Positions 1-63,439 are shown, counted from the first letter of the whole stretch. The stretch is DNA of 63,439 bases, filler included, from Globobulimina sp. (GCA_003354225.1; 56 parts of 56 records of this genome joined end to end with filler, not necessarily neighbours in it); one strand, 5' to 3'. Numbers and translations: made by a program. Notes: generated from the letters alone by a model not told the origin.

Positions 1-305
1 GGCCTACTTCTAACGATTCTGCAGAAATTGACATAGATGATGTCGGTTTTCGTGTTGGTTTTCGAGTTACGACTGTCACTGGCTCGGAGGAACGAGCTGT
101 TGGTCATAATCATGGCACAGTCACTCGAGTAAATTAAAACTTGTTAAAAAATCTTTTGGTTTACGTGTAGCAAAAAAAATGTATTTAAGCAAGTTTTAAT
201 TTTACACCAGCTTCGCAGTTGTAACCTTCTACAAACACTTGATATAATTATATAAAATAAACAAACAAGTAACAGTGTTTTCAATCCGTTTACACAAACA
301 CGTTA

Positions 306-824
306 TTATAAGCAAAAACATTTTAATGTAATATTAGAAACGGTCGAAATAGATAAACTACCTTTGGTTGTATATATTGTAGGAGTTTGAGTGGGTATAT
401 TTGAGGGTGTGTTTGAAGGCACATTTGTAGGAGTTTGTGAAGGTATTTGTGAAGGCATATTTGTAGGTGTTTGCGAAGGTATATTAGTCGGTGTTTGTGT
501 TGGTATATTCGTGGGTGTGTCTGTCGGTATATTCGTAGGTGTTTCTGTAGGTATATTTGAAGGTGTTTGTGAAGGTATATTCGTGGGTGATACAGTCGGT
601 ATATACGTAGGATCCGAAGTGGTTGGGTTTACTGTTGGATACATGGTGGGATTTATTGTTGGTACATGTATTTGCACGCAAAGTGCAGCAATATCAGATA
701 CAACAACATATTCATCGGCATCCCCAGACATTATCATTTCTATCATAATTGAATATGTATGTTGACCCATAATGGTCAATGCATATGTTTTATGTGTAGC
801 TGTGCTGTACCATTCGCCTGGCAT
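306..824 (-). CDS. Pro/Thr-rich (PT repeat, mucin-like) surface protein fragment
   Basis: Tandem PTNIPT/PSQTPT repeats; probable donor AAG|GTAG near 361 and further PTRKPT coding sequence at 1-110. Confidence 0.6.
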   Translation of the reverse strand: MPGEWYSTATHKTYALTIMGQHTYSIMIEMIMSGDADEYVVVSDIAALCVQIHVPTINPTMYPTVNPTTSDPTYIPTVSPTNIPSQTPSNIPTETPTNIPTDTPTNIPTQTPTNIPSQTPTNMPSQIPSQTPTNVPSNTPSNIPTQTPTIYTTKGSLSISTVSNITLKCFCL

Positions 825-1036
825 TGACCGCGGCTGAAACAGGCCACCTTGTCTTCAGCACGCTACACACAGATAACCAACCATTTGTAATCGAGAAACG
901 CCCAGTCTAATTTGATATCATTATTTCCAATTTCACCAAGATCAAAGGAGTAGAGTTGCATGGCTATTCGAAAGTCATTGGAAAGGGGAGAGTTAAAATT
1001 GATTCCAAATTCATTGAATTCAAAACTCCCATCTTT

Positions 1037-1136
1037 NNNNNNNNNNNNNNNNNNNNNNNNNNNNNNNNNNNNNNNNNNNNTTAATTAATTAANNNNNNNN
1101 NNNNNNNNNNNNNNNNNNNNNNNNNNNNNNNNNNNN
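1037..1136. other. Artificial contig-joining spacer (N44 + TTAATTAATTAA + N44); the first of 55 identical spacers
   Basis: Identical 100-nt block recurs every 1134-1136 nt; the 12-mer has stops in all six frames; flanking contigs are unrelated and size-sorted. Confidence 0.99.
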
Positions 1137-1215
1137 ATTATATAATAAAATAAATAAAGCATATGATTTTAAAACAAAAATAAAGTGTATCCCGAAGGAA
1201 AAGAGAAAAAACAAT

Positions 1216-1931
1216 GTGTTATGGCAATGGTATATAGATTCCATTGAATTGAATACAATGGACACAAAGACGTATATAAGTGGCAATTTTGTAGACAGAT
1301 TTGTATACAAATACGTGCCACAAACCTTGCCTGAGTCGATACAATGCATTGAATTCACGAATATGTGGAAAGATAACATGTTGGAACCGAATAAGTTATA
1401 TTTCCTTCCCGATGGCTCGGTATATCCATATCAAAACGACCCAAAAAGTAGAATCTTTGGCATTGGTGGTTGTGCACTGGTTATCTACTACGGATTTGAA
1501 GTAATCGATACTATCACACTCCCGCTATCAATACGGACACACATAAACGTTATGGAATTTTATGTCATATTATGTGCGCTCCAATGGATAAACGACCCAA
1601 TCAATAAATGCAAATATGTGGATAAGGCGGATGGAATATGTGGATATCGGACAGCCAAAACTGTCTAAATATAGTCTCTCAGAAACATTCCCCAAAAGAT
1701 GACGTAACAATTGAGTTATACGCCAAATTAAATCAGGAAATCATAAAAATTGCGAACTATAATTATGTGGCAAAATTTATTAAGTTTTATTGGGTGCATA
1801 GCCACTCAGAGTCCGACTTGAATGATTTGGTCGATGCTTTAGCAAAATTGGCGGCGGGAATGGTAAGACTGAACAACATGAAATTAGCAATGGAAACCAA
1901 TCAGAAAATAATAAAAATCAAGAAAGTATAA
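1216..1931 (+). mobile_element. Retroelement-type RNase H domain, frameshifted
   Basis: DGS...GIGG, MEFYVI, ISDSQ, WVHSHS...NDLVDALAKLAA give the D-E-D-D RNase HI motifs, split over ORFs 1216-1668 and 1638-1931. Confidence 0.8.
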
Positions 1932-2285
1932 TTAAAATCGATGAAAAAAAAGAAAATGATTTATTTGCCAATAATACCAAACATATATTAATTGACGACA
2001 GAAAAACATGGCTAAATCCCAATAATATGATAGCATATAAAACTATTAAGTCCGAAATCCGATATTTGGCAAATAAATACGATGAAAAAATATGGGATAA
2101 GAATAAATATGGATTGTATTATAGCAATAATCCATATGGATGGGGCCGACATTATTACGAATTAAAAATCAGNNNNNNNNNNNNNNNNNNNNNNNNNNNN
2201 NNNNNNNNNNNNNNNNTTAATTAATTAANNNNNNNNNNNNNNNNNNNNNNNNNNNNNNNNNNNNNNNNNNNNATGTCCCTGAACA

Positions 2286-3175
2286 TTATCCCTTTTTTAG
2301 GATGGTCAGGAATTGTCCTGATTTTCGATTTGATCGGCATGTAATTTCCTCCTTTTTTAAGAGACTAAACACAGAGACAAAAAACCACACGTTTAGTATG
2401 ATAACGCCAGGTTTAATCACTTGCGATTCTCTGTTAATAAATTCTTTGCACATAGAAATTTTATCAGTGGTTATTTGTGATGGATCGCAACCTGTGCCGT
2501 CAGCTAATTTTTCGATTTCCGCCTTGTCATTGCTTTTATCCTCGGTGCCGTTCTCAGCATTTTCCTGCGATTTGGTATCAGTTTGCGTGGTTTGTACTGT
2601 TTGCATTTCAATGGAAACGGTTTTTTCTGTCTCTTTTTGTTTTTTCTCATTTTTGAATTGAACTGTCTCTTTTTTCCATAATCTAATGCCTTTGCGGGAT
2701 GTACGAAGAGTGGCATATGACAGCACAGCGGCTAATAATATTAATATTAGTATGTCTGGAAACATTACATTCAATAAAACGCCTATTTTATAGTATTATT
2801 AATGTTTAGATCCTTGCACTGTGTGGTGTCTATTATTTACATACCGATGATAGTGCCAACGAGCAACATTGGCTCAAATATGAGCAACGTCGAGAAATCT
2901 GTCAATGGCCGGTGCTTCCGGGTGGGATGACATTTTTTTAGGTTCATTATTAAATTAACGATAGAACCACCAAATATTGTTGCTTGCGATAAGGCAGCCG
3001 CGAATTTTGGTGGATAGCCTAATATTAAAATATAGATTGGGACAAAGACACCGCCGCCACCTAAACCACCTCCTGCTGCTATCATGGCGCCGATCAAGAT
3101 TGCAAACATTGCGGCGGAGTCAAGACCTGCTTGCTCTGTGAATATCCCTTGTGTTGGTAACACATCTTGTGTCAT
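2286..3175 (-). CDS. TauE/SafE (sulfite exporter-like) membrane protein, two exons
   Basis: GGLGGGGVFVP, AALSQATIFGGS, RPLTDF, EPMLLVGTIIG motifs; 62-nt GT-AG intron 2783-2844 restores IIG-VLLNVMFP. Confidence 0.85.
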
Positions 3176-3419
3176 GTTGTTTTGTGTGAGTCACTTTAAA
3201 AGATGTTTTTTTGTTGTGGGGACCCTCAGCCTTTGAGAAAAATATAATTCATTATATTTTTGGTAAAAGGGTTACGATCAGAAAACATGTTTATTTGTGA
3301 TGATTTAGNNNNNNNNNNNNNNNNNNNNNNNNNNNNNNNNNNNNNNNNNNNNTTAATTAATTAANNNNNNNNNNNNNNNNNNNNNNNNNNNNNNNNNNNN
3401 NNNNNNNNTTGCAGTTAAC

Positions 3420-3914
3420 GTGTTGTTGATTTTGATAAATAGTACACCAGGCATATATTTCACAAGTGAAGGATGCAATCCACCTAAACTGGATGCGGAG
3501 TATATGAGTGGTAAAAATATGGTTGGAACTAATTTGGAATTGTTTATAAATGAACAATCATTGGAGGACTTCAATCAAAATCAAAATGGATTTGAATATG
3601 GTAAAGAATATGCAATGATGTTGAAAACTAAAGATGATGAATGGATGCAATACGTAGTACATACGTCTCACGGCATACAAGAGTCAACAATGGCTACGTT
3701 GGAGTGCGACGGTAAAGTGTCACTATTTGCAATGGATTTTGATTCAGCGGATTTTAAATGGACAGCACCAACAAAAGAGGAAATGGAAAATGATAATAAT
3801 AAGTATGGAGGTAATGTTTTGTTGACCACCTCATACTCTCCTGCTTATACTACTGCATATATTCAAACATTCACAATTAAAGCTCGATCATCAACGATCA
3901 AACCTGATTTATAA
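3420..3914 (+). CDS. Hypothetical protein fragment
   Basis: 164-codon ORF with protein-like composition; no family recognised. Confidence 0.4.
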   Translation: MLLILINSTPGIYFTSEGCNPPKLDAEYMSGKNMVGTNLELFINEQSLEDFNQNQNGFEYGKEYAMMLKTKDDEWMQYVVHTSHGIQESTMATLECDGKVSLFAMDFDSADFKWTAPTKEEMENDNNKYGGNVLLTTSYSPAYTTAYIQTFTIKARSSTIKPDL

Positions 3915-4016
3915 ATCTTTCATAATATTTAATTTTATACCAATACATTGAGTGCAAGGACAAAAGACCAAAATATCATTTAATGAGATCGAACTAAAAA
4001 ACTCTGCACAACAAAA

Positions 4017-4444
4017 CTATTTCCTACGTTTAACTTTCCGTTTATATCTATCTTCAATGTCATCCACAGTAATCCCCATTGCTTTAAATTCATCCCGAAC
4101 TCTCGCAAAATAAGTCTTATCCGGCCAGCCATGGTTTGCAAAGCCGCCATGTCTACTCGTTTTAAAATGTATCCCTGTCCATATTATCAAATTATCCGCA
4201 TTCCTCGTCACACTCCGTCCGACAGTGTACAACAACTTCCTTTTCCATGCAACACGAATCAAACCCAAACACTCCATTCCTTCCCATGTTTTCGGTAAAT
4301 ATATATATTCAATCCTCGATGGATACGGCCTGCCGGGACTCTGATGACCTCTGCTTTGAAGGCCAGATGCAAATTTATGAACAATTTCAATGCTCCCTTT
4401 TCCCTTATTCTCTGTTCCTTTGCTGGCACAATCTGACTTTTTAT
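4017..4444 (-). CDS. Deltex C-terminal (DTC) domain protein, 5' truncated
   Basis: Frame open to contig edge: GSIEIVHKFASGLQ...HQSPGRPY...YLPKTWEG...YTVGRSVT...IIWTGIHFKTSRHGG...HGWPDKTY. Confidence 0.85.
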
Positions 4445-4545
4445 NNNNNNNNNNNNNNNNNNNNNNNNNNNNNNNNNNNNNNNNNNNNTTAATTAATTAA
4501 NNNNNNNNNNNNNNNNNNNNNNNNNNNNNNNNNNNNNNNNNNNNT

Positions 4546-5579
4546 GAAGGTATTGCCGAGTCGCAGCAATTTGATGAGTGGCTGAAACTACATAGATTAC
4601 AGAAAGCAAAGGATCAATTAAATGAGCAGCAAGTTACATTTGATGAGTTAAAAGAATTAGGCAATGTATATACTATCAGTCAATTAAGGTTAAATATGTC
4701 TAAATGCTAGTTGTATAAATTAGAATTTTAACACATTACATAGATTATATGCTACACAAACATTGGGTTTGGATATCATTCAAGCAAAGAGATTCTCGGA
4801 GGCAGTGGTTGGATTATCTGCAGCTGCAAACATTACAACACCGCGACTGGTAATATTTCCTGAAGAACATGATGCATTGAAGAATATCGACAAAAGAAGA
4901 GCCGAAATTAAATTACAAATAAATGCATCATCAGATAATATAAAGGCACTCAATCAAGTCTCCCAATTGAATTCTAAAGAGCTTAATCAGTTTAGAAAGG
5001 ACATAATATATGCAATGAAGCAACGTATCGATGAATTAATTCAGCATTCAGATCAAATGATAAATAAAAAGAAGGAAATGGTTGTAAGTCACAGGAAAGA
5101 GTTAGAAAATGTAGATAAAGTGTTGAAGGATGCCAGCATAGAATGTAATCAATTATTGGATGATATGACAATGGAAATGAACAAACGAAAAACTCAGATT
5201 TTGGATACATGTCATAATGCGTTGGCAATCAAGGTCGATGATGTTGTTATTACACCAAATACAGTCAAGTTAGACACACAGGGAGTTGTGGATTTTGTCA
5301 ATAATATTGGTGCCGTGTGTGATGCAGATGTACCAAACATTTCTATGACATGTATCAAATCTTCATCAGCCACAGTTGCAGTTATGATTTGTTTTAGATG
5401 GCAACTGTTCCTGTCTCTATTTTATATTAATAATTATATATAGTTGAAAGTGGATAATAGCAGCACTTCATATGAATGTTTATTGTATATATCCAAAGAT
5501 AATGATGATGAAAAAAAGGAGAACGACATTTGGGAGCATTTATGTTCAATAAAAAATACAGAGCAGTATAAGATCACAG
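4546..5579 (+). CDS. SAM-like plus coiled-coil protein, three exons, partial
   Basis: FDEWLKLHRL...LGLDIIQAKRF SAM-like start; GT-AG introns 4689-4743 (55 nt) and 5381-5443 (63 nt) keep the frame. Confidence 0.55.
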
Positions 5580-5681
5580 NNNNNNNNNNNNNNNNNNNNN
5601 NNNNNNNNNNNNNNNNNNNNNNNTTAATTAATTAANNNNNNNNNNNNNNNNNNNNNNNNNNNNNNNNNNNNNNNNNNNNTC

Positions 5682-6714
5682 GGTGCATTACACAAAATCC
5701 ATAAAGGAAAGCCATTTTCGTGGCGACCAGTATTATGTTTAGGAAATCATCCAACTAATTTTTATCAATCTGTATTAAATAAAAAGTTAAAAGGATATCT
5801 TGCTATTTTCCGCCATAAAACAAACTATAAAATTATTCTCGAAAATTCTTTTCAACTCAAATATTTTCTAAATCACATTAAGTCGAAATACCAGTTCAAA
5901 AATCATGAAATTTTCCAGCGTGCGAGTGATGTATCAAAAATGTATGAATCTTTAGGTTTATCTGATATTATCATTGCGGTTCGTTGGTTAATGGAATTTA
6001 TTGAAATTGATCCGGTTTTTCAAAATGGTGTGGTTGATATTATAAATGTAGTTTTTCTGAATACTTTTATCCATTTTCATGGAAAAATCGTCAAATTAAA
6101 AAGTGTTATCGCAACGGGTTGGATTATCTCGCCAAACATTGCAAATATTACCCTTTTGTTTATTGAATATAAAACAAGAAAAAATTGGCTAAGAAATATG
6201 TTTATAAATAAATTAAGTATACACAAAATAAATGCAATCAATGTATTAATCGAAGTAAGATATATTGACGATTTATATGAAGTTTTTGAATTAAATATGG
6301 ATATTTTAACTATCGATGACATGAAATTGATCAAAAATGTCTTAAAAAATGATTATGGAATAAGATATGATGTGGATTACATTGAATCAAATATCATATT
6401 AAAATGCGAAATAAAACACAATGTCATATATCTGGACTTAATTATCAGTGTAAATGAGATTAATTTTGATATTTCAACGCAAATTCATTTCAAAAAAGGT
6501 AAATTAAACACTTTATTAGACAACAATTCAAATAATTCTTTGGATCATTTCCAAGGAGTTTATGCATCGGAAACCTTTCGATCTATCGTTTTAAATGACA
6601 ATGAATTGGATCACCGCTTAGCACATCACGATCTATTATGTAAATTGCGAGAAAGAGGGTGGCATTTCGCGAAGATCCGTATCATTAAAAACAAATTTAA
6701 ATTAACTTATAAAC
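5682..6714 (+). mobile_element. Penelope-like element reverse transcriptase, partial
   Basis: Open across whole contig: LHKIHK...WRPV, SDVSKMYESL, IATGWIISPNIANI, RYIDD, YLDLII, TQIHFK. Confidence 0.82.
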
Positions 6715-6814
6715 NNNNNNNNNNNNNNNNNNNNNNNNNNNNNNNNNNNNNNNNNNNNTTAATTAATTAANNNNNNNNNNNNNNNNNNNNNNNNNNNNNN
6801 NNNNNNNNNNNNNN

Positions 6815-7173
6815 TTTGCGAATTCGCCGGGTAAACATAAGCGAACCGCACATTTTATGGCTCTGGCATCCATCGTAGATTTATTTGAATATTTCACCGC
6901 ATTCGCTGCCTCTTTTGCTAATCTATCAAACATATCCATTATGAAAGAATTTAAAACGGACATTGACTTTTTAGATAAACCGATTTCGGGATGCACTTGT
7001 TTCAGAACTTTGAAAATATACAAGTTCAAGTTCTCTTTGTTCCTTTTTTTGGCATAAACCACTCCTTTCTTTCTGCCACGGCGAGCCGCTGCCGGTTCCT
7101 TCTCTTCTTCTTCTTCTTCGGCCACATTTTTGGATTCTTCTTCTTCTTCGTTTGCATTTTCATTCACTGACAT
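6815..7173 (-). CDS. H2B: Histone H2B, 3' truncated, with acidic N-terminal extension
   Basis: YIFKVLKQVHPEIGLSKKSMSVLNSFIMDMFDRLAKEA...AVRLCLPGEFA histone fold. Confidence 0.95.
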
Positions 7174-7949
7174 TTGATTTGGGAAATTTGAGATTGAGAA
7201 AATTGGTGTTTGTTAATGTTAATTGTGGAGAAATATTGAATTAATAAAAGATGTTCAACAGTATTCAGAATATTTGTTATGAGATTAAATGTCATTGGTT
7301 TAATTCATTCGATTTCTTTAATAATTCATTGGATTTCATTAATGTTGCTGTTGATGTAATAATTGCAGCTGTTCAGCTTTATTAACAGATAAAAAGCCGA
7401 GAATCTCCATGGTTTAAGTTTTAACTCTTCCACATGATATGGGGGTTATCCACATAGGGGGAATTGCGGAAACATCATGTCAGCAATCAGTCGCCAATAT
7501 TACTTGATGAACATTCTGGGGATGTTTTATGTTAATTAATTCATAGGAAATCATATGAAACAGAACAGAAACAGAACAGAAACAGAATATAATATAATAT
7601 AATATTTGTGTTTTTTTTTTGTTGTTTGTTAACATATTGCCTATTTTTTTAACAAAAAAGTGATAAAATACTGTCATACGACTTGATACGAGAATCTTTA
7701 GTGTTTCTGTGCAAGGATCTATCACAAAGTCAGCTTCGATTCTTTATAAAAACAAATCAAAAAAACAAGATAAAAATACAAAAAAATGCCATACATATTT
7801 ATTTTCAAAAACGACAAAACAAAACAAACATAACAAACAAACAAAAATANNNNNNNNNNNNNNNNNNNNNNNNNNNNNNNNNNNNNNNNNNNNTTAATTA
7901 ATTAANNNNNNNNNNNNNNNNNNNNNNNNNNNNNNNNNNNNNNNNNNNN

Positions 7950-8729
7950 CACATGATTATGTAAATCTTGCTGCCAGTCTGAATATGCTGCGTCAATCAC
8001 TTCGCTTTCACTCTCGGTGCGGCCCCACAACGCACGATCTTCGCTGCGTTGTTCTTCCTTTTTGTGTCGGATTACGACAAATATAATCAACGATATTAAG
8101 TACAAAATGCCAATGCAGGCCACTACGAAGGAGCCGCTGTTGTTTTCGTCGATGTTTAGGAATTTCCAGTCTGCAGAACCGCCGCCGACAACGGTGCCGA
8201 TTAGAGGCCCTATGATGGTGCCCACGGCGATCACGAAGCGGAAGTACAAAATACGCGATTCGCGCGAGGCTAATTTGCTGTATCTGGTGACGTGCGCGTA
8301 GCCAATGACTAATATACACGAACCTATTCCGCAGATGGCACGGCCGATCAACATGGTCAGACCGCGCTTGTTATGGACACCAAATGTGTACAGAATGTTG
8401 CCCAAAATGATAGATAAATTGAGGAAGGCCAAGATTTCAATGATTGGGCGACGGTCCAACCAGGCTCCGATGATTAGTGTGGATATGAACTGCAACGCGA
8501 CATAGACCATCAATATATAGACATAATAATAAGAATTGGCGCCGGCCGCTTCGTTGCAGGCGCTGTACAAAGTGGGGATATTCACCATCATGTCGATGGA
8601 GGCAATGAAGGCGAAAATGTAAGTGAACAATAAGAGGGGCGGTTTGTTTTGGAAATCGAACAGCGACGACGCGTCGGGATAGGCCCGATCTGCCAACACG
8701 GATATTTCTGTTTTGTTTCTGTGTTGCAT
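7950..8729 (-). CDS. MFS transporter (MFSD8-like), N-terminal half
   Basis: About six TM helices; GAWLDRRP motif A-like, GRAICGIGS, GTIIGPLIG. Confidence 0.8.
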
Positions 8730-9084
8730 TTGTTTTTTGGAGTGCTAGGATATGAAAAATGTATTATGTACGGTACCTGGTTCTGTTTTTTCTGCCCTTT
8801 TCCTGATCGGCTAACTGTGTATAATCGAGAGAGTGCAATCCGTCGTCGGCAATGTCGATGGTTGTGGGTTGGCGCTTTTTTTTCTTCTTTTTGCGCCTCG
8901 ATTTTCGTCGTTTCTGTGCATTGGTTTCAAACTGAAAAATTATCACATGACACATTTTCAGGTTCAAACTGGTGTAGAAATTGCNNNNNNNNNNNNNNNN
9001 NNNNNNNNNNNNNNNNNNNNNNNNNNNNTTAATTAATTAANNNNNNNNNNNNNNNNNNNNNNNNNNNNNNNNNNNNNNNNNNNN

Positions 9085-9688
9085 CTTTGTTAACAATAAG
9101 TAAATAAGTATGCGTATACTCGTCGTCTGGACACTTTACATCGCTGTTTCGTAATAAATTTTCGCCGTTAAAGTTGAAAATAGCCTGTACTTTTTTGGTA
9201 GAATAACCGCAAATGTCGGGGCCAAACATAACGGCATAATCAGTATCGCCGTTGAATTTGTCCACATCGATGCCGGGCGGTAATAATTTAGCGTATCCGC
9301 CACCACAATCCATTTTTTGTTCATGTTTGACACTGAAACCAAAGACTAATTCATCCGCATCGGCGTTGTCAAACTCATCGGTTTTGGCGGTGAATGCATA
9401 AAATTTCGCATCTTCGGTCGTACGAATACCGCCACGTTCCCCGGCGCCCCATAATCCACCGCTGTATTCTAAGGTGCCTGCTTCGCCTGAATCTGTTTTC
9501 CTGTTTAACAATCAACACATCATATTTCACAATGTTTAATATTTTCAGTTTCTGAGTGTTTAGAAAGTATATGCAAACCAGGAAGATTGGACCCATCTGT
9601 TTGTGCTAAAGGGATCTGTCGAGAAATCATCTTTGAAGTAGATCTTTGCAGATGTTATTCCTAGTAATAATGCTAATATTTGTATCAT
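9085..9688 (-). CDS. CALR: Calreticulin, N-terminal part, two exons
   Basis: Signal peptide MIQILALLLGITSA-KIYFKDDF; 78-nt intron 9501-9578; KHEQKMDCGGGY and MFGPDICG signatures. Confidence 0.95.
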
Positions 9689-10219
9689 GTTTTAGTTTCG
9701 GGATTCTTTTTTTTTGTATGAAACTTGGCTGTACGTGAACGCTATGATGGGATTATCTTTGAAAGTACTGAAGAAAAATGAAAAAAGAATTATCGAGTTT
9801 TTGCAAAAAAAACCCACTGCTAACATTCGAATACTGCGTGTTGTTAAAAAACCAGAATACCAATTTGTGATTGATTGAAAATAAGCTGGGTACATTTTTC
9901 AATTGAGATAATGCTTAATTAAGATAATAAATGTATACACTAAATTGTTAACACACAAAGCAAACAAAAAACAGATTTAATATGATTCTTCTTCATCTGT
10001 ATACATATATATTGCATGTGATTGAAACTTCTTTGCGAACTGCCTGATGTACCATTTGTTCAACATTTGATTGAAATAATGTTTGCGCATTGTACGTATA
10101 TTGTGATCTTCCAATATATNNNNNNNNNNNNNNNNNNNNNNNNNNNNNNNNNNNNNNNNNNNNTTAATTAATTAANNNNNNNNNNNNNNNNNNNNNNNNN
10201 NNNNNNNNNNNNNNNNNNN

Positions 10220-11212
10220 ATTTGCATGCATTGTATGATTATTATTATTACTCTTTAATAAATTGCTTGCGTTAATTGTTGATGATGAATCTGACGGAAA
10301 TAGTAATTTTTGCGGAGGAAAATGACTTATATTGTGTGAATTGTTTACATTACTCAGATTATTTGGGTTATCACTTTGCATCAATTGTTGATGCGCATGC
10401 AACTGTGAATTATTTATATTGCTTAGATTATTCATGTTATTTATGTTATCGCTTTGCATCAATAGTTGTTGCGCCTGTAACTGTGAATTATTTATATTGA
10501 GTGAATTATTTATATTGCTTAGATTGTTCATGTTATCACTTTGCATCAATTGTTGTTGCGCATGTAATTGTGCATTAATACTATGACGTGAAAAATCATT
10601 TGATTGACTGAATGGTTGTTGTTGATAATTATTAATATTGCGATGCATTGCAAAGTCATATGATTGACTCATTTGACTGAGTTGTTGCTGAATTAGTTGG
10701 CTATGGGAATGCGGATGTGTTGCTTGTTGCGGGTGCGCAAATTGCATTGTTTGAGAGTATTGCGGTGTGTTTGGCAGCATGGTCTGGGGTGGAAATTGAG
10801 CAACCAATGGAAGGGATTCATTGTGTGTATTGTCTGTGTTATTTATATTGTTTATATGGTTTATATTTGATTGTTTTCTCTCATTGCAATCGGATTTGTG
10901 ATCAATATCTATTGACTGTTGTTTTTGTAAATGTATATTGTTGGTATTAATCGGGTCAATATTGTTTTGTGTTGGTGGTGATAGTGATGGTGGTTTATCG
11001 TCATATGCATCCGTGTTATTTTCATAAATTTCATCGTGTTGGATCTCTTTGATTCGTGGAATGTCATCAGTTTCTGAAGACAGAGTCAACGTAAAATCTG
11101 GAATTTCAGTTTGTTTTTCTTCATATTGGTAGGACTTTTTTGACATTGATTTATTTGCTACAATTGGGGTAATATCAAGGCTTGTATCAAGAGCATCGAG
11201 CAAACTATTCAT
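10220..11212 (-). CDS. Asn/Gln-rich low-complexity protein fragment
   Basis: Long ORF; three imperfect repeats of NxQLHAQQQLMQSDNxNNLSN. Confidence 0.55.
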
Positions 11213-11362
11213 TGAGAATTCATTATGCTCCTGATATGTTTTCCTTCGTTTACTNNNNNNNNNNNNNNNNNNNNNNNNNNNNNNNNNNNNNNNNNNNNTT
11301 AATTAATTAANNNNNNNNNNNNNNNNNNNNNNNNNNNNNNNNNNNNNNNNNNNNACTCCAAT

Positions 11363-12389
11363 ATGGGCAATGAATGTCCTCAAGGTCATAAATTAAAAAA
11401 ATTTAAACCAAAAAGATATGGATTTCGTTGTGACGATTGTGGCGATGCTGCAAAGCCAACAGACACATTGCATGGTTGTAGAAAATGTGACTATGACTTA
11501 TGTGAAACATGCGTCTCTAAATCTGATGATGAAGAGGTAAAATGCAAACGATGCATAAAAAATGGTGAAGTTCGTCGTTTAGCGTACGCCACAGCCGATG
11601 AATTGACTGAGATTGATTCAGGATATGTTTTCGGTTTTATTTGCAATCGATGTAGGAAATCATTTGAAAATACCGGCTCATATAATTGTAAACATTGTAA
11701 TTATGATTTATGCCGCAATTGTTATAATAAAGTGAAAATAAATGGTGATGATACTGATGATAGCGATGACAATGAGGAGAGCAGTGACAATGATGATGTT
11801 CCTGACAGTGATGACAGTGACAATGCAGACAATGACGAAGATGATGATGATGACGATGAGGATGATGATTTATTCGGCGGTTTGCTTGGATCTATGATTA
11901 AACATCAAATGGAAGAAAAAATGGAAGAACTCGTTTCTGAGATAAAGAGAGAAGCAGAAGAAGCTATTTCCAGTGTCGCTGATGATTTGGAGGCAGAAAA
12001 AGCAAAGAATTTAGATTTAACTCAACGATGTGGACAATTAGAAAATGAATTGACTGAAACAAAATCATTATTGAAGCAACAACGATTCATTGCACAAAAA
12101 CTGCAGAAACAATTGGATGACCAATCTAAATTACTACATGAAGATAGACATAAAACTGCATGGAAACGAAAAAAGATTGATAAGTGGACGATGGATGATG
12201 TTTTATTTTGGGTTCAGAGTATGAGCTTTGATATGAAATGGCAAATTAAATTAATTGAAGAGATGATAGAATGCAAATGCAATGGCAAAGATATTGTGGG
12301 CTTACAATCTCCACAAGAAATTGGCGAGGCATTTGAATCAATATCGAGGAATAAAAGATTATGTGATGAGTTATTTGTAAATATCAAAT
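11363..12389 (+). CDS. Protein with two ZZ-like zinc fingers, an acidic tract, a coiled coil and a SAM-like C-terminus
   Basis: CDDC...CRKCDYDLCETC and CNRC...CKHCNYDLCRNC; poly-D; WTMDDVLFWV. Confidence 0.65.
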
Positions 12390-12556
12390 NNNNNNNNNNN
12401 NNNNNNNNNNNNNNNNNNNNNNNNNNNNNNNNNTTAATTAATTAANNNNNNNNNNNNNNNNNNNNNNNNNNNNNNNNNNNNNNNNNNNNAATTTATTACA
12501 CAATAGCAACAAAACAAAATAATATAAAACAACACAAAAACAATCATCAAATGCCA

Positions 12557-13251
12557 TCAAATTTCTTTTGGGTCTCTCAATTGCAGTATTTTGAAAAAAC
12601 CTTTGTTTGGGTCAGCCTGAATATGTTATAAACCGTGTGTGTATATGTCGGGTATTCGCAATATCACAAAGCGCAAACCTTAGCTCTCGATTTCTTAACA
12701 CGCGCAAGGGCCATAATTGCAGTGATCTGGTACCTGCGCATCAAATAATAGCAGACAACACTGGCAGACCTCGAGATGCCTTGTCTGCAATGCACGACCA
12801 CAGAGCCGCCATTGGCATTGGATAACTCGCCATTGATCCATCCATAGGCTTCGTTTAAATGTTTCTCCAAATCATCCATCGCATCCACATTATCCGCTAT
12901 ATTGACAAACAAGACACTGTCTCTCAAGCTCGGCTGTTCCAAACCGCAGTCTACGCCCATCGATACAATGCGCGTTATATTGCGTGACCGGATTGCTTGT
13001 AAACCTTCGACGCCTTTTAATGCTGAAATGGAGGTTAAAAATAAATTGCCACGGTTTTGTGGCGGCGAGGCTGCAAATACTAAATCTATGGCATCTTTGG
13101 CCGGAGTCTTCCACTTTTTACACAGTGGATGGTCCAAATATTGGTCGTCATTGATCAATGTCATTTGCCTGCGATGTCCTTTGGGGAGATACCCTCCTTT
13201 TTCTTTCCTTTTTTTTGGGAGTGCCATGCTTTGAATTAAAATGGTTTTCAA
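12557..13251 (-). CDS. Dual-specificity protein phosphatase, two exons
   Basis: VVVHCRQGISRSAS (CX5R); 62-nt intron 12617-12678 restores R-AK-ADPNKGF. Confidence 0.92.
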
Positions 13252-14095
13252 ACTGAGTTACTGAGACTATGAATATTGATATTGAAAATAAGGATTAAAA
13301 TTGTTGTAACTGCTCTTTTGTGCAATTGTCTGTTTTATTTTTTTCCGGTTTTAGTAACTTTTGAATGGTTGGAAAGAAGAATGGAATGATTGCAAGGCAT
13401 AATATTATGCTGTTTATCAATATCTTTGTTGAGAAATTCAAATATGAATGCAAATAAAATACAAATGCAGCAGACGGTGATTCAACGAGCTTTATTGATT
13501 GGTATACTTCAGACTCATTACTTANNNNNNNNNNNNNNNNNNNNNNNNNNNNNNNNNNNNNNNNNNNNTTAATTAATTAANNNNNNNNNNNNNNNNNNNN
13601 NNNNNNNNNNNNNNNNNNNNNNNNAAAGTTCATAAAATGAACTTTAGGGTTTGCAACTTTGGTCCATATCTTAATGACAGTGAATGTCGTAACAGACAAT
13701 GACAGTAAAATACCATGGAAAACAGACAATGATTTTTGAAATAACTTCCATTTTTGGATCAATACTAACAACGTTTGTTTCTGCCGCTATTCAATTTAAA
13801 TGTTTCATTTCATCCTTTAAATCAAAGTAATATGTTATTATCCAAAACGTGTTAGGTATTAAATATTGTACCCTTGCCACCAGACAAAGCAAATGTTTCT
13901 TGGAATACATAACTGCGCGAATTAGCGAACATACTGTCGATTTTATCCATGCTAAAAACTGCTGTTACCACTCTGCTGTCGGTCACTTACGTCGTATAAT
14001 TGTTGTGTAGTTGAATTCTGGATTTCATGTGCCATCTTTTGAGTTTTAATAGATAGCCGCTGATTTTTGGATTATTATTATCTGTCTCAAATTGC

Positions 14096-14557
14096 ATGGC
14101 TTCAACAAAACAAGACAATGACGGGATGGATGCTGACGATCACAAAGCCGCCCAATCAAAGGAGTTACCAGAAACTATTCAAAGATTAAGAGCTTATACA
14201 GGGAGAGATGTTCCTTTTCAATCTCAAAATATCAATCTTCAACAACCTTTAACTAAATCGATATCACAGCCATTAAAAGGACCATATTCGAAACAACCAC
14301 CAGTTTATGTCGGAAGTCTAAGTCGAAAAGATTTAGCTCGAAAGAATAGAATACAAACTGCCTTATTGGGATTGGGTTTGGGTTCATTTATTCTTTCAGT
14401 CTATGGATATACGATTTGGAAACGGATGCAACTCGGCATTGATGACACAGAGTTAGCCAGATTGGAACAAGAAGCATTGCAAATGGTTGAAACTGGAGAG
14501 ATTGATCTAGACGCAACACAAAAGCAGTCGGACCAGACAAAAATCCATAAATATTAA
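14096..14557 (+). CDS. COA3/CCDC56-like cytochrome c oxidase assembly factor
   Basis: Single TM LGLGLGSFILSVYGYTIW preceded by RKNR and followed by DDTEL, resembling the COA3 core. Confidence 0.55.
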   Translation: MASTKQDNDGMDADDHKAAQSKELPETIQRLRAYTGRDVPFQSQNINLQQPLTKSISQPLKGPYSKQPPVYVGSLSRKDLARKNRIQTALLGLGLGSFILSVYGYTIWKRMQLGIDDTELARLEQEALQMVETGEIDLDATQKQSDQTKIHKY

Positions 14558-14800
14558 CCATATATTAATAAAGCATCATTATACTGTATCACCTATCAAC
14601 ATTGTAAACTGTGACTCCTTACAATCATCACCACTGTCTCTTGTCGTCATAACTATTGCNNNNNNNNNNNNNNNNNNNNNNNNNNNNNNNNNNNNNNNNN
14701 NNNTTAATTAATTAANNNNNNNNNNNNNNNNNNNNNNNNNNNNNNNNNNNNNNNNNNNNTCATTAGAATCATAAACAATCACATTTTGTACATAAATTTG

Positions 14801-15064
14801 CTAATTGTATATTATCTGATTATCTTTTGCCCAAACATCGGTAAACGCTGCTATATGATAAACTTGCTCGCAGTTTTGAATGGCCAATCTAAGGCTCTCA
14901 ATATTAGCAATATCACCTTTAAATAATTTGATATTTTCGTGCTCAATACTTTTTGCTTTGTCTTTTGAACGATATAAAGCATGAATTGTATGACCTTCAT
15001 TAGCTAATTTTAGAGCTAGAATAGTTCCTATAAATCCGGTTGCACCTGTTATTAATATGTTCAT
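14801..15064 (-). CDS. Bacterial NAD-dependent epimerase/dehydratase, N-terminal fragment
   Basis: MNILITGATGFIG Rossmann motif, KGDI, VYHIAA; ends at 87 aa, probably at a chimeric junction. Confidence 0.85.
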   Translation of the reverse strand: MNILITGATGFIGTILALKLANEGHTIHALYRSKDKAKSIEHENIKLFKGDIANIESLRLAIQNCEQVYHIAAFTDVWAKDNQIIYN

Positions 15065-15210
15065 TTATTTAATTTTATCTGCAAGTTTCACAAATTAGCC
15101 ACTTTACAAATTGATATTCATTTCAATAATTCTGTTACACATTCAAAACAATTCATTAATAAGGGTTTAAAGAATCCTCTTTGTTTCATTTGTGAATGTC
15201 AATTGTTATT

Positions 15211-15794
15211 TTATTTCACAAACTTCATTTTAGGATGTGCTTTCAACGAAAACCACTCATTACTTAGAGCCAATACAATATGCACTATAAAAGCTACCCA
15301 AATATTTCCTGTTTGAATGGTAATTATGCCTAATACAACACCTAGTGGTAATGCACCAACCGCTTCTTTTATACCTTTTGGAACATGAACTAATGCATAA
15401 ATGGCAACATTAAGTGCAATTGCAGGCCAAACGCCCAAATACTCAACTGAAACAAATAGTAAGTAGCCCCTGAACATAAACTCATAAGCCAAAAGATATG
15501 CCACCCAGCTAAATGCACTCAAAAGTAAAAGCTGTGTATTCCATTCCGTAACACGTATTTGTGGATACATTGCAAGATTATCTTCCTTTTTACAATTAAA
15601 ATAATTCATGGTAATTAATAAAGGGGAAAGTCCTAATATCCAACAAGTTGATAAAAAGATTTTATTGGATGAAATACCATAATTTTCAATCCCTTTATTA
15701 AAAAATAATAATATAGTAGCTAATGGAATTATGCCAAAGAAAAGCACCCCTAGCAATCGTTCAAATATAATCCATCGCACCAGTGTTTTTTCTT
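15211..15794 (-). CDS. Bacterial CPBP/Abi (CAAX protease family) intramembrane metalloprotease
   Basis: YEFMFRG, YALVH, HIVLALSNE motifs; intronless and co-oriented with the epimerase. Confidence 0.88.
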
Positions 15795-16583
15795 NNNNNN
15801 NNNNNNNNNNNNNNNNNNNNNNNNNNNNNNNNNNNNNNTTAATTAATTAANNNNNNNNNNNNNNNNNNNNNNNNNNNNNNNNNNNNNNNNNNNNTTTTTA
15901 TCATGTTTTAGGATTTAACTTTTTGTGTTGGTTGAGATCACATTAAATATTATCATGACAATTAACAGTACAATTGACAGGTGCGAAGGAGGCCCGTCAC
16001 TCAGAAAAGATTTATAGCCATCCTGACGCACTCAAAATCAACAAAATTACAAAATAAAACAAGAAACGGTAAGAAACAAATCAAACATAAAAAAAGAGAA
16101 AACAAAAAAAAGCATAAGATAGCAACAATAATTGCACTTCCATAATAAATAAGAAGCGTAAAAAGTAAAACATAAATAACGATCAGTCCATACGATGCAT
16201 ATGTTTTGAGTTTGTTGTTGTCCAATGGTTGGAATAACTCATTGATATTTGTTATTTGCTGTAGACCATTAATAGTTGTTTCAATTGCATTATCAAAATA
16301 ATGTGCAATTTGTAGCATCGTGATTGTGGAGTTATTTATTGTTGGATTTGTTTATTTGATGTGTTTGTACGTGTTGTTTAATAATTATATTTGGTAATTA
16401 TAGACTATCCGCAGAAAATAATAGATGATGGATTATGAATTTATGATTATGTACAGCTGTATGCTTTTTTTTTGTAATATAAACACAGAAAATTAATAAA
16501 GTTTCGATTGTTTGCGCACGTGCCATGGTCCAACAAATAAATTAACTGTACAATAGCACTTTTGATTGCTTTAAATACAATAA

Positions 16584-16929
16584 GTGTCAGAAACAAATCA
16601 ATTATACCCATTGTCCAATATTACATTATATTTTATGCCCAACGCAATGGACAGAAATAGGTGGTTGCTTTCTGCAGCAATGACATTATGTTTTATTATC
16701 TGTGTAATATTAATGAAGTGTCAACGAAATGCATTCAGATGGTATTCTAAATTAAAAGATGATGACAGTATATATAAAAAAAGGAAACAACGCGTGGGTT
16801 TATATTGCGCATACATCACAGCCTCCATCTGTTCACTGCAATGTCTTTTAAATCATCTTTCACATTATTTGCCTGAATGGTACTGTGTGTATGGAATGAG
16901 TGCTTGTGTCGTATTTCACGAAGCGGCCA
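16584..16929 (+). CDS. Multi-pass membrane protein fragment (possibly 7TM)
   Basis: Successive hydrophobic segments with a WYC extracellular-type loop. Confidence 0.35.
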
Positions 16930-17279
16930 NNNNNNNNNNNNNNNNNNNNNNNNNNNNNNNNNNNNNNNNNNNNTTAATTAATTAANNNNNNNNNNNNNNN
17001 NNNNNNNNNNNNNNNNNNNNNNNNNNNNNAACAAACTTATATTGGCTACGAAAGAAAGTAAGTATACAACGCATGTTAACGATATTAATATTGTCTGATT
17101 TATGTGATTTTATGTTTTCTATTTAATTTTCCTTTCAATGTTTTTTTTCGTGTTCTTTTTTTTTAGTTACTTTTAGAGTGTCATTTTAGCGCTTCTTTCT
17201 GTGAATTTACTGTGCTATTATTTTTTTATTATCGTGAATTAATGAATTTCTTCAAGTGCTGGTAATTAACTTTTTTGGC

Positions 17280-17443
17280 TTAGTTTCGTTTCGTTTCGTT
17301 TCATTTCAACGATTAGCACAGTTTTGGTGTTAGCTAGAGGGGGTTTCATAGAATACTAGGTCAACTTCGAATACTAGGTTGGAAACCACTCTAGCTAACC
17401 CAAACACCTTTCGAATCGTTGAAATGAAACGAAACGAAACTAA
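17280..17443. repeat. Nested inverted repeat (MITE-like hairpin)
   Basis: TTAGTTTCGTTTCG...TCAACGATT pairs with AATCGTTGAAATGAAACGAAACGAAACTAA; inner GTTAGCTAGAG/CTCTAGCTAAC; two GAATACTAGG direct repeats. Confidence 0.85.
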
Positions 17444-18164
17444 CCAAAATAAGTTGCTGCTGCAAATGAGATATTCTATGCATATGTATTCACGTCTCGT
17501 GATGGTATTTTTGGGCATTAGTTTCAAATCATCATTGCAGACGCTAATTAAATTCATTTAAACTATAACAGTTATTTTTGCTCTTTTTTTTTTGCACCTT
17601 TTTTTTCTGAGGTAAGTCCTTGTATTTTTCATTTGTATTTTTCAAATTTCCACACATTCCAAAATGTAACTTGACCCATCCACAGATTCATGTTGAACAT
17701 ACAGGATCATGTGTTAAATGCATAACCGACAGAACTCATATATTGTATTGATTGATTGTTGCGTTTGTTTTTAATTCTCGTCATCTTTTTGGTTTGCCAC
17801 TTCTCAAATCTCAATTCTCGAATGTCTCAATCCACGCAACCCAAATCATCTGGAATTCTAGAATACATTGTATATATTTGATGGCGCATTATCGATACAT
17901 TTTACCTAAAAAGGGAATTATCGATGTATTAAAATATTCCAATCTCGATAAATTATTTTTGTGTACATTTTTTGCGGAACATAAGTGTGGCAAAGGAGTT
18001 TCTGAAAAGGAAGGATCATATTATTTTTATATCCTTCTTATATCCTTCCTATATCCTTCCTATANNNNNNNNNNNNNNNNNNNNNNNNNNNNNNNNNNNN
18101 NNNNNNNNTTAATTAATTAANNNNNNNNNNNNNNNNNNNNNNNNNNNNNNNNNNNNNNNNNNNN

Positions 18165-19015
18165 ATCAACTAATATGACATCACCATCGCCATTTTTAAT
18201 GGTAAAATATTGCAATGCGATTCCAGTATTATGTATATTCTTTAATGTGAATTCTTGATACATTTCGGTTGGAGATGGTTTTGCGTTTATTGCAAGCGGT
18301 GGCGAACTATTTGTTTTTGTCCATTCAGATAAAGATCTAATTTCAATTTTGCTCAATGATCTGTAATAATTACAACGTACGTAAAGCAACCATATGGTAA
18401 TTAATTATAAAAACAGTGAGCACGAATTAACATACTTTGGTGGTGGCGGATTACATTTTTGTGTTGCTCTGTAATATGCAAATCGTTTCCGAAAGCCAAC
18501 CAACCACATTACAAAAAGTATAGAACGAATAATAAAAAAAAATGAAACATACTTATTATGGTTGGAAATCGGTCCACTTTCTATTCCTTCATCGATGGAT
18601 GGCCTGAACAATATAAGTAATACATATAATTGATATAAATATAATGACTCAACTCCGTAGACAATCGATTGTCGATTTGTTCGGCTATCCCGTGAATAGC
18701 AAAGACTTTAATCTTTGATTTTAATGCATTTACATGTTTCCTCATATCTTTCTTCGTGGTTGGCTCTGTGGTAAATTGTGGTAAACTCTGTTTACTGAAA
18801 ATATCATTAGCCACTCGGAATATATTGAATGAATTGTAATTCTGTAATAATTTAAAGAAAGGAACAACAGGATCCTCCAAATGTACTGCTGATTTTTTGA
18901 CAATTGTCTGAACATATTTAGTATCACCAACGTGACTATGCGGCCCATTCGCTAATTGGATAGCTTGATTTCCATCACCTAGGGAAATGGTATAAGACAT
19001 GGATGGGAACGACAA
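18165..19015 (-). CDS. Hypothetical multi-segment (probably multi-exon) protein
   Basis: Three successive co-oriented ORF segments; no family recognised. Confidence 0.3.
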
Positions 19016-19402
19016 GAGGTGAAATATTAATTAAGCGATTCAGTCAAGATATTAACAACAACTGAATATTAACAATTTATTTACTACTTCCAGTTACTGG
19101 CTAAGACTGGCTTCACTTTGACAATGTTGCTTCCATCATCCCACATCACCATCATCATCAACTTATTAATCCCATCCATGTGTTTAACTGCAACCACCAN
19201 NNNNNNNNNNNNNNNNNNNNNNNNNNNNNNNNNNNNNNNNNNNTTAATTAATTAANNNNNNNNNNNNNNNNNNNNNNNNNNNNNNNNNNNNNNNNNNNNA
19301 TATTGTGTGTTTTTTTAAAAGTGCAAATTACAATATCGCCAACAGTATAAAAGAACCAAGTAACATTAAAATTCTTTTATTGACAGTTTGTTTTTTGAAA
19401 AT

Positions 19403-20334
19403 ATGCTATCCACCGAAATAAAAAAATTGTTGGAAAAATTATATTACGACAAACAATTCGGGTTTACTACAGCTCCAAAACTATGGAGTCGAGCTAAGAA
19501 AATAAAATCAGGAATTACTTTGGGAGATGTCAAGAAATTTTTGTCTACAATTCCAGCTTCGGCTAGACACAAACCAACACCAAAACCAAAACGAAACATA
19601 TGGAACAGATTCATTAAGGTTTCTTATCCAGGAGAATTGGTCGCTGTAGACACATGGTATCTCGGAAGCGGAACTCGATCACAATTTCCGTACGCTGCAG
19701 TAGCTGTAGATGCGTTGAGCAAGTATGCTTCCGTGGCTCCACTCCGCAGACTTACGGGAGATAATATGGTCAAAGCTATGGCTAAAATTATAGAAAATTT
19801 TAAATTTCCGATCAACTCATTATATTCTGATAGAGGGATCGAGTTCGTAGCTAGTCAATTTCGCCGATTTCTACAAGAGAGAGATATAAAAATAATCTAT
19901 ACCCAACCAAGTAACCCCTCAAAAACAGGACTAGCAGAATCTCTTATACGAACACTTAGAATAATATTGGGGAGAATAAATACAGGAGGAAACACCAAAA
20001 CAGGATGGGAAGCTGTGAAACAGGCTGTCGCAATATACAACAACTCACCTCACAGATCCATTGGCAATCGTTCACCCAACGAAGTCACAGAGAAAAATGC
20101 GCCACTAGTTCTCAAAGATATTTTGCAAAACCGATATAATTTTGTCGAAAAACATGCAAAACAATTTTTGCGTCCACCCAAATTTGAAGTAGGCGATGCA
20201 GTAAGAACATTAGACATAAATCAAATGGGTCATTTTGACAAGATAAATTTACCAAAATGGTCCAAAACCGTCTACCGTATATATAAAGTCATTCCCGGAT
20301 CTCCATCAGCTAGTTACATCATTTCAGATCCAGT
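19403..20334 (+). mobile_element. Polinton/Maverick-type retroviral-like (rve) integrase, 3' truncated
   Basis: N-terminal LYYD...KL...VKKFL; DDE triad AVDTW / SDRGIEF / GLAESLIRT; VDALSKY, YNNSPHRSIG, KFEVGDAVR, PKWSKTVYRI. Confidence 0.9.
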
Positions 20335-21569
20335 NNNNNNNNNNNNNNNNNNNNNNNNNNNNNNNNNNNNNNNNNNNNTTAATTAATTAANNNNNNNNNN
20401 NNNNNNNNNNNNNNNNNNNNNNNNNNNNNNNNNNTTCCCTCTTTTTCGACTTAAAATACAAAATACCACAGTTTTTCAAGATTTCAATAATTATTCCAAT
20501 TTCTACAATTATTCAGAATCCAAATAGGTAAACCCTTTCGAAAATCGTAATAAAACAAATCATATAACAAAGACTATATCTGACAATGTAGATGTTTACT
20601 ATCCTGAAATTACAGCTGTTTCTATAGAAACACTGATAATTAATTAATAATAGATCTTATTTTTAGAACTGACCCAAATACTAGTTTAATCCGTAGGTTT
20701 TACTCATATTAATCGCAGTGGTTCAAAATTCAGTATGTAAAGTTTTTTAGTGATTCAGCAAAAAAAAACTCTACTTTCTTTTTGTTGGCAATGCCAGTCC
20801 GACCGGTTACATTGTTTTTTGTGTTATTCAAATAGTATAGACAGCATTTTAAATCAATTCAAATGGCAGCTCCACCTTCACGAGTATTTAAATTCAAACG
20901 GGGAAAACACAAACCATTTTTATCATATTGCCCTGAATGGAACATGTTTGTTTATGCAAATCGGGCTGCACCGAAATTTGCCAGGTATTGTAATTTGTAT
21001 ATATCTGTTTATATAATCCATTTTTATAATTTGTGTTGCGAATTTGCTGAAAAAATCTACAATTTGAACCACTACCATTTATATGCAGTCACACTCAGTT
21101 TTTAGGCGGAGTAAAGAGTTTAAAATCTGGCGATAAATTAAAGAATGATATTAAAGCTGATACGAATAGAATGCAATCGATATACACATCAAATAATCCA
21201 TACATTCCATCCTACCTTAAACCGAAACCATGCAATATCAATATCTGATTACATCAAATAAAATTCTATGGTTTTTTCTGCATTTTTTTTATGAAATTAC
21301 TGTAAATTTGTCTATTAATTTTCGTTTTGTTGTTTGTTTGGTATACTCTGTACACAAAAAAATATCAAAAAACACAAATCACATATTTTTATTTAATGAC
21401 TTTTTCGAATTATTTCCTTTTCATATATATATGAAGGAAATTTAATGTTTTTTTTTTGTTTTTTTGTTTNNNNNNNNNNNNNNNNNNNNNNNNNNNNNNN
21501 NNNNNNNNNNNNNTTAATTAATTAANNNNNNNNNNNNNNNNNNNNNNNNNNNNNNNNNNNNNNNNNNNN

Positions 21570-21990
21570 AGTTGCAGAGACAGAGATTTTAAATCTCTAA
21601 TTTGGAGCATAGTTGCAGAGACAGAGATTTTAAATCTCTAATTTGGAGGTTTGCAAATTCGCCACTCTGTACATATCGCAGAGACAGACATTTTAAATCT
21701 CTAATTTGGTGTTTTACAAATTCATCACTCTGTAACTCTGGGATAGTTACAGAGTGGCGAAGTTGTAAAACACCAAATTAGAGATTTAAAATCTCTGTCT
21801 CTGCGATATGTACAGAGTGGCGAATTTGCAAACCTCCAAATTAGAGATTTAAAATCTCTGTCTTAGCAACAATGGTTCAAATTAGAGATTTTAAATCTCT
21901 AATTTGGTGTTTTGCAACTTCGCCACTCTGTAACTCTGCGATAGTACTCTAATTTGAAGCTTAGTAGCTGAGACAGAGATTTTAAAACAC
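21570..21990. repeat. Fold-back array of about 60-nt units carrying the palindrome AGAGATTT(T/A)AAATCTCT
   Basis: At least six copies in both orientations; long inverted arms centred near 21740. Confidence 0.9.
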
Positions 21991-22739
21991 TACAACTCTA
22001 CAAATATTGTACATATTCTTTATATTTTGAATGTTATATTGGAAAGTTGATGATTTCTCATTGTTATTGTTATTGTTAAGTTGGTGATTTCTCATTGTTA
22101 TTGTATATATTGTATGCTTTTATTGTACCAAAAGATTTTAAAATATTGATATTAAATGTTTAATTTGATAATTTGTGTAAATGAAAGACTGGAAATTAAA
22201 ATATTTTTACTTAATTTACGATTTACAAGCACCACATAAAAGTATACATGAAATATGACCAAGTACAACATCAAAAATTTTGACCTTTTTTTCAATATTT
22301 TGAGATTGAGAGATCGACGCGCGATTGGTGACTATTAAGCGCGCGACCGATTCTAATAAGCGCGAGACCGGTTTTAATAGCGATCAGAGATTTAAAATCT
22401 TTGATTTCTCGCAAAAAAACGCGAAATTTGGTGACCTACTGACCCAGATAACGCGACCCACTGACCCAGATAACCGCGGTCCCAAGGTCCCACATTGCAC
22501 GGACGACTGATCCACGGAATTTGGTGGGACTTGATTCAGCTACGAAGACAGGGATCATATATGTCAGAGTGTATGCAATGCAGCCTAAAAAGCGACCGAT
22601 AATTNNNNNNNNNNNNNNNNNNNNNNNNNNNNNNNNNNNNNNNNNNNNTTAATTAATTAANNNNNNNNNNNNNNNNNNNNNNNNNNNNNNNNNNNNNNNN
22701 NNNNTCAAAAACATTTCAAATGTTTTAATAAATATTTAA

Positions 22740-23738
22740 TTAAAATTTAGTTTTTAAGATTATTTTTTTGCTCAACACATCAACGACATCTATTTTAGCT
22801 TTGGCAAATCTTTGTGCTCGAACATATTGAAAAGCAGTGCAAATACCCAATGCAATTAGCATTGCGTGCCGAATACGATGATCTTTATTGAATAACTCAA
22901 TCAATAATTGGCGCGACCAACCAATATATACACAATCACAGGTCGTTATAGCAGCAGTCTCATACGCACAATTGTCAGCTGTTGGCGTTAAGTTGGCAGC
23001 AATCCATTGTGTACTGTCAATAAATTCGTTTGCGCTCAGCACATTAATTAGATCCTTCGCATTAACCACAGAATGAAAATCTGGGTCAGACATTCTCATC
23101 ACAGTGGATCGTCTCACTTCATTTCTATTTATAGCTATCTCCACATTCAAAGTTGGATTATTATTTCTTAATATTTCCATTCTGCCGGAAACTAAATATC
23201 CTAATTCTATAATCTCTGACCCTTTCGATCGTAATATGGTGTTTTTATTTATATGTCGAATATAACCGATATCAGCAAGCTTTTTGAAAACACTTCGCGA
23301 TAAATATGGTTTAAAAATATTCACATATAACTGTTCAAACTCGTCATCGAATGGAATGTATCGTAATTCATACTTCATTAAAATAACACTTTTCAGATTT
23401 AATAAAAACATCAACAGATTCCAGATAACAGCGTCAAAAAAAAGTGTTCCTTCCACGCCAAATAATGCCCACAAAATGAAGAATATGCAGGCAAATGCTA
23501 AGCAAATACGCAAATAAAAGAAATTTGACAAACCGTAGCTGCCCATCAAACAAATATAAGCTAATACCATATAATACTGGCTATCGCTGCGAATAATCGA
23601 TGAATCCCACAGTGAATTATTAAATATATTGCAAATTATAAGTAATGCAGCCAATGCACCACAGCACCATAATAAAAGAGTATATAATTTGTTGATGCAG
23701 TTGCTGTATGGCGACAATTTCACCAATAAATTCCCCAC
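22740..23738 (-). CDS. Popeye-domain (POPDC/BVES-like) cyclic-nucleotide-binding membrane protein
   Basis: TM region YLRICL...FFILWA...DAVIWN; FDDEFEQLYVNIFKP; LVSGRMEI; FIDSTQW equivalent of the FxDSPEW cassette. Confidence 0.82.
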   Translation of the reverse strand: MGNLLVKLSPYSNCINKLYTLLLWCCGALAALLIICNIFNNSLWDSSIIRSDSQYYMVLAYICLMGSYGLSNFFYLRICLAFACIFFILWALFGVEGTLFFDAVIWNLLMFLLNLKSVILMKYELRYIPFDDEFEQLYVNIFKPYLSRSVFKKLADIGYIRHINKNTILRSKGSEIIELGYLVSGRMEILRNNNPTLNVEIAINRNEVRRSTVMRMSDPDFHSVVNAKDLINVLSANEFIDSTQWIAANLTPTADNCAYETAAITTCDCVYIGWSRQLLIELFNKDHRIRHAMLIALGICTAFQYVRAQRFAKAKIDVVDVLSKKIILKTKF

Positions 23739-24205
23739 GNNNNNNNNNNNNNNNNNNNNNNNNNNNNNNNNNNNNNNNNNNNNTTAATTAATTAANNNNN
23801 NNNNNNNNNNNNNNNNNNNNNNNNNNNNNNNNNNNNNNNATATAATTAAACATTAATTCGATGACGTAGTCATTAGTCTAATAAATGGATTGATGAAAGT
23901 GTTGCGATGTGGATAAATTAAGAAATCTATATTATTAAACAAAATAAAACACAAAATGAGCATAAGCCCACATTTTGGATTTCTTGTTATTACAAGCAAA
24001 AGCCCACTCGCAATATTACAAGCTAGAAATAATAATATATATACACACTAGAAGAGAGGAGAGGTTGCCACACAAAAAAGAAATTAGGTATATAAAGAAA
24101 AATGTATACGTACAATAGGTCAAAGTCAAAGAGTCAAAATATAAAATTAATAATAAAACTAACTGACTGTTCGACCGCCATATTTATAATAATAAAAATA
24201 ATTAA

Positions 24206-24853
24206 TTATTGAATAACTTTATATCTACATTTTCCGCCATATAAAATAATCGGATAATAAATAACATTCCTTTGAATTGAAATCGTTTTCCTTACTTTTT
24301 GTTGATTTAAATAAAATTTCACAACGCCTTTATTTAAATCCAAGCATATTTTAATAACATCGCCTGCTTTCCATCTCCGTCCATGTAACGATAATTGTGA
24401 TAAATTCTTATTGCATCGAAGTGTATTATTGTCATTATACGACGCATAATAAAAATTATTCACACTCCCAATCACTTTCTTATCTTGATTTAATTTAATT
24501 AACTTATTATAACCATAAACACATCTCGCTCCAAACAAAGGCGTTTCCAAAATGCCATATTCATTCATTTCAATATTTGTATTAAAATTACTAATTACAC
24601 CAAACTCTTGTCTGTCTGCAGCAGTCCCACTGTTACCACATGACACTATTTGTATTTTCCATTCATGACAACCGCTATTTGCTGCAAATCCATTCGAAGA
24701 TAACATATATTTATTATGTGCCGCCCATTTATGCGTGGAATGAACATCAAAATGCACCCCACCAACATCAGTTATCTCTGTTTTTGAACCATAGTCAATA
24801 TCATCAGAATCGTAATCAATTTGACCAGAAATCTGAATTTGATCATGATTCAA
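24206..24853 (-). CDS. SPRY/B30.2-like domain protein
   Basis: GCHEWKIQI, FGVIS, WKAGDVIKICLDLNKGVVKFYLN, YYPII. Confidence 0.7.
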   Translation of the reverse strand: MNHDQIQISGQIDYDSDDIDYGSKTEITDVGGVHFDVHSTHKWAAHNKYMLSSNGFAANSGCHEWKIQIVSCGNSGTAADRQEFGVISNFNTNIEMNEYGILETPLFGARCVYGYNKLIKLNQDKKVIGSVNNFYYASYNDNNTLRCNKNLSQLSLHGRRWKAGDVIKICLDLNKGVVKFYLNQQKVRKTISIQRNVIYYPIILYGGKCRYKVIQ

Positions 24854-24988
24854 ATGTGGCGCATTAAATAAATANNNNNNNNNNNNNNNNNNNNNNNNNN
24901 NNNNNNNNNNNNNNNNNNTTAATTAATTAANNNNNNNNNNNNNNNNNNNNNNNNNNNNNNNNNNNNNNNNNNNNGCGGCATGCTCCGA

Positions 24989-25715
24989 TCAGCCTTTTTC
25001 GATCCATTCGTGTGCTAATATAGTAGGAGTATAATTATTATTGAATATAAATTCTTTCCATTCATCGTTGTCGAAATATGTATAACTGCCACAATCAATG
25101 TATCCAATATCTGCTTTCAAATTATGTTTGTTTTCAATATTATACGGTCTGCCAAAAACACAGCACGCATAGCCCCATTGTCGAATAGATAATGCGCTGT
25201 TTGATATATTTAAACAATTCTGGTAATTATCAAATGTTTCACAATAACATTGTGAAGTATTTCTAATATAAAAAATATTCCATATCTCGTCGATTTCAGT
25301 CAATTTTGTACATTCATCAACACATTTATTTTCTGATACAGAATTTTCCGTTTCTTCACCTTTAATTTTTGGTTTTTTTGTATTTGTTTTGCTTTTAAAT
25401 AAATAACATACCACAAACTTCATCCCATTCAAGATCAAAGGTCTCATTGTAAAGGCTGCAGCCACAATCGCCATATCCATAACTATGATGTGATTCTGAT
25501 TCATACTTTTTGAATTGAACAACGACTGCTATAATAATTACAAGTACAACAATTATGACGGCAATGCCCCCTATGATAGTCAATTTCTTTTTCCTTTGTG
25601 GGTCGAGGGAACCAGATGGAGTCATTGGTTGCGTTGCATTATTCGGAATTAATCCCTGTTGAGATTGACTAGAGACATGCGTGTGAGTTGCCATTATCTC
25701 TAGGTTTTTCTGCAA
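24989..25715 (-). CDS. Type II single-pass membrane protein with Cys-rich ectodomain, two exons
   Basis: RKKK plus TM; 52-nt GT-AG intron 25360-25411 joins the two overlapping ORFs in frame. Confidence 0.6.
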
Positions 25716-26109
25716 GTGAAATATGTCTAGTGGACGATTATAAATAAAGCCAGCCAGCGGATATAAAAGATAATAGGTTAACTTGCAACAATATTAAATC
25801 ATATTTAAATGAAAGACATCAATGAAACAATTAGTTTTAACTAAAACGAAATTGGCGAAAACAACAAAATTCAAAAAAGCAAACAACTTACGGTTCAACA
25901 TAAACAACAACTAATTTCTTTGCAATAATAGTAACTTCGCTCGTCGCAGACCATTCGAACACAGCCTCTTCCTTCTTAATCCCAATCAAACTGCCAATAT
26001 ATGCGCAAANNNNNNNNNNNNNNNNNNNNNNNNNNNNNNNNNNNNNNNNNNNNTTAATTAATTAANNNNNNNNNNNNNNNNNNNNNNNNNNNNNNNNNNN
26101 NNNNNNNNN

Positions 26110-26603
26110 TGCATGCGTTGAAGAAAGTAGGGAAAATTCGATCAGTTGGAGTCCGTAATTTTAATATCAAACATATTGATGCTTTGATTCAAAACCATTG
26201 GCCATTACCATCAGTCAATCAATTCGAAGTTCATTGTTTTTTGTTTGAGAAAGAGTTGATTGAATATTGTAGAAATAAAAGAATTCAAATCGAAGCATTT
26301 TGTCCACTCGCTCGAGCAAATGATACTGCTAAAAACAATGGATTGTTGAAGGATATTGCTAAAAAATATGGTGATGATAAAACATGGGCACATGTAATGA
26401 TTAGATGGTGTTTTCAAAATGGTTTTGTTGTTATTCCTAAATCCACCAAACAGCAACGTATAATTGCAAATGGCGATATTTTTGATTTTGAGATTGAGAA
26501 AGATGATATGAGCAAATTAAATGAATTACAGAAACATCATTTTAAAGCATCTTGGAATCCTTTGAATGTGGAGTGGGATGCGACCAATGTCACCAATCAA
26601 TGA
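26110..26603 (+). CDS. Aldo-keto reductase, C-terminal part
   Basis: GKIRSVGVRNF, PSVNQFEVH, EAFCPL, IRW...VIPKS...RI. Confidence 0.92.
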
Positions 26604-26714
26604 CTGCTGTACATATATTTTTCGTTTTCAGAGTAGATCAAATACAAAATCTAAAACTTACTTCAGTTCAAATCAGTTAATTCATCATTTTTATGGTTGG
26701 TCTTTGTGTTGTGA

Positions 26715-26981
26715 TTGGCATATTCAACATATTCAACAGCTTTGGCATATTCATACTCACTTGGATGTATTGGTTGGTTTGAACAATGTTGTGCGACACA
26801 TGATGGATGCTATGATATAGGGAGGAAATCAAAAGAACAATGTGATAACACATTTTGTGACTGTGTGAAAGCAAAAGCAGAACCATTGAATGATGATGAT
26901 TGTGTACAAGCTTCCTATGATTTTTGTTATGCTGTGACAACAAGGCATGCCCAATCCGCATGGGATGCGTGCAGAGCATAA
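26715..26981 (+). CDS. Secretory phospholipase A2-like domain, partial
   Basis: FEQCCATHDGCYD (CCxxHDxCY) and KEQCDNTFCDC motifs. Confidence 0.75.
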   Translation: MAYSTYSTALAYSYSLGCIGWFEQCCATHDGCYDIGRKSKEQCDNTFCDCVKAKAEPLNDDDCVQASYDFCYAVTTRHAQSAWDACRA

Positions 26982-27244
26982 TGATGTTAATTCATATTAA
27001 ATGATTTAAATACAATAAAATGGGCATTTTCTTTCTTTTATTTTGAAAATTTAAATACAATCAGAGCGTATCTAGAGCGTATCTGTTCATATTGGGTCGG
27101 CACATAACACTCTGTCTTTTGCACCCTTTATGTGTTGATGTTTANNNNNNNNNNNNNNNNNNNNNNNNNNNNNNNNNNNNNNNNNNNNTTAATTAATTAA
27201 NNNNNNNNNNNNNNNNNNNNNNNNNNNNNNNNNNNNNNNNNNNN

Positions 27245-27621
27245 GTTTTGTCGATGCAAATATCTCTGTGTATAATAATATTATTCAATATTTATGGAAT
27301 GAAAATATGTTAAAAAGTTTTGAAATTGTTGAATTATTGTACAGTACGATTATGACAATGCATTTTGTTGAACCAAACCCTGAAACATATTTATTAATGA
27401 TGGAAATGTATGTTTTCTTAAAAAAACCAATGAAAGCGGAGAAATTGTGGACGAGATATGAAAAAAATGGGTTCGTTCAAGGATATCCTAGTGACACTAA
27501 AGCACTATTATTGAAATATATAACCTTATGTTGTCAAAAAAAAGATGATGGTAGAAAAGCCAAAGCGATGAGTGAATTGTATAACAAACTTTTTGATGAT
27601 AAAAATGCTTTTTTGTGCTAA
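27245..27621 (+). CDS. Pentatricopeptide-repeat-like protein fragment
   Basis: YNNII..., VEPNPETYLLMM...AEKLW pattern. Confidence 0.55.
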
Positions 27622-27848
27622 CTGACACAACTTTTAATACTACACAACCATGGATCTGTTCCATACATAAAAAACAACCGCACCCTTCATTCCAATACCA
27701 TCATGACGTCTCATTTAAATCCAATCAAACACCATCTCCACAGTTACTTTACTTTACACAAAATGTAATATTTCCAGAAATTTCTCATGCACCAAACGCT
27801 CACAAAAAAGGAGAATGTAAACGGATGTTCTCGGCAAACACCCAAGCT

Positions 27849-28279
27849 CTGAACAACTGGAACCCTGCAAAAGGAAAGCTGTGGGTACACATTGATTATA
27901 GTCAAATCGAAGCTATTGACTGGCTTAAACAGTGTGAATTTTTAACCGATTACGAACTTGAATCTTTAACCGCTCATGAGACACGCCCAAGGCTTACCAA
28001 AGCGACAAACGGCTGTATGCTGTTTTTACGTGGTGTTAATTTAAACCCTGCGCAAAGCCCAGAAGATATGGTGTCATTGCGTCTTTTTATTAATGAAAAT
28101 GTACTTATTACCTGTCGTAAACGTCGCCTGCTATCAGTGCAAGATATTTTAGCTACGCTTGAAGATGGTACTGGCTCAACAAATATATCCGAGCTAGTGA
28201 CACAGTTAGCCCAAAACCTTACATCACGTATGCAAGGAGTAATCGACGAACTTGATGATAGTTTAGATGACTTTGAAGA
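27849..28279 (+). CDS. zntB: Bacterial ZntB/CorA-family zinc transporter, internal fragment
   Basis: LWVHIDY, ETRPR, LRGVNLNP...PEDMVSLRL, RKRRLLSV; start lost at a junction with eukaryotic DNA (boundary approximate). Confidence 0.88.
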
Positions 28280-28552
28280 NNNNNNNNNNNNNNNNNNNNN
28301 NNNNNNNNNNNNNNNNNNNNNNNTTAATTAATTAANNNNNNNNNNNNNNNNNNNNNNNNNNNNNNNNNNNNNNNNNNNNGAAGGAAAGTAGAAATTCTGT
28401 TTTTTGTGTGCAAGGACATAAGATTATAAATTAATGTAAGTATATTTTTTTTTTACACTTCAATTCGAGCATCCTTTCGTTATTCGATATCAATGCAAAA
28501 AAAAGAAACCAAATTAAAAACAATACGTACAGTAATTATGAAACAAATGGGT

Positions 28553-29318
28553 TTACATAGTACCAAAAGCCACATCCCAGATTTGTGAGGTAACACCGTA
28601 TATTTTATCTAGTTTCCGTGGATTGAAATGATGCGCAGAATGCTGTTTAAATCTTTCTTGTAAAAATGCTCCGACCGGGTTGATATGACACAAATAATGC
28701 ACAGATTCATAGCAAGCATATCCAAATATAAATCCACCAAACATTGCGGATCGAATACCAAATGGGAATATGCTAAAAAATAATACTCTCAGAATGAGCA
28801 CTATTAGGAAGGACACAGCGGGCGGTAATACCAAACGATTTTTATCCATCGGGGTTAAGTGATGCATGCCGTGGCAGAAAAAATGTATTACATTCCATGA
28901 AAAAGTTGGCGGCTCCCAATGAAAAGCATGTTTATGCAGAAAATATTCAAATAACGTCCATAATAAGACACCGTTGAAAAATAATAAAATGGAAAATAAG
29001 AATAACGGACAATGACAGGATGTGTGTATAAATTGCGTGATTGCGGATTGATGGATATGGAGTGAATTGTTTTGGAAGTCTTGATGTGACAAATCAACCT
29101 ACAATAAAGCCCATGGTACATACAATGCGGGCACTAACCACCATGGAGTAAAGGAAGCTGCTTCGATGTAATCTGAATCAAACATGCGTACACGGCGTAA
29201 TTTGGGATGGTCGAGCCAGTCAAGATAATATTGGCCGACATGGCGGCATTGTTTTAACATTCCTTCATCCCATTGCATGACATATTTATTTGGTGTTACT
29301 TGCTTGTAAGGAACTGAC
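28553..29318 (-). CDS. FA2H: Sphingolipid fatty acid 2-hydroxylase (FA2H/Scs7) with one in-frame TAG
   Basis: RMFDSDYIE, TPWWLVP, WTLFEYFLHKHAFH, HGMHHLTPMDKNRLVLPP, HYLCH, HSAHHF; TAG at 29099-29101. Confidence 0.9.
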
Positions 29319-30708
29319 CTTTTATCCTAAATCCTCTTGATTTATTGTATCTAACTTATTAGGTACTCCTTACTTTAAAACTTTACTAAAAAACCCTTAG
29401 TTCAACCCTAGAACNNNNNNNNNNNNNNNNNNNNNNNNNNNNNNNNNNNNNNNNNNNNTTAATTAATTAANNNNNNNNNNNNNNNNNNNNNNNNNNNNNN
29501 NNNNNNNNNNNNNNATACAATACGATCTTTGTTTACAGTTTCTAATCGAGAAGAGAAGATGAGACGAACATTTACTTAAGCTTTTTCTCTAACAATTCAC
29601 AAATGATTAAAAAAAGTTGATCATGAGCAAAATCAAGGTCAAATAGGAAAACTCTATTTGGATGATGTTGTATTTGATCATTTAACGTTTTTCAGAAAAT
29701 TACCAGCTCGCCCGTTAGAAACAGTTACTGCTAAAACTGCGAAAAAGAAGAAATGACAATAATAGTTTTGTAATGTTTGTCATTGTCTTTTGTAATCATC
29801 GTTTGATAACATAGTCGGAGAGACGCAGTTTCTGACGCTCGTTCTTCAGATTTCAATTCGGAGAACAAAAGTTGAATGAAAGAGTCACGACTCACGACAT
29901 ATTCTGTGGAACGTGTGGTTGTTATCAATTAAAATTAAAATTAAATACGCGTAACATAATACAAGCAAATACAGACAAAATTATAATGTAACATATGATT
30001 CTGGCAGCGAGTTTTGAATGTTTCTTTATGATCACAGAAACAGTGTTATCTGTATAATTTCGATTATCGTCAGTGTTGTGTGTTTCTGCCAATTCTATCT
30101 CGTGTAAAACTAACTCCGTTGGTTCCTTGTTTTCTTCGGTCATAGTTTCTTTAAAGTATACATCCAAAGCTTTGTTATTTAGATAATTAATTGGCGGAGA
30201 TTTGAAATTATGCTATTAATAAAGGATTATGATGAAAAATGGTTAATAATCCAATGGAAATAAATAAGCTGTAATTTGACTATAATTTTGCAACTAAACA
30301 ATATGGATCGAAAACACCAAGCATTAGAAATTCATGATCACCATAAAATATGTGCACTGATTTTGGTTGGTTGATTGAATTGACTGGGGTCAACTAAGTT
30401 CGGAGGTTAAACATTAGACCATTGTCAACTAACTTTTTCTTAACTCGAGTACTTTCAAAGTTAAGGGCGACTACAGGAGAGTGATTTGCCCAGAACTGGC
30501 TGCAAGTCGTCAAATTATTTAGGTTCAATTCCTTGTTTTTGGTTATTTTNNNNNNNNNNNNNNNNNNNNNNNNNNNNNNNNNNNNNNNNNNNNTTAATTA
30601 ATTAANNNNNNNNNNNNNNNNNNNNNNNNNNNNNNNNNNNNNNNNNNNNAGTCAGAAATAACTGTTTTTGTATTTACACACTTTTTCTACCAAACGAACT
30701 TGTATTAA

Positions 30709-31684
30709 ATGTCTGAAGAAGAAAAAGGCTTTCGATTGCTTAGTAAACACGGTTATAGTTCGAATGGTAATGCAAATGATCCAAAGTGGGAATCATTGCA
30801 TTTACTGGCTACTGCAGATGGTGATGACCGATTAACAGATCATGAAAAACAACAATTAACTGCACTTTTGAGATTTTATTCGGATCGATATGTAACGCTC
30901 GATCCTGCTGCGAAAAGCGTGGCTGCTTCTGAATGGAATGAAAATCAACTCCACGATGAAAAGGTTAAATGGTGTCCTTTATTATGGATTGTGTTATTAA
31001 TATGTCTGTCATCATTTACTTTTGGATACACCACAATTCAAACCACTTTAGTTTTGAACAAAGGCCATAATTATCGCTACTCATTGAACAATACAATCAA
31101 AACAATTGATTCAAGAAAGTTTGAGCAATCATTGATTTCCTCCGCCACATTGATTGGTGCGTCGATTGGAGCATTGCTTATTTTTATTTATTCCGCATGT
31201 TTCAGCATCACATATACATTCAGCAGGAAACGGATATTAATTTTATCCAACATTCCTATTTTTTTTGGTGGAATTATTGCGTTGTTGGCGATCATATTCC
31301 ATTATGGTTGGATTGTGATCACTGGATTCATTTTGCAAGGAATCGGTGTTGGTATCTCATCAATAATTGCTCCCATACTAATTGCAGAAATATCTCCAGT
31401 CTCTGTTCGAGCATTTCTCACTTGGTTTTCTCAGTTATTTATCACATTCGGTATGCTCGTCTCTGCGCTGGTTTGTTGGCTGTTGCTTGACATAAAACAT
31501 GGTTGGATGTATATTGTGGTTATTGGTATCATTGCACCTGTTTTACAATTGTTTTTACAGAAATATATTACGCAAAGCCCAAGATTATTAATTGCTGATT
31601 TCTATAAAGATAAAACAGCGCATTATGTGCGAGATAAGAAAGGATTTTATCCGTTGGCTCTCAATATAATTGCACAGTTTTATG
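30709..31684 (+). CDS. Sugar porter family MFS transporter, partial
   Basis: SSFTFGY, IGASIGAL, SRKR, GIGVGISS, PILIAEISPVSVRA, QLFITFG, SPRLL. Confidence 0.9.
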
Positions 31685-31784
31685 NNNNNNNNNNNNNNNN
31701 NNNNNNNNNNNNNNNNNNNNNNNNNNNNTTAATTAATTAANNNNNNNNNNNNNNNNNNNNNNNNNNNNNNNNNNNNNNNNNNNN

Positions 31785-32743
31785 ATTTTTAACCCCCATT
31801 GAATATCCGTGGTCGACAGTAAATAAATTAATTAATCTCCGCAATATATCAATTTGTAAAAAACTATTCGCAAAATAACAATTAAAATATTTAAATATAA
31901 TCCATGCAATATCATGAGGAACTGGCTGTGTCTCGATCTGCATATTGATATATCCAGTAAATACTACTCGATCTCTGCGCGTTTTATCGAGATAGAGTGT
32001 TTTTATCTGAGTTGAATATAAATGATCATGAGATGCACGGATAATATTATCGAGCACACTGCGACTCCCTTGCGATATGTTAATCAGTGTACTGCACGCA
32101 TTCAAACTATTTTGCATTACGGTCTGGTTGTCTTCAAAATACATCAATATGTATAATAATTCAAGTATTTGCAAATAATGCTGCGTCGCTGTACCTGTCT
32201 CAATAATCTGAGTGCAATTGCATAAGTAATAAATAATCTCACTCAATAACACCAATAATCCTTCATTCCCAGTGGGTTTCGCAAATTTTCTTATTTTAAA
32301 AATATATTTTATTTTTATAACACAACCAGTTTATTAATATATTAATATAATAAGACAGAGACAGACCTTAATATAATTAAAATGTCATTATTTAAACAGA
32401 ATTCTCTGTGTTCGTAAATCCAGAACCGATCAGAATGGGATATCACATTTATTATACATTCAAGAAGAACACATTTTGTATCATCGTCACATTCATTTTT
32501 TATTAATATTTGTAAAATGGATGGTAATATAAATTTATTTATGCACTCAGCTTCGGCGCTAAAATGGCAGATTCTAAATTGAGTAAAATGAAATATACAC
32601 ATTGCTGATTCATAAAGTACTCTCAAATTGTCTTGTTGACAACTATCCTGAACTTTTATACCCTCTAAATTGTAAAGGTTGCTTACTTTAGGCAGCGTGT
32701 TTCTAATAACGCCCCATACAGAATTTGACCGGAGGTCGTGCAT
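31785..32743 (-). CDS. Helical-repeat (ARM-like) protein fragment
   Basis: Two co-oriented ORF segments rich in amphipathic helices (NACSTLINIS); family uncertain. Confidence 0.35.
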
Positions 32744-32920
32744 GAAAGTCTTTAATAAAATTGGGTTTCATACCGCCAGTGGTGGTAATCCATCTGGTAT
32801 TGGTGAGTACTTAAAAAAANNNNNNNNNNNNNNNNNNNNNNNNNNNNNNNNNNNNNNNNNNNNTTAATTAATTAANNNNNNNNNNNNNNNNNNNNNNNNN
32901 NNNNNNNNNNNNNNNNNNNA

Positions 32921-33140
32921 CGAATATTATGCTAGCAAAATAAAAATTTAAAAGTTCATAAGTAATGCTAATTATGCTAATTAAATATGCAAATATAGAT
33001 TTTTCGAATTCTTTATACAATGTATCATATAGCGGTATATACATAAAATGAAAGGTAACAATGTCGCGAATATTATGCGAGCAAAATAAAAATTTATAAG
33101 TTCATAATTAATGCTAATTATGCTAATTAAATATGCAAAT
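32921..33140. repeat. Direct repeat of about 75 nt, two copies about 147 nt apart
   Basis: CGAATATTATGC(T/G)AGCAAAATAAAAATTT...ATGCTAATTAAATATGCAAAT twice. Confidence 0.8.
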
Positions 33141-33640
33141 TTCGATTCGTAATAATATATAATGGTATATAAACAAAAAACAAACAAAACATTTCATTCA
33201 GCTAACTAGGGGCACCTAGCGCCTAGGAGAACGAAACTCCAATTAAGGAGGCTCTAGTCGTTGCTCCCTGTATTTCCCCACTTTTATGCAGGTACCCATT
33301 TACCTACTAAATTTCGGTGACCTGGGTTGGGTTTTGTGTCGCCTACTCCACACAGCTTCGAACCTAGGACACACCGCGCCCGGCATATCCTAACTTGCCA
33401 GATCGTCCAGCAGATTGTAAATTAGCGCTGGCGAGGCTATTGACGCGACAAAAAACGAAATAATAACGAAACGTGGTAATTTAGTCGATCATTCTCGCAC
33501 TATCAACTATTACCTCATATTAGTCATTTTGTTAACCTTTTCGCCAAAGCCTGAGTCTCCTTCCATGTGGAAGTGCTAGCATATCTAATTTATTATTTAA
33601 TTACATAGACTGTTGTGCTCACTGTGTTTAATATACCTAG

Positions 33641-33886
33641 GTGAATAGATGTGAGAAATATGATTCATCATCTGATGTATGGTCAACAATGCAGCCAATG
33701 AACGTACAACGACGACTCTTCTCATTGGTCAATTTGAATGAAATACTTTTTGCTATCAATGGCATATCTACAAATAATGGTCTAGTGAATTCAGTGGAAT
33801 ATTATGATGGAAACAATTGGACTTTAACAAAAGAATACTTGCCCAAACCTAGATTTTCTGCTCTTATCATCAATGTACCTGCTTGA
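33641..33886 (+). CDS. Terminal exon of a Kelch-repeat protein
   Basis: CEKYD...WSTMQPM...R, LFAING, NSVEYYD...W...PR; preceded by acceptor TAG|G. Confidence 0.8.
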   Translation: MNRCEKYDSSSDVWSTMQPMNVQRRLFSLVNLNEILFAINGISTNNGLVNSVEYYDGNNWTLTKEYLPKPRFSALIINVPA

Positions 33887-34054
33887 TAATATTATGATTC
33901 CTCTCTATGTCTTTTGTATTCCATTTAGTTCATAAAATGTTATCTAAATTACTGNNNNNNNNNNNNNNNNNNNNNNNNNNNNNNNNNNNNNNNNNNNNTT
34001 AATTAATTAANNNNNNNNNNNNNNNNNNNNNNNNNNNNNNNNNNNNNNNNNNNN

Positions 34055-35089
34055 ACTTTTATTATGCAAAATATTTCCTGAAGGCAATGCTGGCATGGTC
34101 TTTGGTCTCTGTTTTTTTCATCTGACAATATATTGTATACATCAAGAGATCATTGTGAGTTGGGAATTAGTGAAGATGCGGAAGATGCGACATTGAAAGG
34201 TGTGGTGATATATTATCCAGAACAGCTATGCACAAATACCATACCTACAGCGTATCCACCATCCATTCATATGAATGCACAAACAGTGCCGTTCAAGATG
34301 TTGAATTATTAAACAGTTAAATATATTGGAATATGGGCTGTTAATGCTCATCGACATTATTATATTGGAATATATGTGGATGAAACTTATGATATTGGCA
34401 GAATGGAAGATATTAATTTTAATCCATGGTTTTGTACGCAAATAAATTATATGTATACGCAGACGCAATTTGGTCGCTCCTTTGTTCTGGGTCGCAGTGA
34501 CTGGGAATATGCCGTCGCTTACCATTTTATAGAGACCAGCACCGGATCAATGAATGGGAATTTCTTAGGGATTGGCGCCGATTACGCCTGCAATTGTTCA
34601 ATACAAGTGGATCAATCTCAGGCTCCTGGCTCATTGATAACAAATGGTGAGTTTACAAACTTTCATAACTCGGCTTTTGCACCAAATAATACCTTCAATT
34701 CTGCTCAGATCATTGTCAATAAAAATAACAAAGGACCAGTTGTCATTTCTTCCTCATCCTTTTGGGGTATGTTTTGTTGTATGATTATGTTTGAAATATT
34801 AATTCCATTACGTTTTTGGTGTCAGGTCCCAGTCAAAACATTGCTCGCTTATGGTGACAGTACCACAACTTTCCAATCCTCACAATTTGTTCAAATAATG
34901 GAAATCTTATTGTTGATGCATGCAAATTTCAGCAGAATGGAATACAAATACAATATTGAGTCTGGAGCAATCACTAATTCCCAACTCACAATGATCTCTT
35001 GATGTATACAATATATTGTCAGATGAAAAAAACAGAGACCAAAGACCATGCCAGCATTGCCTTCAGGAAATATTTTGCATAATAAAAGT
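34055..35089. repeat. Perfect 119-nt inverted repeats at both contig ends (34055-34173 and 34971-35089)
   Basis: The two ends are exact reverse complements. Confidence 0.95.
34174..34970 (+). pseudogene. Degraded beta-helix (pectate lyase superfamily-like) protein gene
   Basis: GVVIYYPEQ, GIYVDETYDIGRMEDINFNPWF, FVLGRSDWEY, FLGIGAD, LITNGEF; several frame breaks. Confidence 0.55.
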
Positions 35090-35248
35090 NNNNNNNNNNN
35101 NNNNNNNNNNNNNNNNNNNNNNNNNNNNNNNNNTTAATTAATTAANNNNNNNNNNNNNNNNNNNNNNNNNNNNNNNNNNNNNNNNNNNNCAAACAACGAT
35201 TTTAATCGATCTGTCATTTATTGTTGGTGTATTGCTGGTTTAATTTGT

Positions 35249-35417
35249 CACAGTGCAGATTAATATCAACGATGTTTCGTAATTTTTCAACAGATAATAC
35301 AACATGGGCATCGGCAGTATAATCCAGAATTTTGTCTAATTTGTCGAACTTTTCATGGATGTGGGATTTTAAATTGTCTGATGATTCTATGTTTTTGAAC
35401 ATTATCGAAATTTGCAT
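35249..35417 (-). CDS. hpf: Ribosome hibernation factor HPF/RaiA, N-terminal part (bacterial)
   Basis: MQISIMFKNIESSDNLKSHIHEKFDKLDK...AHVVLSVEKLR; GGAGG Shine-Dalgarno upstream; truncated by a duplicated segment. Confidence 0.88.
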
Positions 35418-35837
35418 GAAAACCTCCGGAAAAAGGTGAATTGCTGTATATCACAATATCATATATAAAAATCACTCACAATGACTCAAATAATTTCATA
35501 CAGGGTATTCAAAAACAATACCCCGGGTAAACGCATGTAACCCTGGTATGAATTTAATCTTTCTAATTTACAAACATATATGCAAAACAGGGGCAATGGT
35601 TGCGTTTACCTTGAGAATAGAAGTGCTTGGATTTATTAGATCTAAAAGTTACATGTGTTAGCCCTGTAATTTCATATGTTGGCGCATGATATTTTTTTAT
35701 AAAAAAAATATTCAAAGATATGAACGCCAAACAACGATTTTAATCGATCTGTCATTTATTGTTGGTGTATTGCTGGTTTAATTTGTTGTTTTATCAAAAA
35801 TGTTTCCTTATATTTAGTGACCACGGCACTATCCGAT

Positions 35838-36223
35838 TCAGCCTGATTTTAAAATATTGTTGATCGTGTTGATTAAGGTCTTCATGGGTACAGGCTTCTG
35901 GATTACTTCGATAATACCTATTGTTTTTGCATGTTCAACCAGTTCATCGCTTTTTGTTCCTGTGCACAAGAGAATGGGCAGATCTTTACGGATTGCAAGA
36001 ATTTTTTGTGCCAGCTCCATACCGTGAAGTTTTGGCATGATATGGTCTGTGATTACCAAATCAAATTTGTCCGATGATGTTTTGATAATATCAAGCGCTT
36101 CAAGGGGGCTTGTATATCCCTGAACTAAATATCCTGCTTTTTTCAGAACAATAGTACCAAAGTCTACCAGGGATTCCTCATCATCAACAAAAAGTACAGT
36201 ACCGCTTCCCGTGGGAAGGGTAG
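35838..36223 (-). CDS. C-terminal receiver domain of a bacterial hybrid histidine kinase
   Basis: LPTGSGTVLFVDDE, FDLVITDHIMPKLHG, PILLCTG, KP. Confidence 0.88.
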
Positions 36224-36504
36224 NNNNNNNNNNNNNNNNNNNNNNNNNNNNNNNNNNNNNNNNNNNNTTAATTAATTAANNNNNNNNNNNNNNNNNNNNN
36301 NNNNNNNNNNNNNNNNNNNNNNNATGTATATCTTGATAGATGTTCCAAAGGGACAAGAATCACTTTTTGGAACGCTTGCAGCTAAAGCCCTTCGGTAGTA
36401 AACAAAGAGGGTTTTTCGAATGTTTAAACCTCCGAACTTAATTGGCAGTAGTCTAATGTTTTGCTTTTTTAAGTGAATCATACTGTTTTTTTAAGTCAAT
36501 ATAA

Positions 36505-37357
36505 ATGGCAGTCAGACGGGTAACACTTTTGTTTCAACAGCACATAATTCGCTCACACATTTGCTCATTCTCCAAACCATATCGATTCAAACTAAATCTC
36601 AACTTGTTACATTGTTCAAAATCGCATTTCTCTCAAACGCAACACGATGACTATGATGAGTATGATGAATACGACGAATCTGAGCAAGAGTCAGAATTGG
36701 AAAACGAAGTAGAAAATGAAAATGAAAGCGAACAAGAACTTGAATCGGAAGAAGAGCACCAAATAACGTATGGAATAGAGTCAGACGACGAATTTTCGGA
36801 AACTTTAGCATACGATGTCCGCGATGATCCGTGGTGGGACCAAATGTTACCAGCAACACAGCAGAAATTTCTGTTCATGCAAAGACACAAAAATCCGGAA
36901 GCATGGCCTGATGAAAAAATACCCCATGCTGCGAAAACAAGCAATTATGACTATGCCACCATCAGTTACACACTTTCCATTTATTGCAAAACCCACAAAA
37001 ACACGATACAACACAGAAGCATTGAAACGTTATCCAAATTTAGGGAAATACAGTCAGTGCTACACCGAACACGGAGATGGTCGCTGGAATTGGAACATTG
37101 ACAATGTTAAATTGAACACAGTGCGGCAGTTAGAGAGTGGCGTTGTTTACAATCAGCCGAAATATAAACAGATTATGCCAATGATACATAGAAAGGAGGT
37201 GGCAAAATGGAAAAAGGCGGAGATTGACTATCGATTTAAAGCCGGGGATATCATCGATATTGTAATGTATACTAATTTGCAGAAACAGAAAACGCAAAAA
37301 ATATCGGCGTTGTGCTTAATGGTGAAGAAGAAGTGGGAGATCGCGGGTTCTTTCATG
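36505..37357 (+). CDS. MRPL19: Mitochondrial ribosomal protein bL19m, 5' part (one frameshift near 36930-36960)
   Basis: Presequence-like N-terminus; FKAGDIIDIV...ISALCL...GSFM is the start of the L19 core. Confidence 0.7.
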
Positions 37358-37468
37358 NNNNNNNNNNNNNNNNNNNNNNNNNNNNNNNNNNNNNNNNNNN
37401 NTTAATTAATTAANNNNNNNNNNNNNNNNNNNNNNNNNNNNNNNNNNNNNNNNNNNNTAAATATAAAT

Positions 37469-37924
37469 TTGCATTCACTTAATTATGGATATCCCTCAGT
37501 TTTACAAGATTTGATTGTGGAATCAGCATATTCTGTGGGTAGAGATAGAAATAATATGTCATATAAAGAGATTATTGGTGGCAGGAATTTATTGAAGAGT
37601 AGTTTGATAAATTTATTTCCAAATTTGGATCATATTGTTATTCAATGTACAAGTAGTTTGGGATATTCTTCATATCAATTTTCATTATGTGGTTTATTGG
37701 ATATTTTAAGTGAAACAAGAAAAAGAAAAAAAATAAAATGTTCATTATATGGCGTATGGAAGGATAGAAAAGAAGGGAGTGGAGATAGACGAAGTTGGTT
37801 ATATTTTGTATATTCATCAATCTCATCATTAAATATTAAATATCCAAAAATTAAAATATCAATGCAACAAACAAGTGATTATGATGGTGATAGAAATGAT
37901 TTATTAATTTTTGACAGTGTGTGA
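37469..37924 (+). CDS. C-terminal part of an expanded protist protein family member
   Basis: NLFPNLDHIVI...YQFSL resembles KLFPKLSEIVI...YAFNI at about 39296-39375. Confidence 0.5.
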   Translation: MHSLNYGYPSVLQDLIVESAYSVGRDRNNMSYKEIIGGRNLLKSSLINLFPNLDHIVIQCTSSLGYSSYQFSLCGLLDILSETRKRKKIKCSLYGVWKDRKEGSGDRRSWLYFVYSSISSLNIKYPKIKISMQQTSDYDGDRNDLLIFDSV

Positions 37925-38001
37925 TCGTTTTAACAGAAATTGTGTCCGTGCTATAAATAAATCAGAAACGTTTTCGTTGAGGTTAATTGAGAACATTTAA
38001 A

Positions 38002-38491
38002 TTAAGCAATCTTATGCGGCTTTGCCCTGAGTCTATACTTCATTTCTCGCTTAGCATTTCTGTACTGCCCTTTCATATTTTTCGTCATTGCAGTCGCATT
38101 ATACAAATTGGCCAACCTCCTCGCCCATCCCTGGCGATATCTCATTCCATGGAAATACACTCTGCGCTTCAACTTATAATCCCGCGCATATTTCATGCCC
38201 TCCTCCGTCTCTTTCAGCCACTTAAAATGCTCCGATCTCGATCTCACACCAATAGACTCGCCATACACCACCGGATCTGTTATATTGGCCGGCGCCTTAT
38301 ACATATAATACAACTTCCTTCTTTTCACCTGATCAAAATCAAAAACATTACTTACTTAATTTTCAAAATCAGCACATCATTATTGTTAACTTTGTATCTC
38401 TGCTTAATTTGCAATGATTTAATCCATGGCGAATGCAATGGATACTGTCGGATTACGGTAAGACCGTCTTTTTCGACGTTCCGTATCATGA
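38002..38491 (-). CDS. MRPL19: Mitochondrial ribosomal protein bL19m, 3' part, two exons
   Basis: MIRNV...YPLHSPWIKSLQI...YK | 62-nt intron 38329-38390 | VKRRKLYYM matches the L19 C-terminal signature. Confidence 0.8.
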
Positions 38492-38602
38492 NNNNNNNNN
38501 NNNNNNNNNNNNNNNNNNNNNNNNNNNNNNNNNNNTTAATTAATTAANNNNNNNNNNNNNNNNNNNNNNNNNNNNNNNNNNNNNNNNNNNNATATTGAGA
38601 AA

Positions 38603-39594
38603 TTGCATGAAAAAGGTCCATTTTATGCAGCCGTACCATCTCTTATTAAGTTGTCAACTTTTTCCATCTGTTTAAATGCTCCAACTTCAACGTCGAAACG
38701 TATCGAAGTGGCAATAAGATTGTGTGTAAAGCGCGGAGTTATCATACAATTAAATAATCAGCGAAAATATACGGAAGCTCAGGAGGAGAATTGTTTTAAT
38801 AGCTGTTGGATCAGCAATTTCCCAGAGGAGGATGAACGGATTTGGGTCGGTGGCCGATATAAAATCGAAATTGAATCAATTATAGTGATGGGAACACATG
38901 TTAATTATAAGAAGATTATTGACTTATTTTATAAATTTGAGTCTCTACTTTGTGGACAATATATTGATCATAAAAGTATATCATTGACAGATATTGATAT
39001 TATTAGTTGGTTAATTGATGATTTTTTGAGTGCTGAGACAAAGAATAATCGATTTGATATCGATGCTTATATAAAAAACACTTTTCATTCATTTTTAATT
39101 AATAAAAGACAAATAATTTTAAATTTGCATGAAATGGATGTGGATCAATTAAGTTTTGTTATGGATGGAAGCGGTGATGTTAATTTCAGGCAATTTCTAA
39201 GTTTAATAATGCATTCAATACAAAGGCAATCATGGTATGCTGTTAAAATGGCGAATAATAATAATAAACATAATTTATTTAAACCAATAATATTCAAATT
39301 GTTTCCTAAACTTAGCGAGATTGTGATTTATTCCAGTTAAAATCAAATGTTTATGCTTTTAATATTTTATCATTGATAACAATATTGATGGATGTTACTT
39401 TATTGCCACCATCATTTAAAAGAGTGATAATTAAAGATATTGTCTGTGATTCCTATGCAGATTATGGTGGCTTGAAGTTTCTATTTTGTTCGTTGAATAT
39501 GGAAATATGGAATAAAGCAAAGATACAAATTGATTTTAAAGCAAAGCAAGGTTATAATCATAAAGAAGATTGGGTAATAATTTCAATTCTATAA
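38603..39594 (+). CDS. ART-like (STS / ExE motif) protein of an expanded family; frameshift near 39340
   Basis: PTSTS...VAIR...GVIIQL...WISNFPEEDERIW. Confidence 0.5.
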
Positions 39595-39742
39595 AAACGC
39601 CTATAAAACTGAATGCTGTTTTATTNNNNNNNNNNNNNNNNNNNNNNNNNNNNNNNNNNNNNNNNNNNNTTAATTAATTAANNNNNNNNNNNNNNNNNNN
39701 NNNNNNNNNNNNNNNNNNNNNNNNNGAAAAACTATTTTTATC

Positions 39743-40759
39743 ATGACAGCAGAGCCGCATTCCCCGCAGCGGCTAGCTGAAGATCTGGTTTTGTTAATTA
39801 GTTTTTTCTCTCTGATAACATCTCTCCCATGGTGGATAATCTATCTTTATAAGATGGAGTATTTCAGAAAACGTGCAAGTGGTATATTCGGTATATTGCT
39901 TTTATTCATGGCCTGGTTGACATTCGCTAATTCAATTGCAGCTATCGGCCATTCTCCCATCAGATTCATTATCAAGGATTCGTGCAATGTACAAGGCATA
40001 TTAAAACAATTTGGTCTCACATTAAGCATATGGTCTCACATAGCACTGCAAATTATATGTAATAAACAATTATATGCAACATTAAAATTATATTATTTGC
40101 ATCCTACATGGTACAAAGCTTTATTTTTGTCAACAATGGCTGCAGCATTGCCATACAGCACAGCATCATACGCACAAACCAGTTTTGGTTGGTGCTGGGT
40201 GTCTGGCCATGGAACGTTAAATGTTATCTGGCGATGTCTTTTATATTTCCCTGCGGTTATTTCATGGATATTATATTTAGTATCCCCCGTATCACCATCG
40301 TATAAACGAAATTCAATTGAATATTATGCACAATATTTACACATATCCCATATATTATATATTTTGCCATCATTTGTCCGGCTATTTGAAGCGTTACACT
40401 TTAAGTTTGATGAGGAAAGGTTTATTATTCCAAGTACATTGGCACTGACATCCATTCCTTGGGTGGATTGTCTATCGATTATGTATATTTTATATAAAAT
40501 ATTTGAATATCTGTACGACGCAGCGGATCTTAATAATATCTGTATGCCGCAATGCAAAGTGTTTGATTTAGCAAATATTGTCAAATGCATTGCTGACAAC
40601 GAAGATATGGCAAAGAATGTTTTTCCTGTATTACCGGAAAACGATCATAGCTGTGATGCCATTTTTCGATATTTCGAGAAATATAATATTGATGGAAACA
40701 AATTGTTATCCATCAATAAGTATGATTTTTGTGCAGAGTTAATGGAGGAAAACGATTTA
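39743..40759 (+). CDS. GPCR-like 7TM protein (cAMP receptor/CAR-like)
   Basis: About seven TM segments; CNVQG, ALPY...Y...GWCWV motifs. Confidence 0.7.
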
Positions 40760-40859
40760 NNNNNNNNNNNNNNNNNNNNNNNNNNNNNNNNNNNNNNNNN
40801 NNNTTAATTAATTAANNNNNNNNNNNNNNNNNNNNNNNNNNNNNNNNNNNNNNNNNNNN

Positions 40860-41893
40860 CTGAAGCGGAGGAAACGAAAGAAAGAAAAATTGATGATGAT
40901 ATTGATGAATATGACGGCGATTCGGATCAATCGACGCCTGTTGCTCCGCCAAAACCAGGTTTGTTGCGACAGAAAACCGCCGAAGTCCAGGAAGAGATGG
41001 TTGGCATTTTGGCTTTTATGGGCGATCAGGGACAGAAAGTTGGTAATTTGCAAAGGTTAGTGTTCGAATTAATATTTAGTGAAATCAAAAAAGAAATGAA
41101 TAAAGCGGAACAGCCAGGTTTTACATTTTACGATTTAGATTATGATGATCCCGATTTGCCGCCGGAAGAACGCATATTGTTAAGACAGGACAAGTCTTTG
41201 CATTGCATCAATGATAATTATTGCTTTGAAATGTTTTGTATGATCTTGGATTTGGCCTTTTGCTCAAAATCTGGCCAGAAATTTATTGCGTCGCCGTTGT
41301 TAATCTCGACTTTGTTTCAGATATTCCCGCGATCCTCGACACGGATGCAAGATGTGCTGATCTCGATATTTACGAATATATTCCCGTTCATTAAACCAAA
41401 TGTCATCAAACATATGCACATAAAAAGCAGTGGCAGGAAATATAACAATTTAATCGATTATTTCTTATATTGTATTGCCTCGAGTTTACAGTCGCAATTA
41501 CGCGGAACCGATGAGAATGGCAAAAAATATTCAGATAATTTACAATTGAAAGATTGGATTATTTCATTAGAAGCAGAACAATGCAAAGCTTTGGTCAAAA
41601 TGTTCCGAAAGATAATGGTATCGGGCGAGAATACAAATATTTGGAAGCAAATTATAAAACAACGGTTAATTGATCATATATTACAAACTTCGTCATTGAA
41701 ACAGGAGGACATCAAAGTAAACATTGAAGAGAATGGCGATGATATTAAAGAAGAAGAAACAAATAATGATAGATTTTGGTTAATTGCAGCGTCGTTGTGT
41801 ATTATTGCTGGTGATACCGGCTCGAAACATTTGGATATTTTAAATCTTGATAACTCCTCCGAATATAATATCGATTTCCGAGAAGGCAAAGCA
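40860..41893 (+). CDS. MYCBP2/PHR (Highwire/RPM-1)-like E3 ligase, internal fragment
   Basis: EEMVGIL...LQRLV, DNYCFEM, S.RMQ, FLYCIASSLQSQLRG parallel the region between the DOC and RING domains of PHR proteins. Confidence 0.7.
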
Positions 41894-42579
41894 NNNNNNN
41901 NNNNNNNNNNNNNNNNNNNNNNNNNNNNNNNNNNNNNTTAATTAATTAANNNNNNNNNNNNNNNNNNNNNNNNNNNNNNNNNNNNNNNNNNNNAAAAAAA
42001 ATATTATTTATATATTATAGTTATTGATCATATCCCATTTTAACAACAAAGCAAAGCATCGCATAGCATGGGCAGCATTTTTACCAACAGGACTCTATGG
42101 AGCCGCGCAGCAAATATCTCTTAAAAAAAGAAATATTACTACGTTGAGGAGGTTGTTATGAGTTCATTTATGACCAATCATCATCTTTAAAATTGACAAC
42201 ATGCACGTTTGGCTTTAAACCAATATGTTATCTACAATTAATTTGCGTTAATAATATAAATATAATCTGTGTAATAATTGATGACTGCAATTAGATATGT
42301 CACTGAATTTGTGAATGACAAATGTGGAGGTTTACTTTTGTGTTTCTTTGTATAATATGTTTGAATTTGTCGGCTGCAACACGATGAAATACAGCAAAAT
42401 ATGTCTAGTATTTATATTGTTAGTGAGGACACCAAAATTGGTGGTAGAGTTTTTTTTTTGATGTTTATTTCTAACCTTTCATCTTTCTGAAAGTCTGTAC
42501 CGTCCTCAGTTGAATTATTTAACATATCACCTGGTGACCAATATACTGCGTTTAGTGAGGTGTTTGCGAAGATATTGCA

Positions 42580-43027
42580 TTGGATAAGAATCCTAGCGAA
42601 GATATGCAAGACTTTGTGGGACAAAGTTTAAATATGAAACAATCCAAAGAAAACAAACCAAATTCAGTGCCACTACCAACATCACAATCAAATGCTAATA
42701 AACCAAACAAACAAAACTATGATACATCCAAACCATTAATCGATTTTGATATTTTTTTAGAGAACAAAACAAACGAAACGGATAATGAGAGTGATAAATG
42801 TAGGCAGAAAGCAAATGACTGCAAAGCAATAAAACGAGTAATTGCGGGGTTGATTTATTATGAAATATTAAATGAGCACAACAGCGGCGGTCAGAGCATA
42901 TTTAGTTCGTTTTTATGTGAAATGTATGCAAATTATTTGGATGATATCGCTCATTTTGTTGTATCGCATGACGGCGATTTAGAATTAATAAATATTTTAT
43001 TGCTGCAATTATATACACGGCGTCGTG
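42580..43027 (+). CDS. N-terminal fragment of an expanded protist protein family member
   Basis: CKAIKRVIAGLIYY...YLDDIAHFVVSH resembles CESLHRIKDALIFY...INDYHHIIRQH in 47856-48623. Confidence 0.5.
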
Positions 43028-44358
43028 NNNNNNNNNNNNNNNNNNNNNNNNNNNNNNNNNNNNNNNNNNNNTTAATTAATTAANNNNNNNNNNNNNNNNN
43101 NNNNNNNNNNNNNNNNNNNNNNNNNNNTGTAAAAAATGTGGTATTATCAAAACTATCATCAAAATGAAACGTATTGAGAGACTGTGATAATTGAGTTGTT
43201 ACTGAGAGCTTTCGTTTCTTTTGTAATGGCCACTGTAGTTGATGTAGCTGTCGTTTATGGCCAGCATGTTTCGCGACACTTATTCTATGTTTTTCATTTC
43301 TGTGATGTATACAAAATCGATCATTATCATTTTCTGGCCAACCTGCACATTGATGTATTGTATTCCTCTCACATTCAGAACATTTTGCTGACATTACGCC
43401 ACTTAGAGAGGTTTGATGAAAGTAAATTTTCGGTTCTACATTCTACATTAAAAACGTTTTCACCTCAGCTAGAAAATCTAAATCAACAAATCATTCACCA
43501 AAAGGCTCTAACTTCCAGTTTGAATAAACAAACCGGTCACCAAAAGGCTCATCATGTCAAAAAAACAAAACACAAAAATAAAACACAATTCAAATTAAAA
43601 AATCTCAAAAAAAACCTTGGATACCTAGTCACTATCATGACTCATTTAATAGTCATTTTGCAAGGAACCAGATTTTTTTTGAAGGAACCAGTGGGAACCA
43701 AGCATGGGAACCAGCCAGAAAAACACCAAATATAAACGCTGGTTGAGTGGCTTCCACGGTTTCGAATCGTTTTGATTTGTGTTGTTGAATAATTGTTGCA
43801 AATCTGTTAAACTTTTGACAGATGTCGCTTATTCATTCACCGGTGCCATTTTCGGCGAATTAGTAACATCTTTGTCATCATTTGGTGGTGGACTTGATTT
43901 ATTAGAAAATATCCCTGAGGTGTCTGAAAAAGTTATTTGCGAGGCGAAGCCGAGGGATACTTTTTCAAGAAACCGAAGGATATTAGCTATAAACGGTCCG
44001 AGAACAAATCAGAATTTATTTAACTATTTTGTATACATTATGTTTGTTTATGGTATTTCTTTTTTGTATAACTTTTTTATTTTGTATAACGAAATTTCGC
44101 ATTTCAAACGAGCTATTCTTGGAATACTTCATGTAAATACTATATAAATGGCTTTTTTTTCNNNNNNNNNNNNNNNNNNNNNNNNNNNNNNNNNNNNNNN
44201 NNNNNTTAATTAATTAANNNNNNNNNNNNNNNNNNNNNNNNNNNNNNNNNNNNNNNNNNNNACGGTTGCTGATTCCATACCAGGTATTGATGAACAACCA
44301 GCCAATACTGATACTACAAAACCGGCCATAACTGTTTTCTTAAGCATTTTTTTGTCCT

Positions 44359-45186
44359 TTAATCTAACAATGAATAAATAGAATAGGGATCACCAATAAA
44401 TGCACGATAAAAAGACATAAAATTTACTAGAATACTCGTAAAAAATGAAAAAAACGCTAAAATTGTGTATTTTGCAAGTAGTTCTGATGAAGTCTTGATC
44501 ATAACTTTTTGTACATTTCTGAAAAATAAAACTAATAAAATTATAGAATATGCTGCGTATGTTATAATTGAGGCATATGATAACATTAAAGCTATATGCC
44601 ATTGGTTTGTATCTTGAAAAAAATAATATGAGGCGACAGCATTTGATATGCCTTGAATCAATGCACCACTCAGTAACCCATAAAATGCACAATACGACAG
44701 CTCAAATTTTGTGCCAGCCAAATGATATTTTAATCGCAACAAATATAACAAATAAACAGTGATTAAGGAATAATAATATCCAAAGAAACCAGACATTCTC
44801 GTCAATAAACGTGTGGAACCAAAATAAGTTGACAATTGACATGAATATAATGTCAATTGAAATGTGTTGTATCCACACATACCAACTACCCACAATACAC
44901 AGTTTACATAATAAAAAATCAAAAATGCTTGAATTTGCTTGAGTGCCCGATGTGAAACAGACTTGTATACACCATATACGATGATTGGGATGGAAACAAC
45001 CAATGATGCTAAAGAGATTACAGAACAGATGATAGGGAATGGCTTCACATCTACGCAAAACGCGCTCATTATTATTATTGTTTTTTGGACAGCTAAAAAC
45101 TTAAAGATAAATAGTAGATTGCTCAAACATCTGTGTGAGAGGAATAAGAGAGTGTATCTTTTGTAAATCAAAACAAGATAAAACAC
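44359..45186 (-). CDS. Multi-pass (7TM-like) membrane protein
   Basis: Six or seven hydrophobic helices; LLRL after TM3. Confidence 0.55.
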   Translation of the reverse strand: MFYLVLIYKRYTLLFLSHRCLSNLLFIFKFLAVQKTIIIMSAFCVDVKPFPIICSVISLASLVVSIPIIVYGVYKSVSHRALKQIQAFLIFYYVNCVLWVVGMCGYNTFQLTLYSCQLSTYFGSTRLLTRMSGFFGYYYSLITVYLLYLLRLKYHLAGTKFELSYCAFYGLLSGALIQGISNAVASYYFFQDTNQWHIALMLSYASIITYAAYSIILLVLFFRNVQKVMIKTSSELLAKYTILAFFSFFTSILVNFMSFYRAFIGDPYSIYSLLD

Positions 45187-45700
45187 AAAAATAATGACAA
45201 TATCAATTGTGTAATGAATGAAATGAATAGTAAGATATAGTATTGTGTTATGTGTATGTGTGTTGTGTCAGAATTTAATGGCGAGCAATTGATACNNNNN
45301 NNNNNNNNNNNNNNNNNNNNNNNNNNNNNNNNNNNNNNNTTAATTAATTAANNNNNNNNNNNNNNNNNNNNNNNNNNNNNNNNNNNNNNNNNNNNATTGT
45401 TATTGTTGTTGTGGAGGGTCGGATTGCTTTCAATTTTGGTTGGAATATCAGAAATTTGTTGCATTTTATTATCTGATGTTTCGGATCCGGATGATGCTGT
45501 TGGTGATGGTTGCATTCTCAGACGGTGATGTTGCTAAAAATGCAAAGATTTTTTTTCTGAAAAAAAAACAGAAATTTCTCAAAAAAATAATACTTCACAG
45601 TCGAACATCACATGGCAACTATTAGTATGTGACTACGTAGCAAATCGCATTTGATATAGAACAATAATGCACATATTAACATATAGGAAAAGGGGAAGCA

Positions 45701-46414
45701 ATGAATGAGTCCGTGGCGAGAGGACTTGGCAGAATAACTATTGTAATATCTATAATCACATGGCTTATGTTTGTTGGCTGGTTATTGACTGAAAAAGCTG
45801 GCAAATTATCAACACGCGGAGACACTGTAACCAGTGGCTATTTTAACTGGCATCCATTTCTAATGACGGCGACATTATTTTTATTTATAACGCCGTCAGT
45901 ATTATTATTTGAAGTATCTCCATTTCCAAGATCAATAAACAAGAAATTGCATGGTACATTTAATACATTTGCATTTATATCAATTATATGCGGATTAACA
46001 ATTATTTTGGACTGTCATTTAAATTTGAAGCCAGATCCTCATTTATTGGACAGTATACATTCAGTTTGTGGTTATATGACATTTAGTTTGCTCTGCATCA
46101 CATATTTAGTCGGCGGCATATTGTATGGAATGGGCTGTTGTAATGATTTTAAAAAAATTGCAAAACCGTATCACAAACGACTTGGTACATTTACGTTATT
46201 TTGTGGATATGCGACATGTTTACTTGGTTTAGCTGAAAAAGTTGACACCACACAAATGAAAATAGGACAATTAATCGCTGGATTTGTATTTTCGACAATG
46301 ATGGGCGTCATACTTTCGTTGACAAAATTCATTGATAAAGAATCGGATTTACATCATGTATATCAAGCCACTGATCCCGAGGATCCCGATGATGCAACGG
46401 ATGATGATACATAA
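45701..46414 (+). CDS. Cytochrome b561 family protein
   Basis: FNWHPFLM, KKLHG, SIHSVCG, PYHKRLG give four heme-ligand His. Confidence 0.92.
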   Translation: MNESVARGLGRITIVISIITWLMFVGWLLTEKAGKLSTRGDTVTSGYFNWHPFLMTATLFLFITPSVLLFEVSPFPRSINKKLHGTFNTFAFISIICGLTIILDCHLNLKPDPHLLDSIHSVCGYMTFSLLCITYLVGGILYGMGCCNDFKKIAKPYHKRLGTFTLFCGYATCLLGLAEKVDTTQMKIGQLIAGFVFSTMMGVILSLTKFIDKESDLHHVYQATDPEDPDDATDDDT

Positions 46415-46529
46415 ACATTGTTTAAATTANNNNNNNNNNNNNNNNNNNNNNNNNNNNNNNNNNNNNNNNNNNNTTAATTAATTAANNNNNNNNNNNNNNN
46501 NNNNNNNNNNNNNNNNNNNNNNNNNNNNN

Positions 46530-47323
46530 ATTATCATTCTCGAATCTGTCAACAAATTGAAATGTTTCTGTGCTTTTTTGCCATATTTCCACGTTAATTT
46601 CAATGGTCCTGTTTCAATCATAACTGGGTCACAAAAATCGCCCCATCCATTCTTGTTTGATGCCCGTAATTTAATTACATACTTTCCGCTGTATTCTAAA
46701 TCTTTTATTTTATATTTCCGCTGATTTGCGCCGATTAATTCCGATTTTATCCATTCCTTTGCTCCAATATTGGATAATATTTCTTGTATTTCATTATCAT
46801 TCTCGTCAATAAATATTATTTTTCCTTTCTTATCTTTCCTTAAAAAGGACGGTAACAATAATTTCACCAATTCGTTGGATACATATTTAGCGCAGGAAAT
46901 AATTTTAAATAAAACATTTGTAACAAAGTTACCATCATATCCAAAATCATCGTAATATTTAATTTTATTTCTTTTATTTACGTTAATTTTACAAAAATAT
47001 ATCTGAAACTCAGTAATATCTGCGTCAAATTCGCCCATTTCTGCAACATTCCAATTGATTGAAAACGTATTGTTCTCAAAATGGGATTCATTCGTATTAA
47101 TATTTGGTATTGGCGGTGTATCACAATATGATATTTGTAGCGTATTAAAATAATTATATATTTCATTCATATTTCTATCGGTTACGCCAATGTATGGACT
47201 ATAAATTGTTTTCGTTGAAACATTGATAGTCGTTATTTCATGTAACATCGAGTCTAGTTTTATCATTTTACGCTTATGATTCATCGATGGATCGTTGGCA
47301 AAATATTCAAAATCATCTTTCAT
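46530..47323 (-). CDS. Fibronectin type III domain protein fragment
   Basis: SINW...YKIKDLEYSGKYVIKLRASNKNGWGDF. Confidence 0.75.
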
Positions 47324-47663
47324 CTAAAAACACATCACAAACAATCATAATTTATGTGAGCGACATGCAGCGAAACAGTGACTGTCAAGGATGTGTAAGC
47401 ATTTTTGGTGGAAAATGTTGCTTAGGCGGACAATCAAAAATGTTTTAAATATGATATGTAATATCTTAACCTTTGTAATATGATTAAAATATTTTGTACT
47501 TTGTGCCAATTGCTGTTTAAATCCAATATTTTTATGTTTATAGATATTATCAATGTTTATTAANNNNNNNNNNNNNNNNNNNNNNNNNNNNNNNNNNNNN
47601 NNNNNNNTTAATTAATTAANNNNNNNNNNNNNNNNNNNNNNNNNNNNNNNNNNNNNNNNNNNN

Positions 47664-48623
47664 TTATAAAAGTCCCAATAATAAAATTTATATCCAAAAC
47701 TATATACTGTTATCTCTGATGTTTTTGTTTCTGCCGCATCATTGTCTGTCGGTTCGTGATCTTTATTTTCTTTTGCATCACTCACTGTATTCCCAACCTC
47801 CATTTGCTGTTTTTGCAAATAATCGTTGCCTAAATATCAAAAGCAAATAATTATATTAGAAGGCATTGGAACAGATAATTATAACTAAACTAATATCAGT
47901 GGTAAATTTATTATATTTTTCGCGTTTAACACCTCTGAGCTCGGCTAATTTTGCCCGTTTCTGGTTGAAGTTGTCATGTATTTTTTGAATTCGTGTATCT
48001 TTATATAAATTTTCATCATTTAATTTTATCTCGGTTCGGCCATCGTATTTATTGTCATCTTTTGCCTCATCACTGTCATCCATTTGCATTCTAAATCCAA
48101 CATCGAAGGTATGGACAAAAAAACAGTGAACAGAGTCCATAAATTCTTTATAAAAAATAACATTGTCATCGCCGGTATGTTCTAATTTAAATGTATTATT
48201 CATCAAATCTTCCTCTTTATATGCTGTGTTTTTTATTTTTTTGCCACGGTTTCTATGATTTCGTTTATAATTTTTACACTGAGCAATATCACATTTTATC
48301 GATGCGCGGATGATCGAGTCAATAATGGTGAAATTCTTGTTATCTGTTTTTTTGTTTCCAGTACTAATATGTTGCCGAATTATATGATGATAATCATTTA
48401 TTAAATTTTTATATTCATCGTAATATTTCATTATATCATCATTATGTTTTTGTTGTTGGTAAAATATTAAAGCATCTTTTATTCGGTGCAATGATTCACA
48501 TTCTGTAATGTGGCTACATTCGTCATATTGACTTCTTGGAGACAGCACTGAAGAGACTGATTTTGTTACTCGTATTATGTCTGGTTCTGTGATTTCAGAG
48601 GTCATGTTTAATTTCTGTGCCAT
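47664..48623 (-). CDS. N-terminal part of an expanded protist protein family member, probably two exons
   Basis: NDYHHII, CDIAQC..YKRNHR, MDSVHCFFVHTFDVGFR, NKF, YSFGYKFYYW. Confidence 0.55.
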
Positions 48624-48797
48624 TATACTTTATCACTGCAAAGTCAAAAACTTTAATCTGTTTGATAATGGATGACATATATTCTTATTACGATTATNNN
48701 NNNNNNNNNNNNNNNNNNNNNNNNNNNNNNNNNNNNNNNNNTTAATTAATTAANNNNNNNNNNNNNNNNNNNNNNNNNNNNNNNNNNNNNNNNNNNN

Positions 48798-49514
48798 GTT
48801 GACAGTAACAATGTTTGTAAATTCAAAGTCGATGCCAAACCAAACTGTGTCTTCTAATGACTGTTTATCGATATCTGACGATAATGTCTCAATGAATGAC
48901 CGTAAATAGCCAGAAGCTGCAATGGCATTAATCGACGATGCACAAATGCCATTGAACGTACTTAATAATCCAACTGGAAATGCGACTGCTTCTCCTGTTG
49001 ATATATACACATAAGTATAGGCAGTGCCTATGATGGGAAATCTTGATGCATATTCTGCATAACATAGCGATGATAAGCCAGCTGAAAAGAAGCCGAATAT
49101 CATCGATAGCAATAAACCGGCGCCGCTGATATTTTTTCCAGCGGATCCGGCCAAAACATAAATGCCTGATCCTACCACAGAGCACACTGAAAATATTACC
49201 AAATCAAGGAATTTATAGTGGCGTTTCAATGCTATGTTTGGTGCATGCATTTGACGGTAAGTCTGATGGTGCTTTTATTGATGGATGTTGTTTATTTGTG
49301 ATATCATCCAGATCAATATGCATTGGGGTTTTTCCATTGTAAATGCTTGGGTTTCGATCTTGTGCTGTTGCTTTTAAAAAATCTGATATAGAGGCTCGCC
49401 GCAGCAGTGACCGGAACATTATTAAAGTTGAGTTTTTCTGTGAAAACTTAAAATGTTTATCAAAACTCCGTAAATTTGTCAAGGTCAAGGCTGAAAACCC
49501 ATCAGATGAAGCCA
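48798..49514 (-). CDS. APC-family cationic amino acid transporter, N-terminal part (frame break near 49250)
   Basis: LKR, SVVGSGIYVLAG, LSSLCYAEYASRFP..GTAYTY, GE. Confidence 0.88.
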
Positions 49515-49931
49515 TAATGTCACTGCAATTATGATGCAAGAAGTGCAAGCAGATAATGCCAAGCTGCGAACACAATTAAGTATCATTGAGGATGCATTTG
49601 AAGCTGAAAAAATTTTATACAAACAAAATATCATTGATCTGCAACAAACCATCATATTAAACCATATCAACAACACTAAGTATAACAATATTAATACTGA
49701 TCATGACTCTAAATTATTATTTATTGATTTAATAAACGATAAAAATAAACAAATCCTAAAACAACAATGTGAAGAATACAAATCATCAAAAATTGCTTTT
49801 GAAAATGAAAAATCGGAATTATTGAAAGAAANNNNNNNNNNNNNNNNNNNNNNNNNNNNNNNNNNNNNNNNNNNNTTAATTAATTAANNNNNNNNNNNNN
49901 NNNNNNNNNNNNNNNNNNNNNNNNNNNNNNN

Positions 49932-50081
49932 GACTATGGTATCGTTATCAATGCCAACTACGCATCTTGCTGCGGAATTGTGCATTGCTAATTGGACTGA
50001 TAGTTCATACTCGGGTTCTTTTGGTTTGGTGGTGGTGGTGGTGTTATTTGTGTTGTTGTTGTTTGGTTGATCAACGTCCAT
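49932..50081 (-). CDS. WD40 protein N-terminus (PLAA/Doa1-like)
   Basis: YELSVQLAMHNSAARCV...DTIV resembles the first WD40 blade of PLAA/Doa1. Confidence 0.5.
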
Positions 50082-50289
50082 TGATTCTTTCGGTTGCGTC
50101 TGTTCAACAATTCAAAGTGAATGCTGTGGTTTCAAAATCAAATGGTAACGCAATCGATACCATGTTCAAACTGTGAGTCTGTGACGCTGAAGAGTTTTTT
50201 ATGTTTTACAAAACATGATACATGAAAGGATTAAAACAGATTAATTCGTCATATCAACATTAATATTTGTGAACGATAAAAATCCCATA

Positions 50290-62405: not shown

Positions 62406-63155
62406 AAACAGTATTGAGAATCCGTTCGGTCCAGATGGATTTTGATGGTAACATTCGGAAGCAGGAGTTTGCTGCAGTTGAAGAATCCATTCTGTAGATG
62501 ACCACATAGGGTGAGCACTTTGCTGCCAGCGATATATTTGTATCGCCACTCGGGAAACACCACTGCTGGTTTGCCATTGACAGTCATTTTCATTTCCTCA
62601 TCGTAACCTATAAGTTGGATTTTAATTCAGAGTTACTGGTATAATTTCTACTTACCGATTGTGCTTTTGAGTGCATCCTTGAAATCACTGCCATAGTTAA
62701 GCAGGTTTTGAAAATATGCGATTTGATGATGGTTTCCAACTTCAGGACCAATGGCTGTTTGATCCAAGGTCAATATAATCCTGGAGAACAATGCATCAAA
62801 AAGACCAGCGACTGGAACCACCTGAAAATCAACTTGTCATTAATATATTCATAAGCTTTCTGGTTACCTTTTCCTTGTCAAGAGTGGCCAATTTTGATCC
62901 ATTGGCTTTTGTGACTTTGACTTTTATCATGAGATAAGTATTGGCCAAATCAGTAAAATGGTCGCCATCTATGGCCGGGGTAAAATCAATGGGTCCAGTG
63001 TCGGTGATAACAAAGTCTGTGCCATATTCGTAATCCTTTGCAGACAGAATGACATCTTGTTCCAATGGGTTTGAGAATAGATCAAGTTCAGTCTTTTGGA
63101 TGGTTCTGACTGGTAGTTCAGCCTCAAGGGTAGGATTAGGTCTTGATCGCTTCAT
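62406..63155 (-). CDS. Polinton/Maverick (adintovirus-type) major capsid protein, N-terminal part, three exons
   Basis: KTELDLF, GPIDF, DLANTYL, V.PV..LF..LFS, AYFQNLLNYG, R....GSK.L.L.G.L...FF...KLL.PNV.I.I.L.R; introns 62822-62867 and 62608-62655. Confidence 0.85.
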
Positions 63156-63439
63156 TTAGAGGAAAAGTCTTGGTTGATATTTGCGTACAACCTTGGTCTT
63201 GACAGCTACACGGCGTTTCTTCTGGGACTTTTGCTTTCTTTGAACTGGTTTCTTCTTGCTCAGAGTTCGTTTCTTGTTGGCAGGTTTCTTTCTGATAACT
63301 TTCTTGGCCACAGACTTTTTAGTTTTCCTTGGTTTCTTGGATGATACAAGATTGGAAACAGTAGGATAATGTTCGGTCAATCTGGAGAGGACACCAACAA
63401 GTCCACTACCAGCAGAGCTCATTGAAGACACCACTGCTC
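63156..63439 (-). CDS. Lys/Arg-rich putative virion core protein, C-terminal part
   Basis: AGSG then a K/R-rich tail; stop abuts the capsid ATG (TAAATG). Confidence 0.6.
   Translation of the reverse strand, partial: AVVSSMSSAGSGLVGVLSRLTEHYPTVSNLVSSKKPRKTKKSVAKKVIRKKPANKKRTLSKKKPVQRKQKSQKKRRVAVKTKVVRKYQPRLFL

Follow-up and report, generated by a model that had tools for sequence, protein, structure and literature searches.

A probable Maverick/Polinton-type capsid gene interrupted by two predicted small spliceosomal introns, with predicted interruptions in related sequences

The DNA considered here, hereafter the window, is a stretch of 63,439 nucleotides composed of 56 unrelated contigs of 1034-1036 nt each, which are joined by N spacers around a fixed 12-base word; genes facing each other across these spacers are therefore unlinked. 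The last of the 56 contigs (62406-63439, 1034 nt) contains, on the minus strand, the 3' part of a small basic ORF followed by the 5' half of a gene for a putative viral capsid protein. The upstream ORF (63159..63437, minus strand) comprises 93 codons and is open at the contig end; it is very rich in lysine and arginine, with 30 K+R and a single D+E in 93 residues, and its TAA stop codon (63158-63156) directly abuts the ATG of the capsid gene at 63155.

The capsid gene is found in three pieces, all on the minus strand. Exon 1 (62868..63155) extends from the ATG to the first interruption and includes 96 codons (P0001); exon 2 (62656..62821) contains 55 codons and one further base, which opens a Gly codon (P0002); exon 3 (62406..62607) provides the two bases completing this Gly and 66 further codons (P0004), up to the edge of the contig near residue 212 of approximately 440, so that only the 5' half of the gene is present on this contig. 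The pieces are separated by two GT...AG segments on the same strand: intron 1 (62822..62867), 46 nt long, GTAACC...TTTTCAG, in phase 0, and intron 2 (62608..62655), 48 nt long, GTAAGT...TTATAG, in phase 1. Their GC content is 0.283 and 0.271, versus 0.417, 0.416 and 0.446 for exons 1, 2 and 3. A preliminary description of this DNA had already proposed the three pieces and the two segments between them, and all of its coordinates and sequence features were reproduced.

If exon 1 is read without splicing, its frame reaches a stop at 62829, 12 codons into intron 1. Retention of intron 2 generates the series GGT AAG TAG, that is, an immediate stop at the in-frame TAG that the preliminary description had pointed out, with a TAA and a TGA further on in the same frame. 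Conversely, excision of both segments yields one clean frame, again as had been proposed, which is collinear with intronless relatives of 440-442 aa, with zero residues lost or added. The 656 coding bases contain no further stop or frameshift, and the 93 codons of the upstream ORF are likewise clean. Programmed frameshifting and an alternative genetic code were also considered and rejected, since they would add residues that have no counterpart in the relatives, and the second segment holds TAG, TAA and TGA in frame.

All GT-AG pairs able to join the open frames without a stop were enumerated at each junction, the frame-compatible pairs numbering 9 for the first junction and 17 for the second. 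At each junction the proposed pair is the shortest from the last donor that precedes the stop of the frame; one 22-nt GT-AG pair at junction 1 is shorter than the proposed 46-nt pair. The tblastn matches of the relatives extend right up to the proposed pairs. The donor of intron 1, GTAACC, is without the usual G at position 5.

The exon 1 product was compared with 1.84 billion representative proteins and retrieved 88 of them at E <= 1e-3, four of which at E <= 1e-10, with a best value of 4.4e-23. Full-length relatives are P0011, P0012 and P0016, whose 440-442 residues are encoded by intronless ORFs and whose first three residues are the same as those of the capsid gene. P0011 aligns collinearly with exons 1, 2 and 3, with about 38%, 45% and 49% identity (alignment A1). 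In tblastn, residues 3-95 of this protein fall on 63143..62865 (frame -3) and residues 95-212 on 62821..62414 (frame -1), with a joint E of 6.5e-42, indicating that the frame changes between consecutive residues. Other relatives were also placed on the exons: on exon 1, tblastn matches begin at residue 1 of the relatives and stop no more than two codons short of 62868; residue 1 of P0095 corresponds to 62821, the start of exon 2; exon 2 itself (P0002) matches residues 95-136 of P0005 by BLASTP (E 2e-7); and residues 22-68 of P0096 are found on exon 3 with 51% identity (tblastn, E 2.6e-16).

Comparison with curated families was unproductive. No Pfam family was obtained for P0001, P0002 and P0004 at E <= 10, nor for P0005 and P0006 at E <= 1, and P0011, P0012, P0016, P0042 and P0076 gave only stray weak matches at E <= 10; more generally, Pfam and PHROG scans of the exons, of the upstream ORF, of the relatives and of the largest exon of the ATPase-like gene on the related metagenome contig L001, described below, returned no meaningful family. 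Sequence searches of the PDB with P0001, P0005 and the profile A2 found nothing relevant, IMG/VR scans with P0001, P0011, A4 and P0005 no relatives, and a scan of prokaryote genome contigs with A3 none either. ORFs of the size of exon 2, sought among proteins of 30-97 aa, gave no candidate.

Because neither a curated family nor a solved structure was reached by sequence, the full-length relative P0011 was modelled with AlphaFold (AF2) on a 12-row alignment; the fold is thus read from a relative and not from the partial protein of the contig itself. The model has a mean pLDDT of 80.0 and a pTM of 0.78, and Foldseek aligned it with viral capsids in BFVD and PDB with E values from 1e-26 to 1e-13 and TM scores of 0.54-0.64. 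In BFVD, 140 of the best 500 matches are at E <= 1e-3. The strongest of them, with E 1.1e-26 and 19% identity, is to an uncharacterized protein of Cotesia sesamiae Mombasa bracovirus; adomavirus LO7, the capsid homologue of abalone asfa-like virus, an adintovirus protein and a MELD-virus protein come next, along with capsids from virophages and, in large number, from giant viruses. In the PDB, 276 of the best 500 matches reach the same threshold and include the capsids of grouper iridovirus (3e-17), Sputnik (4.5e-16) and mavirus (2e-14), together with PBCV-1 Vp54. These matches to viral double jelly-roll capsids assign the family to the double jelly-roll major capsid proteins. The identity proposed in the preliminary description has thus held up, and the model, together with the collinearity of the spliced frame with its full-length relatives, supports the prediction that the product of the gene is a double jelly-roll major capsid protein of the PRD1-adenovirus lineage.

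As for the bracovirus match, Dupuy, in 2011, is said to have described a chromosomal Maverick transferred into the bracovirus of a parasitoid wasp; we infer that the Cotesia protein is the capsid of that transferred Maverick. In the ESM Atlas, P0011 adjoins eukaryotic clusters, whose few labelled members belong to Nematoda, Echinodermata and Arthropoda. In one of these clusters 30% of the proteins are annotated with PF21738, the DJR-like domain, and this is the only sign of PF21738 that was encountered.

The preliminary description had also proposed a comparison of the intron positions with those of other elements. Here the sites of the relatives were read from predicted protein ORFs and by degenerate back-translation. 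The four best exon 1 matches, P0007-P0010, are 45-54% identical to the capsid gene product, and each is a short ORF (102-128 aa); in three of them the similarity is lost exactly at the end of exon 1, and the residue that follows is Val (GTN). The site is probably interrupted in P0007 as well, judging from its protein. A clearer case is P0101, which belongs to the same 90% cluster as P0010 and contains a 20-residue in-frame insert exactly at the intron 1 site. The first residue of this insert, Val (GTN), and its last, Gln (possibly CAG), fit a GT...CAG segment of 60 nt, and the exon 2 motif resumes immediately after it. P0010 and P0101 differ from each other inside the insert, as non-coding sequence would. 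In P0008, the tail was back-translated in the +2 frame: 12 of 14 positions can be matched to the exon 2 start of P0095, a value reached by 1 of 2000 shuffles, and 11 of 14 to exon 2 of the contig itself, as in 6 of 2000 shuffles. This match corresponds to an interruption of 53 nt, whose last two bases lie inside an Arg codon that can be AGG, so that a terminal AG is possible. Finally, P0095 (347 aa) begins exactly at the first codon of exon 2; since this codon is GTG in the contig, gene prediction would give the same start to the exon 2 found there.

Not all the relatives have the interruption at this point. P0009 reads eight homologous residues past the intron 1 site before diverging, and P0009, P0099 and P0100, members of one 90% cluster, have different ends after the same residue, a pattern that fits one-base changes in an A-run after a GTAAAA-like donor; this suggests that the cluster may have an intron at a neighbouring site, eight codons downstream. 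Intron 2 is absent from P0011, P0012, P0016 and P0095, all of which read through the site. P0096 and P0104 begin six codons before the exon 3 boundary, and these starts would be compatible with an interruption near the intron 2 site, short of proof. At the protein level there are thus signs of an interruption of the intron 1 site in P0101/P0010, P0008, P0007 and P0095, and intron 2 is variable.

A tree built from 21 rows and 95 columns of the exon 1 region resolves two starred capsid groups. One of them is a clade of 12 rows, within which the gene of the contig joins P0007, P0008, P0009 and P0101 (support 87/85). The carriers of the interrupted site form one weakly supported group; this label needs two changes on the tree, and 57 of 500 shuffles do as well, so that a single gain of intron 1 is possible only. 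Neither intron has a word of at least 14 nt in common with the rest of the window, and thus the sample, small as it is, gives no indication of an introner family. Taken together, the GT-AG ends, the exact restoration of the frame, the AT-richness and the apparent same-site interruption in divergent relatives support the reading of both segments as small U2-type (GT-AG) spliceosomal introns, here predicted from sequence, which would be removed by splicing.

A second locus with a similar arrangement is found on L001, a metagenome contig of 2372 nt, where an ATPase-like gene (1-771) is followed by a basic ORF of 90 aa (829-1101) and then by an intronless capsid gene nearly identical to P0012. The succession of basic ORF and capsid gene is common to L001 and to the contig at 62406-63439, and the two basic ORFs are similar in size, place and charge (30 K+R in 93 residues versus 25 in 90 in L001); a BLASTP comparison between them was not significant (E 2.7). 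Their product could be a DNA-condensing core protein. The ATPase-like gene of L001 is itself interrupted twice by GT-AG segments: the first (bases 85-133) is 49 nt long, GTATGC...ATTTAG, with a GC content of 0.245, and the second (bases 219-265) is 47 nt long, GTAAGT...TTACAG, in phase 1, with a GC content of 0.213. Removal of the first segment restores a G-x4-G-K-T Walker A pattern across the junction, and the gene also has a hydrophobic-DD motif resembling Walker B; the putative ATPase identity is read from these motifs and from gene position only.

The contig differs in composition from most of the window. Its GC content of 0.412 ranks second among the 56 contigs, most of which are between 0.28 and 0.39, in agreement with the higher GC noted in the preliminary description. 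The only contig above it (7950-8984, 0.461) contains an open frame of 280 codons with many hydrophobic stretches. The two introns were also said to be shorter than others in the window, and their 46 and 48 nt are indeed less than the 53-79 nt of the handful of candidates detected on the other contigs by a rough heuristic scan, which are too few for a real comparison of lengths. Elsewhere in the window eukaryotic features are evident, such as long standard-code ORFs, C2H2 zinc-finger arrays and a calreticulin fragment, for which an Atlas query returned no useful taxon; a full-length gene for the U6 spliceosomal snRNA is located at 56315-56417 on the minus strand (92.4 bits, E 1.8e-22), indicating that the main organism is a splicing eukaryote. 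Another contig has, at 19370-20332 on the plus strand, a stand-alone ORF that matches the rve integrase core (PF00665) with E 2.4e-13; it starts about 70 nt into the contig, with no reverse transcriptase upstream in its frame, and it could be part of a Maverick- or Ginger-type element or of a retroelement, unlinked to the capsid contig.

The sequence studied is contained in one sequencing run, which has 0.69 of the words sampled; no run recorded as RNA was listed for it, and two further runs, X2 and X3, gave nothing that matched. A separate assembly of that run produced a 679-nt contig that is identical across both introns; since the run is possibly the source of the window, this support is non-independent. 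In the same run, a separate contig of 192 nt has 7 differences over 125 nt (63307-63431) of the upstream basic ORF, being about 94% identical, and could derive from a second copy or an allele of this region.

The explanation that best accounts for these observations, and which we consider probable, is that the contig carries the 5' half of the capsid gene of a Maverick/Polinton-type element, with two small spliceosomal introns. More broadly, the data are read here as pointing to a lineage of Maverick/Polinton-like elements that would have such introns in their core genes; in this reading we infer both the splicing and the identity of the whole element. A polymerase, an integrase, an FtsK/HerA-type packaging ATPase, a protease, a penton gene and terminal repeats are absent from the 1034-nt contig, beyond whose ends they would lie. 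The capsid gene is part of a compact, virus-style array, directly behind the small basic ORF, and would be transcribed in the host nucleus, as implied by splicing through the host machinery; the host spliceosome would have to remove both introns before any capsid protein could be made. Translation of unspliced RNA would stop after 108 codons, or else at the TAG close to the start of intron 2. The element would be copied as DNA, and introns, once gained, would pass to its descendants. Such a mode of copying would explain why the intron 1 site is common to relatives with about 50% identity, while others are without it or have it displaced. It may be speculated that the introns boost expression, or avert host silencing of intronless foreign genes. 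The capsid copy on this contig could nevertheless be inactive.

The preliminary description had left two alternatives, an intron-bearing element relying on the host spliceosome or a domesticated capsid gene, and of these the former fits better, because of the TAA-ATG abutment and of the order found on L001, and the latter less well. In the case of domestication, a co-opted Maverick capsid would have become a host gene with host-like introns and vertical inheritance, and the relatives sharing intron 1 would be its orthologues. A position of interruption common to proteins only 45-54% identical is indeed what orthologous host genes display, the frame stays open throughout the three exons, and a precedent is available in the Ginger1 transposase genes and their domesticated Gin descendants, for which the relevant passages report conserved intron positions (PMC2836005). 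However, host genes are not packed so that the ATG of one abuts the stop of another, as is the case for the capsid gene and the basic ORF, with the same order repeated in L001 and an ATPase-like gene upstream; close relatives vary in the introns they carry; and the same run contains the second contig, about 94% identical over the 125 nt of the upstream ORF, even though this may be an allele. A domesticated gene is thus regarded as quite unlikely. Much less credit still is given to a dead, decaying endogenous copy, in which both segments would be chance insertions and no protein would be produced. Precedents for decay exist, since 96% of vertebrate Maverick loci are degraded according to the part of PMC8097293 that deals with them, where insertions are taken as 'introns' by Genewise. 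Chance insertions would not be expected, however, to give two GT-AG segments that restore the frame exactly, with no residue lost or added, and that are both much more AT-rich than the exons; moreover, 656 coding bases and 93 upstream codons are without other stops or frameshifts, and in divergent relatives the first site appears interrupted too, with segments that measure 53 and 60 nt instead of 46. A decaying copy therefore appears very improbable.

A third scenario has the same gene anatomy and differs in lifestyle and host: the contig could come from a free adintovirus-like virus that would use host splicing for its late genes, in a small co-sampled animal of the sort for which the preliminary description gave a nematode as example. 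The high GC rank of the contig (0.412, second of 56) can be seen in this light, as can the length of the introns, which at 46 and 48 nt are below the few candidates of 53-79 nt obtained elsewhere by the rough heuristic, with the TTTTCAG acceptor as a hint. The presence of adintovirus and MELD-virus proteins among the fold matches is in the same direction, and so, weakly, is the nearest Atlas cluster, which is eukaryotic and has one member labelled Nematoda. On the other hand, element DNA often departs from the GC content of its host, and 1 kb of sequence gives nothing to tell free from integrated DNA. A term search of the adintovirus paper gave no 'splice', and 'intron' only in an unrelated context (PMC8502044). 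Furthermore, the rve ORF shows that the assembly does include integrating elements, although this ORF is not linked to the capsid contig. A free virus is thus judged unlikely, and a capsid gene belonging to a Maverick/Polinton-type element remains the preferred interpretation.

An intron-split capsid gene would contradict a working assumption of the field and expose a blind spot of virus mining. In the part of a large protist survey that describes its methods, prokaryote-style gene calling is justified by the statement that endogenous viruses 'do not contain introns' (PMC10120064); surveys of endogenous Polinton-like viruses, in which gene finders of this type are common, would count too few members of a lineage that has mini-introns in its capsid and ATPase genes, or would take them for degraded copies. 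If the reading is correct, these elements would depend on nuclear transcription and on the host spliceosome, and the intron positions that they have in common would be new characters for tracing element descent and host range. It is conceivable, although we would not yet favour it, that an entire clade of small-invertebrate viruses of the Maverick/Polinton type possesses host-like split genes, with mini-introns of 46-60 nt in the capsid and packaging genes; these would be gained and lost between lineages, kept through DNA replication and needed for expression, perhaps evading a surveillance directed at intronless foreign genes, and the clade would be fragmented or missed by ORF-based mining.

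Comparison with known systems places the gene close to the animal Mavericks/Polintons, with which it shares a double jelly-roll capsid protein of about 440 aa, the compact virus-like packing of the genes, a top fold match carried by a bracovirus, and the nearest Atlas clusters, from Nematoda, Echinodermata and Arthropoda. Differently from the animal Mavericks as described, two introns are found here in the capsid gene, and two in the ATPase-like gene of the relative L001. The preliminary description had remarked that the capsid ORF of animal-type Mavericks is usually given as intronless, and the sources, in the sections concerned, bear this out: intact vertebrate Mavericks are described as having 'intronless ORFs' (PMC8097293), and the core genes of nematode Mavericks, capsid included, as 'intronless genes', with introns confined to the cargo (bioRxiv 10.1101/2022.07.12.499685). 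These descriptions lower the prior for an intron-bearing capsid gene. Term searches of the papers on capsid discovery (PMC4028283), adintoviruses (PMC8502044) and nematode Polintons (PMC10748475) retrieved, in the text covered, no spliceosomal introns in core genes. A full-text search of the literature gave no positionally conserved mini-introns in the capsid gene of animal-type Mavericks; the founding Polinton papers are outside its scope, and an earlier mention is possible.

Adintoviruses and MELD viruses have the same class of capsid gene, and their proteins are matched by fold with E values of 1.6e-16 (adintovirus) and 4.9e-16 (MELD-virus); sequence identity is however only 13-14%, and capsid splicing is unmentioned for adintoviruses in the text reached by a term search (PMC8502044). 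The nearest precedent is provided by the eupolintoviral proviruses of dinoflagellates, for which the pertinent passages report introners in capsid-encoding Maverick-Polinton-like elements (Gozashti and Corbett-Detig 2025, PMC12166617), that is, spliceosomal-type introns inside elements of this kind. According to the same passages, dinoflagellate introners are copies of mobile families in protist hosts, with only about 25% of them in coding regions (PMC12166617). Conversely, both introns of the capsid gene described here are 46-48 nt long, have no word of at least 14 nt elsewhere in the stretch, and one of them occupies a site apparently common to divergent relatives. Outside the capsid-encoding elements, a further term of comparison is given by the Ginger1 DNA transposons, whose genes, in the portion of the report that covers them, have 1-4 canonical GT-AG introns at conserved positions (Bao, Kapitonov, Jurka 2010, PMC2836005). 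Ginger1 belongs to an unrelated class, which has only an integrase-like transposase and no capsid; nevertheless, it offers a precedent for introns in the genes of elements that are copied as DNA.
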